Below, piece by piece: positions 1-64,000 of a stretch of DNA of 64,000 nucleotides (positions are counted from its first letter, which is position 1; the number at the start of each line of letters is the position of its first letter). This DNA is from Dipteris shenzhenensis (lineage: Eukaryota): assembly GCA_047967505.1 (NCBI GenBank), contig CM106538.1. The stretch is one strand, 5' to 3'. The notes under the pieces are model-generated. The model saw only the letters and a program-made list of their open reading frames with translations, had not been told where the DNA came from and did no database searches. Position numbers and translations under genes: made by a program.

Positions 1-19
1 AAAGGAAAAAGAAGAACTA

Positions 20-760
20 GAAATGCAACTACAACATTAAAGAAAATCCTTGATGATCATGTATTACCACATCCTCATCTTCCCCAAACAATGTCCGATG
101 GAAGTGTGGAATGCCAACATCATCTTTTTTTCGGAATGACAAAGAAGGTTGTGTTATAAACAATCAATAAAACTTTGCAAGATAGAGAAGAAAGCATGAT
201 TTCAAGGGAAACCTTCTATAAAATTTGGCATGGATAGTTTTAAGACACCATCAAAGAAAAGGATGTCAAAATGTAAGACATGTGATGAATTGAAAAATGC
301 CATTGAGCATAATAAATGTAAGCACAAGTGAGGAAAAGATACAAGATGGCGAACAATCCATTTAAGTCATGTGCAAGATGCTAGATTGTTGTATGCCTCT
401 TAGAGAAAGGAAACTATTGTGCATGTCAAAAAGTCCATGTGCATTACCATTTATGGCATGGATTAGAATATAACATCATTACCAAGGTATAGACGTACCC
501 CACAACCATTGGAGGGTCTCAAAAGGAGGAATCAGAAGTGGCTATCTTGGAGAGAATGGTAAATTGGAGAGCAATCATGGAGCCACATTCAAAAGGGCTA
601 TGATGCGCATTAATAGGGCACACAAATCCACATTATTTTTTATTTAGCATGCATAACGATATTCCAGTCATGCGATGGAAGCACTACTCAGTGGATGGAG
701 ATCATTTATGGAGTGAGCCATATGCTTTATTACAGAGAATAACTCTATTGGAGTGCTAGC
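20..760 (+). pseudogene. Degenerate Sola-like (DUF7869-type) DNA transposase remnant, internally deleted
   Basis: Hand translation across stops and frameshifts gives ISRETFYKIW, MSKC*TCDELK (CxxC), HLSHVQDARLLY and CITIYGMD*NITSLPR (DGMDQxxxxLP-like), then a C-terminal-like PVMRWKHYS..W. The expected DNC..NKN/GHT core is not visible. Confidence 0.45.
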
Positions 761-1199
761 ACTTTTGACTTCTGTAAGAAGAGTAGGGTATTCTTAGTAT
801 GTAAGGTTTCGAGGCTTTTTGTCACTTACAGATATATCGGTGTTGTCGTTTGTAGTATAAGTGTAGCTTAAGACCTTGAGTCATATTCCAGTGAGAGATG
901 TAGGCTTAAGTATGGTAAGAAAACATAATGCATGCATGTGTGAAAGGAACGTGCATCATCATGGTTGGGGTAATGAAGGCTTTCGCCTTCATTAGGAGTT
1001 GAAGGGTTTAGGAGGATTTTAAGGGTTAGAGGGAGGTTCAAGGTTTAGAAGGAGGTTCCAAGGTTCAGAGAGAGGTTCCAAAATTTAGAATAGGTTAAAG
1101 GGTTAGAAGGATGATCCAAGGTTCAAAGTAGAGTACATGGTGGAGAACTCGTCTCCCTCGTAGATCATGGAGGTTAAGGGTTGAGGAACTAAGGGTTTA

Positions 1200-1430
1200 G
1201 GGGGAGCATAGGAGTGGGAGAGGAAGAAGGTGTAAGAGCATGGGGGGAAAGGAGAGAGAGGAAAAGGGAGGAGGAGGGAGGAGGAGGAGGAGGAGGAGAA
1301 GGGAGGAGGAGGAGGAGGAGGAGGGGGGGAGGAGGAGGAGAGGGAGAGGATGGGTTGCAAGGCTGGAGGAGAGGGGAGGAGGAGTTGCAAGGTTAGAGGA
1401 GAGGGGAGGAGGAGTTGCAAGGTTAGGACA
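1200..1430. repeat. Polypurine (GGA)n low-complexity tract
   Basis: GGA/GAG runs and a roughly 30-bp unit (gttgcaaggttagaggagagggga) repeated 2-3 times. Degenerate agggtttag motifs precede it at 1003-1105. Confidence 0.85.
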
Positions 1431-1554
1431 TGCTTTTGGACGTGGAGTGCAAGGAAGCATGGACACTTGAGACAATTTCTTGGAATACCAAAGTAGAACT
1501 CAACACAATGCCCCAAAGAGTGTGGGCTTCATTCCATTATGGTGTATTTATACA

Positions 1555-1845
1555 AGTTGCAGAGCTTGTCTCTCTACATGTAGGAATTGTAAGACATTCT
1601 CTCTCTACATGTAGAACTTGCATATAGAAGTTGCATGTAGGAGTTGCATGTAGAAGTCATATGTTGCATGTAGGAGTTGCATGTTGAATCGCATGTAGGA
1701 ATCATATGTAGGAGTTGCATGTAGAACTCGTATGTTGTTGCATGTTGCATGTAGGAGTTGCATGTTGAACTCGCATATAGGAATCGCATGTAGGACTTGC
1801 ATGAATAACATGCATATAGGAGTTGCAAGTAGAACTTTCATGTTG
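1555..1845. repeat. Minisatellite with a roughly 13-bp unit (catgtaggagttg-like)
   Basis: About 20 degenerate tandem copies of catgtaggagttg, catgtagaacttg and catgttgaatcg. Confidence 0.85.
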
Positions 1846-4794
1846 AGGATTCCTAAGAGAGATTACTCCTAGCCTTATGCAAGTACAAGCAGAGCTTTGC
1901 CATGACTCTATACACACATTAAATTGTACTACATAAGTCCATGTTGGCTCAGAGACAACATACTCCCGGATCCATTTTATTACCCGCCATCCTCAGGTTA
2001 TGGCTTATTCTGATTACATAGCTGGGATGCCATGCATGAAATCTTGTGGCTGTGGAACTTGTGTCGTGCCATTCGATCCTCTTATAAATCCTTGGCACCA
2101 TACAATTTTTGCTAGGTAGCCTGTATCCAACATTTGTTCAAACAGAGATACGTGGCGTGCTTCTAAGATGATGACTCTTTGATAGAGTCATCTTGTAATC
2201 TGAGCATCGATCCATTCATTGGGATTGAAACTGAGTGGAGAAAAATGGTGGTTGAGGTGTGTGGGGACCTCCAAAATGTATTCCAATGTTTTGTAGAAGA
2301 TAGCACTTTGGCGAAGGAAGTGGTCAATGTTGCTGCATATTATTTGCTCATGCTACTGAAGTGCTCAAATAATTGTGCCTTGGATATTCCATTCTGCACC
2401 AGAGTATGGTTGGATCATTGGCCAATTAATGGTGCAACTGGTATCTTTTTGTATCAGATAAGAAATGCTATGTAAATCATGAATAATAACACTCATGTGT
2501 AGGAGGCAGTAGCACTAATAGGCACACATGTAGATAGTAGGAATAGATAGAAGATAGTAGCTAGAGAATATCATGACATTGGGCCTCTCTATTTTTTTTT
2601 GGGACGATTTTTGTATTGAACATATATCTTGAAAATAACTATGCGCTTGTATGAAGAACCCTGATTACAGGAAATGATGACAAGAACTTTGTGACCAAAT
2701 TGATGATTGAATGACCCATGGAGTTTGGAGAGGACCTTGGACCTTGCACTGGCACATGGAATGGATGATGGAAGGAGTGGTCACTAAAGCACTAGAGAAG
2801 GACTAGTGTTTTCCTAAAAAGACTACAGATAAGGAGCACTTTGCATGACCACAGTCGGAAAGAGTGGGCCACAAGGAAAAGGAAAAAAGGAATGGTCCCT
2901 ATTGATGATGTAAAAAGCACCAATCCACAACTAGACTTTTGCATGGAAAGCAAGGGATGAGAAGTGGAAGAAGTGAAGATCAGCTTCCACTTGATCATCC
3001 ATAAGTAGAGGCGGCCATCCCATTTCAACTCATCTTCATGCTCATCTTGAAGGTGAAGAGGGTAGTTGATCACACATTTCATGATCTTTGGGCTCATTTT
3101 TCGTTTCTTGTTCAGGGAGCCATCCATTGTGGGGGTGCTTTCATTAGCTTAAGCTCATTGCAAAAGAGCTTAGGTTGCTTTGGTTCTAGTGATTAATTGA
3201 TTTGGGATTGCATCTGGTGGTTCTTGTTGAATGATCATGAGTGACATTATCAAGTGCTCACAGGTGATTGAATTCATTTCACAACTTGTTACCTTGATGG
3301 TGGAAGTTTTTTGTAGGTTCGCAGATTACAACGCTATTATTGATCGTGATCAGAGAAGTTCTGAGCATTCGAGGCCTTTTGGTTGTTCCAGTAGCGAGGT
3401 TCTGGGTTGTTTGATATAGCTCGTGGGTCCAGATCTGGGCGGAGAGAGCAGCTGATTTTTTAGAAGCTCTACATGATTTTAACATGCTAGATGGAGAAGG
3501 AGGCAGGTCGCACTCGTTTTTCTAGGACGATAATGTGCATGCTGAAATTTTGAGTATGCGTAAAGCTTAGGAAGGTGCATATAAACCAACTCCGATCTTT
3601 GTGAAGATATACACCTGATCGTGGAAGTCTCTGGAGACAGGCGTGAAATAGTTATGGCTCTTATGCTTTTGTGACCAAGCTGCAAGCAGCAACATATGAT
3701 TTTGTTTGTGGGCTCAGTAGCTTTTCTAGTAGCGGATCTAGTGGCGAGAGGCTATGAGCAGAGAAGAGGTTGACTTGTGGTTGAGAGATTCTTACTCATC
3801 TCAATCGGGATGGTGAAGGATCATAGTGATAAATGATCCACTTGCAGCTTGCTCCAGTTCGTAGGAAAGCCGTGACATGTTTTATGAACTAGTAGAGGAA
3901 ATTGGTGGAGTTACTATAGATGCTGGGAGCCAAGAATCTACAGTAAGAATAGATGCTCATGCATGCTAATTGTGAGTAGTTCTACGATGTTCATGGAGAG
4001 GAATCCTTGCAGTAATTATCAAAGGCTTTACTACATTAGTGATCACTAAGGGTGGTGATCTGAGGTTGCCAACCTTTTCTTACAACATATGACTTGTGGA
4101 TAGCACTCTAAGAAGCTACTCGGGTCATACACATCTAGGCTTTGGATTGTAAGGAATTCCTTGGTCAGTTGCATAAGGCTAAGGTTATTGCAGGCTATAG
4201 GGAAGTATCATTCTAGTTGGTGTGTGTTTAAGGCGACTTGCAACAGCTTATATTTGAAGGTTGCGTATGATTGTAGGGACCTATATGGTGATGTGTGTGA
4301 AGTGGATCAATTACCAAATAGAAGTAGTGAGAAGCTGCTTTGTCCTGAGGCTTCAATCCATGGAAGATAGTCACAAAGGGAAGTATTAGAATTGATGTGA
4401 AGATCAAAGGTTCCATCCAAGCTCCATGGCATCCTATCCATCACTTTGGAAGCAAGGTCCTATTTGATCCTACAGGGGGTTCTATCTATGAGTTCATGGT
4501 TGCTGGAGGTTGTGATCTCTATACATTTCATCCTTGTATTTTCTACAGCTATTGGTGGCTATCAGTATATGGTATTTTATGGTGTTTCCCAGTTATGGTG
4601 TTTTGAGTTCATCTTGGGAGTGTGTTTCTTCTTGGTGTGTTTGCAAATGTGACTGTTCATCTAGCGATAAAGGCATTTCACTGTAGCTCTGCCAGTCTCA
4701 TCACGTTTTTGGTGTCTCCATGGAGGATTCGGTCTGTAACCGCGGGCCTTCAGTTTACAAGACCGAAATCATTAGTGGTTGATCATCATAAATC

Positions 4795-5327
4795 ATGGCT
4801 CAGGACTTCCCGTTGTTTCATGGGATGCCAGGCGAGGATGCTGAAAAGTTTATGTGGAAATTACTTGTTTGATCAAGAATCACGGCAAGATGCAGCCTTC
4901 ATGTTATAGATCTACACGTATTGTGTATAGGAGGAAGCAAGGAGATGGTTTCAAGCTTTACGAAGCCACTCAAGCAGCAAATAATTCACTGAGGTAACTT
5001 TTGAATTGGCAAGGGATGCTTTTTTGCAGCATTATAGGAGGGTAGAGGATCCAAATAAGTTGTGGCATGAAATACAAAATTTAGTGCAAAGAGGTCCCCT
5101 TGAAACATATATTCAGGATTTCAGCCGCTTGTGGGATCATTGGTGTGTGTCACTAGGGAATGAGCAGCCACCTGCCATGTTGAAGAAGGAGAAATTGATT
5201 TCAGGACTTAGAGGTCCTTTGAGGATGAAGCTAGAACTGAAACCTATAGCCAATTTCTAGGAAGCAGTGGATTTGGCAAAGGCAAAAGAGTGGAAGATGA
5301 TTAGACTAGAGCAGTTGACCACAGGAG
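4795..5327 (+). pseudogene. Ty3/gypsy retrotransposon gag remnant, cut by copia A
   Basis: MAQDFPLFHGMPGEDAEKF..., EARRWFQAL and ORF 5006-5260 (LWHEIQNLVQRGPLETYIQDFSRL...ISGLRGPLRMKL) fit a retrotransposon gag pattern. It ends abruptly at the TG of the LTR at 5328. Confidence 0.65.
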
Positions 5328-5679
5328 TGTTGAGATATCAAGCTCCACTCGTGCTATGCCAGGTTGACCATTGTGCATGTATGTCATCGACTTGTTAGCT
5401 GTAGATGCAGTTGGTACACTACCCATGAATAATAGCTGGATGACAGCTATCTTTATGTACTCTAGTTAGTGGCTCAGTTATTATGCCACCTTAGTTAGCT
5501 GAGTTTGGTTTGAGACCCACATATAGGGTTCACCTATTCTATTGTACTTAGAGTTCTTTTGGCTTTCACAACTAAGAAGAGGAAAACTATTTTCAGCCTG
5601 CACCTTTGTGTTACTCCCTCATTGTGTATGTGAGAAAGCCGCAAGTGAGACTCCTTCCTTCTCTCCCACTCTCTTCACA
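5328..5679 (+). repeat. 5' LTR of copia A (352 bp)
   Basis: Starts tgttgagata and ends ttcaca, followed directly by the tRNA-Met PBS. Homologous to the LTRs at 7905, 19876 and 22842. Confidence 0.93.
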
Positions 5680-8600
5680 TGGTATCAGAGCTCGGTTCGT
5701 GGTAAGGAGCTCAAGAAAGCAAACCAAGTTTGCGGTATCCTAGTAAGAGGATCAGTGTTGCTATCCTTTTTTCGAGTTTGGGAGCAAATCTCTATAGGTA
5801 GCATAGCCGGAAAGTGCAAGAGTACACAGTCTTAGATTGGGACGCCCTTCACAGTGTGGTGAGAGGAAAGTATATGCTACAGGAGAGGGTGATGCCCTTG
5901 GTGAAATTATTTTTTTGATTCGAGGCCATTTTGAGGCCCATTTTGGTGGCGGAAATTTTTCACAGGCACTCAAGAAAGCGCCCTGTTTTTATTATGCGAC
6001 CACTGTTCTGCACGTCAATGAAAAGTTGCCACAGAAATTGCATCGTATGCATGTGCACAAAGATATTGGGAGTAACATAATCATTCTTATTGCCTATTGA
6101 TGCAAAATCGTCACTAGGAAGTGACTATGTGGTCAAATACCACTCTTGTCAGTTTTGCAGATTTGCCCTTGTGAGGCAGAAGTTGTGTTTTTTTGCAGTG
6201 ACAATATATTTTGCAATGTTCTATAATGGCGTCTGATGCTCTTTCATATATTGTCACTGAAAAGCTTGACAAGAACAACTTCCAAGCATTGAAGTTCAGA
6301 ATGATGTATTTCCAAGTTAAGGGAAAAGGCTATTGGGAGTTCATTACTAGAGCTAAACAAGAACCAGTTATTCCTAATGTTCCTAATCAACAGGAGTTGC
6401 AGGCATTTAAAGGCTTGCATGAGAGAGCCAGAAAAGTTATGTACTAGTTGTCTATCAATATTTCAGATTCTATGATTGTGCATATTCAGGATGCCAACGT
6501 GCCGAAGGAGGCAAGGGATACTTTGACAAAAATGTATAGCACAAATACGCGAGCTAGGAAAATGCAGCTCAAGCAGTAGTTGCATAATGTGCAGAGAAAA
6601 AATATGAGCATCAATGACTACCACATGAAGGTGAAGAAGATTGCAGATGTACTTGCTTCTATTGGGTCACTAGTGGAAGATGATGATTTAGTTTTTGTGA
6701 CCTTGAATGGTCTAAGAAAGGATTATGCACCATTCTGGACATCCATTGCCGCCCGTGAGAATTTTCCTGATTTTGAGGAGTTGATTGCTCTTCTAATTTC
6801 TGAAGAGCAGAGAAATGGTGGTGCATCTTCTTCAGGAAGAACTTCAAAAGAAGCTATCTTCTACTCAAATGCTAGAAGAGGTAGAGGCAGAAGTAGAGCA
6901 GGTGGATTTTGAGGTCATGGCAGAAATTAGAATATGCAGCGAATTCAAGAAAATGAGTCCTATGGAGGAGGACTTCGTAACTTTAGAGGCAGGCAGAGCC
7001 AAAGAGGTCGTGGTGGATGGCAGAGAGGCCAAAATGCAAACAGTAATGTTGAATGCTACTACTGTGGTAAAATGGGTCATATGGTTAAAGACTGCTATAA
7101 AAAGTAGAATGACATCATGACTGGAAAATTGCAGCAAGGCAATTATGCATCCTCTAGGAGACAGGGCAATGACAGAAATGAGCATCTATTTATGGTGCAG
7201 CACATGACTAATTCTGTGACAAGTGCAGAAGAAAGCAATGATGTGTGGTATGTTGACTCAGGTGCGTCAAACCACATGAGAGGTCATGCAGAATGGATGC
7301 AAGATGCAAGGAAAATGGAAAGACTAGGATTCGTGGAGATTGGTGATGATACTACACATCCTATTGTGCAGATTGGTCAAATTCCTTTGTCTATGTAGGA
7401 TGGAAAAAAGAAGTACCTGTCTGATGTATTTCATGTCTCGAATATCACCAAGAACCTGCTTTTTGTTGGTCAAATGGTCGAGTAGGTCTTGAGGTCAGAT
7501 TTAATCCTCATGGACTCTTTGTTGAGGATATGAAAAATAAAGGTCGCTTGATAGCAAAAGGGAAGAAGAAGGGCAAGATGTTTATGTTGGATGCAGACAT
7601 GCCTGAATTGCATGCAACAATGTTTGCACATGGGACCGGTGTAGTTGCAGATATTGATATCTGGCATAAACGCATTGGTCATGTTAATGTATATCAACTT
7701 AAATTAATCCAGGACCAAAATATTGTTGCAGGATCGCCTAAGTTCAAGGTTGAAAAAATGCATAAGGTATGTGAAGCCTGTCAATTTGGAAAACATGCAA
7801 GGAAACCACTTCCTAGACATGTTCAAGAGAGTAAGAGGACATTGGAATTAATCCACTTTGATGTGTGAACTAATAAAGCTGCATCTATTGGAGGCTGTCA
7901 TTATTGTTGAGATATTGAGCTCCACTCATGATATGCCAGGGTGACCGTTGTGCATTTATGTCACCAACTTGTTAGCTGCAGATGTGGTTGGTACACCACC
8001 CATGAATAGTAGCTAGATGACAGCTATCTTTATGTACTCTAGTTCGTGGCTCAGTTAGTATGCCACCTTAGTTAGCTGAGTTTGGTTTGAGACCCACATA
8101 TGGGGTTCTTCTATTTCTTTGTATTAAAGTTCTTTTGGCTTACACAACTAAGAAGAGGAAAGCTGTTTTCAACCTCCACCTTTGTGTGTATTTCCCCATT
8201 GTGTATGTGAGAAACCCACAAGTGAGACTCCTTCCCTCTCTCCCACTATCTTCACATGGTATTAGAGCCTGGTTCATGGTAAGGAGCTCAAGAAAGCAAA
8301 CCAAGTTCGCGGTGTCCTAGTAAGAGGACCAGTGTTGCTTTCCTTTTTTGAGTTTGGGAGCAAATCTCTGCAGGTAGCACAGCCGAAAAGTGCAAGAGTG
8401 CATTGTCTCAGATTGAGATGCCCTTCGCGGTGTGGTGAGAGGGCAGTAAATGCTGTGCGAGAGGGCGAATTGAGGCCATTTTGGGGCCCATTTCAGAGGC
8501 GTAAGTTCTCCACAAGCACTAAGAAAAAGGCACTGTTTTTGCTATGTGAGCACTGCTCTGCAAGTTGGTGAAAAGTTGCCACAGAAATTGCATCGTATGC

Positions 8601-10339
8601 CTATGCATAGAGATATTGGGAGTTACAAAATCATCCTTATTTCCTGTTCATGCAAAATTGTCACAGTGTTCTATAAAGTCATTTGATTCTCTTTCACAGA
8701 TTGTCATTGAAAAGCTTGACAAGAGCAACTTCCAAGCATGGAAGTTTAGAATGATGAGTTTCCTTATGGAAAAAGGCTATTGGGAGTTCATTACAGGAAC
8801 TAAAGAAAAACCAGTTCTTCCTAATGTTCCCAATTAATAGGAAATGCACGCATTTAAAGGATGGCATGAGAGAGCCAGAAAAGTTATGTACTGGTTGTCT
8901 ATCAGTATTTTAGATTCTATGATTGTGCATATTTAGGATGCAAGTACGCCAAAGGAGGCATGGGATACTTTGGCAAAAATGTATAGCACAAATACGCAAG
9001 CCAAGAAAATGCAGCTCAAGTAGGAGTTACACAATGTGCAAAGAGAAAATATGAGCATCAATGACTACCACATGAAGGTGAAGAAAATTGCAGATGCACT
9101 TGCTTCCATTAGGTTGCCAGTGGAAGATGATGATTTAGTTTCTGTGACCTTGAGGTCTAGGAAAGGATTATGCACAATTTCAAACATCCATTGCCGTCCG
9201 TGAAAAATTTCCTGATTTTGAGGAGTTGTTTGCTCTTCTAATTTTTGAAGAGCAAAGAAATGGTGGTGCATCTTCTTCAGGAGGAACTTTAAAAGAAACT
9301 GTCTTCTACTCAAATGCTAGAAGAGGTAGAGGCAGAGGTAGAGCAGGCCGATCTGGAGGCCGTGGTAGAAATCAGAATATGTAGTAAACTCAAGAAAACC
9401 AGTCCTATGGAGGAGGACATGGTAACTCTAGAGGCAGGGGGAGCCAAAGAGGTCATGGTGGATGGCAGAGAGGCCAAAATGCAAACAGCAATGTTGAATG
9501 CTACTACTATGGTAAAATGGGTCATAAGGCTAAAGACTACTATAAAAAGCAGAATGACATCATGAATGGAAAATTGCAGCAAGGGAATTATGCATCTTCT
9601 AGTAGACAGGGTGATGACAGAAATGAGCATCTGTTTATGGTGCAGCACATGACCAATTCTGTGACAAGTGCAGAAGAAAGCAATGATGTGTGGTATGTTG
9701 ACTCAGGTGCATCAAACCACATGACAAGTCATGTAGAATGGATGCAAGATGCAAGGAAAATGGAAAGACCAAGATTTGTGGAGACTGGTGATGATACTGC
9801 ACATCCTATTGTGCAAATTGTTAAAATTCCTTTGTCTATACAGGATGGGAAAAAGAAATACTTGTTTGATGTATTTCATGTCCCGAACATCACCAAGAAC
9901 CTGGTTTCTGTTGGTCAAATGGTTAAGCAGGGCTTGCAGGTCAGATTTAATCCTCATGGATGCTTTGTTGAGGATATGAAAAATAACAGTCGCTTAATAG
10001 AAAAAGGAAAGAAAAAGGGCAAGATGTTTACGTTGGATGCGGACATGCCTGAATTGAGTGCAACAATGTTTGCACATGGGACCGGTGTAGTTGCAAATAT
10101 TGATATCTGGCATAAACGCATTGGTCATGTTAATGTACAGCGACTTAAATCAATGCAGGCCCAAAATATTATTGCAGGATTGCCTAAATTCAAGGTTGCA
10201 GAAATGCATAAGTTATGTGAAGCCTATCAATTTGGAAAACAGGCAAGGAAACCATTTCCTACACTACTACACACGCATCCTATTGCGACGTTTACGTACC
10301 GACGATTAGCACCCGCTTAGCGTTAATCGTCGGTATAAA

Positions 10340-10530
10340 AATCGAGTGTCGTAAATCGTCGCTATATAGCGACTTTTAATAAGCGTCGCTATATAGTGAC
10401 GTTAGTAAAAGTCACTATATAGCGACTTTTAAAAGTCGCTATATAGCGACGTTAGTAAAAGTCGCTATATAGCGACTTTTAAAGGTTGCTATATAGCGAC
10501 ACTGAGACACTAAATTATAGTGACGTTTTA
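10340..10530. repeat. CACTA left subterminal repeats (16-bp palindrome GTCGCTATATAGCGAC)
   Basis: About 7 copies separated by short A/T-rich spacers. Confidence 0.9.
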
Positions 10531-10715
10531 CAGAGAGGTTTTTTTTTTTTTTTAGCCTTAAAATTTATTTTCTTCCAATGACAAAATTTTTTAAATTTTC
10601 ATACATGTTTGAGCTCATAGAGAATTAAAAAATGAGAGCATGTACATCAAGCCTTTGAAGCTCATATATTCATGTCCAAGTTTGAGATGAGAAAAATCAA
10701 ATTAAATAAGAGCAT

Positions 10716-11775
10716 TTACATCAACTGTTTCATCTTGAGCCAAGTCAAGGCGCCAAGCAAGTCTATCTCCAACTCTATACCGAGTTGATCTCCTATATCA
10801 TCATCGTACTCTAGCATCGTACGTTCACCTAAAAGTATTTGATCATCTTCTTCAATTAAGCTTAAGTGTGGTGATTGATCTTGACGATTGTTGTCTTCCT
10901 CGTCAATATCGTGATCTCCATCCTCCTCCCGTGCGATGTCATTATGCGCATCTTCCTCTTGCCTCATATGGTGATCTACATCTTCTTCGCTAGATTCATC
11001 AATTGGATCCGGATTTGGTAGTGGCATCTCCATATCCACATCTCGATCTTCAAAAATCTGCTTACTTCGTGGTGCAACTTGGATCACGTACCACCATCTT
11101 GGATCAGAACGATCCGGATGAAAAACCACCTATATTGAAGATGAAAAATCACGTGCCAAATGTCGTCAATTATATATATATCAATGGACTTAAAAAACGA
11201 AAGCTTCGACTAATTAAATCATTAGTATGCACCTGCTCACAGTGCTCGGGAAGAACAAAAGTATCACTTTCATCGGTCCAATGTTTGGTGGAGTCTATTG
11301 CAAAGAGACCGCTACCATCTTTTCTCACAGTTGCATGGGGACCGTTGTAAGTAGTTCTAAACCATTTTACATCAAGAATGAAAATAGTAAATCGTCTGAA
11401 ATCAATTTCATAGATGTCGCGTATGGTTCCACAATAATCCAACTGTGAGGAGAGAAGATTGGTATCCGAAGCACTTGCTCGGCTATCTTGTGTGAAGTTA
11501 GCCATGACTCCACAATCATACGTGACTCTCTTTGAATCGATGCGTTCTATGTGAAAATGTCGTCCATATGACCATAATGCACTGTACTTTTTGTACTGTA
11601 AAAGAGCATCATTAAAACAATGAAGATGCACCTATTTTATAGCATATATTGCCACAAATAATTACTTAATTACATCAAGAGATAAGAAACTTACATGCAC
11701 CATACATCCAGATGATAACTCCCGCTCGCGCTCGTTTATTGTCTCTCCATCACGTTCGGCCTTACGTATTGTCTC
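10716..11775 (-). pseudogene. 3' fragment of a CACTA TnpD-type transposase (DUF4216-like C-terminus), spliced
   Basis: Exons about 11775-11695, 11595-11233 and 11129-10716 join at GT-AG introns to give ...SSGCMVH|YKKYSALWSYGRHFH...YDCGV...DYCGTIRDIYEIDF...VKWF...FVLPEHCEQ|VVFHPDRSDPRWWYV plus an acidic tail. The 5' part is replaced by a simple repeat. Confidence 0.8.
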
Positions 11776-14170
11776 TATTTCCGCATGAGCATAAGCATGA
11801 GCTTATGCTTATGCTTATGCATAAGCATAAGCATAAGCTCATGCTTATGCTCATTCATGAGCATGAGCTTATGCGTAAGTTTCCGCAAGAGCTTATGCGG
11901 AAATAGAGAATGAGAGAAGCATATGCTTCTCTCATTCTCTTTTTCTGCATAAGCTCCTTCTCTCATTCCACATAAGCTCCTTCTCTATTTCCGCATGAGC
12001 ATAAGCATGAGCTTATGCTTATGCTTATGCATAAGCATAAGCATAAGCTCATGCTTATGCTCATTCATGAGCATGAGCTTCTGCGTAAGTTTCCGCAAGA
12101 GCTTATGCGGAAATAGAGAATGAATTCCGCATATGCTTCTCTCATTCTCTTTTTCCGCATAAGCTCCTTCTCTCATTCCGCATAAGCTCCTTCTCTATTT
12201 CCGCATGAGCATAAGCATGAGCTTATGCTTATGCTTATGCATAAGCATAAGCATAAGCATAAGCATAAGCTCATGCTTATGCTCATGCATGAGCATGAGC
12301 TTATGCTTATGCTTATGCTTATGCATAAGCATGAGCATGAGCTTATGCTTATGCTTATGCTTATGCTTATGCATAAGCATAATCATAAGCTCATGCTTAT
12401 GCTCATGCGAAAATAGAGAAGGAGCTTATGTAGAATGAGAGAAGGAGCTTATCATGAGCTTATGCGCAAGTTTCCGCAAGAGCTTATGCGCAAGTTTCCG
12501 CAAGTTTCCGCAAGTTTCCGCAAGCATAAGCATAAGCTCATCTTATGCTCATGCAAGTTTCCGCAAGTTTCCGCATGAGCTCCTTCTCTTTTTCCGCATA
12601 AGCTCCTTCTCTTTTTCTGCATAAGCTCCTTCTCTATTTTCGCATGAGCATAAGCATAAGCATAAGCTCATGCTTATGCTCATGCATGAGCATGAGCTTA
12701 TGCGCAAGTTTCCGCAAGAGCTTATGCGCAAGCTTCCGCAAGTTTCCGCAAGCATAAGCATAAGCATATGCATAAGCTCATGCTTATGCTCATGCAAGTT
12801 TCCGCAAGTTTCCGCATGAGCTCCTTCTCTTTTTCCGCATGAGCTCCTTCTCTTTTTCCGCATAAGCTTCTTCTCTATTTTCGCATGAGCATAAGCATAA
12901 GCATAAGCTCATGCTTATGCTCATCCATGAGCATGAGCTTATGCGCAAGTTTCCACAAGAGCTTATGCGCAAGTTTCCGCAAGTTTCCGCAAGTTTCCGC
13001 AAGCATAAGCATAAGCATAAGCATAAGCTCATGCTTATGCTCATGCAAGTTTCCGCAAGTTTCCGCATGAGCTCCTTCTCTTTTTCCGCATAAGCTCCTT
13101 CTCTCATTCCGCATAAGCTCCTTCTCTATTTCCGCATGAGCATAAGCATGAGCTTATGCTTATGCTTATGCATAAGCATAAGCATAAGCATAAGCATAAG
13201 CATAAGCTCATGCTTATGCTCATGCATGAGCATGAGCTTATGCGCAAGTTTCCGCAAGACTTATGCGCAAGTTTCCGCAAGTTTCCGCAAGCATAAGCAT
13301 AAGCGTAAGCATAAGCTCATGCTTATGCTCATGCATGAGCATGAGCTTATGCGCAAGTTTCCGCAAGAGCTTATCCGCAAGTTTCCGCAAGTGCTCCTTC
13401 TCTTTTTCCGCATAAGCTCCTTCTCTTTTTCCGCATGAGCATAAGCATGAGCTTATGCTCATTCATGAGCATGAGCTTATGCGTAAGTTTCCGCAAGAGC
13501 TTATGCGGAAATAGAGAATGAGAGAAGCATATGCTTCTCTCATTCTCTTTTTCCGCATAAGCTCCTTCTCTCATTCCGCATAAGCTCCTTCTCTATTTCC
13601 GCATGAGCATAAGCATGCTCACCTTCTCTATCTCCGCATATGCGGAAACATGAGCATAAGCTCATGCTCACCCATGAGCATCCGCATAAGCTCATGCGGA
13701 AAAAGAGAAGGAGCTTATGCGGAAATAGAGAATGAGTTTCCGCATAAGCTCTTTCTCTTTTTCCGCATAAGCTCTTTCTCTTTCTCTTTTGCGTGAGCAT
13801 ATGCGGAAATAGAGAATGAGAGAAGCTTATGCTTCTCTCCTCCTCTATTTTCGCATATGCGGAAACATGAGCATAAGCTCATGCTCACCCATGAGCATAA
13901 GCATAAGCTCATGCGGAAAAAGAGAAGGAGCTTATGCGGAAATAGAGAATGAGAGATGCTTCTCTCCTTCTCTTTTTCTGCATAAGCTCCTTCTCTTTTT
14001 CCGCATGAGCATAAGCATGCGGAAACTCATCCTTCTCATGCTTATGCTCATGCATGTGCATGAGCTTATGCTTAAGTTTCCGCATAAGCTCATGCTTATG
14101 CGTGAGCTTATGCGGAAATAGAGAATGAGAGAAGCATAAGCTCATTCTCTATTTCTGCATAAGCTCATTC
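11775..14170. repeat. 2.4-kb compound simple-repeat array inside the CACTA element
   Basis: Mixed gcataa, gcatga and cttatg hexamers, gcaagtttcc decamers and ctccttctc blocks, with higher-order duplication (near-identical units of about 210 bp starting near 11775 and 11985). Confidence 0.92.
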
Positions 14171-14396
14171 TCTATTTCCCACTCTATTTCCCCCTTCTCT
14201 CATTTCCCCCTTCTCTCATTCTCTATTTTCCCTCATCTCTATTTCCCCCTTCTCTCATTTCCCCCTTTCTCTCATTCTCTATTTCCTCATTCTCATTCTT
14301 TTCTTTCCTTTACATCTTCTTTCCCTCTTATCTTTCCCTCTTCTTTCCCTCTTTCCTTTCCCTCTTCTTTCCTTTCCCTCTTCTTTCTTCTTCCCT
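14170..14396 (+). repeat. CT-rich tract upstream of the second CACTA gene
   Basis: Nearly pure pyrimidine run (ttccctctt repeats). Confidence 0.75.
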
Positions 14397-14468
14397 ATGC
14401 CTATGCCTATGAGAATGCTCATGTTTGTTTATTTGTTTTCTGTTTTCGTGTTTGTGTCTATGTTAGAC

Positions 14469-16044
14469 ATGGGATCACGTCGCTCATCGGACGAGTATGG
14501 ACAGCCTCGCAGGAGGAGAGCTCACGATCTATATGCTCCAGAGGACTTTGATTCCTCTCAGGCAACTACCCCAAGGACTACCCCTGGTCCGACTCCTCTC
14601 GGTCCTAGCACTGTGACTACCCCTGGTCCGACCCCTCTTCCACGTAGCACTGCGACTACCCCTCAGGGGACTCCTTTGCTAGCCGCGCATGGCTTTGTTG
14701 GGACTCCCGATGAGTTTGTAGTGCAGATGAGCGATGAGGAGGCAGCGAGATTCTTCTCTCTGCTCTCTCAGAGGACCTCCGCAATTCCTTCCCCTACACC
14801 GACGGGTGGATGTACAGCCCAGCCATCCCCTCGCGCCCCTTCGACCGCGGGATCATCACCTGCGCATGCCTCCCGCAAGGGAAGGAAGAGTAGGATGGGC
14901 GGCTCATGTTGTGCTGACTCAAGAGATGTAGACGAGTCAGCACACTCACGCTCCTTTAGGTCTCCACTTGGTCCGGAGACACAGTATCAGTCAGGTCCCT
15001 TTCCCTCTCCTACTCCCACATCTACTCCTCGATCCGGAAGCGGTCGCGTAGCTTCCACTCCTTCAGACTCTGCTACCGTCAGTCCCCCTTACTCATCAGG
15101 GGATCTCTCCTATCAAATCACATCTGCTGGAGAGATAATAGAAGACAAAAAGGGCAAAGCAGTGATGGCCGCCATGAGGCGGTTGATGAGTCATCACTTC
15201 AAGAGCGGCATAAATATCGATTGGCGGTATCAAGATGGCCAAAAGAAGCAGGCGGTGATCGATGAGTTAAAACAAAGATATCCTAATCCGCCAAATGTGG
15301 AGTTTAATAACAGTTATATGCTCGAGCGCATGGGTTTGGTCCTAAAGCATCGCAGATCAACCATGCGTACTTCCATTACAAAGGGGTTGGCTAAACCCAG
15401 CTGGGCAGACAAAGCTGATTGGAAGTACTTCAAGAAGCAACATAGGGACCATCCTGAAATGTTCGAGGGTCAGAGGAGGGCTACGAAGAGACGGCTGGAT
15501 GTCATAGGTACTTCGCACTTTGGTGCAGGCGGACGGTATGCGTTCGAGGCAACCGTGGTAAGTTTACTTCTTTCCATTTAATGTATTGTTCTATTTGTTT
15601 TACTTACATATTACATGCACTTTAGCTAACTCTAACTCTCGTAAATTGGATCCACAGCAAGCTGCGATGGGTCGTCTTCCTATGGATGCAGAGACGCGGC
15701 GCGCATTTCGGATAGGAACCAAGCCGTGGTTCATTGAGCAAGAGGCAATGGGAGCGATAGTCGATTGGGCTGAGGTGGCTGCTCGCACGGTATAAGTTTA
15801 CTCCTACTTGTAATCTCACTTTTTAATTTAAGTTCCAATCTAATTTTCGATTTATATGGTTCACTCTCAGGGTCAAAGCTCAAGCGTCCCATCATCAGAG
15901 ACGAGTGATCAACAGGGGCAAGGATCGGACGCAGGTGCCGATGACGAGGGAGAAGATGCAGGTGTCGGGGACAAGGGAGAAGATGCAGGTGCCGAGGACC
16001 AGGGAACAGCCCAACAAGACGATTCGGATTCGGATTCAGATTAG
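14469..16044 (+). CDS. Second CACTA gene, probable TnpA/Ptta-En/Spm-like protein, 3 exons, about 464 aa
   Basis: Exons 14469-15557, 15658-15789 and 15871-16044 join in frame at GT..AG sites with no stops. The N-terminus is S/T/P-rich, the core reads DWRYQDGQKK..., KPSWADKADWKYF, SHFGAGGRYAFEATV|QAAMGRLPMDAE, and the tail is acidic. The family assignment is by resemblance. Confidence 0.7.
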
Positions 16045-16242
16045 GATTAGTAGTGGTTGTAGGATTTTGTATATCCGCTCGTTAGAGCCATTTTGTATCG
16101 CCCTTTCACAGGGTAATTTTGTTTCAAACACAGTTGTATATGTATATGCATTTCTTCCTCATCATTCACAAGAACAATTTTGTATCACCCTGCAAGCAAG
16201 GGAAATTTTGTTATAAAAAACTTTCTTTTGTAATTACAAAAA

Positions 16243-16313
16243 AAAAAAAAGGGTTAGTGGGGCTAAACAGGGCCAAAAGGAAGCCCTGTTTAGCCCCACT
16301 AACCCTTTTTTTT
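16243..16313. repeat. Perfect hairpin with a 31-bp stem and 9-nt loop
   Basis: A8-gggttagtggggctaaacagggc, loop caaaaggaa, gccctgtttagccccactaaccc-T8. Confidence 0.9.
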
Positions 16314-16324
16314 AACTTCTGTTA

Positions 16325-16525
16325 ATCGTCGCTATATAGCGACGTTTACCAGTGTCGCTATATAGCGACGATTAACAGAGTCGCTATATAGCGACGTTTT
16401 TATCGTCGCTATATAGCAACGTTTAAATCGTCGCTATATAGCGACGATTATCAGCGTCGCTATATAGCGACGGTTTATAGCGACGCTCCTTTTCCGACGA
16501 TTTTAACGACTTTTATAGCGACCTT
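16325..16525. repeat. CACTA right subterminal repeats (GTCGCTATATAGCGAC)
   Basis: About 6 palindromic copies plus half-sites. Confidence 0.9.
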
Positions 16526-17390
16526 TGCGCCCGTGAAAAAAAAAAATTTTAATGTAAAAAGCGTCGGTATTTCCGTCGGAAAATGGCCTATGCCTTGTAG
16601 TGCTAGACATGTTCAAGAGAGTAAGAATCCATTGGAATTAATCCACTCTGATGTGTGGACTACTAAAGCTGCATCTATTGGAGGCTGTCATTATTTTGTC
16701 ACTTTTATTGATGACTACAGCAGAAAAGTTTGGGTGTATTTTATGAAAAAGAAAAGTGAAGTGTTTGGGCATTTCAAAGCTTTTAAAGCTATGGTTGAAA
16801 AAGAAATAGGCCTGCAAATAAAATGCCTAAGGTCAGATGTAGGCAGAGAGTACCTCTCAAATGAGTTTGCAAGGTTCCTACAGGAGCATGGCATAAAGCA
16901 GCAATATTCATGCAGTCATATCCCACAGCAAAATGGACTTGCCAGAAAGGAAAAACAAGCATATTGGAGAGGTATCTCGGGCCATGCTAAATGAAAAAGA
17001 CCTACCAGATAATTATTGGGCTGAAGCAATTGCTACAGCAGTTTACATAATGAACAGGACTTTCACTGCAGCAATACATGGCATGATACCAGAGGAGATG
17101 TATACTAGTAGGAAACCAGATATTTCTCATTTGAAAATTTTTGGTTGCATTGCCTATGTTCATGTGCCAGATGAGTTGAGGTACAAGTTGGATCCAAAAG
17201 CTGAGAAGTGCATCTTTATTGGTTATTCTCTGCAGCAAAAAGGTTATAGATGCTATAACCCTTCTACTCATAGGTTTACAGTGAGTTGAGATGTTGTTTT
17301 TTATGAGATGACCAGCTGGTATAAACCAGTAAATGTGATTGATGATGTAGATGCACAAAATGGTAATGTTGCACAGAATTCACAGCAACA

Positions 17391-18084
17391 TGTTGGAGGT
17401 GCAAATCTCTCATGGACAAAGGGGATAAGAAGAAGGAGAAAGGGTTGAATTATCCCACATACAAAGGTGTGTGGAAGATGAAGGGACATAAATAGTCCAA
17501 GTTGCCCCTCCTATCTTCAATTCCCCCAAGCTTGCCTTTTGTGGAGGTTGGAGGGCTGGCTAGGCAAGGGTGCCTTATGGCAGGGGTGGGGACCTGCCAT
17601 ACACACATGCCAGAGCCTCCGTAGTGGCCATGAAGGTTGTGCACTTCCGTGAGGTGCTAGCGGTCTTGGCGGGGGGCATGCTAGGCACATGCTCTTGGAT
17701 TCTAACATGGTATCAGAGCCCGGGTCTGATCCCCGGCCACCTCTCTCCATGATCGATTGGAGGGGGGTGTTGGAGGTGCAAATCTCTCATGGACAAAGGG
17801 GATAAGAAGAAGGAGAAAGGGTTGAATTATCCCACATACAAAGGTGTGTGGAAGATGAAGGGACATAAATAGTCCAAGTTGCCCCTCCTATCTTCAATTC
17901 CCCCAAGCTTGCCTTTTGTGGAGGTTGGAGGGCTGGCTAGGCAAGGGTGCCTTATGGCAGGGGTGGGGACCTGCCATACACACATGCCAGAGCCTCCGTA
18001 GTGGCCATGAAGGTTGTGCACTTCCGTGAGGTGCTAGCGGTCTTGGCCGGGGGCACGCTAGGCACATGCTCTTGGATTCTAACA
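17391..18084 (+). mobile_element. TRIM (terminal-repeat retrotransposon in miniature), 694 bp
   Basis: LTRs 17391-17707 and 17768-18084 (317 bp, TGTT..AACA, 2 mismatches seen). The 60-bp interior has PBS tggtatcagagcc and PPT ggagggggg. TSD CAACA at 17386-17390 and 18085-18089. Confidence 0.96.
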
Positions 18085-21000
18085 CAACAATCACAAAATA
18101 TTAGTGGATCTGTAGTGTCCTCTAGCAGTAGTTCACATACTTCACCATGGACAGGTAGATTGAGATTAGGAGAATCTCCTCAAAGCAATTTAGATAGTGG
18201 TATGCAGGTATCACGAAAAGGAAAAGAGAAGGTTGATCAGCCCATGTTTGATGTGAATGCAGGTCACTCTTATCAGGATGGTGAATCCAGTGGCTCAGAA
18301 GAGAGCATTGATGATGAGTTGGGTATTCCTTCTGTTGTTACACCTAGAGTAAGGAAGACCAGGGATGTTTTGAGAGCACCTGGAAGTGAGCCTATTTTGC
18401 GCAAGTCTACTAGAGCTAGGTATTCTGTGGATAGGATGAAATATGATGGATTTACAGCCATTCACTATGCCTATATGGTCAAAGTGATACAGGAACCAGA
18501 ACCCACCTCTTTTGAGTAAGCCATGGGAAAAGAAAAAAGGGAGAAAGCCATGGATGAAGAAATGGATTCCTTGGAAGCAAATGCTACATGGGAATTGGTG
18601 CCTTTGCCTAAAGACAAGAATGCAATTGGCTGTAAGTGGGTTTATAAGGTGAAGCACAAAGCAGATGGTTCTGTGAATAGATACAAGGCAAGATTAGTTG
18701 TCAAAGGGTATGCACAGACATATGGTATTGATTATGAAGAAACATTCAGTCCAGTTGCAAGGATGGCAACTGTAAGAGTAGTCATTGCCGTGGCTGCATC
18801 AAAGAAATGTCTTTACATCAAATGGATGTAAAGAATGCCTTCTTGCATGGTGATTTGCAAGAAGAGGTCTTTATGGAGCAGCCACCAGGTTATGTTCATG
18901 CTATTCATCCTGAGTTTGTTTGTAGGAGGTTGAAGAAAGCCTTGTATGGCTTGAAACAAGCACCTAGAGCATGGTCTGACAAAATAGCTCGGTATTTTGT
19001 CATTATTGGCTTTCAAATTTCCAAGGCAGATTTCTCACTTTATGTGAGAAAAATAGAGAAAGGTATTATGCTGCTTGTCATTTATGTTGATGATTTGATC
19101 ATCACAGGTGATAGTGATGAAGATATCCTTCATGTGAAAATGCTATTGAAGCAAAAGTTTGAGATGAAGGATTTGGGAGAGCTGCGTTATTTCTTGGGCA
19201 TTGAGGTGATTAGATCACCAAGTGGGATACGGCTCTTACAGAGGCAGTATGGATTGGACATGCTATCCAAATATGGAATGAAAGGCTATAAGCCTACTTC
19301 AGTTCCTTTGGAGCAGAATGTGAAGATGTAGGTGAAGCTAAGTCCACATTGTAGTATGGCCTATTTTATGAGACTGGGGTTCAGATACAGTTGCATGGAT
19401 ACACTGATGCTGATTGGGCTGGTAGTATTTCTAATAGATGATCTATCAGTGGATATGTGCTCTCTTTTGGGAGTGCTGCAGTCACTTGGAGGAGCAAGAA
19501 ATAGTCTACACTTGCCTTGTCGAGCATAGAGGCTGAGTACAGGGGTTTAGCAATGGCTGCATGTGAGGTAGCTTGGTTGCATAAGCTACTTTATGATATG
19601 CATCAGTCTACAGATGGGCCAGTTGTCATTTACTGTGACAACATGAGCAGTATACACTTGGCAAATAACCTAGTCTATCATGCTAAAACAAAGCACATTG
19701 AGGTGAGTTATCACTATGTGCGAGAGAAGGTTTTACTAGGTCTTATTGATCTAGTTTATGTCAGCACAGAGGATCAGGTAGCTGACATATTTATGAAGGA
19801 ATTGGGCACAGAGAAGCTGCACAAGTTTAGAGACCTACTTGGTGTGTAGGAATTGGGATTGAGCTCGAGGGGGAGTGTTGAGATATTGAGCTCCACTCGT
19901 GATATGCCAGGGTGACCGTTGTGCATTTATGTCATCGACTTGTTAGCTGCAGATGCGGTTGGTACACTGCCCATGAATAATAGTTGGATGACAGCTATCC
20001 TTATGTACTCTAGTTCGTGGCTCAGTTAGTATGCCACCTTAGTTAGCTGAGTTTGGTTTGAGACCCACATCTAGGGTTCTTCTATTTCTTCGTACTAGAG
20101 TTCTTTTGGCTTACACAACTAAGAAGAGGAAAGTTGTTTTCAGCCTCCACCTTTGTGTGTATGCCCCCATTGTGTATGTGAGAAAGTCGCAAGTGAGACT
20201 CCTTCCCTCTCTCCCACTATCTTCACAATTATTTTATCACTATTATTAATGACTACAGCAAAAAAGTTTGCGTGTATTTTATGAAAAAGAAAAGTGAAGT
20301 GTTTGGGCATTTCAAGCTTTTAAAGCTATGGTTGAAAAAGAAATAGGCCTGCAAATAAAATGCCTAAGGTGAGATGGAGGGGGAGAGTATCTCTCAATTG
20401 AGTTTGCAAGTTTCTTGCAGGAGCATGGCGTAAAGCAGCAATATTCATGCAGTCATACCCCATAGCAAAATGGACTTGCAGAAAGGAAAAACAGGCATAT
20501 TGGAGAGGTATCTTGTGCCATGCTGAACGAAAAAGACCTGCCAGATTATTATTGGGTTGTAGTTGCTACAGCAGTCTACATAATGAATAGGACTCCCACA
20601 TGATGCCAGAGGAGAGGTATACTGGTAGGAAACTAGATATTTCTCATTTGAAAGTTTTTGGTTGCATTGCCTATGTTCATGTGCCAGATAATTTGAAAGT
20701 TTTTGGTTGCATCTTTATTGGTTATTCTCTACAGCAGAAAGGGTATAGATGCTATAACCCTTCTACTCGTAAGTTTACAGTGAGCACAGATGTTGCTTTT
20801 GATGAGATGAGCAGTTGGTATAAGCCAGTAAATGTGATTGATGCACAAAATGGTAATGCTGCACAGAATTCACAGCAGCAGTCACAAAATATTACTGGAC
20901 CTGTAGTGTCCTCTAGTAGTGGTTCACATACTTTGCCATGGATAGGCAGATTGAGATCAGGAGGATCTCCTCAAAGCAATGCAGATAGTGGTATGCAAGT

Positions 21001-23052
21001 ATCATGAAAAGGAAAAGAGAAAGTAGATCAGCCCATGGTTGATGTGAATGCAGGTCACTCTTATGTGGATGGTGAATCCACATCCAGTGGCTTAGAACAG
21101 AGCCTTGATAATGAGTTCGGTATTCCTTCTGTTGTTACACCTGGAGTAAGGAAGACAAGGGATGTTTTGAGAGCACTTGGTAGTGAGCCTATTTTGTGCA
21201 AGTCTACTAGAGCTAGGTATCCTATGGATAGACTAAAATATGATGGATTTACAGCCATTCACTATGCCTATATGGTCAAAGTGATACATGAACCAGAACC
21301 CACTTCTTTTGAGCAAGCCATGGGAAAAGAAAAATGGGAGAAAGCCATGGATGAAGAAATGGATGCCTTGGAAGTAAATGCTACATGGGAATAGGTGCCT
21401 TTACCTAAAGACAAGAATGCAATTGGCTGCAAGTGGGTTTATAAGGTGAAGCACAATGCAGATGGTTATGTGAACAGATACAAGGCAAGATTTGTTGTCA
21501 AGGGGTATGCACAGACAGATGGCATTGATTATGAAGAAACATTTAGTCCGATTGCAAGGATGGCAACCGTAAGAGCAGTCATTACAATGGCTGCATCAAA
21601 GGTATGGTCTTTACATCAGATGGATGTAAAGAATGCTTTCTTGCATGTTGATTTGCAAGAAGAGGTCTATATGGAGTAGCCACCAGGTTGTGTCGATGCT
21701 GTTCATCCTGAGTTTGTTTGCAGGTTGAAGAAAGCCTTGTATGGCTTGAAGCAAGCACCCAAAGCATGGTCTGACAAGATAGGATAGTATCTTGTCACTA
21801 TTGGCTTTCAGATTTCCAAGGCAGATTTCTCACTTTATGTGAAAAAAACAGAGAAAGGTATTATGTTGCTTGTCATTTATGGTTATGATTTGATCATCAT
21901 AGGTGATAGTGATGAAGATATCCTTCATGTGAAAATGCTATTGAAGCAGAAGTTTGAGATGAAGGATTTGGGAGAGTTGCATTACTTCTTGGGCATTGAG
22001 GTGATTAGATCCACAAGTGGGATATGGCTCCTGCAGAGGCAGTATGGATTGGACATGTTGTCTAAATATGGGATGACAAGCTGTAAGCCTATTTTAGTTC
22101 CTTTGGAGTAGAATGTGAAGCTGAGTGTAGATGCAGGTGAGCTTTCGGAAGACCCTACTATGTACAGACACATAGTAGGAAGGTTGATTTATATGACTAT
22201 TACTAGGCCATATTTGAGCTATGATGTTGGTTTGGTAAGTCAGTTTATGGAGGCTCCAAGGAAACGACATTTGGATGTAGCTAGATGCATACTGAGTTAT
22301 GTGAAGTCCACATTGCAGTATGGACTATTTTATGAGACTGGGGTTCAGATATAGTTGCATGGATACACTGATGCTGATTGGGCTGGTAGTATTTCTGATA
22401 GACGATCTACAAGTGGATATATGTTCTCTTTTGGGAGTGTTGCAATCACTTGGAGCAGCAAGAAACAGCCTATAGTTGCCTTGTTGAGCACAGAGGCTAC
22501 GTACAAGGGTGCAACAATGGCTGCATGTGAGGTAGCTTGGTTGCATAAGCTACTTTATGATATGCATCATTCTACAAATGGGCCAGTTGTCATTTATTGT
22601 GACAACATGAGCAGTATACACTTCGCAAATAACCCAGTCTATCATGCTAGAACAAAGCACATTGAGGTACATTACCACTATGTGTGGGAGAAGGTTCTAC
22701 TAGGTTTTATTGATCTAGTTTATGATAGCACAGAGGATCAGGTAGCTGACATATTCACGAAGGCATTGGGTGCAAGGTAGGTGACATATTCACGAAGGCA
22801 TTCAGAGACCTGCTTGGTGTGCAGCAATTGTCAAGGGGGAGTGTTGAGATATCGAGCTCCACTCGTGATATGCCAGGGTGACCGTTGTGCATTTATGTCA
22901 CCGACTTGTTAGCTGCAGATGCGGTTGGTACACCGCCCATGAATAATAGCTAGATGACAGCTATCTTCATGTGCTCTAGTTAGTGGCTTAGTTAGTATGC
23001 CACCTTAGTTAGCTGAGTTTGGTTTGAGACCCACATATAGGCTTCACCTACT

Positions 23053-24330
23053 TGTTGGGGGTTGTTCCAATGGTATTTCAGTCACTTGGGTACAGTAGTC
23101 ATACTGTTCATCTGGCACTAGCTACGCTTGTGGCTCATGGACTGGCATGGTATCGATGGGTGGTGCTAGTGCCGGTGTAGTCTCAGGCTCTAGTGCAGAT
23201 ATTGACTTAGGCTTTTGCTGCTACTATTGTTGGAGATATATTGGTTGCAATTGTGCACCGAGCTGTAGCATCTCGTGGGGCAATTCCTCAATTCTGACCT
23301 CCAGAATAGACATTTCTTCTCAAGTATCTGCATTTGCCGATGTGATAGTAGGAGAAGTTGGTGATGGCTCCCATACTGGTGAGAAGGAATTTCCAACTCC
23401 TCAATAGGTTTCGGTGACTAGGGCAGAGTCATTTATTGTTCTTGTAGCTCTTTATTGATGATTACAGCCAATAAGTATGGAATTTTACATTTTTGGCCTG
23501 ATGAACCATCTAGTTTTTTTGTGAAGAAGATGATTGAGTGCTGGATCCAATCTTGCTTTAGTTTCCTACTTAGCAAAATAGATGTGTGGAGTGGAAGGGA
23601 TCGATTCTACTGCACTTAACCTCCAGGATTGTAGATAGGAATTATGCTACTTCCTTGAAGCGAGGGTTAATGATGGTGCAAAGTAATATGCCATCCCTAT
23701 GGTACATTGTGCCCTTGGCGAGGAAAGGCTGTACTTCAAGAAATTTAGCATCGGCAAGACTTGTAGGGTATTTGGCACCTTGTGTTGGGAGTGAGAAGGC
23801 CCTTTGAATGAATATACTATCAAGGATAATGTTGAGTGGGATTTGATATACAGTGATGGTGCCGTACTTGCGAACTGTGCATTGTTGGAGTGGTAAGAAT
23901 GGAGAAAGTCATTGATGTATGTGGTCATTGTAGGAATCTCTTCCAAGAATTTTACACTCTCATACAAATTGCCTAGACCCCTTTTCTCTAAGAAAGTTGT
24001 TGCATTGGAAAGAGCATAAGTTGATGTAAGTGGCGACATAAGTTCCAATGACTGGTGGGCTCTGTCAATGGTTGTGTAGGCTGGTGGTGACTAGGGTGGC
24101 ATTTGTTCTTCTTGGGTTTCCATGTCCTGCACAGAATCCTCCTTAGAGCTATCACTCTGAACCACAAAATGCTTGCGGTCACTGTGGTTGAGAGGAGGTA
24201 GATGTCTGGGAACTCTGAAGGGGATCTCGTAGTTGAGGCGGCGGCTCTTTCTATGCATCCTCTTTAGTGGCGGCATTGTTTCTGAACCTGCATCCATGTG
24301 CATATGGTGTACCATTGATCATTATATAAG
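23053..24330 (-). pseudogene. Degenerate ORF of unknown function, possibly a retroelement accessory ORF
   Basis: Collinear minus-strand ORF pieces (24315-24091, 24048-23647) with a coiled-coil-like and P/T-rich end. No recognisable domain. Confidence 0.25.
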
Positions 24331-24834
24331 TTGGCATGCAAGTATGACATTTGTGTGTGTTTGTGAGAGATCTTATTTTTACACATGCTTTGAGAGTGTG
24401 GAATGAAAGTGTGTGGCACAATCTAAGTTGCATTAATTCGCTCGAATTTTTTTTTCGATTTGAAAAAATGCAAAAATTTGTGATTTTTCTTATTTACAAC
24501 AAATCTAACGATTTTTATTTATTTATTTGTACAAATAGATTATTCGTACGAATAAACCGTTATTCGTATGGATAGATATTGTTATTCATACGAATAAACG
24601 TAGTATAAACTTACAACCATTGCCATTTTTGGTATTCGTACGAATACATCCACTTGTATTCCTTGCCACCTGAGCCACCTACTTCCCTACCTACCACCTC
24701 CTGCTTGCCTACCTGCTACCTCCTACTTACTTCCATACCTACCAGCTCTCGTCATGGGTACCTTACTGCACCCTTACTTGTGTTATAGTCTTTCGTTTAG
24801 TAATTAATGTTTCTTTTGTTTTGTTTTGTTTAGG

Positions 24835-25440
24835 ACTGGCACTCATCTCTCTTAGGAGAGTTGTGTGTTGCAGTCTTTTTAAATTGTTTAATATTTATTT
24901 TGTATCATGTTTAAGTGTGTAGACAGTCATCTCTCTTGCGAGAGTTGTGTGTTGTATTCTGTTTTTGTCGTGTGTTTCAATTTTAATTATAATATAAATA
25001 ATTATCTTTTACCTCAGGCTAGCACTCATCTCTCTTAAGAGAGTTGTGTGTTGTAGTCCAAGCTTAGTGATCTTTTACCTCAGACTGGAACTCTTGGGCT
25101 AGCACTCATCTCTCTTAAGAGAGTTGTGTGTTGCAGTCCAAGCTTAGTGATGTTTTCATAGATGCTTATTCAGGCACTCATCTCTCCCTTGAGAGTTGTG
25201 TTACAGTCTAAGTTTAGAGATGTTTTCTTAGACCCTTAGTCTGGCACTCAAATATCCCTTGATAGTTGTGTGTTGTAGTCTAAGTTAGATATCATGCGAC
25301 ATTGCCTTAGACACTTAGTCTAGCACTCAATTGTCCCTGGATAGTTGTGTATTGCAGCCTAAGTTAGATATCATGCGATGTGCTCTTAGACACTAGTCTG
25401 GCACTCAAGTGTCCCTTGATAGTTGTGTGTTTTAGTTGAA
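24835..25440. repeat. Array of about 8 copies of a roughly 38-bp core with variable spacers
   Basis: Core gcactcatctctcttaagagagttgtgtgttgcagtc, with the internal palindrome ctctcttaagagag, at about 24839, 24922, 25022, 25103, 25174, 25244, 25323 and 25401. Confidence 0.85.
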
Positions 25441-25740
25441 GCCTAGTGTTAGATGGTCAAGTCCACAATTAGGTTATACCTAGGTCATTTTTTGTGTTTT
25501 GATTTTCTATAGTCTATTACATGATTCATTAGGGGAGAATTGGGGTCTCAAAAGGGCCTCATAAGGAATGGATTAGTCCTAATGAAAGGGCCAAGGTAGG
25601 TCCCAAAAAGTCCTAACCCCCCCTCACCTAGGTGGGTTAAGCCCACAAGTGACCCCACCTCTTACACAACTCTTACTCCTAGGTGGGAACCAAAAAACTC
25701 AAAATTCAAAAATTCAAAATTCAAAAATTTGAATTTTGAA

Positions 25741-26165
25741 TTCCCTCCCTCCTCTCTCCTCCCTCCCTCCCTCCCCCTCCCTCACTCCCCCTCTCACTCC
25801 CTCCTCCCCCTCCCTCCTCCTCCCCCTCCCTCCCTCCCTCCTCCCCCTTCCCTCTCCTCCCCTCCCCCTCCTCACTCCCTCCTCCCCCCTCCTCCTCCTC
25901 CCCCCCCCTCCCTCCCTCCTCCATGCCTCCTCCTTTTGCCCTCCCCTCCCTCCATCCTCCATGCCTGCTCCTCTTGCCCTCCCCCTCCCTCCTCCTCCAC
26001 TGCTGCTCCTCCCCCCTTCCTCCTACTCCTCCCTCCTCCCTCCTTCCTCCTCCATGCCTACTCTTCCTCACCCTCCACACCTGCTGGTTTGCCCCCCTTT
26101 CCTCCTCTTCAACTTCTAGTCCTCCCTCCACCATCCCTCCTCCTCCTCGCCCTCCCTCTTCCTAC
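25741..26165 (+). repeat. Polypyrimidine (CCT)n tract directly upstream of the RAG1-like ORF
   Basis: About 420 bp of almost pure C/T sequence. Confidence 0.9.
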
Positions 26166-26223
26166 ATGTTGCTCCTTCAAGCTTGCATCTCAACACCTTC
26201 TCCTTCTCTACACTCCTTTAGTC

Positions 26224-28847
26224 ATGGCACCATTCGAGGATGTCTCCAACAAGTACCAGGTTCACTTAGAGTTGGAGGCTGAATATGCAAGCACACGTAG
26301 TCTAGGATTGAGGGGAGATTCCAAAATCCATAGTGACCTTCATTCGGAAGGAAAGAAGCATCTCGACCTTTGGGTAGAAGAATCCTTGTATCCTTTAGAT
26401 CCTACCAACCAAAAGAGCCCTCCTTTCTATACAATGCATGAGCTAGTTCGGTTTGTTGGAAATGGACATGCGGAATTACTTGGTTATTGCAATCGGTTAA
26501 ACAAGTTTATACCAGCTGCTCATCTCATCAAAAACAACATCTCTTCTCATTGTAAACTTATGAGTAGAAGGGTTATAGCATCTATACCCTTTCTATTGTA
26601 GAGAATAACTAATAAAGATGCACTTCTCATCTTTTGGACCCAACTTGGATCTCCACTCATCTGGCACATGAACATAGGCAATGCAACCAAAAACTTTCAA
26701 ATGAGAAATATCTAGTTTCCTACCAGTATACCTTTCCTCTGGCATCATGCCATGTATTGTTGCAGTGGGAGTCTTGTTCATTATGTAGACTCTTGTATCT
26801 TTATGATAAAGCCAAAGCATTGGACTTGGAGTGAAAATGCATTGGACTTGGAGCGACATACATTAAAAGAGTCACTCTGTAAGCTAGCTGAGTCCAAAAA
26901 AGGCTTGGAAAGATCTATATACAATCAAGTACGATGAGCGGTAGAGAAGGAATGAGAGAAGGTAGAAGAACGAGTGCAAAAGATGAAAGAAACACCTTTG
27001 GGATTGAAGGAGAGGAAAAGAAGGTACTGGCATAACATGGATGCATTGGCACCCACTGGTGGTGCTAGAAAGAGGAGAGTCTGGGCTACAAGGTTGGTTA
27101 TCAAATGTTCCAATGAGATTACACTCTTTTGTGCTACACTATTTGTGACTAAGTTTCTATTGTGTTGTTCTTTAGGAACTTCATGGAAGATGTGATGGGA
27201 AGAACGGACGGGGATGATATTGACTGTTCATATGCTCTAGCTAGTTTATTGAAGTCAAGCGTGGTCATTGGGATACTAAGGGACCCAAGACACAAGCGCC
27301 TACGTGTGCAAGTTGCTAAGGAGGTGATGAAGGACTTCAAGGATATTGTGGATGCAAAGGAGATGCTTGCAGCTTGTGATACTGCCAGTGTAAGTCGTGA
27401 AGCTTACACATTTGTTTTCAAAATTTTCAAGTATGCTATTTTGGGAAAGTATAAGAAGTCTACAGTGCCCCTACCCACACCTTGGTCTGTGAGACATGCA
27501 CGGCGAGAAACAAAACAATGTGCAAGAGAAATGCTTGGAGGGTACCATTGCATAAGGGGCACAATGACTTGGAAGAGTAAAAAGAAATCTGGCTTGCAAA
27601 CCTTTGAGATGAATGTTTTCAACAATGTCTACTTAGATGTTGAGAAACTGCAACAAGCAATGGTCAAATTCTATGGCATGAGAGAAGATGGTAAGAGGAA
27701 ATCCATTATAGCATTGCACTTTACTTAGTTCATTTCCTATATCATGTTTATCCTAACGATTTTTCTCTTTTGTTGTATAGATTGCAATGGAAAGATCATA
27801 TTTGTCATCAAAATGGATGAAGCTCAATTGGTGAAAGAACACAAGTTAGAGAGAGTTAGCATCTGCATTATGAATAAAGCCTTAGCCTTTGTTCAAGGGG
27901 ATGAAGAAGTAGAGCAAGATTTCTCAGTGCAATCAAAAAAAGATATATGGTGGCTTGTAGCATTTGAGACTTCAAAAGAGTGCCATGAGACATTGAAGTG
28001 GGTTCTAGATAGAACAAGAATCCCATCGACCATCCGAAGACAAGAGGAAGGGCAAACACTATCAGTCGATGGCCATGGAACCTTTCAAGTTGAATGGCAT
28101 CTTGCTAGTGATTTGAAAACCCTCAGGTGCTTGCATTGTTGTGATACAGGGGCAAATGCAATGAGCACATGCCTTTATTGCATGTGTTCGCAACGTAAGC
28201 AAAAGGCTGGCTTACAATGGGAGAATGGCATTCTATCTTGTAGCCAAACACAAGCTCCAAATCGCAACAAGAAGGATTCAAAGTGGGATCCCATCTTGCC
28301 CATCCCACTTGAGAGAGTACACATATATACTTTACACGCAGAACTGTGCGTACTTGATAAGTTGTTGTATTTGCATCTTCTTTATACTTGGAATTTAATT
28401 CCGCAAGAAGTATTTGCACGGTGCATTGCAGAAGCTGAGAAGTTGTTGTCAGAGATGGGATTCCATGGAGGACATGTCAAACTTAAGGAGGATAAGAAAA
28501 TGTCTGGGGCAACACAGAATCTTCTTGCAAAAGTGTCCATGGGTGGAGGGCAGGCAAGGAGATTCCTATTGAACCACAATCTCGACAAAGACAAACATAC
28601 ATTGTCTCAAAGTAGTTTGGGTTGGGAATACTAGAAAGCATTGTGTGAATGCATGACCAATAAGGCTTCTCATCCTCAAGTAGCAACTTTGAGAGCTAAA
28701 GTATGGACAAAGGTAGATGCATTGATAAAATTGCTTTGCCAGGTTCAAATCGATGAGATGTATTATGAAAGGTTCAGGATGGCTGTGAAAGAGTTTATGC
28801 AATTAATGGTGAAAGCATGGGGGGAGTCACACATTATGCATTACATG
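26224..28847 (+). pseudogene. Spliced RAG1/Transib-like DDE transposase pseudogene, 3' end missing
   Basis: ATG at 26224 and frame-preserving introns 27093-27175 and 27691-27780. The motif order FVIKMDEA, WHLASDLKTL, GANAMSTCLYC, YTLHAEL, SMGGGQARRFL, HIMHYM parallels RAG1 KESCDG, GYDEK, YICTLC, DALHCD, MNGNFARKL, ITNYFH. There are a few premature stops (e.g. TAG 28632-28634) and a copia insert at 26505-26791. Confidence 0.6.
26505..26791 (-). mobile_element. Inverted fragment (about 290 bp) of copia family A/B integrase, no LTR
   Basis: VYIMNKTPTATIHGMMPEERYTGRKLDISHLKVFGCIAYVHVPDE matches about 17040-17330 and 20572-20825. Confidence 0.9.
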
Positions 28848-28927
28848 GTAATCTTGGCACCATTGTAACATTTAGCACTTAATTTACAAATAGTTTTGGT
28901 TGCTGATTTGATTCTCAAATTGCAAGC

Positions 28928-29260
28928 CTAGAGAGGAAATTGAATGCCATTTGAAGAAGAAGTGCACGTATGAAGTCGATGTTCAACAAGTGGAACTTAT
29001 AGATTGTTGTAAGTTGAAGTGTTGCTAGATTGCAGATCCTAATTTGGTTTTGCAAATGAGAGTGGAATTTTGGAGCATGAACTTGGAGAATCGAATGACC
29101 TATATCTTCAATAGCTTCACTAATGCTATATGGATTGATTCAAAAGGTGTTGCGTCACAACTGTTTAGCTTTGATGGGAGGAAAATATGTTGTAGGGCAT
29201 GGTATGAATTGCATGCAAATTCTAAAACTTCATACTATAGGTACAAGGAACAACATAATG
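28928..29260 (+). pseudogene. Cys-rich N-terminal fragment of a probable Sola/DUF7869-like transposase gene
   Basis: DCCKLKCC...QMRVEFWSM...FSFDGRKICCRAWYELHANSKTSYYRYK. It is truncated at the cacaacaaga terminus-like site (29261). Confidence 0.4.
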
Positions 29261-29500
29261 CACAACAAGACAAAGCAACTATAGACATGCCTGATAAATA
29301 GCGGGCACATCTATAGGCATAGAAAGAATAGTGAAAATACGAGCGCATTTATTAGCACATCTAATAGCGTGGCTATTAACATGTCTAATAGCGCGTCTAC
29401 ACTATCATTTAGACATGTATTTAGACGCATTTATAAATGCGCAATAGAGAATACAGAGAGTAAAATTTTGATGCATGCTTATAAATGTGCATGAATGCTT
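29261..29500. mobile_element. Possible degenerate CACTA-type end
   Basis: CACAACAAGA (one mismatch from CACTACAAGA) followed by short tagac/atagcg repeats. No partner end was found. Confidence 0.3.
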
Positions 29501-29739
29501 TCCAAATATTGCCCATGATCACCAAAGCACATTATTTTAATTAAAATATCAATGCTTTTTGGAAAACCCACATATACAAAAATTAAGTGAGGTGAGGAGA
29601 ATGAGAAAATATATAAAATAGTTTTGCCAATATCAATGTTGGGCTATGGTTCACAATCTCATCCTCAATGAGATCAACCCTTGCCAAACTATCTACTTCA
29701 AAATCGAAACCAATGTTGAGATCTACAAATACATTCCGC

Positions 29740-32700
29740 CCCTAGAGGAGCCTTTGCCCTGCTGGCCTCTTTAGGAAAGGGATGCCGATGCTGCTTGCCC
29801 ATCATGCTAGCTTTACATACATCGGGCAGATCTGAAATTTCTGGTAGGTCTGCAATCATTCCACTTTTATGCATCTCCTTCAAAGAACTAAGGTTTAGAT
29901 GACCAAACCTCTCATGCCACAGCTTAGTGTTCTTCACATCCGCTCGAGCAATAAAAGCTGAGAGTTCATAAATGTTGTTGCACCGTGTACCTTTACCAAC
30001 GACCTTCCCTTGAAGATCCAGAATCTGTGCACCATTCTTATCGAATTGAACTTTGAGGTCCCGATCCATGATCGCAGAAATGGACAACAAGTTCCTCTTG
30101 ATATCTGGCACATAAAGAACATCGGACAACTGTTTTACAACTCCATCTCTGACTTGAGAGCAATCGTACCTTTTCCTTTTGCTGGACATTTTGCATCATT
30201 GCTGACTGCTACCATGATGTCATTCCCTACCGACTGTAGAGAGGTATACCAATCCTTTCAACTGATCATGTGGCGTGATGCACCACTATCAATGATCCAC
30301 AGTTCATCTGCAGGTACATGAACTTCCTCTGTGCAAATCTTCTCAATTGCAATGAACAGCTCTACTGGTACTGCCTGCGTGCTATTGCTGGACTCTTTCT
30401 TCACTCTGTTCTTCTCATCTGCAATCTTCTTGTGGCACTCATTCTGCTTGTGCCCTGCCTTGTTGCAATAGAAGCACTTGATCTTCTTCTTTCTCTTTTT
30501 TGAGAATGCTCTCAACGGAAGCAAGAACGGAAGAGGGAGAGAGAGAAACAGAGAGCCACACAATTTTTGGTGGGTGCAAAACCACCCTAATCTTCTCTTT
30601 CATTCATTTATATATGTGTTTGAGTATTGTATATAACTGGGGTAAAGGCACAGTGACCTTTAACCCCCACAACCTCCCACTTAAAGGAAAATGTGCCTTT
30701 AAGGGAGAACGACCAGTGAGCATACTATCCAATGCCCATCAATACACGACAATACTCTAAATGCTGACAAAGCAATGCACTTCTGTGCACGAGACATCCA
30801 CGACACTTCACCACCTGCAAAGGTGAACACATAACCAGAAGTGGATCTCCTACTATCCACATGCCCTCTGCATAGTCTGAATCTGTGTACCCAAGTACAT
30901 GCATGTCTCCTCTACCAAAGCAGATGCACATCTCCTTGGTACCCTTCATGTACCTCATGATGCACTTAACTGCCTCCCAATGCCTCTTTCTTGGATTAGC
31001 CATATACCGGCTAACAACTCCCACTGCAAATGCAATGTCTGGTCTAGTAGCTATCAGAGCATACATAAGACTGCCAACTGCTGATGCATAAGGAACCTTG
31101 GCCACCATGGCCCTTTCCTCATCTGATTTGGGACTATCTGTATGACTCAGTTTCACATATGGAGGCAATGGAGTACTCACTGCCTTCCCCCCCTCCATAT
31201 TGAAATGCTGCAATACTTTTGTAACATACTCTTTTTGTGAAAGCCAAAGAAGTGTCCTACTCCGATCACGCGTGATGCACATACCAAGAATATGACCTAC
31301 AAGTCCCAAATCCTTCATATCAAAGGCCTCATGCAACTTGGCCTTTAATGCATCTAGCTCATAAGTATTCTTGCTAGCCAATAGCATATCATCCACATAT
31401 AGTGCCAGGATTATCAGGCTATTATCCTTAGCCCTTTTAGTGTAGAGGCAGTGATCAATTTCACTCCTTCTAAAACCCTGGGACCGAATGAAAGCATCAA
31501 ACTTCTGATACCATTCTCTAGGTGCTTGCTTAAGACCATAGAGACTCTTCTTCAGCTTGCAAACTAAATGCTCTTTGCCCTTTTCTTCAAAACCTTCCGG
31601 CTGCACCATGTAAATTTCCTCATGCAAATCCCCATGCAAGAAAGTTGTCTTGACATCCATCTACATAAGCTCCATATCCTCTGATGCCACTAGTCCAAGC
31701 ATGCATCTAAGTGTGGTCATCTTCACAACTGGAGAGGATATCTCATCAAAGTCCACACTCTTCTCTTGCTTGAACCCTTTAGCGACCAAACGGGCCTTGT
31801 ACCTAGGCACATCATCACCTGTGACCTTCATTTTGTAGACCCATTTACATGGCAATGCTTTCTTTCCATGTGGTAAAGAAACCAAGTCCAAGTCTTATTC
31901 TTCATAAGTGAACTCATCTCTGATTGCATAGCATACTCCCACTTGCGTTGATCCTCGCACATCATAGCCTCTCTGAAGCAAGAAGGCTCCCCACAATCAG
32001 TAAGCATCACATAGTCTACCCCTGGAACAAACCTATCAAGTGGTCTAGACACTCTAGATGATCTTCTCAAGGGCATTTCAGCTTGCTGTCCGACTTGCAT
32101 ATCAGCCACATTTGGCTCATCATTTCCACCAATAGATGATCCATAATCTACCCTTGATTGTATACCTATGGGAGTACTTGGTGGTACCATTTCTTGCACA
32201 TTTGGTGCATGGACAGCTTGCTATCTATCAACATATGTAGGTGGATTCACATCCTGGTTGCGTATGATCTTCTTTGCTTCTGGATCCCAGAGACGATAGC
32301 CCATCTCTCCACTTTCACCATAACCCAGAAAGATGCATTTCCTAGACTTAGGATCTAGCTTCTTTCGAAGCTCTTTCGGCACATGTGCATATGCCTCACA
32401 CCCAAATATACGCAAATGAGAGTAAGAGGGCTTCTTGCCACTCCATGCCTCTTCAAGAATACCACCATCCAAACTCTTACTAGGTGATCTATTGATCACA
32501 TGCACTGCAGTCTTCATTGCCTTAGCCCAAAAACCACCAGAAAGACTTGCATTGGAAAGCATGCATTGCAACCTTTCTTGAATGGTAAGGTTCATCTTTT
32601 CTGCAACTGGATTTTGCTCTGGAGTATGAGGGGATGTGAGCTCCCTCTTAATCCCACGTGTATCACAGAAATGTTGAAAGTCATGAGAGAGATACTCTCC

Positions 32701-35700
32701 ACCATTGTCAGTCCATAGGCATTTAAGCGTTCTACCTGACTGATTCTCAACCAAGGCCAGCCATTTCTAAAATACCTAGAGCACATCACTCTTCTGAGCT
32801 ATAGCATAAGCCCACACTTTCCTAGTTGCATCGTCAATGAATGTCACATAGTATTCAGCCCCGCCTAATGACCGTGTAGGCATGGAATACCTAGAGCACA
32901 TCACTCTTCTGAGCTATAGCATAAGCCCACACTTTCCTAGTTGCATCGTCAATGAATGTAGTACTACTCCAGGCAGAGAACCTCAAAATTTGACCAAGTG
33001 ATGATAAACAAAAATTCAAAAGACAAAGTGCTCAAAAATGTCACATAGTATTCAGCCCCGCCTAATGACCGTGTAGGCATGGGACCACATACGTCTGAAT
33101 GCACCAAATCAAGCTTTTCAAACTCTTTCTTTCCCCTTCTTTTACGGGCTGATTTAGTCTGCTTCCCATAGAGACAGTGCTCACAAAATTCAAAATCAGA
33201 GAAACTCAAATGCGGTACATAACCCAAATGGCATAAGAGTTTCATTCCATTCTGGCTCATGTGCCCCAACCTGCAATGCCATAAAGAAGTGCTTGGCTGC
33301 TCGGTTATTGCAACAACATGATCAAATACCCCTGATACATGTAAGGGATACAAAGTCCCACACTTGGCACCCCTGGCCAAAAGCATAGAGCCCTTCTGAA
33401 TTTTCCAACTCTGAAAGCCAAAAGTGGTGTGAAAACCAGCATCATCTAGCTGACCCACTGAAATAAGACTCTTGGTCAACTTAGGCACATGTCTCACATG
33501 TTTCAAAATAAATGCAGACCCATTTGCAAAAGAAAAATTTATGTCACCTACTCCCACTATGTCACATGCATAGTCATTTCCAAGATGCACACAACCTGTC
33601 TTTCCACTGTCATAAGTGGAGAACCATTCCCTATAGGGAGTAACATGGAATGAAGCACCAGAATCCAAAATCCAATCCTGGGAATATGCATCGTTTGAAG
33701 TGGTAAGTAACTCTGCAGATAAACTAGACATGAAGAGAACGTCATTGTCACTATCATGTGTGACTGCATTGATCTCCTCGATCTTCACTTTTCCTTTGTC
33801 CTCCCTTGGACTCTCTTCCTTTTGATTTGCACCCCAATTTGCATTCTTTTTCTTATTCTTTTACTCTCTTTTCACCTTGTAGCAATCCTTTTTCATATGG
33901 CCCTTCTTGCCACAGTGGTAACACTCAATGTTTCGTGCCCTGGATTTGCTATGAGACTTCCCTCTTTTTTGGGACTTTCCCCTGAATCGTGATCTGTCCC
34001 TTTGCACATTTAAGGCTGCATCCTACTTGTTGCAGTCCATAGACTTCCATCTAATCTCCTCGGCCAACAAGCTACCCACAACATCATCAAATTTCAGTAC
34101 TCCACCAGGTGCAGAGTTACAGACAGCTGTACGGAAGGTATCTCATGAGGATGGCAATGAACATAAGAGAAATATTGCCTTAGTCTCCGCATCAAAATTC
34201 ATCTTTTGAGCCTGAAGCTTTGGCTGAAAATAATATTGAATTCATTCAAGTGAGAAGCAATGGAGACCCCTTCCTTCATCTACAGCTCAAACAACCTCTT
34301 CATGAGGTAAACTTTATTAGAGGCAGTTTCCTTTTCATAAGTGGCACATAGTTTCTTCCACAAATCTTCCGTAGTCTGCTCATTTACTACTATGAAATAA
34401 ACTGACTCTGCAAGATGAAGTCTAATATTAGATTTTGCTAATGCATCAAACTCATTCCAATCATCCTCAGACATATTTGCAAGCTTAGCTTCAATCCTTG
34501 CCAAGGGTTTAATAAGCACATCCCTTATTTGTTCTTTCCACAAAGAAAAGTTTGTCCCATCAAACTTTTTAATGCTGAAAAACTCCTTTTCAGACATGGA
34601 AGAGGATGCCATGATGCAAATGAAGCAAAAATCCCAAATGCTAGTGCCTACAAGAGAGAATCACACCAAATACCAGGTGCACCCAAATGTGTATGCCACA
34701 ATAGAGTGAAATATCACCAAAACTCATGTCTCAAAACATATGACTCATGTGCATATACTATGCATCCATATGAGCAAATCTGGCCCAAAAGAAAATGCCA
34801 ACTGCAATGGCAATCCAAAATGCCAATAAGTGCCAAATGACTCAAGCATAAACACTGTCCACTGGCATATGCATTAATAATATCTCATCCAAGAGAGCAT
34901 AGCACTATCAGTGCATCACCTGCAATGTGTCAAAGCTGTCCCTCAGCATAAAATAGCATCCATGTGCAAAGCGTCCATAAAAATAGCATCCCACAAGACA
35001 ATTTGGGCCTATCAACGCATCCAATAAGGACCGCAATGCATCCAAATGGCCTATATATTATCCACTGCAACCCAATGCACACCATGAATGAGCGCACACT
35101 GCTCAAACTACAACCAGAGTGATCTACATAAGGTATGCTCAAGAAATCATAGTCCCACGGTAATGACTACTACTGAAAATAGAACCTGAGATGCCTCAAA
35201 ACATGGGCACCATTGCATAATCGGACTCAGCAAGAAAATCTGCAAATATCTCTCTTTTGCCGGAACTCCAAAATCCCAACCAATGAGTGAGAAATGGGAG
35301 TCAACACTTATCCACTACCATGCCAATAAATCTAAGGTTTCAAAACCTTAGAATGAAAAATGCATAACAGAGAGACGAAATCGAATACACAGAGATCTAT
35401 AACTCTAAAATTCCTCCACTTAATCACGTAAGAACTGACAGGTAGGGATTTTTGGGCGTCCAGAATGCAATGGGACAGATGGTTTTGGAAACCGTGGTCT
35501 CAATCACTGGGTCCAACACACGGACTGAAAAACGTTTTTGGAAACAGAGCTATTTGTAAACTCCACTGGAGTGCGAATGATGAGCAACATAGAAGTTTTA
35601 GGACCTCCTGAGTCCACCAGAACTGACAGATCTGCAAATGGTTGCTCCAAAATTGAGTTCCAACACCCAGGTAGAAAAATGCAAAAACTGACACAGTGAG

Positions 35701-37743
35701 TCAGAAATCCAATGAAATGATCCCAGATTCAAGAATGAAGGTGTTTTTAAGCTCTTGAAGTGAAGTGGACACCAAAAGCAAGCAATAGTTGCCTCTACAA
35801 GTCAATACAGAGTCTTTGTCATCGAACAAAATAGTAAAAAGCTCAAAAAAATGGCTTTTTCTTTGAAAACACTTAACAGGCTCTCAAAACCACTTCGCAA
35901 AACCAAAGTGACTTTTCCAAAGGTTCCTCCAAGGTCTCTACACACTCGGATGCAAGTAAAGTCACCCACAAAGCTTTCCACAGAGCTTCTCCTTCCTCCC
36001 ACAGAGCTGCTGAGCTTCAAGCATTCATGTATGCTCAGCTAGATCACTAGTTGAGAGTGCTCTCAACGGAAGCAAGAACGGAAGAGGGAGAGAGAGAAAC
36101 AAAGAGCCACACAAGTTTTGGTGGGTGCAAAACCACCCTAATCTTCTCTTTCATTCATTTATATATGTGTTTGAGTATTGTACATAATTGAGGTAAAGGC
36201 ACAGTGACCTTTAACCCCCACATTTTTATCATCATAAGAAGATGGGTTACCAGAGTCCTTACCCTTACCTTTCTTTGATCCGGTCTAGAAAGCCGAATCT
36301 TCTCCAGTCCTCGTCTTTTGATGCATCTCCTCCTCCAGAAGCATCGTGCTGAAATCCTCAAAGTTAAGGGGCGGATTTCTGTTCTGCGTATTCAATGCCG
36401 TAACAAGACCGTCATACTTTGGTGGGAGAATCCGTACACACCTTCGTGCTAGATTATCGCTGGTGAATATGGTGATGCCAATCGCAGTCATCTGATCGCG
36501 CAGATTCTTCACCCTGGTGATGAACTTCTCTGCCGCTTCAGACTTAGACAACTTCTCGTTCGCGAGTTGAGTCTTCAGATTCTGAATCCGTGTCTGATTC
36601 GTGGTCTCCTACTGATTTTTCAAGACCGTCCATGCCTCCTCCGTTTTGGTGACATGTTCAATTAATGCCATGATGGAATCACTAACACTGCAGACAATAG
36701 AACACAATGCATCTGCATTTCTTGTCCACGCGAGAATCTCATCCGCAGTTGGTACTATCTGTTGTCCTGCATTGGCTGGATCCGGTCTCGCAATTAGCCT
36801 CATGTCCACCCTAGTAGCAGTGTCCCAAAGCTCGTATGCGCTTAGGATGGTCTTCATCTTGAACTTCCAGAGTGGATAGTTAGAGCCGTCCAACTTTTCG
36901 CTTTCGCCGAATGGTGGGATTCGCAGTCTTGTGAGCTGGGCCATCTCTCACAATCTGCTCGCAAACAGAAACACACTACTAAATCTTCTTGCTAGAGACC
37001 AGGCTCTGATACCATGTAAGAAAATAATACAACGTCTATGCTCAACAGATAACAAGATCTCGTACGCAAGAGAGAAAACAAGATAGTATGGAGAATCAAA
37101 AATTTGATTACTGTAGAACTGATACAATAGATGGTGCTACCTCCCAACCGTGCACTCCTGTGAAAGAAGCTTCGATGGCGTGCTGGAAATAGTAGAAGAC
37201 AGAGGCTCGATGCTAAGGAATCAGGGTTGCTATAGCCAGTGATGAAATGGGCTTCACAGGCTTGCTCTTATATAGCCACCATTCGTAGTCGGTTAGGCTC
37301 AATTGGGTGACCGACCCAGTCCGCCCAAAACGGTCGACTAGGGGTAGGCCACCGACCATATGATAGAATCGGTGTGCAAAACAGAGCAATCCGAGATCAT
37401 CTGAGGCTCCAAATGGGCCCAGAGCCATCCGAGATCATCTGAGGCTCCAAACGGGCCCCGCAACCCGAGAGTGGTGGGCTGCCCCGGGAAATGCTCCATC
37501 TACCCTCAGTGCGGTCAGTCAAAGGATGCCTTCCTGCACTTGCATGTAGCCTAGTTGGCGGTCTGCCAACTCTATCTGAAGCCGTCCAGCCATCAGGCCA
37601 CACATGGCCCCCATCTGGTGTCCAAACCAGGACCTACTGGATAACCGAGCTACTCAAATGCCTTCTCCTCATATGGGGGGCTTACAAGTAGAGTTAGCTG
37701 GTTCCTGCATAGTTACACGAGAGTGGAGCATTGATATCTAACA
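29740..37743 (-). mobile_element. Ty1/copia element C (5' LTR, gag, protease, pre-integrase; 3' part lost), interrupted by element D
   Basis: LTR 37015-37743 and PBS 37003-37014. Gag 36944-36228 (KLDGSNYPLWKFKMK) resumes at 30500 with KCFYCNKAGHKQNEC, WIIDSGASRHM and LWHERFGHLN, and is truncated near 29740. Confidence 0.88.
30501..36222 (-). mobile_element. Ty1/copia element D (Tnt1-like), nested in the gag of C
   Basis: 171-bp LTRs 30501-30671 and 36052-36222 (6 mismatches) with TSD TTTTT (30496-30500 and 36223-36227). It has a 5' leader of about 1.4 kb, gag from 34612 (FDGTNFSLWK), WILDSGASFH, integrase 32754-32221 and RT 31660-30860 (LYVDDML). RNaseH is largely deleted. Confidence 0.93.
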
Positions 37744-38529
37744 TAGATTTCCTTCGATTATCTTATCATTTACTTTTGATTTCCTAAATGTTTTATGTTA
37801 TTTTGAAGGTGAGAGTTAATTTCGATTATCTTATGATTTTGAAAGCAGGTTCTCTTTCATCTATGTTAATCAAGCATGCCTATAGGCGATCCACTGTATT
37901 TGATTTGAAGTAGGCTAAATATCATGTAGGTGTGCTTAATATACAAAAGAAAATGTTGATCTAATGTTTCTTTCTCTCTTATAAGCTAACATCTTGATTG
38001 ACTTGCTCGTCATGTATTCAACATTAGCTTCACATTCATAAAATTGTCCATCCTATGAAAGAAAAGGATTTGCCAAATGTTTTACGTTGTTAACATTCTA
38101 ACATGTTTTCTTTCAATGTTTCTTTTCTATTTAGCTTTGATATCATTACTTCTTGGATACGTTACTTTACATATGCGAAGGTGCTTCTCACATGTTTTCT
38201 TGTCGTTTTCAAGGCACTTGTTTATTTCCAAGGTGAGCTCATATGTTCTCTCAGTTGTTTCTCCGAGTACATGCAGGTTTGCACAAATGCCTAGATATAA
38301 TCCAATGGACTAAATGCACATTCGATACCTATAGGATGAGTACATCTACTTTGTGTTTCATACTCATCTATATTTATGAGTGCATGCAAGGTCTTGCTAG
38401 ACTAACGATTTGTTCCTTCTTTGTCGATTAACTTATTGATGACTTATGGTATGTATTTACTTATTGGTTCAAGCAAGGCATACTTTTATTTAGCCCTTTA
38501 TGTGGTGAGGTATACTTATATGTCTTTCA

Positions 38530-39062
38530 CGATGAACACCTATGGCAGACTTATTGAGTACTCGTTTGGCTGTGGCATCTGTGGATTACTTATTGCATAC
38601 TTGTTTGAGCGTGGCAAGGTTCAACATCTTTTGGGTGACAAATATTTATGAACACCTATGGCTAATTGCTTGAGTACTCATTTGGACGTGGCATATGGCT
38701 AACTACTTGAGTACATGTCTGGACGTGGTACATAGATTATTACTGACTCCTTGTTTGGATGTGACACATATTTACTCATCTGGACGTGGTACATGGATTA
38801 TTACTAAGTCCTCGTTTGGATGTGACACATATTTATCTAGCTTTCACGATGGACACATATGGATTACTTATTAAGTACTCATTTGGACATGGTCATATTG
38901 CGTACTCATTTGCATGTGGCAAGGTTCAACGTCTTTCAAATGAACACATATAGATTACTTCTTGAGTACTCGTTTGGACATGGCACATATGGATTATTTA
39001 TTAAGTACTCATTTGGATGTGGCACATATGCATTACTATTGAGTACTTGTTTGGACGTTATC
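38530..39062. repeat. Degenerate minisatellite, unit of about 37 bp
   Basis: Repeated gagtactc(a/g)tttggac(g/a)tggcacatatggattactta. Confidence 0.75.
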
Positions 39063-39259
39063 ACCATTCCCGGATGCCCATTTTCTTGGTTACTTCTTGA
39101 TGTTGTTTGTAATCTTGGAAGCTCATCTTCTTGGTTGTTCGATACTTTTGGATGTGAAGAGGTTGTTATTTCATTCCCACTATGATTATGTAAGTTGTGT
39201 CTAATCCACACAAGCTTGCCTCTTGTCATACATGCGTGGCTTATGCTCATTGTATTTTC

Positions 39260-39620
39260 GGTTGTTCGGTACTTCCGGTTGCCCAATTGTTCGGTTCTTC
39301 TGGGATGCCCAATTTTTCATATTTCTAGTTGTTCGGTATCTCCGATTGCCTAGTTGTTCGGTACTTTTGGGATGCTCAATTGTTCGGTACTTCCGGATGT
39401 CTGGATGCTCATTGTGTTTCTAGATTATTGGTTCTTGATTTGCAAGATCATTATGGGCCTTTCTATTGTGTTGCTATGGCTTTCTTACACTACACAAGTG
39501 CCATTTCAGCCCTGGCTTTATGGACATATCAAATTCGATACTTTAGGATGCCTGAATGCTCGTTGTGTTTTTGGATCATTGGTTCTTGATTTGCAGTAAC
39601 TTTATGGTCCTTCCTATTGT
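39260..39620. repeat. Short tandem repeats (gttcggtacttccggatg-like) plus a duplication of about 150 bp
   Basis: About 5 copies of tgttcggt.. and two copies of the ggttcttgatttgca...ctattgtgttgcta block. Confidence 0.65.
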
Positions 39621-39810
39621 GTTGCTACGGCTTTCTTACATTACCAAAGAGACATTTCAGTCCTGGCTTTGTGGACATCTCAAATCGCCCCTCCATACTC
39701 ATCTTTGGTGTGACCGAAGCAATTTCCTCATGCATTCATTCTTGGTACAATAGAAACAGGCACTTGAATATTTGTTGTGTTCATATATACTACATGAAAT
39801 CAGTCATTTT

Positions 39811-42048
39811 TGTTGGGATATCTCAAGGTGTATGCCTCAGGCACACCTTATGTTTCTATGTGTGAGTGCTAGAGGCATAGTTAGGTGCCTACAAGCACAG
39901 TTAGGTGGTGGAAAAGCCACATAGGATGATTGAGAGAATCTAGGAGCAGATTGAGGAGATGATTGTGGAGCTCTAAGGTCATCAGTGATGTCAGTGAGCA
40001 TGTATGAGGTGCCTACTTAAGGACCTCACTCTTCTTCATTCTACAAGCAAGTAATGCAAGTATTCTGAGTTTGTGTCCACTCTTTCCTTTCCTTTTAGCT
40101 TTCCAACATGGTATGAGAGCCATTTGATCCCCCTTGAGCCCATTTTTGCCACATCATCATCTTCTTCTTCATCTTCTTCTTCTCCATTTTCCTCTTTCTT
40201 CCCAAAATCTTTGAGAGCTTGGTTCTCCACCTACAAACGACCATTGCCCAAACCCTCTAAGCTGGAACCTCCTCTAGTATGGGCAAACTTCCACCTGCAA
40301 GCAATTGAAGAAAAAACGTCTGTGGTGGCTGCCATTCTCCAAACAGCGAATTTCTTCTGTTGCTCAATACTCCCTTCCTGCTCCGCCATTGCCTGAGCCC
40401 TCTTAGGAGTAGATGGGCGACCTCAAGATGAAGATTTTGAGCCATTTTTCAGGTCATTTGGTTCAGTAACGAGGGAGAAATCGTCAAAACTCAGTTTCAG
40501 CCTGTAGCAACTCTCCCGGGCAAAAGTGCACACCATTTCGTCCAACCTCTGTGCTGGACCTTCTCTGGTATATGAGCTTTCTTTTGCTTCAGAAAGCCCT
40601 CTTTTCCTTGCTTTGAAGAGTGAGCTACAAGCCCTCCAAGTTTAGCTTTTTAGTTTTGTAATTTCGGACAAGTTTTTGAAGATGATGCTACATAAAATGC
40701 TACTCTAGCATTTCTGGTTTTTTTGAAGCTTTCAATAACTTCAGTACAAGTGTGGCTTTAGTTTTGTTTCGAATTACTAGACCTGGTTTTGATTGGAAAG
40801 TATTTATTTCACCCACTTCTATGAAGCATGTAAGAAGAAGCATCATTGTTTGAAATTTGGTCGCAAGACTTTGCTACATTAAATGCTTATATTTTGAAGC
40901 ATTTCAGTTGTTATTCTAAGCTCTGTAAGAGAGAAGACAGTGCCCAATACCTGGGTTAGACCCTCTCATGGCTTGCTTATGCAAAATATGTGAAAAGCCA
41001 AAACGTAAAGCAATGTCTTGTTATGCTACAAAGGATGAAAATGTCAACCTAACTTCCTTGTTGAAGATTGCCAAAACAATGGTTGCCAAAAAGGAAGCAA
41101 CTACAAAGCCAAAGATCTACCCTCTCATGGCACTTTTATTTGACTCCAAGTATAAGAAAAAGATGAAGGTCAGATACCTAAGATATGCTTCTCTACACAA
41201 CTATGGAGATGACAAGATAATTGTTCTCTTGAAGCATATGATTTTCAGATCCACTTGTTCTATCATAGTACCATCTTATAAGATCTTATAAGGCACTAGA
41301 CACTACCCATGTGGTAAGACCTTGCCTTAACATGGATATTCTGCCTCCACAAGATGAGGCATCCCATGAAGATTATGCATTTTAAATCATCTCTATGTAT
41401 ACTCCAGATCTCTCTTTATGTCAAGGTACTCAGCCTGGATAGTCCTCCAAAATGAATGAAATAAATTATTGTGTTTTGTGTGTAAACACCTCTGGTCACC
41501 TTATGATGTAGGCCATGTGTATGTTTTGCTCCATGGTACCTCCTGCAGACATTGTGTGCATGTACATGCAGGGGAGATAACCATTGGAAGGTCTTTTTGT
41601 ATCCCTTTTGTTTACCTTACACCCAAGGGAACCCTTGCTAGCATGAGAACCTAGCCATAGATCAATCCTTGACCACCATGAGATGGCATGAGAAACTATG
41701 AGACTAGATGTATCCTTGACATAACCTGAGGCATTCCCTTGAGGGGGGTTTGTTGGGATATCTCAAGGTGTATGCCTCAGGCACACCTTATGATTCTATG
41801 TGTGAGTGCTAGAGGCACAGTTAGGTGCCCACAAGCACAGCTAGGTGGTGGAAAAGCCACATAGGATGATTGAGAGAATCTAGGAGCAGATTGAGGAGAT
41901 GATTGTGGAGCTCTAAGGTCATCAGTGATGTCAGTGAGCATGTATGAGGTGCCTACTTAAGGACCTCACTCTTCTTCATTCTACAAGCAAGTAATGCAAG
42001 TATTCTGAGTTTGTGTCCACTCTTTCCTTTCCTTTTAGCTTTCCAACA
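39811..42048 (+). mobile_element. Non-autonomous LTR retroelement (large TRIM or LARD-like), 2238 bp
   Basis: 298-bp LTRs 39811-40108 and 41751-42048 (4 mismatches seen), TSD ATTTT (39806-39810 and 42049-42053), PBS tggtatgagagc at 40109 and PPT gagggggg. The 1.64-kb interior shows no gag or pol motifs. Confidence 0.93.
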
Positions 42049-42199
42049 ATTTTATGTGGATGAATTGTGCAAAACATGAAGGCATGATTATAACGGTTTG
42101 AGGAGGTTTGACCAGATTAAACTTGGAGACAACAAGCTCTACTATTCAGATGAAGAGCTCAAACATCAAACTTGAAGATCTCAAGCCCTGATTATGCAT

Positions 42200-42654
42200 C
42201 ATCACTATGTCAAACAAGTTGAGATTTCCAAGAAGATTTTTCTATTTTTCACACACACTTTGCACTGTATCATGCACCAAACATAGTGCCTATACTTTGC
42301 ACTGTACTGTGCACAAGTGCTTGTCTTATGCCCTTGTACTATCCACATGCAATTTGCAATGTATCATCCAGCATTACACTGTATCATTCAAATTGGCATA
42401 TGGCCATCCTTTGTATATATATTCTCCTGACATAGATATATATAGTGGATCAGGTTTTTCCCTTGTACTGCCCAAGGGTTTTTTTTCATCCGTAGCTAGA
42501 GGGCCTAGTTTGAATGGGGGTGTTAGAGCTATATATAGCTTGCCCTAACTCAGCCTAGTCCTCAACTATATATATGCCTATGATGTATGAATAGAATCAC
42601 TTTCTTGGGAGCAACTCTTGTGTCGGTCTCTCTCCTCTTTCTCTTCCTCTCAAC
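42200..42654 (+). mobile_element. 3' end (UTR, PPT, short LTR) of a copia element related to element F
   Basis: cccaagggtttttt..catccgtagctagag, PPT gaatggggg and LTR tgttagagct.. from 42521, homologous to about 45017-45130. Confidence 0.65.
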
Positions 42655-43147
42655 ACAACTCTTGTGTCCGTCTCTCTCCTCTTTCTCTTCTTCTTGACAT
42701 AGGCAATGATTAAGAGTAGTGGAGGGTTAATTTTGCTCACATTGGTTAAGAGTGTTTATTCAAAAAGTAAGAGTAGTAGAGGGATAATTGTGCCTCACAT
42801 TGGGTAAGAATAGTGATTTAATGTGTAAGAGTAGTGGAGGGAGATTTGTGCCTCACACTAGTATGCCAGCCAGTATTTTGCCTCACACTAGTACTATACC
42901 TCACACTAGTATGCCAACCAGTATTTTGCAAACTTATATTTCACAGCCTTCTATGTATATTCCCTTCTCTGTGAGGTATCATTTGGCACTTAAAGGATAG
43001 TGCCTCATCTCCGAAGTTTGAAGTGTGATTCCATCTCCAAAGAGGACGGCCACATGCACACATGCATGCATGCATCCTACACATGTTTAAAATACTCTCT
43101 TTTTCAATTGCCTTTTTTAATTTGATAATTTGTTAAAAGAAAGACAT

Positions 43148-43312
43148 ACATGCACACACACACACACACGTGCGCGCACAAACACACACACACACATGCA
43201 CACATGTACGCATGCACAAGCACACATGCACGCATGTGCAAGCAGACACACAGACACACAGACACACACATAGAGACACAAACACAAAGACACGCACACA
43301 CACACGCACATG

Positions 43313-43344
<32 letters not shown>

Positions 43345-43390
43345 CACTCACACACACACGCACACACACACACCATGCACGCACACATAG
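43148..43390. repeat. Imperfect (CA)n microsatellite
   Basis: About 240 bp of CA repeats. Confidence 0.95.
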
Positions 43391-43957
43391 TCTATATGCC
43401 ATGTATACACAACAAACATTAAAACATTAAAATATTGAGATCTACAAACGATTAAACAAAAGATAGGAACCCAACCTTGAGACTTGATAGAGTTAGGCCA
43501 GTAGTGGTACATTGTCTATGCTGGTAGTGGTTATTAACTTACAATGACAATGATTTTAGAAACAAAAGTAAGTATAGAGATACGAAATCCATAGAGCTTA
43601 ATCTAAGGGGACACCTTTATGCATCCTATTTTGTTGACGTTTATCTCATTTTAGTGAACTTAACTAACCAAAATTATATCAAAGTTAACTTTAACAACTT
43701 TAGTACACTACGATCTTGAAGCTAGAACTCATTTTCTTGGCAGTTAATTATCAATTGGAAGGGGCAAAAATCTAGCTATATTACAAAAATCTAAAATCCA
43801 ATGTCTCAACACTCATGGATTATCGATTGCGAGCTACACTTGCTCGATGATGTGAAAACTTAAGAAAAACAAAGGTGGCAGTAGTTGTAACGTCCAGATC
43901 ATGCTAACAATATGGCTTGTTGATCACAAATCATCGACCACATAGTCTAGTGTTTCC

Positions 43958-45153
43958 TATTAGAGCTATATAAGAAAATATTATCCTCAGCATTTGATAT
44001 GGTTGATCTTGGTGACATTCATTCATGTCTTGGTATTCAAGTTCAGTGATTTCGTCACAAGGGAATTCTGCTACTTCGACAAACAAAATTCATTCAAGAT
44101 GCATTTTAAAAGTTTGGCTTGATGAATGCTCACTCTGGGACCACTCCTTGTCTTGTGAGCTCTATCAAAAATAATCAATCAACTCATGATGTTGTGGTTT
44201 CACGTCAACCCTATGCCAATCTTGTTGGTTGCCTACTGTTTGTTGGGCTAAATACTCAACCAAATATTCTTTTTACTGCCAATTTTCTAGGTCAATATCT
44301 GGTTGCTCCCTCAATGCAACATTGGTCTACAGCAAAACGTGTTCTAAAGTATTTGAAAGGAACTTCTAACTTTGTATTAGTTTATCGATGTCATACGGAA
44401 TCATCTTCTGTGATGTCTCTTGATCTTTTGGGATATAGAGCTGTAGACTCGAAAAGCTCTCACTTCTCTATGTGGTCTACAAGCAATAATTGCTTCTTTA
44501 TCAATGGTTGCTTGGTCTCTTAGGCAAGTAAGAAGCAACAAAATCGAGTATGTAGCGGCCTCCCTAGCAGCTCAAGAATTGGTTTGGCTACGCCAATTGC
44601 TAATAGATATTGGACATCCTCCCTCATCCAATACTAATCTCAAATGTGATAATCAAAGTGCCATTAGTCTGGCTAAATACTATGTTCAGCATAACAAATT
44701 CGAGTAGATTGCTGTTCATTATCATTATGTCAGACATGAAGTGAAGAAAGGGATGATAATGATTGAACATTGTCCCACTCCTCAGATGCTTGCGGATATT
44801 CTCACTAAAGGACTTAGTGAGGCACGCTTCACAATGTTGCGATCAGAATTTGGAGTTCTTATAGCTTCTCTCTTCCAAGATTAACACACCTATGGGTGAC
44901 TTTTAACATTTGTATATAGATGCACATCTACATTACTTACTTGTAAATAATTGTACAAATGTATCAATTTAAATTTTAACTCTATGAACAACTTATATAC
45001 TTGTATATAGGAGCTCGGGTTTTTCCCTTGTGCTCCCCAAGGGTTTTTTCATCCGTAGCTAGAGACCTTTGCTTGAGTGGGGGTGTTAGAGCTGTATATA
45101 GCTCATCCTAACTTGAACTAGGTCTCACCTATATGTGTAACTAGTGATCAACA
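43958..45153 (+). mobile_element. Heavily deleted copia element F (RT end and RNaseH), 1.2 kb
   Basis: TSD TTTCC (43953-43957 and 45154-45158), a 5' LTR stub tattagagctata, and a 3' LTR 45084-45153 after a PPT. Coding remnants include PYANLVGCL, HWSTAKRVLKYLKGT, CDNQSAI and MLADILTK. Confidence 0.85.
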
Positions 45154-46634
45154 TTTCCTGCGTAGCGACATGGAGATTCACAAACGAAATGGATGAGAAA
45201 AATGCAAAATTCTTAGGCATTTGAAGAGCATGCATGCCTTGACGTTGATCATTTCAGAACTTTCACGTGGCTCGCTAGAGACAAGCTCACCGTTTGTGGG
45301 ATCATCATCATGGCATTCGACAGACACAAGGGGATATCTCTTAGGAGGGGGTAGTTCATCAGGCGTGACTTAAGAAAGAAGTAGTTTGGATAGCTAGAGA
45401 AATAAAGAGCAAGGAGCACGGGACACGGAAGGAGAAGATGCAAATTGTGTTTAAAGCTATTTTCAATTATACTATTTTAATTTGATAATTTGTAAAAATA
45501 AAGATACACGCACATATAATATATATATGGTATGCATACATGCAATGCTACAAAAACATGTTCCTAACTAAAAGTAATGGTAAGGCTTATCCAAGATCCA
45601 ATTCCATAAAGACATTCAGATATTGAGATTTATAAATAAAACAAAATTTATTGCTTAAAATTAAAGGCAACCTAGGACCTTAACCTTGAGACTTGATAGA
45701 GGTAGATCCCTAACCTGCCAAAGATAGCTCAGTCTACCCATAATACTAAAGTAGACCTGTAATAGTGGTACATTCTCTATGTTGGTAGTGCTTATAAACT
45801 CACAATGACAAGGACTTCAGAAATAAAAGTAAGTCAAATTCTTTAGCATAAGGCGCCTCCTTGTGCATACCAAAAAATTCATCAAAAGTAGAGAATAGGT
45901 TAAATGTGTTTAAGAAAAAGTGTTCTCTCTACTCTTCTATTGGCTCTTAATTGTTGTTTATCCTTTTTTAATCCGGTCCATAGATCTCAAGAAGTTTAGT
46001 ACTAATATTGACTTGCTCACCATCATGAGGAGCACATTTCATAAAACAATAGTGTATGTTTTTAAAGCTAGCATGATCACTTAAGGGGCTCCTTTGAGCA
46101 ACCTATTTTCTTTGAACTTTATCTTATTTTAGTAAACTTCATCTTATCTTAGCTAAGAAAAAGGGTTCTCTCTCCTCTTCTATTGGCTCTTAACTCTTGT
46201 TTGTCGTTTTTAAATTTGGTCCATAGATCTCAAGAAGTTTAGTACCATCTTGAGCACATTCCATAAAACAATAGTGTATGGTTTTAAAGCTGCAAAGAAA
46301 ATGCCTCAATGAATCCATTCTTTAAGAGCTAACTCTAAGGGGCACCGTTGAACAACCTATTTTCTTTGAACTTCATCTTATTTTAGTAAACTTAACTAAA
46401 CACAGTTATATTAGAGTTAACTTTAATAACCGTAGTAGAAGACGATCTTGAAGCATGAAAGACTTTTTGGTAAGAAAAGCCAACCAGCACCGTAATTATC
46501 AATTGGAAGGGGCAAAAATACAGCCGTATTACAAAAATCTTAAATCCAACATCGAGCTGCATGCGCTGGATGATGCGGAAACTCCTGAAAGTTGCGAAAA
46601 CAGAGGTGGCAGGAGTCGCAACATCAAGATCATG

Positions 46635-47739
46635 CTAACATGGCTTGTTGATCACCGGTCCACAGAGTCCAGGGTTTCCTGCGTAGCTGCAATATGCAGA
46701 TTGACAAACGAGGTGGTGAGCAAGATGCGGAAATCTCAGGCATCTGGAGAGCAAGCATGCCTTTACTTGATCGTTATACAACTTTCAGGTGGCTCGCGAG
46801 AGACATGCTCACCTTTCGGCAGTGAACCTGGAGAAAACGCCATTCGTTGGGATAGGGCCCGAGAGACCATTATTCATGAGATGCCTGCGCGAGAAAACGG
46901 AATGTTATGGTAAGGAGTCATGTAACTAAGGTAACTTCGATGGCTTGTCGTGCATAAAGTAATTCACAGTCCAGGGACAATATTTCAGCTACTCACAGAA
47001 ACTGCAGATTGGAAAGATTGCCCAACTCAGAGGGGATGGGCCCCGTGAGATCGTTGTCCTGGAGCTGCAAAGCAAAGAGGTTGGGCAGACTGCCGAGTTC
47101 TTTGGGGATGGACCCAGAGAAGTGGTTGAGAAAGACGGAGCTGCGACAAGAGAGATCGTTAGAGCAAATGACTGACAAGCTTCGCTTAGCTTAGCTTATT
47201 GACTGAAGGTGAGTATACATGGTGGGAAGCTAGAGTGAGGAAGACGCACAGGGACTGCAAAGACGGAAGGTTTGCAAGTTGTGGAGAGAGCGGACCGGAA
47301 AGACCATAGTTGGGCAGATCCCTGTTCGAAAAATTCAGGACGAGGAGTCGAAACATATTAGGGAGCAAATTAAATGCGCGTTTAACAGGTGGTGTGTAGA
47401 TGAGTACACTCGGACGACGTGGTTGTTGTCGTCGCAGGTCACATGGAAGAAGGTGCAGGGATCCACCAGGTTGGGATCCCAGCTGGCGAGGGCGTTTTGC
47501 GGGTCGTTAAGCCCATTTTTGAATGCGATCAGAGCGTCCACTGTAAGATACAAGCCGTTGATCGGTTAGCAGAAAGCAATGTATTATATTTGTATACGCT
47601 ATTGCATGAAGAGGGAAGGCTTATGCAAAGTAGAAGCCTAATATTTACCCTCCGGGTTGGCGCGAGCGAGAGCCGGCAGGAGAGCCCATAAGGCGAAAGC
47701 AGAAAGGATGGAGTGCTTAGCAGCTCCCGAGCGCTCCAT
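46635..47739 (-). CDS. Secreted leucine-rich-repeat protein, SERK/LRR-II ectodomain-like with no TM or kinase; 6 exons, 187 aa
   Basis: Exons 47739-47649 (91 nt), 47540-47408 (133), 47321-47250 (72), 47140-46997 (144), 46884-46813 (72) and 46686-46635 (52), all GT-AG, total 564 nt in frame. It has a signal peptide, an LRRNT ([20 protein letters not shown]), four LxxNxLxGxIP-type repeats and the cap [14 protein letters not shown]. Confidence 0.93.
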
Positions 47740-47827
47740 GGCGGCTGATTGGAGATGATGAACGTAGCTGAGAGGCAATCGATTGTTAAAAGGCGTTGAT
47801 TGTGAATGGAAGGTTGCTGGTGGTGTG

Positions 47828-47837
47828 TATATATAGG
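47828..47837 (-). promoter_or_regulatory. Putative TATA box of the LRR gene
   Basis: CCTATATATA on the minus strand about 90 bp upstream of the ATG. Confidence 0.55.
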
Positions 47838-49289
47838 CTGCAAGAAGCACGTAGTCGGCCCCGATTCGTGCAGTCGGTCGGATCGGCGTGTCTTCGTTGC
47901 CATGGCTAACTGCAAAATCGTTTTCATCGCCACATTTTAAGCATTTGCATTGGACTGCCATCTGCGAAATAATGACGGCACAAAATCAGGAACACCACTA
48001 TCAAGGGCACGCACTTGCACTTATGGACAGAATCCTGAAATGTGAGTTTAGATCTGGTCCAATGGAACGTTTAGATGTGAGGATGCAAGCTATGAAGCAT
48101 GCTGTACGCGAAGAGCGCACATGCGCTATCCTTGAATGATTTTTGCACTCATGCAAAATATCTGATTTTACGCGAATGCACATACTATGAAATAACGTCA
48201 GCATTTAACGCCGATAGACAAACTAAGAAGAAAGTTTTCAATAAATAAACTTTCCATTACAAAACAAGTAAAAGTCATGTAAGTTCATTATAAGCATTGC
48301 CTTCCAAAATAGAATACAATGAACTAATGTGGGACCATGCACAAAAGGAGCGAACTATAGCTTCGGACACAATTCTAATTGCATGCTCTATGTCTTCCAT
48401 GGGTCTCATAGCCAGATTCTTACCACATCTTTTCTCTCCTCCAAATTCTGCATACTTTCATGCCTCGTCTTCTCTCCTTGGCATTCTTCTACATCATTTT
48501 TCCTTGTGCATGCCTTCTCATGTGTTTGAGAAGTTTCAATTTAGTCGTGGCATGATGAGCCTCGCCAAAAGCCAATGTATCTTCCAAAAATAGATCATCT
48601 CAATGATGTCCACCTAGCATCTATACTTCTATTCGTCGCTACATATAGAATTCCTTCAATGTTACATGCCATCGTGGCTCATGTTCAAGTCACTTATTTC
48701 TCGTCTCTTCTTGCTCCTTCCTATAAACATACCGTATTAGTAATTTTGGGAAAATCTTGATATTTTGGGAAAATGAAATTGGGAGAGTGAACCTTACACT
48801 CTCCCATTTTTGGATCCCTTCCTCATACTCTTCTCATCTTTCTAACCCATCTTCATCTTGCCATCAACCACAATGGATCTCTTGTTTCATACATAGTCAC
48901 ATTGTGGATCTTTGGTTTGTTGCTATGTCCATTGTTTCATTAATTTTGGGAATCAGTTGTTGCATCTATAGTGTCTCTTAGACTACGAATGTCAAATTCT
49001 TTTTTTTTTTTGTTATCTAGATTGATTATTTTAGAGTGTTTTATTAATTTTGGGAAGGATGCATATGACTTTCTTTATCTCATTGATGTCATTTTAATGA
49101 GAAAATAAGTGAGATGTTTCATTGACTTTGGGAAAGAAGTATTTGTTGTGTAAACTCAAAAATCTTGTTCCATTGCAACATGATTGCACAAGCCACCTAT
49201 AATAACTCACCTTAAATTATTTAGTATTTGACAATGAAAACTTGAAAAACATTCCAATGCACAATGAAAACCTCAAATTTTACGTTGCA

Positions 49290-51300
49290 ATGGCAACAAC
49301 ATTCGCTACAAAATGGGGTATTTTTGCCTATATAGTCATGCCCTTCGGCCTTTGTAATCCCTGGCCATATTCCAGCCATTTTTGAATAAGTTTTTACAGG
49401 TATTCTAGGACAATTTGTGCACCCACTCTAACCAAAAAGACCACTTCAAATGTCTTGAAGCAGTACTAATCAAGTGTAGGGAGTATGGCATCTCCCTAAA
49501 TCCAATAAAATGCAGATTCATCGTCACCCACGGAGTTGTTTTGGGACACATCATTTCTCAACATGGGACTGCAACTGATATGGACAAAATCAAAATCATC
49601 ATGGAATTGTCTCCTACAAATTCCAAGGGCGTACATGTCTTTATGGGACATGCTGGTTATTATCGAAGATTTATCTTACGGTATGTCATGATAGCCAGAG
49701 CACTTTACAAATTATTAGTGGAATTCTTATGGATAGAGGAGTGCGACCAAGCCTTTAAGCTTTTAAAGTGGCACCTAATCACAACACTCATCCTTATATC
49801 TCCCAATTGGGATATTGATTTTCATGTTCATATTGATGGATCCAAGTATGCAATTGGGAATGTGCTTTGTCAACCTGGTGAACATAAGAAAGACTACCCA
49901 TTCTACTTTGCCAGTCGATAACTCAATGATGCGGAGATCAACTATACCACCATAGAAAGAGAACCCCTAACAATTGTGTATACTGTTAAGAAATTTTGGC
50001 ACGATCTGTTGGCAAATGATTTTGTCTTCTACACTGACCATCAAGCATTGCTTTATCTTGTGAACCGTCCGTGTATAATAGGAAGAATAATCAGATGGCA
50101 CCTCTTGCTTCAAGAATTCAACTTCAAAATAGTGGTCCACAAAGGTGCCCAACACTACATTACCGATCACATGTCTCATGTCAAGTCAGGAGAAGAAGCC
50201 ACTGGAGTAGAAGATGACTTGCCAAATACCACACTATTTCAAATAGATGTTGTTCCAAATTAGTGTGGACATATCATTGGGTACTTAATGGTAGGAAGGC
50301 CACCCCCTGAAATGAAAGCAGTGGATGCCAAAAAACTAATTTTAAAAGCTGCACCCTATCAAGTCATTGCAAGACAACTGTACAAGATGGGCAAGGACTA
50401 GGTTTTAACAAGATGTGTAATGCCTCATGAGATCATGCCAATCTTGAGTGAATTCCATGAAGGCATTGCAAGAGGACACTTCCAAGGGGAAGCCACTACA
50501 AGAAAATTCATCCTCACAGGCTACTGGTGGTCAACACTTTGGGCAGACATACCAAGGGAAAGCCATAGCAAGAAAATTCCTCCCCATAGGCTACTGGTGG
50601 CCAACACTTTGGGAAGATGCCTATGAATATGTCAAAGGCTGTGATGTATGCCAATGGACTATTAAACTTCAACACAAAGACTTCAATCCCCTAACAACAA
50701 TTGTTGCACAAAAACCATTTGAAAAACGGGGGATTGACTATGTGGGTCCCATCCATCCAGCAGCAAAGGGAACACATGCATGCTACATCATTGTGGCCAC
50801 TGATTACTTTAATAAATGGGCTAAAGATAAAGCAATCAGAAAGGCAGATGCGAGAAGCACAACAAGATTCTTATACGAGAATGTGACCACCCGATTCGGA
50901 TGCCCCATCGAAACTGTGTCGGATAGAGGCACACATTTTGTCAATGAGGTAATCGAAGAACTCGTGTCTGGCTTTATGGTAATCCATCACCCTACTCTAT
51001 CAGTTGGAGAAGCATACAGAGACCAGATTAGTCGCCTACCATGCCATGATAACATAAAAACAAAAAAGAAAGGCATGGTTTAACAGGAATCTTAAAGCCA
51101 AAGACATCAAGGAAGGTGACTTGTCTTGTTATACAATGCCAAAGTACACAAGGGAAAACTCAAGTATCTAGGTCAAGGACCCTACCGAGTCAAAAAGATA
51201 AATCCCATTGGTGCTGCACTGCTAGAAACATTGGATGGAGTCCAATTCAAGACAATAATAAATGGGAGCCGACTAAAGTGCTAATACTTCAACACACAAG
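49290..51300 (+). mobile_element. Ty3/gypsy pol remnant (RT, RNaseH, integrase)
   Basis: VMPFGLCN, GVVLGHIIS, FMGHAGYYRRFI, HIDGSKYAIG, YTDHQAL, GYWWPTL..CDVCQ, GIDYVGP and VSDRGTHF, in gypsy domain order. Frameshifts are present and no LTRs were found. Confidence 0.92.
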
Positions 51301-51849
51301 CCATCCCTAACAAAAATATAGGTAGCCTGAACCGATGTCAACCTAGGTCTTAGAAGTGATGCCTGAGTCCTAGCTACCCTATGAAATCACAACAACAAAA
51401 AGTTAGTCCCTACCTAGATACTAGGTCGCATGCACTCACACGCTTTTGCTTAGACACATAGTCGATTGCATGACTAATTGTGCCCTAAGTACAAAAATTC
51501 GAATTCATGATTCAAAAAAATCAAGAAAATCGCTCGAATGATTTGAATGGAAGAAGAAATCGGTTTAAAAAACGGTGACACGTCACATTTTTTATATAAA
51601 ACACCACATCATCCCCACATATTCATACGATTAACTTTTATTCATACAAATAGGTATTCGTACAAATATACTTGTATTAGGATGAATACGTTCCTACGTT
51701 TTTGCATATAACCTCAATGTTTGCCTATGTCTCTTATCTCATGCTTGGTTCCCCAGCCGAGCATAAGAGATCAAAAAAGGAAAAGAAGAAGAAAGGTCCT
51801 CAAGGTTGTGAAAGCAATCTAGAAGGTCCGAAATAAGATGGATTTTTTG

Positions 51850-52606
51850 TTAGGGAGCTTTAGGATCTCATTTTGAGTTCCTGAGATCTCGTGAGGATTT
51901 TGGTTTCGGTCTTTGTTCTTTTGTTTGTGAGAGTTCTAGGTTCTCTTTAATGAGTTCCTTCGATCTCTTGTGATAAAAATATTTTAGAAATTTATGTGTT
52001 AGAAATTTGTTTGTGGGAGTTCTAGGATCTCCTTGTTGAGTTCCTTAGATCTCTTGTGAGATAAATTTATTTGTGAGAGTTTGAGGATCTCCTTGTTGAG
52101 TTCCTTAGATCTCTTGTAAGAACTATGCTTGTTTTTGTGTCTATGAAATTTGTTTGTGGGAGTTCTAAGATCTCCTTGTTGAGTTTCCTAGATGTGAATA
52201 TTTGTTTGTGGGAGTTCTAAGATCTCCTTGTTGAGTTTCTTAGATCTCGTGTGAATAGATTTTTGTATGTGGGAGTTCTAGGATCTCCTTGGTGAGTTCC
52301 TTAGATCTCTTGTGAAATGGGCTTGTTTTTGTGTCTATAAAATTTGTTTGTGGGAGTTCTAGGATCTCCTTGTTGAGTTCCTTAGATCTCTTGTGAAGAT
52401 TTTTGTATGTGGGAGTTCTAGGATCTCCTTGTTGAGTTCCTTAGATCTCTTATGAGAAATGGGCTTGTTTTCGTGTCTATGAAATTATGAAATTTGTTTG
52501 TGGGAGTTCTAAGATCTGCTTGTTGAGTTCCTTAGATCTCTTGTGAGAATTTTTGTATGTGGGATTTCTAGGATCTCCTCGTTGAGTTTCCTAGACCTCA
52601 TGTGAG
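51850..52606. repeat. Tandem array of about 11 copies of a roughly 47-bp unit with short T-rich spacers
   Basis: Unit gtgggagttctaggatctccttgttgagttccttagatctcttgtga, itself a dimer of about 23 bp. Confidence 0.9.
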
Positions 52607-52934
52607 AAATATGATTTTATTTTGTGTTTGTATTCTCACACTTTCTTTGAATGAATATGTAATATTCTTTCAATAGAATGTGAAAGAATACAAAGAGTTT
52701 TAAAGTGTATAAAAAAAAAAAAATTTTAAAAGTTATTAGAAGAGTATTCTCATTCTTACACTTTCTTTTGAATGAATATTTAATATTCTTTCAATAGAAT
52801 GTGAATCATTTTAAAAGAGCGTGATTGAATGACAATTAATATATTGCATGCTTGAACGTGTTTTTCAAAGGATATGTGTTGTTTTTTTATAAAATGTGTA
52901 TTGCAATATGTTTCTATTGTATTATGTGCTAGAC

Positions 52935-53618
52935 TAGGATTTATTTTGCCAGATTATAATAAAATGCATACGGATCATTTTGATAGAGTCAAACAAACTG
53001 TGCTGGATTGCTTGAAAAAAAAGATATTGGACTTTATTCCTACATATGGGTGCACTCTTGCATTTGATGGATGGACTAGCAAGTAGGCCAGACCCTTCAT
53101 AAATGTAATGCACATTACTCCCAAGGGAACTATGTTTTTTAAGAGTATTGATACGTCTCTAAAAGAAAAAACTTTGGCATATATTGTAAAAATATACAAA
53201 AGAGCAATTCGCAAAGTTGGTGGCAGTGAGAATGTTACTGCATTAGTAACAGATAATGCATCGAATTACAAGACCACAAGTGAGATGGTCATGGCAAAGT
53301 ATCCCACTCTAACATGGGTGCCATGTGGCACTCATACTCTCAACTTATTGTTGAAGGATATTGGACAATTGCCATTTGTGCAACCAGTACTACAAGATGC
53401 TAATGCCGTAGTGATTTTTATAAAGAGTCATCAATACTTGCATGCAATACTCAGAGAGCACTCTATGAAGCAACTCGGGCAATTTTGTCAAACTAGATTT
53501 GCCACTTCTTTTCTAGTTCTTGCTAGATTGTTAGAAGTGCGTCAAGCTTTAGTCAAGACTGTTGCTAATAGACAATGGGCGAATTGGCTAGAGAAAAAGA
53601 CGCAGTACGAATACCAGG
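52935..53618 (+). pseudogene. hAT transposase fragment (DUF659-type core)
   Basis: GCTLAFDGWTSK*ARPFINV, FFKSIDTS, VTDNASNY, WVPCGTHTLNLLLKDIG (CxxH) and TRFATSF. One stop, and truncated where it meets the copia gag. Confidence 0.88.
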
Positions 53619-55300
53619 CCATTGCATCATCTGTAGTGATTGGAGAGTTGATCGAAGCAAGTTGAGTCATGAGACTCCGCATATAATTGACATGGGCAGC
53701 CAAAGGAGTGCCACTAGCCATCTTCAATTCAAAGAAAGCAATCTTAAGTGACAATTTTGAGATGTGAGAGCTAGCACCAAAAATAATGTCAAGCTTCTGC
53801 CAAGCTTCAGAAGGAGACTCCAAATCAGAAATGTGATGAATATAGTCATCTCCTAAGCCAAGGGCAATGATGCCATAGGCTTTCTCCTCTCTAGCAAGAT
53901 CTCTTGCCGGATGTGTCAAAGCTGAGGATTCTCTAGCATTAGAGGCTATTGAAGAAGTAGTTGAAGCAGGTTTGACAAGCCCCCAGAGGTTTTCCCTCAT
54001 CAATGCAAACTTAATCTTCATCTGCCATGTGTGAAATCCTTTACCATTAAACTTATCCATATTCAAGATGGTAGCCATGAGAGGGTCTAACCCAAAATGG
54101 GTAGTGTCTACTCTCTTACAAGGCTAGAAAGAGTTGAAGAGCTTCAAAATACAAGCATTTAGAGTAGCAAAGACTTGTAACCAAATTCCATACTACAAAA
54201 CATGATGGAAATGATGCTTTCACTTGCATGCTTCATAGAGGTGGCTAAATGAAAGCATTCCAGGCAAATCCAGGTGTAGCAACTTAAAGCAAAGCTGTAG
54301 CGGTAGTTGTACTGAAGCTATTCAACACTTTAAAACATCAGAATTGCTAAAGTAGCATCTAATGTAGCATCAAACTCACAACATTGTCAAAACTGTCCAA
54401 AACAGAGACCAGAACTTGGAGGGTGCAATTCTCACAGCTCATAGCTCTATTCAAGGGGATTTTTATGCAGGAAGAAGGGCCTTATACCAGAGAAGGTCTA
54501 CCAGCAAGGAGGGGTGCAATGTTGCGTCAGGTCGCCATAGCCAAGCTTGAGAAAACCAACTGGTTTTTCGTCTGTTACGCCTCCGTTCCTTGTCCAAATG
54601 AGCTCAGATTTTAGCAACAGCTTGCCCTCAGTGTCGTCTAGCATGAGCTTAGAGGAATTTGCAGATAGGTAGGTACAGAGGTAGAATTGCACGAAAGTTT
54701 ATCGAGGAGTGTGTGTTGGCATTGCGCATACAGACAAAATTTCCCTAAATGCTTGCAGCTGGAAGTTTTCCCATACGTGAGGAGTTTGCAGCTCAAAGGA
54801 TTTGTGCAATGGTCATTTGTAGGTAGAGAACAGAGCTCTCAAAGATTTGGGGAAGGAGAAGGAAAATGGAGAAGATGAGTAACTAGTAGTTTATGCCAGA
54901 GATAGCATCTAATGCTAGGCTAGGCTAGATCTAGAACCTAAAGCTCTCATACCATTTTTAGGATCCCGTAGAATAGAATAGATGTATCTTGCAAGAGGTG
55001 TGAGAGCACAATGAAAGAAAGATGGTAGATCTCTATTATGATTGTGAGAGAGAGGAGACTCTCTTATTGAAAAGGGGAGAAGGTAATACCTTCCCTACAT
55101 AGTGGCAATCAGCCCCTACATCAGTGGGAATCAATCCCTACATCAGTGGGATTGCCTTTGTCTTACATCATCACTTAGGTCACACACTAGACACATCATA
55201 GCACTTGATGTGCCTTTACAACACACACAAACACACATGTGACTCCCCTAGATGCAAACATGCACCATAGAGCAAGCCCTTGATCATACTTACCCCAACA
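53616..55300 (-). mobile_element. Truncated copia element G (5' LTR, PBS, leader, gag N-terminal half)
   Basis: LTR about 54956-55300 (starts tgttgggg on the minus strand) and PBS 54943-54954. Gag from 54078 reads DKFNGKGFHTWQMKIK...AWQKL. Confidence 0.82.
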
Positions 55301-55711
55301 TATGATAGGTGATAGAAGCGGTGGATGAAGCTCTAATTATATCGGATATAATGTTGTATGTGAGGGGATGGATGGGAGAATATGTCAAGCGATGGAAGAG
55401 CGCATATGCTCATATCCATCTCGTCTCCTTTTGTACTTGAAAGCTAGAACCTTGTGGGCTACAAGCGATGTGTTGTAATTATTGAGATTGTGGATGATTT
55501 TGGTATACATAATAGTAGAGACAACCTTGTGACTTGCAAATACTTTCAAGGCAACATCAGAAAGTTGGAAAGAATAATTGAATATGCGCAATCGAAGTTT
55601 ATATTTTCAAGTCTCAAGGGTTGATCTAGCTATTATGTGCACTAATTCACGTCGATATATTTTAATATTTCTGCATTAACTTTACAAGTCCACCTAATCC
55701 ATAGAAAATGA

Positions 55712-56230
55712 CTTAAATCACTCATATCACTTAGATCACTTTAATCACTTAGTCCACTTAAATCACTTCAGTCACTTAAATCACCTGGTCCACTTAGATC
55801 ACTTATACCACTTAAATCACTTAGTCCACTTAAATCACTTATACCACTTAATTCACTTAGATCACTTAAATCACTTAGTCCACTGAGAGTCCACTTAAAT
55901 CACTTAAGTCACTTAAATCACCTAGTCCACTTAGATCATTTATACCACTTAAATCACTTATACCACTTAATTCACTTAGATCACTTAAATCACTTAGTCC
56001 ACTTAAATCCTTAAGTCACTTAAATCACTTATACCACTTAGTTCACTTAGATCACTTAAATCACTTAGTCCACTTAAATCACTTAAGTCACTTAAGTTAC
56101 TTATATTACTTAGTCCACTTAAATCACCTAGTCTACTTAAGTCACTTAGTCCACTTAAGTCAATTAGTCCACTTCAATCACTTAAGTTACTTATATTACT
56201 TAGTCCTCTTGAATCACTTAACTCACTTAC
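55712..56230. repeat. Minisatellite with a 9-bp period (cacttaaat/cacttagtc/cacttagat)
   Basis: About 55 tandem CACTTA-nnn units. Confidence 0.92.
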
Positions 56231-56293
56231 TTGAACCATCATTGCAGAAGAAGAGTATTATAAAGTTATATATGAAGTTTACAATGTACATAA

Positions 56294-57195
56294 TTATGCA
56301 GTAAAATCCACATCTGCCGTTCCCTGAGTGCTTGGTCCTGCACCCTGCGAATCTATATTAATGAGGTCCTCAAAATAAAAAATATCGGTATTCTCAGCTA
56401 CATCCAAATCTCCAAAGTATTGTCTATAGTGTGCAAGCTCAGACTCCAACGTTTGTATGCATGCTTGCAGGTCCTCGATCTCTTTGGCTTGTGATGCAAC
56501 GCGATCTTGTAACTCCTCAGCAGTAACACCTTGTTGATAGAGACGTATGGCAAATGTGGCCAAGTCAATAAGATCACTGTGTGCTTGGGGAGTTAGCACA
56601 CAATGTCTCTGAGACACGGGCTCTCTGTTCTCTCTCCTTGCTCGATTGCGCTCTACAAGATGTCCCTTTCCTATTCCTGACAAGTGATGCTTGTCATTCC
56701 AATCCATGCATCGATGCAAGACGTCATAGACATACACCTATTGAATGAAATACATGGGTATTTGCTAATTGTTGGGGATGATTACTTCCACCTCTATGAA
56801 TCGTTGGAGAAGGATGTGGGCTAGGGTTTTGTGCTGCAAGTCTCACAACTTGGGCTATGCATATTTATTCCTAGCACTTCCTGAACAAAGAAACAAGGTG
56901 TTTCTTACGAACTGTAATGGACATAGTCTCTGTACTTGTCAAAGAGAGACCGGGTCGCCTTGCATGGTATCGTCATCCAATGGACCAGCAGTGAAAATAC
57001 ATAGCGCCTCTCTGCCCAGCATCTCTCTTTGTGCTTGTAAGATAGCCTAAGCCTCAGCATGATTTAGCTTGTCTACTAAATCAGCCTCTTGAGGCACAAA
57101 AGCACCTTGTGGGCCCTCTTAGACTAGAGGTTGCTTTGGTTGGGGAGGATCCTATGGGAGAATGTTCTCTAAGTTCTCTCCCTCCATGCCCATAC
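56294..57195 (-). pseudogene. Degenerate ORF of unknown function with a coiled-coil C-terminus
   Basis: ORF 56737-56294 (EELQDRVASQAKEIEDLQACIQTLESEL), with stop-interrupted coding-like sequence upstream to about 57195. Confidence 0.35.
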
Positions 57196-57649
57196 TTAGC
57201 CTAAAAAATGACAACAAGATAGAATTAATTTGTAACCACAACTAATATTAAATATTTAAACAATATTAAATAATTAAACAATATTAAACCTATACAAATA
57301 ATATTTAAATATTTATTGTCGCATCATAATTTGTCATATTTTAAAATTGGACCATCATTTTTATTGCAACATTCAGTTATATAAATAATATTTAAACATC
57401 AATTATTGCATCATTTATCATATTTGACAATTGGATCATCATTTTTATCGCATCATTTACTTATACAAACAATATTTAAACATTACTTATTGCATCATTT
57501 ATCATGTCACTGTAAATATACAAACTTGAACAATGGAGTGGATCCAAACTTGTATGATATATAAAACTAAAAATGTTACAAGTTCCATGATCGGTCACTC
57601 ATGTTACATTCTGTCCAAGAAAGACTCAGTCATTGGCTGGTCTAAGTCC

Positions 57650-59346
57650 TTGGTTTGCACTGAGCTATATACCACATCTTGGAGCAATGTCAAAAACCCC
57701 GCAAAAATCTACAGTACTTGGATGTCTATTCGGTTCGGCTGACTTTCCCTGAACCACAAATCATTGTAGATGCTCGATTAGAGCTTCTGTGGGTCCCGTA
57801 CTTGGCAATGGTGCACAAATGTCCAAGATTTTCAGGATGTGATGAGTAATGCGGGATAGTGCTTTTTAGTGCTGCATGGGGTCATCATTCCCCAATCACA
57901 AATGCCCAGATACACCTCCTCGGATGACTCCAAGAAGTGTAGCATAATGTTTTGCGCATGCAAATAATTATGCAAGACATTGTGTTGGTGCATGTAATGA
58001 ATATTAGTGCGAACTAGTGCACTTAAAATATCAAATACATGCTGATAGACCCATGGAGCTCTAGCAGGCATTTCTACATCATCTCTGTGAAACACTGGAG
58101 ATGGTCATTTTCCATCATGTCCGAGGTAGGTTAGCCATCTTTCCAAATGATTTCCATTCCAGAATGGAAATAGTGTCATTGGGTTATCGTCATGGACTAG
58201 ATCTATTGCTCGAATGATGCCCATATGTATGACATTGCCCAAGCATGTGGCTTCTTCCAATGCTCTGCCTTCAATGCATCAATGGGCACAGAAACCCTCA
58301 GCACCTTACATGCATAAATCTTGTGCGGATCAAAGGGAGCGACAAGAATATTACACATGTTGACTATTCCTTTCGTGCCTGTGCCCACACTTGCACTAGT
58401 AGGCGTGAATTGGATGTCTCTCGCTGAAGTAGTATGGGCCGCATGGGTCTTGGCACTGCTACATGATCATGCAAGCCATGTGATGTGCATGGTGCTTGTG
58501 CAGGCAAGAATGAAGGAGATGGGAATGTATCTGCTTGTGCAGATAGATTGTGCATTTATGGTGCAGGTGAAAATGTGGGAGATGGAAACTGGTCTGCACG
58601 TGCAGTAGGACGCACAAAAGATGTGGGGAAATGTGATCATGCATGTGGTGGGAGATGTGAAAAAGGAGGAGGAACTTCTTCTAGATATGAAAGATCTTGG
58701 AAAAAAGGGATACGGGGGAAAGACATGTTGTGGTCGATGCACTGGTGCATACACGTGGTGTGGTTGCAGTGGTGCTTGTGGCTGTGTTGTGTGGAATGCG
58801 ACATATGATTGGGGACGTGGGTGCATTGGTGCTTGTGGTTGTGGTGGATGTAATGCAGCATCCGACTGGGGGCGCGGGTGCATTGATGCTTGTGGTTGCG
58901 GCTGTGCTTGGGGGCATGGGTGCATTGATCGAAGGGAGGTCGAGCGAGGCAGGTCCTTTGCCTTTGTAACCTCACCATGCATTCTTGATGTACGTGACCC
59001 TGTCATTTATAGCAGGACCATCCCACTTTGTGTCACATGAGTTTATGTCTCAATCTATTTGACCGAGGCATCGTCGACCCTCCATCGCTAAGTGGTACAA
59101 ATACTGGTCTATAGACTCTACTGTGAAAACATCTGGAAATCGATCACGCAAGGTCCTCCCTCCATGCTTTGCCATTGTCCTCACCAAATTTTGTACACTG
59201 CTTTCACCATTTTGGAAAGCTGTCTCAATGATGTCCTGATCGACATTCATTAAGAAGTGTACATTCTCGTTTTTTAGCACCTTCCTCTGAAACTTAGTGA
59301 GATCAAGTTGCTGACACTTCCTCTTCTCACCTGCGTGAGCCATCTC
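57650..59346 (-). pseudogene. Protein kinase-domain pseudogene with an N-terminal domain and a P/T/S-rich linker
   Basis: Gly loop VGTGTKGIV, YACK (VAIK-like), FPFWNGNHL, HYMHQHNVLHNYLHAQNIML (catalytic loop with D changed to Y) and ICDWG (DFG-like). Upstream are ORF MAHAGEKRK.. and a low-complexity linker. Multiple stops and frameshifts. Confidence 0.7.
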
Positions 59347-59931
59347 ATATGCAGTAAGCTGCAACACAGAATTCAAAAAAGAATTCAATGCCAGGTGCAA
59401 TAAGAAACTCATTAAGCCATAATAATTAACAATGCAACCAGTCTAAGAAATTACCTAGGTATAACCTCTCAACTCAATCTCATATTAGGGGAGAATCGGG
59501 GTCTCAAAAGGGCCTCCAATTAGTGTTTCCTAATTTCAAGGGATTAGAGAGTGATTTGAGGTATACCAATGAGAGTGCTAGAAGGTGTGGGGCAATGGTA
59601 TGTTGAGGTGGAGGGTGGGCAAGCCTACAGAGAGCCCCTATTGGTTGCTCCCCTTAGACTAGGGACCACACCCAAACCATCCCCCCCTCTTAACCCATGT
59701 TTGACCCTCCAACCAGGTGCACCTCCCCAACATGAGCCCAAAACTACCTTCAATGGGATGGTAGGCCCCCCTTGTGGTAAATTTTTCTTCTCCCCTTCCT
59801 CTTTCTAGGACCTCTGCCCCCCACTATTCTGGTCTAGCCTGCCAAATCACTCAGATTTGAACCAAATCCCACGCATTTTCCCTCTTCCCCCTCTTTCTCT
59901 ACTCCCTCTTGCTCTAGCCTACTTGTTGTAG

Positions 59932-59933
<2 letters not shown>

Positions 59934-59977
<44 letters not shown>

Positions 59978-60160
59978 CTCTCCCTCTCCTGTGCCTCTAT
60001 TGGAGCTGCTCTATCCCTCTTCTTCTCCCTCTTTTGTGCCTCTGTTGCTGTTGCTCTATCCCTCTCCTTCTCCCTCTCCTGTGCCTCTCCTTCTCCCTCT
60101 CCTGTGCCTTTGTTGCTGCTGCTCTGTCCCTCTCCGTCTCCCTCTTTTGTGCCTTTGTTG
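59934..60160 (+). repeat. (CT)n microsatellite and CT-rich short repeats
   Basis: About (ct)20 at 59935-59975, then repeated ctgtgcctct blocks. Confidence 0.9.
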
Positions 60161-60215
60161 GAGCTACATTGCCTTGTGTAGGAGTCCCATTCTTGCTGTT
60201 GCATCCTCTGCAAGC

Positions 60216-61500
60216 ATGGTGAGGAGAAAGGCTACAAGACCACGCAATGTTGTGACCTCTTGTGTCTTCCACAACACCATAAATGCATTGGATGAGTGGA
60301 TCCCTTGCACCTAAAGCTTAAATGACTAGATAGTGATGAAGGGATCAGCAAAAGGTCCACATAAGCTTCCCAAGAGCAAGAGAGGTGACATCTTGCATGA
60401 GCGGAAGGGGTGCATCTTAAGTTCAAGTTTGGGAAGAAAGGATGCCTCGCAAAAGTGCAACATGTTCACATGGGAAAAGATATGCGGCTTTCTCCATCAT
60501 TCAATCAATCTAGGATGCAATCACACTGTGAGCCTTTCTATCTATGTACCTTTTTCACCTGTAAGTATAATGAGTCCATTTGGCAATTTTGTGTTTGGTT
60601 TCCAAGAGCTCTTATTCATGGTGGCAGATGTTTTCCCTTCGGACCTCGAGGAGTGGGAACCAGTTGAATCATTCATAGGCAAGTTCACTGCAATTCATGA
60701 GGATTTAGGTAAGAAAATGCATGCCGGGGAGAAGTTGGCCTCCTTGTGAATGAAGAATTTGTATTGGTAAAATGCAACATACATCACTCCAACGACATCA
60801 TCAAGCTATGGCCATCTGCAAACCATTGCACCACCACAACTTCAAGACATGGATTGCAGCAATGTGGACTCGAGGACATTGCAATCATACAAGGACAAGA
60901 TTGCAAAGGATGTGGGCATGGCCATGAAGTTTACATTTGGATCTAAATGGGCAAGGTCATCTTGGTTTATGCCTCTGCACATTTTTGCTTCTTTATTTTA
61001 GAATATACATATGCATAGAACAAAAACTATGTGGTCCTGCAAGCATGTAGATGAAAATGCTCTTGAAGATTTACTTGGGATGAATTGGGGAACCAAGTCA
61101 GGTGACCAAAAGGGTGATGTGTTTCAATGTCACGCATGTAAAGACAATGTGGTTATTAGATACCATTTGTCACGCCAAATGTTGTATTTAGCTTTTCAGT
61201 ACACGTGTTGGAAGAAAACAAATGGCCGGTGGCTTCCCCTAGACTCTTATGATGAAGACAATACAGGGGTAAGTTTGTCTATTGATGTTGAAGAGGGAGA
61301 TGTCAAGAATGTGAATGTCACATCGCAATGGACTCTAAGGGATGTGTGAGAACACCTATTGGTCATGGAGGACAGCGTGTCAGAGTCCTTCTACTTTACC
61401 TTAAATGGTGGTAAGTACAGCCGCCGTGTGGAGAAGTGCATGCATAGTGCCAATTTCATTCCTCCTGCAACTTTGAAGATTGCTAACGATGTGTTTGACT
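60216..61500 (+). pseudogene. Degenerate, probably spliced gene of unknown function, divergent from the kinase pseudogene
   Basis: A chain of plus-strand ORF pieces (60216-60314, 60333-60749, 60746-60946, 61011-61349) with candidate introns (gtaagt at about 60561 to ccaag; tttag at about 61001), after a CT-rich leader. Confidence 0.35.
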
Positions 61501-61799
61501 AGGTCTATAACTTCCACCAGAAAACTGATATCAAAAATTAAAGTACATACAGGGATGTGCTTGAAGTGAGCTTCGTACTGATATAAGTTTCGATAACCGG
61601 TTGAAGAGATATGGATAGTTTACTGAAAGGGGATAAAAACTGCCATAGAAATAAACAATCAAACACAAAGACTCATAACTTTTTGTTGTAGTATCTAATT
61701 CAAGGTCTAATAAAGACATGCGCCTTGAAGAGAGCTTCGCGCTAATATAATTTCATCAAAATTGAACTAACGAGCGAAAAGTTATGAGCAAAACACTAA

Positions 61800-62800
61800 C
61801 AGGGGGTCAAACTGTCATGAAAACGGCACCACCCATGCTAATTTCACCCAAGCAAGATGCTCCCTCAAGACCCCACCTTCATCAACGATCCACCACTCAT
61901 AGATTTCTAGAATAGGGTAAGTAACTCCCTTGGTGGCTCGGGAAATGGATGGACCATGTGTGTGCAATGAGCGGCCGAATAGAAAGAACTTTTAAGGCTT
62001 TGAAAGAAAGAAAAGGGAAGAGAGACTCAAGAGAGGGAATACAAAGTGATCTTCATTGTCAATAGAGTGAGACTCCACTCCAATGCAACTCAAAATACTA
62101 TAAACACAAGGGAGAAGAAGAGGTTTCATTCCTACAAGAGGGAGCGGAAGCTCCAAGACTACTCAGAGAGAGAATGAACTAGAAAGAGATGGACTCAAGA
62201 GTCTACATAAGCGAATATCTACAAGAGGGAGAGAAGGCTCATGGAAGAGGATTGAGGAGACTAGAGCTACAACAACATGAGGCCTAATGGTGGAAGAGAT
62301 GATGAACAAGGAAGAGGAGGTCTCCTTTTATAGAGATTTTGTCACCCTCCTCACCCATTTACAATTGCTGCCTGTAGATTCCTTTCCCCATCAATCACAT
62401 AAGCCCGTATGTCACCATCCATGTCCTTTTGGCTACTCTTGCCGTGTGTCCCATCAAAAGATGCTCAAGACTCTTAAAATATTGAGAAAGTCAAGAGTCT
62501 CCCCACATGGAGCCCATAGGGACCCTCTCTTTTCCATATGTCCACATCCTCCTTATTCCACATAGGAATTCTAGAAGGATTCCTCTTGACTCCACACTCT
62601 TCCACATGCCTTCCACACGCTTGGCATGTGGCCTCTCTTATATTATTGGAACACATGGACATGAGCCCACCTCTTTATATGACTCAGTCTTCTATTTTTA
62701 AAAAACCCAATAATATCTTAAAATAACTCTCACCCCATACCAAGGTATTTATAATTCATACCTATGGTATTTACAATGATCCATTCCACTCATTCTCTCA
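61800..62800. mobile_element. Possible LTR-like non-coding retroelement sequence
   Basis: A purine-rich then pyrimidine-rich asymmetric block with a ctccttttatagag TATA-like motif. No termini or PBS were verified. Confidence 0.25.
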
Positions 62801-64000
62801 ATCCCATACAATATCTTAGAATTTAATAGAAATAAGTGAGAGCCGCTAAGCTATCACTTGATACTCAAACTCTTATCAAACATAGAAGAAAACAATACCA
62901 ATGCCAAATAAAAAATATCAATTTTTGGTGTCACAATACCATCTCCCTTTCACCTCTTCCCTCTCCTTCCCATCTCTCCTTTACGCATATAGCCACTCTT
63001 TACCTCCTTTTCACTCATTCCTATGGTTGTGGAGCATGAAGTTGGGTTTTGCTTGTCGCCATGGGGTGGTTTTGAAATCCCACTACAGTTTTGGGGTGGC
63101 TACTGGGATCGAGAGTCTCCTCATGTGCATGGCTTCCTTTTTCTCAAGGAGTCCTTAAGTTCATTACTCCCCCCCCCCTATTGTAAAGGAAACCTTGTTC
63201 TACATTTGTTTTTAACCTTCCATCGACTCTCATTGCATATATTACACTTTATCAAATTCTCATATCCTCTGTGGTAAAGAATGCGATCATTAATTCATGC
63301 ATGGATGACCTCATAGTGTAAACCAATGCTAGAAATGATATTTTTTGCCATGAACATGGAAGCTCATTCTGTTCAGTCAAAAATGGTCCTTGAGAAATTT
63401 TAAAGCTCATTAAGGCTTCTTTATGACCACCCATGAGAAATCTTTAGATAATAAAGCAATAATGTAGAAAATAGCTTACTTTATTTGCATCCCCAATACA
63501 ATGGCTTCTTGACATCTTGCATTAGGGAAAAAATTGCACTTTCATTTGCATCATTTTTTCATTCTTCCACGTGAGTTTCTTCACCACACATGTTCGATAT
63601 AATTATCATTAGCTTTCTCTTTAGATTCAACTAATACTCTATCTGCAACATCAAATCCATTACAAATGATGCTAGAAAGATCCACATCCTAGTCAAGTAC
63701 ATTGTAACCTTTCCTTGCATTTCCTTCATCTATATTGTAACCTTTTCTAGTTAAGTATACCTTCATCTACATTGTAACCTTTTCTTGCATTTCCTTAAAA
63801 AACATGGACATAAAGAACAACTTCAATACTAGTATTCAAGAAAATCCTCAATAGCACCTCAATAAAGAAATCCTTAATAGCAACTTAGAGTACATACAAC
63901 ATGATATATAATACACTAGAGCATGCAAAAACATGTGTGCATCAACATTATATACAAAATGATTGAATATTAAAGTACTAGTATTAAAGAAATCCTCCAT

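Follow-up and report, generated by a model that had tools for sequence, protein, structure and literature searches.

Described relatives of the RAG1 core

Antibody genes are cut and joined by RAG1, an enzyme that gives rise to antibody diversity and descends from Transib-type transposons. According to Kapitonov and Jurka (2005), these transposons are reportedly absent from plants. In the literature on plant and moss Transib, we found repeat-table mentions, a set of 39 plant proteins counted as Transib-like by Tao et al. 2022 (PMC9435367), and the Lanisha lineage only. Lanisha comes from a moss, Ceratodon purpureus (GenBank MT647524; Carey et al. 2021, PMC8245031; Maumus et al., Repbase Reports 2020), and is described as a cut-and-paste superfamily that is said to resemble EnSpm. 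Together with EnSpm/CACTA, Mirage, Chapaev, Transib, Plavaka, and ESTA, it is named as a member of the CMCT clade in Kojima 2025 (PMC12730594).

Herein, we describe a locus at positions 26224-28847 (+) of a 64-kb stretch of DNA (the window, meaning the whole stretch that was analysed), which we interpret, with a probability of roughly 0.78, as a dead transposase-gene copy of a multi-copy cut-and-paste DNA transposon. Judged by the modelled structure of a close relative, it is the relic of a transposon with a RAG1 fold. The family shares with the RAG1 core, the RAG1L of ProtoRAG, and HzTransib (4WWX, 6B40, and 6PQN/6PQX) a predicted whole-core fold (Z 14-18 over 360-460 aligned residues), as well as an RNase H-fold DDE domain with a CxxC...HxxxxH insertion, spaced within 1-2 residues of mouse RAG1. 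It has a GGR-basic motif where RAG1 has GGRPR, and its relatives contain a convergent second gene, as ProtoRAG does with its RAG2L. On the other hand, similarity to these proteins is not detectable by HMMER (structural alignments stand at 10-14% identity), and the family differs from them in its extra N-terminal domain and coiled coil and in its spliceosomal introns. It also differs from RAG-like transposons in that its candidate partner gene, ORF2, has no Pfam match.

All eight signature residues of the CMCT clade (D, D, E, two Cys, and three His) occur in the family in the same order, whereas the 5'-CA..TG-3' termini and 2-5-bp duplications typical of the clade were not found in the window or in nine long related loci. 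Lanisha is likewise a land-plant lineage of the CMCT cut-and-paste type outside classical CACTA, and the family may be Lanisha. The proteins of Tao et al. are likewise RAG1/Transib relatives from plant assemblies (PMC9435367), but their discovery relied on Transib queries in a sequence search. Because our family is undetectable by HMMER from the Transib side, it is probably a different and more distant set. To call the lineage little described, as an earlier note on this DNA did, is therefore fair, but it is not undescribed in view of these plant proteins and of Lanisha in moss (PMC8245031).

Gene structure of the locus

The locus is a genuine gene remnant on the + strand with two GT-AG introns. 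Its features are as follows.

26224..26505 (+): first part of exon 1, with the ATG and the conserved N-terminal domain (MAPFED...GYCNRLNK), aligned to relatives
26505..26862 (-): copia-type integrase fragment (SH3-like domain), splitting the coiled-coil part of exon 1
26863..27092 (+): second part of exon 1, with a remnant of the coiled coil and the basic motif GGARKRR (27058-27078)
27093..27175 (+): intron 1, 83 nt, GT..AG, phase 2
27176..27690 (+): exon 2, helical region N-terminal to the catalytic domain, stop-free, translated as P0002
27691..27780 (+): intron 2, 90 nt, GT..AG, phase 1, with a pyrimidine tract
27781..28847 (+): exon 3, RNase H-like catalytic domain, translated as P0001
27810-27824 (+): KMDEA motif in exon 3, first Asp at 27816-18
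28104-28118 (+): ASDLK motif in exon 3, second Asp at 28110-12
28170-28181 (+): CLYC (CxxC) in exon 3
28329-28343 (+): TLHAE in exon 3, His at 28335-37
28536-28565 (+): SMGGGQARRF in exon 3
28830-28847 (+): HIMHYM at the end of exon 3
28848..28885 (+): start of intron 3, donor GTAATC directly after HYM

The first part of exon 1 matches residues 9-97 of P0006, the closest full-length relative, by tblastn (E 8e-21, 46% identity), and the second part (26863..27092) is alignable to 'KKTPIGMRERIK...GGRKRR' of the same protein. Excision of intron 1 links ...RKRRVWATR to NFMEDV..., colinear with P0006, and related loci such as L009 break at the identical residue. At the position of intron 2, GT-AG introns are also found in L008, L013, and L027 and are absent from P0003-P0008. 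With both introns removed, the product is colinear with its intron-less relatives and unchanged in length. The two frame-preserving GT-AG introns proposed earlier are thus borne out by this colinearity and by the introns at both sites in related loci; the six motifs named with them are all located within 27810-28847 (+), in the order that had been given. The third donor, at 28848, coincides exactly with a GT-AG intron site of the relatives, in which the intron follows HY[LMI] and coding resumes with H-I-L/I.

Decay of the window copy

The window copy is dead. Three in-frame stops lie outside the copia insert (TGA at 26935-37 and 26953-55, TAG at 28632-34), and the insert adds two more in the frame of the gene. 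Three contigs of DNA run X1 have a G at 28633, which restores a Trp codon, as in the relatives. The copia fragment matches PF25597 (E 2.6e-17 over 26596-26862, - strand); within it, 26505-26530 resembles copia segments at 17303-17326 and 20800-20823, and 26509-26541 is present at very high copy number in DNA and RNA sequencing runs. When five relatives were used as tblastn queries (E<=10), the final exon, to which the second His pair and the catalytic Glu belong, was found nowhere in the 64-kb window. Likeness to other genomic copies ends by about 28885, and the depth of run X1 drops to 0 over 28886-29107.

The decay is exactly as the earlier note had described it (stops, a copia insert, and a missing Glu exon). 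Since it lacks the His-pair/Glu exon, contains stops, and is split by the copia fragment, the window copy cannot act. The surrounding stretch consists of copia, gypsy, and hAT debris, and neither a second copy of the gene nor an inverted copy of its upstream repeats was found in the window.

A large family with intact members

In a database of 5.8 billion proteins, P0001 matches four proteins of 690-857 aa (P0003-P0006) with E-values from 8.8e-85 (P0003) to 4.9e-78, at 42-43% identity across 99-100% of P0001; because of these E-values, a chance open reading frame was rejected. A profile search gave 724 relatives at E<=1e-3 (77 of these at E<=1e-30), hosted by a plant-like genome and many environmental eukaryote contigs. 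We collected 35 related loci at 26-76% identity, 21 of them from one assembly. The matched pieces are free of stops in 11 loci and contain 1-9 stops each in the remaining 24, and dN/dS amounts to 0.12-0.26 in the five unsaturated pairs among eight tried. Purifying selection acts on the related loci, which occur in multiple copies. The expectation that intact copies exist elsewhere was right, as seen from the 690-857-aa proteins and the stop-free loci.

The low dN/dS between paralogues and the intron positions conserved among related loci would also suit the pseudogene of a host gene that was domesticated long ago from such a transposase, in which case the locus would be no transposon copy at all. 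We regard this as very improbable. Against it stand the 21 diverged loci in a single assembly, the stops in 24 of the 35 loci, the many variant contigs across 26111-28885 in DNA run X1 (same species label), and the retrotransposon and hAT debris in which the window copy is embedded. Three RNA runs with the same species label, of each of which about 19-24% was read, yielded no exon read at a likeness of at least 90%, and a screen of sequencing runs listed no RNA run as containing the gene (best DNA share 0.21).

A Pfam scan of five window pieces, four close and 20 long relatives, and 150 members of the alignment gave no transposase or RAG1 model. The matches in the scanned proteins were all sub-threshold and mostly coiled-coil, save for unrelated domains fused to two proteins (DUF7794 on P0064 and Integrase_H2C2 on P0088). 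A word-index search using an alignment of distant members as a bridge to Pfam-annotated RAG1 relatives returned three family members only.

Fold and catalytic site

An AlphaFold2 model was made for P0006, not for the window copy. Its mean pLDDT is 74.5, with 323 residues at 90 or higher; it is weak near the third catalytic residue (pLDDT 44-57 over residues 751-780), around which P0006 holds 30 intron-coded residues. In a Foldseek search of the PDB, all 49 matches at E<=1e-3 were RAG1, BbRAGL, or HzTransib (best E 4e-10), and the first match outside these was Hermes at E 1.2e-2. The structure search that had been proposed as a check thus pointed to RAG1 and its relatives, with no other superfamily at that threshold. 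By VIA, the model aligns with RAG1 4wwx_E at Z 18.1 (rmsd 4.8, 435 aligned residues, model 258-810 to RAG1 476-1008) and with HzTransib at Z 14-16 (6pqx_A at 15.8), followed by the P element (9.7), ISCth4 (8.3), and Hermes (8.1). A search of 48,161 representative chains independent of Foldseek gave its six highest positions to RAG1, RAGL, and Transib (Z 14.0-18.1), with the next at 9.4. Membership of the hAT, P element, or MULE-type groups was rejected because their Z-scores are 9.7 or less, as compared with 14-18 for RAG1/Transib.

The model matches the whole core of RAG1 (DDBD, pre-RNase H, RNase H, ZnC2, ZnH2, and CTD). The counterpart of exon 2 corresponds to the NBD/DDBD/pre-RNase H region (by VIA, model 235-360 to RAG1 458-590). 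The GGRKRR motif of P0006 lies 82 aa ahead of the residue aligned to RAG1 476, and the GGRPR of RAG1 (389-393) lies 87 aa ahead of 476.

The catalytic triad of P0006 (D367, D464, and E759) is kept in the relatives that cover these sites, and its placement on strands and helix in the model is compatible with an RNase H fold. Between the second Asp and the Glu fall C484/C487, H541, and H735/H740, of which the window copy retains counterparts in CLYC and TLHAE. The CxxC is common to P0006 and mouse RAG1, and it follows the second Asp by 20 residues in the former (D464-C484) and 19 in the latter (D708-C727). The His pair is spaced by 5 in both (H735-H740 vs H937-H942), and the distance from His to Glu is 19 residues (H740-E759) vs 20 (H942-E962), with mouse RAG1 positions according to PMC4914335. 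In five proteins of one clade, all four putative zinc ligands are lost together, while D, D, E, and both other His are kept.

The intact family protein is about 800 aa long. Its N-terminal domain is followed by a coiled coil and the basic motif GG(R/A)(K/R)(K/R)R; next come a helical, presumably DNA-binding region and a DDE domain. The latter is predicted to adopt an RNase H fold with a large zinc-binding insertion between the second Asp and the Glu, whose putative ligands are the CxxC after the second Asp and an HxxxxH before the Glu, laid out as in the RAG1/Transib core. If the family works like RAG1, HzTransib, and the CMCT clade, its active enzyme would attach to the element ends, nick them, and free the element, probably through hairpins on the flanking DNA, after which reinsertion would create a short target-site duplication. 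In this way, we infer the catalytic mechanism, zinc binding, and mobility of the family.

Position within the CMCT clade

Among the lineages of the CMCT clade, RAG1/Transib seems to be the one closest to the family. This placement draws on modelled fold, language-model features, and the spacing of residues rather than on any detectable similarity in sequence. Family profiles A2 and A3, run with hmmsearch against all PDB sequences (RAG1, BbRAGL, and HzTransib included), matched none of these three at E<=10, and single-sequence searches of the PDB sequences gave no RAG1 or Transib match. The description of the locus as RAG1/Transib-like therefore holds for the fold (Z 18.1 vs 9.7 for the next family); for membership of Transib itself, there is neither an HMMER link nor a Pfam RAG1 match.

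The absence of similarity at the HMMER level also fits a different placement, in which the family belongs to the EnSpm/CACTA side of the clade, as Lanisha itself or as a different branch there, and is no sister of Transib/RAG1. Its likeness to RAG1 would then reflect only that RAG1, RAGL, and HzTransib are the sole solved members. The solved structures searched include no CACTA, Mirage, Chapaev, or Lanisha transposase, so the fold match cannot tell Transib apart from the other CMCT lineages. In addition, PMC12730594 assigns D, D, C(2)C, H, H(3-4)H, and E to every CMCT lineage and reports that ESTA transposases likewise match RAG1 by HHpred.

Several observations nevertheless speak for a place beside Transib. 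Among the matches listed, the language-model neighbours of P0006 230-704 are RAG1 clusters and include no CACTA family; the first named cluster is RAG1 (0.97, 198 of 256 features). The spacings of the His pair and from Asp to CxxC are equal or nearly equal to those of RAG1, and GGRKRR stands where RAG1 has GGRPR. The CACTA transposase models of Pfam, Transposase_21 and DUF4218, have no match in the 29 proteins listed in full, nor do they figure in the 25 families with the most frequent matches across the 150 alignment members (E<=10). On balance, the CACTA-side placement is a real possibility, short of even odds.

What the family means depends on this placement. In either case, it is large, the members scanned match no transposase or RAG1 model of Pfam, and its predicted core fits RAG1 best among the solved proteins. 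A true place beside Transib/RAG1 would imply a broader host range and a greater age for the RAG1 fold, and would provide new natural enzymes to compare with RAG1, some with partner genes. For Lanisha or a CACTA-side branch, the value would be smaller: a superfamily that has hardly been described would gain a fold assignment and a content of accessory genes, and annotation would gain a family model that it lacks.

Element ends and accessory genes

The earlier note had also suggested aligning flanks for CAC-like inverted repeats at the termini (TIRs), along with duplications of 5 bp at the target site (TSDs). None could be defined in the window or in the nine long related loci, whose contigs are probably shorter than the elements, and when the 35 loci were compared all against all by blastn, no pair marked an element boundary. 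The only match of the TIR search was a CT-rich, exact inverted pair of 16 nt in L001 (399-414 / 5031-5046). It was rejected as an element terminus because its best-conserved part lies inward, and it looks like the leaders of two genes instead. Because no TIRs or TSDs were found, mobility is something that we infer, and their absence would also agree with a domesticated host gene.

In related loci, the transposase gene is accompanied by a conserved second gene, which is often convergent, or by a variant of histone H3. Such a second gene or an H3-like gene is present in 14 of the 21 loci with at least 300 nt downstream, and the convergent ORF2 was conserved in 9 of the 21 related loci having enough downstream DNA. 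A search of the window for ORF2 and for an H3-like gene found neither. For ORF2, there was no sequence match in Pfam or the PDB, its profile returned nothing from the PDB, and a homologue search retrieved only itself. A literature search found no Transib-type element with its own histone H3.

Taken further, the family could be a deep sister lineage of RAG/Transib, spread across plants and protists, with a nonamer-binding-like region at GGRKRR and the zinc site of RAG1, whose elements contain several genes, namely a convergent partner placed like RAG2L or their own histone H3 variant. We consider this full reading unlikely. If true, it would make the architecture of RAG1 plus partner, and the link between a RAG1-like enzyme and a chromatin protein, far older and wider than animals.

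The accessory genes bear on the origin of the window copy as well. The transposase gene moves together with variable accessory genes, and two-gene units have been duplicated jointly (e.g., L002/L004 and L010/L030), which argues against a domesticated host gene and for a copy of a transposon.

Gene structure and decay

The earlier note had read the gene remnant at 26224-28847 (+) as a transposase gene with two GT-AG introns that keep the frame, and the gene model bears this out.

Gene model of the window copy
26224 (ATG) to 26505, +: exon 1, first part (tblastn with residues 9-97 of P0006, the closest full-length relative, E 8e-21)
~26505-26862, -: copia integrase insert (PF25597, E 2.6e-17; it also matches other copia segments of the window)
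27058-27078, +: GGARKRR motif, which with a coiled-coil remnant marks the resumption of exon 1 in the same frame (translation)
27093-27175, +: intron 1, 83 nt, GT..AG
27176-27690, +: exon 2, zero stops
27691-27780, +: intron 2, 90 nt, GT..AG
27781-28847, +: exon 3, with a single TAG at 28632-34, ending in HYM and then GTAATC

RAG1 itself carries the motif strings DALH, GNFARK and YFH..H. The six motifs named for the window copy lie in the proposed order on the plus strand, starting at 27810, 28104, 28170, 28329, 28536 and 28830. The decay was also rightly described, as the TAG in exon 3 and the copia insert are joined by two TGA stops in the second part of exon 1 (26935-37 and 26953-55), and tblastn with five relatives as queries (E<=10) found no last exon in the 64-kb window. 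Minus-strand copia polyprotein pieces lie downstream of the remnant. The window copy itself is inert.

The introns are real, since their removal leaves a product colinear with intron-less relatives and unchanged in length, and since GT..AG introns occur at the same three positions in related loci on metagenome contigs (the L-numbered loci).

Intron positions in related loci (P0006 residues)
near 186: L009
near 355: L008, L013, L027
after HY[LMI] at 704: L006, L010 and L022 (GT..AG); L009 (GT donor only, the flank shown lacking an AG acceptor); P0006 (intron read through)

The exon past the HY[LMI] intron restarts with His-Ile, and in a different subfamily an intron interrupts the gene near residue 416.

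A large and unnamed protein family

Searching with the exon 3 translation (P0001, with X at the stop) retrieved four proteins of 690-857 aa (42-43% identity, E 8.8e-85 to 4.9e-78). When 1.84 billion representatives were searched with a profile, 724 proteins, mostly fragments, scored E<=1e-3; of these, 407 passed E<=1e-10 and 77 passed E<=1e-30. Pfam transposase and RAG1 models matched none of the five window pieces, the four close and 20 long relatives or the 150 alignment members. Such matches as appeared fell below threshold and were mostly coiled-coil, alongside an unrelated DUF7794 (in the relative P0064) and Integrase_H2C2 (in P0088). Cluster look-ups of family members gave no informative names, and organism labels for only two short members, both from protist transcriptome sets. 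When 40 core sequences were placed in a tree, loci being admitted if one matched piece covered at least 200 core residues, the window protein fell inside a clade of 10 (SH-aLRT 99) together with the protein P0008, the P0006/L001 group and the L007-L013 group. The family merits proper placement and a family model of its own.

Fold and active-site residues

P0006 was modelled with AlphaFold2 using 150 aligned relatives (mean pLDDT 74.5, pTM 0.66), and its core mostly exceeds a pLDDT of 90. When this model was compared with the PDB by Foldseek, all 49 matches at E<=1e-3 were RAG1, amphioxus RAGL or HzTransib (best E 4e-10), the next family being Hermes at 1.2e-2. The structural aligner VIA, applied to the Foldseek list, gave a Z score of 18.1 for RAG1 (4wwx_E; rmsd 4.8 over 435 aligned residues, model 258-810 to RAG1 476-1008) and 15.8 for HzTransib (6pqx_A), with the P element at 9.7, ISCth4 at 8.3 and Hermes at 8.1. 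When 48,161 representative chains were searched independently of Foldseek, the identical top six came out (Z 14.0-18.1), followed by 9.4.

Active-site residues and spacings of P0006 and mouse RAG1 (RAG1 values as given in the passages used of PMC4914335)
Catalytic residues: P0006 D367, D464, E759; RAG1 D600, D708, E962
Zinc ligands (putative in P0006): P0006 C484, C487, H735, H740; RAG1 C727, C730, H937, H942
Second Asp to first Cys: P0006 20; RAG1 19
His to His: P0006 5; RAG1 5
Second His to Glu: P0006 19; RAG1 20

In the model, D367 is predicted within a strand, D464 directly past a strand and E759 at the start of a helix, in a region where the model is weak (pLDDT 44-57 at 751-780) and close to 30 intron-coded residues (705-734). 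H541 is a further conserved His. One clade (P0132, P0152, P0158, P0161 and P0180) has replaced all four putative zinc ligands jointly, as expected if the four form one site, and retains both Asp, the Glu, two other His and long open frames.

The family also shares a basic motif, GG(R/A/W)(K/R)(K/R)R, seen in the window as GGARKRR, in P0006 as GGRKRR (176-181) and in the relative P0004 as GGRKKR. It precedes the residue aligned with RAG1 476 by 82 residues, and the nonamer-binding GGRPR of RAG1 (389-393) lies 87 residues before 476 (PMC12711392, in part); the likeness holds at motif level only.

Transib/RAG1 or CACTA side

According to the sections of Kojima consulted (PMC12730594), D, D, E, two Cys and three His are common to EnSpm/CACTA, Mirage, Chapaev, Transib, Plavaka, ESTA, Lanisha and RAG1, lineages named the CMCT clade there, and ESTA too matches RAG1 by HHpred. 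As solved structures come from the RAG1/RAGL/Transib branch only, a best match to RAG1 is expected for any CMCT member. As regards fold and clade, the proposed RAG1/Transib-like identity stands, on the Foldseek and VIA results; as regards the Transib superfamily it is unproven, the family's HMMER profiles having retrieved no RAG1 or HzTransib from the PDB sequences at E<=10.

A place on the CACTA side is the alternative to be weighed. In an ESM Atlas feature search the nearest named clusters were RAG1, both for P0132 (0.93) and for P0006 230-704 (0.97, 198 of 256 features), and CACTA families were absent among the matches listed. CACTA Pfam models matched none of the 29 proteins listed in full and were not among the 25 commonest families for the 150 members. 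These neighbours, the lack of a CACTA Pfam match and the RAG1-like spacing favour the RAG1/Transib side, and we judge the odds about even that Transib/RAG1 is a closer relation of the family than the CACTA side.

Plant genomes seemingly lacked recognisable Transib elements in the account of Kapitonov and Jurka (2005; PMC1131882, in part), and Chapaev was placed within a wider Transib superfamily in passages of Kapitonov and Koonin (2015; PMC4411706). Tao et al. (2022) counted 39 plant Transib-like proteins, naming barley and Silene in a figure legend (PMC9435367, in part), and Carey et al. (2021) mention Lanisha as a previously undescribed cut-and-paste superfamily from the moss Ceratodon purpureus (PMC8245031, in part), for which Kojima cites a Repbase Report (PMC12730594). 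The family may be Lanisha. The literature searched contained no further description of plant or moss Transib elements.

Accessory genes of the related loci

The most interesting lead is offered by the accessory genes of the relatives. Of the 21 loci whose downstream DNA extends for 300 nt or more, nine (L001, L006, L010, L014, L020, L022, L023, L030 and L032) have a conserved second gene of ~600 aa, ORF2, which meets the RAG1-like gene tail to tail from the opposite strand; two more loci (L011 and L013) have an ORF2-like gene on the same strand. Other loci carry a histone H3-like gene.

Accessory genes downstream of the RAG1-like gene
L001:3045-4962, -: ORF2, convergent
L006:3261-4884, -: ORF2, convergent
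L010:2807-4832, -: ORF2, convergent
L014:3290-5120, -: ORF2, convergent
L020:3105-4572, -: ORF2, convergent
L022:3467-5347, -: ORF2, convergent
L002:2162-2704, +: histone H3-like, same strand, directly downstream (PF00125, E 5.6e-26)
L004:1675-2226, +: histone H3-like, same strand, directly downstream (PF00125, E 7.3e-34)
L008:3633-4436, +: histone H3-like, same strand, directly downstream (PF00125, E 3.1e-18)
L027:1404-1496, +: partial histone H3-like, same strand, downstream

The ORF2 protein is acidic in its middle part and well conserved in its C-terminal domain; it matched neither Pfam nor PDB sequences, and a word-index search retrieved no homologue. Two-gene units have been duplicated jointly, for example in L002/L004 (H3-like) and L010/L030 (ORF2). 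In the tree, the window protein's clade takes in relatives with ORF2 (the P0006/L001 group) and with H3 or an ORF2-like gene (the L007-L013 group); neither gene was found in the window. The RAG1L and RAG2L genes of ProtoRAG are likewise convergent (PMC9435367, in part), a likeness of gene order only, with no RAG2 similarity seen in ORF2. The literature searched contained no report of a Transib-type element that carries an H3 of its own.

Just upstream of the ORF2 start, 22-nt repeat clusters or palindromes of 24-80 nt occur (L014:5051-5291, L006:5009-5257 and L001:4985-5104), which may be control or end-proximal sites. The CT-rich leaders of the RAG1-like gene and ORF2 in L001 (372-414 and 5032-5074) form a weak inverted repeat.

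Indirect evidence for a mobile, multi-copy element

Scanning metagenome contigs turned up 35 loci (26-76% identity), of which a single assembly contributed 21. Eleven have no stop in any matched piece and the rest have 1-9, some within read-through introns. The dN/dS of paralogue pairs was 0.12, 0.26, 0.22, 0.13 and 0.22 in the five of eight with unsaturated dS, three being saturated. In X1, a DNA sequencing run sharing its species label with the best-covering run, 26111-28885 is covered by many short variant contigs, 28372-28575 by two different ones, and three contigs have a G at 28633, restoring the Trp codon that relatives have there. Summed word depth in X1, which is not a copy number, was 106-433 in 17 of 18 bins across 26888-28885 and 2021 in the remaining one, dropping to 0 in 28886-29107. 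Neither terminal inverted repeats nor target-site duplications were found in the window or in nine long related loci. The other lines of evidence, all indirect, are consistent with the gene family being a transposon.

Three RNA runs with the same species label (about 19-24% of each read) placed no reads on the exons at >=90% likeness; reads were confined to bins across the copia insert (26444-26776), mainly on a 33-nt piece. This piece (26509-26541, at the insert edge) is extremely abundant in the DNA run and takes nearly all RNA reads mapped to the stretch, which continue into unrelated sequence on both sides.

Surroundings in the window

The window has 41% G+C and is built for the most part of remains of copia, gypsy and hAT elements; its Pfam families include Retrotran_gag_2, DUF4219 and DUF659, which are typical of plants. 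This fits the claim of a plant genome. At 24920-25440, 0.8-1.3 kb upstream of the gene's ATG, lie some seven units of 70-79 bp arranged in tandem, every one containing a small palindrome (ctctcttaagagag); they may belong to the element as subterminal repeats or represent an unrelated satellite. The gene is immediately preceded by a long tract rich in C and T (CCT/TCCC) at 25742-26053. A 472-aa open frame at 14163-15578 (+), amid copia debris, matches no Pfam family. Apart from these elements the window is mainly copia and gypsy pieces, together with a hAT-type transposase remnant at 53087-53662 (+; DUF659, E 1.9e-28).
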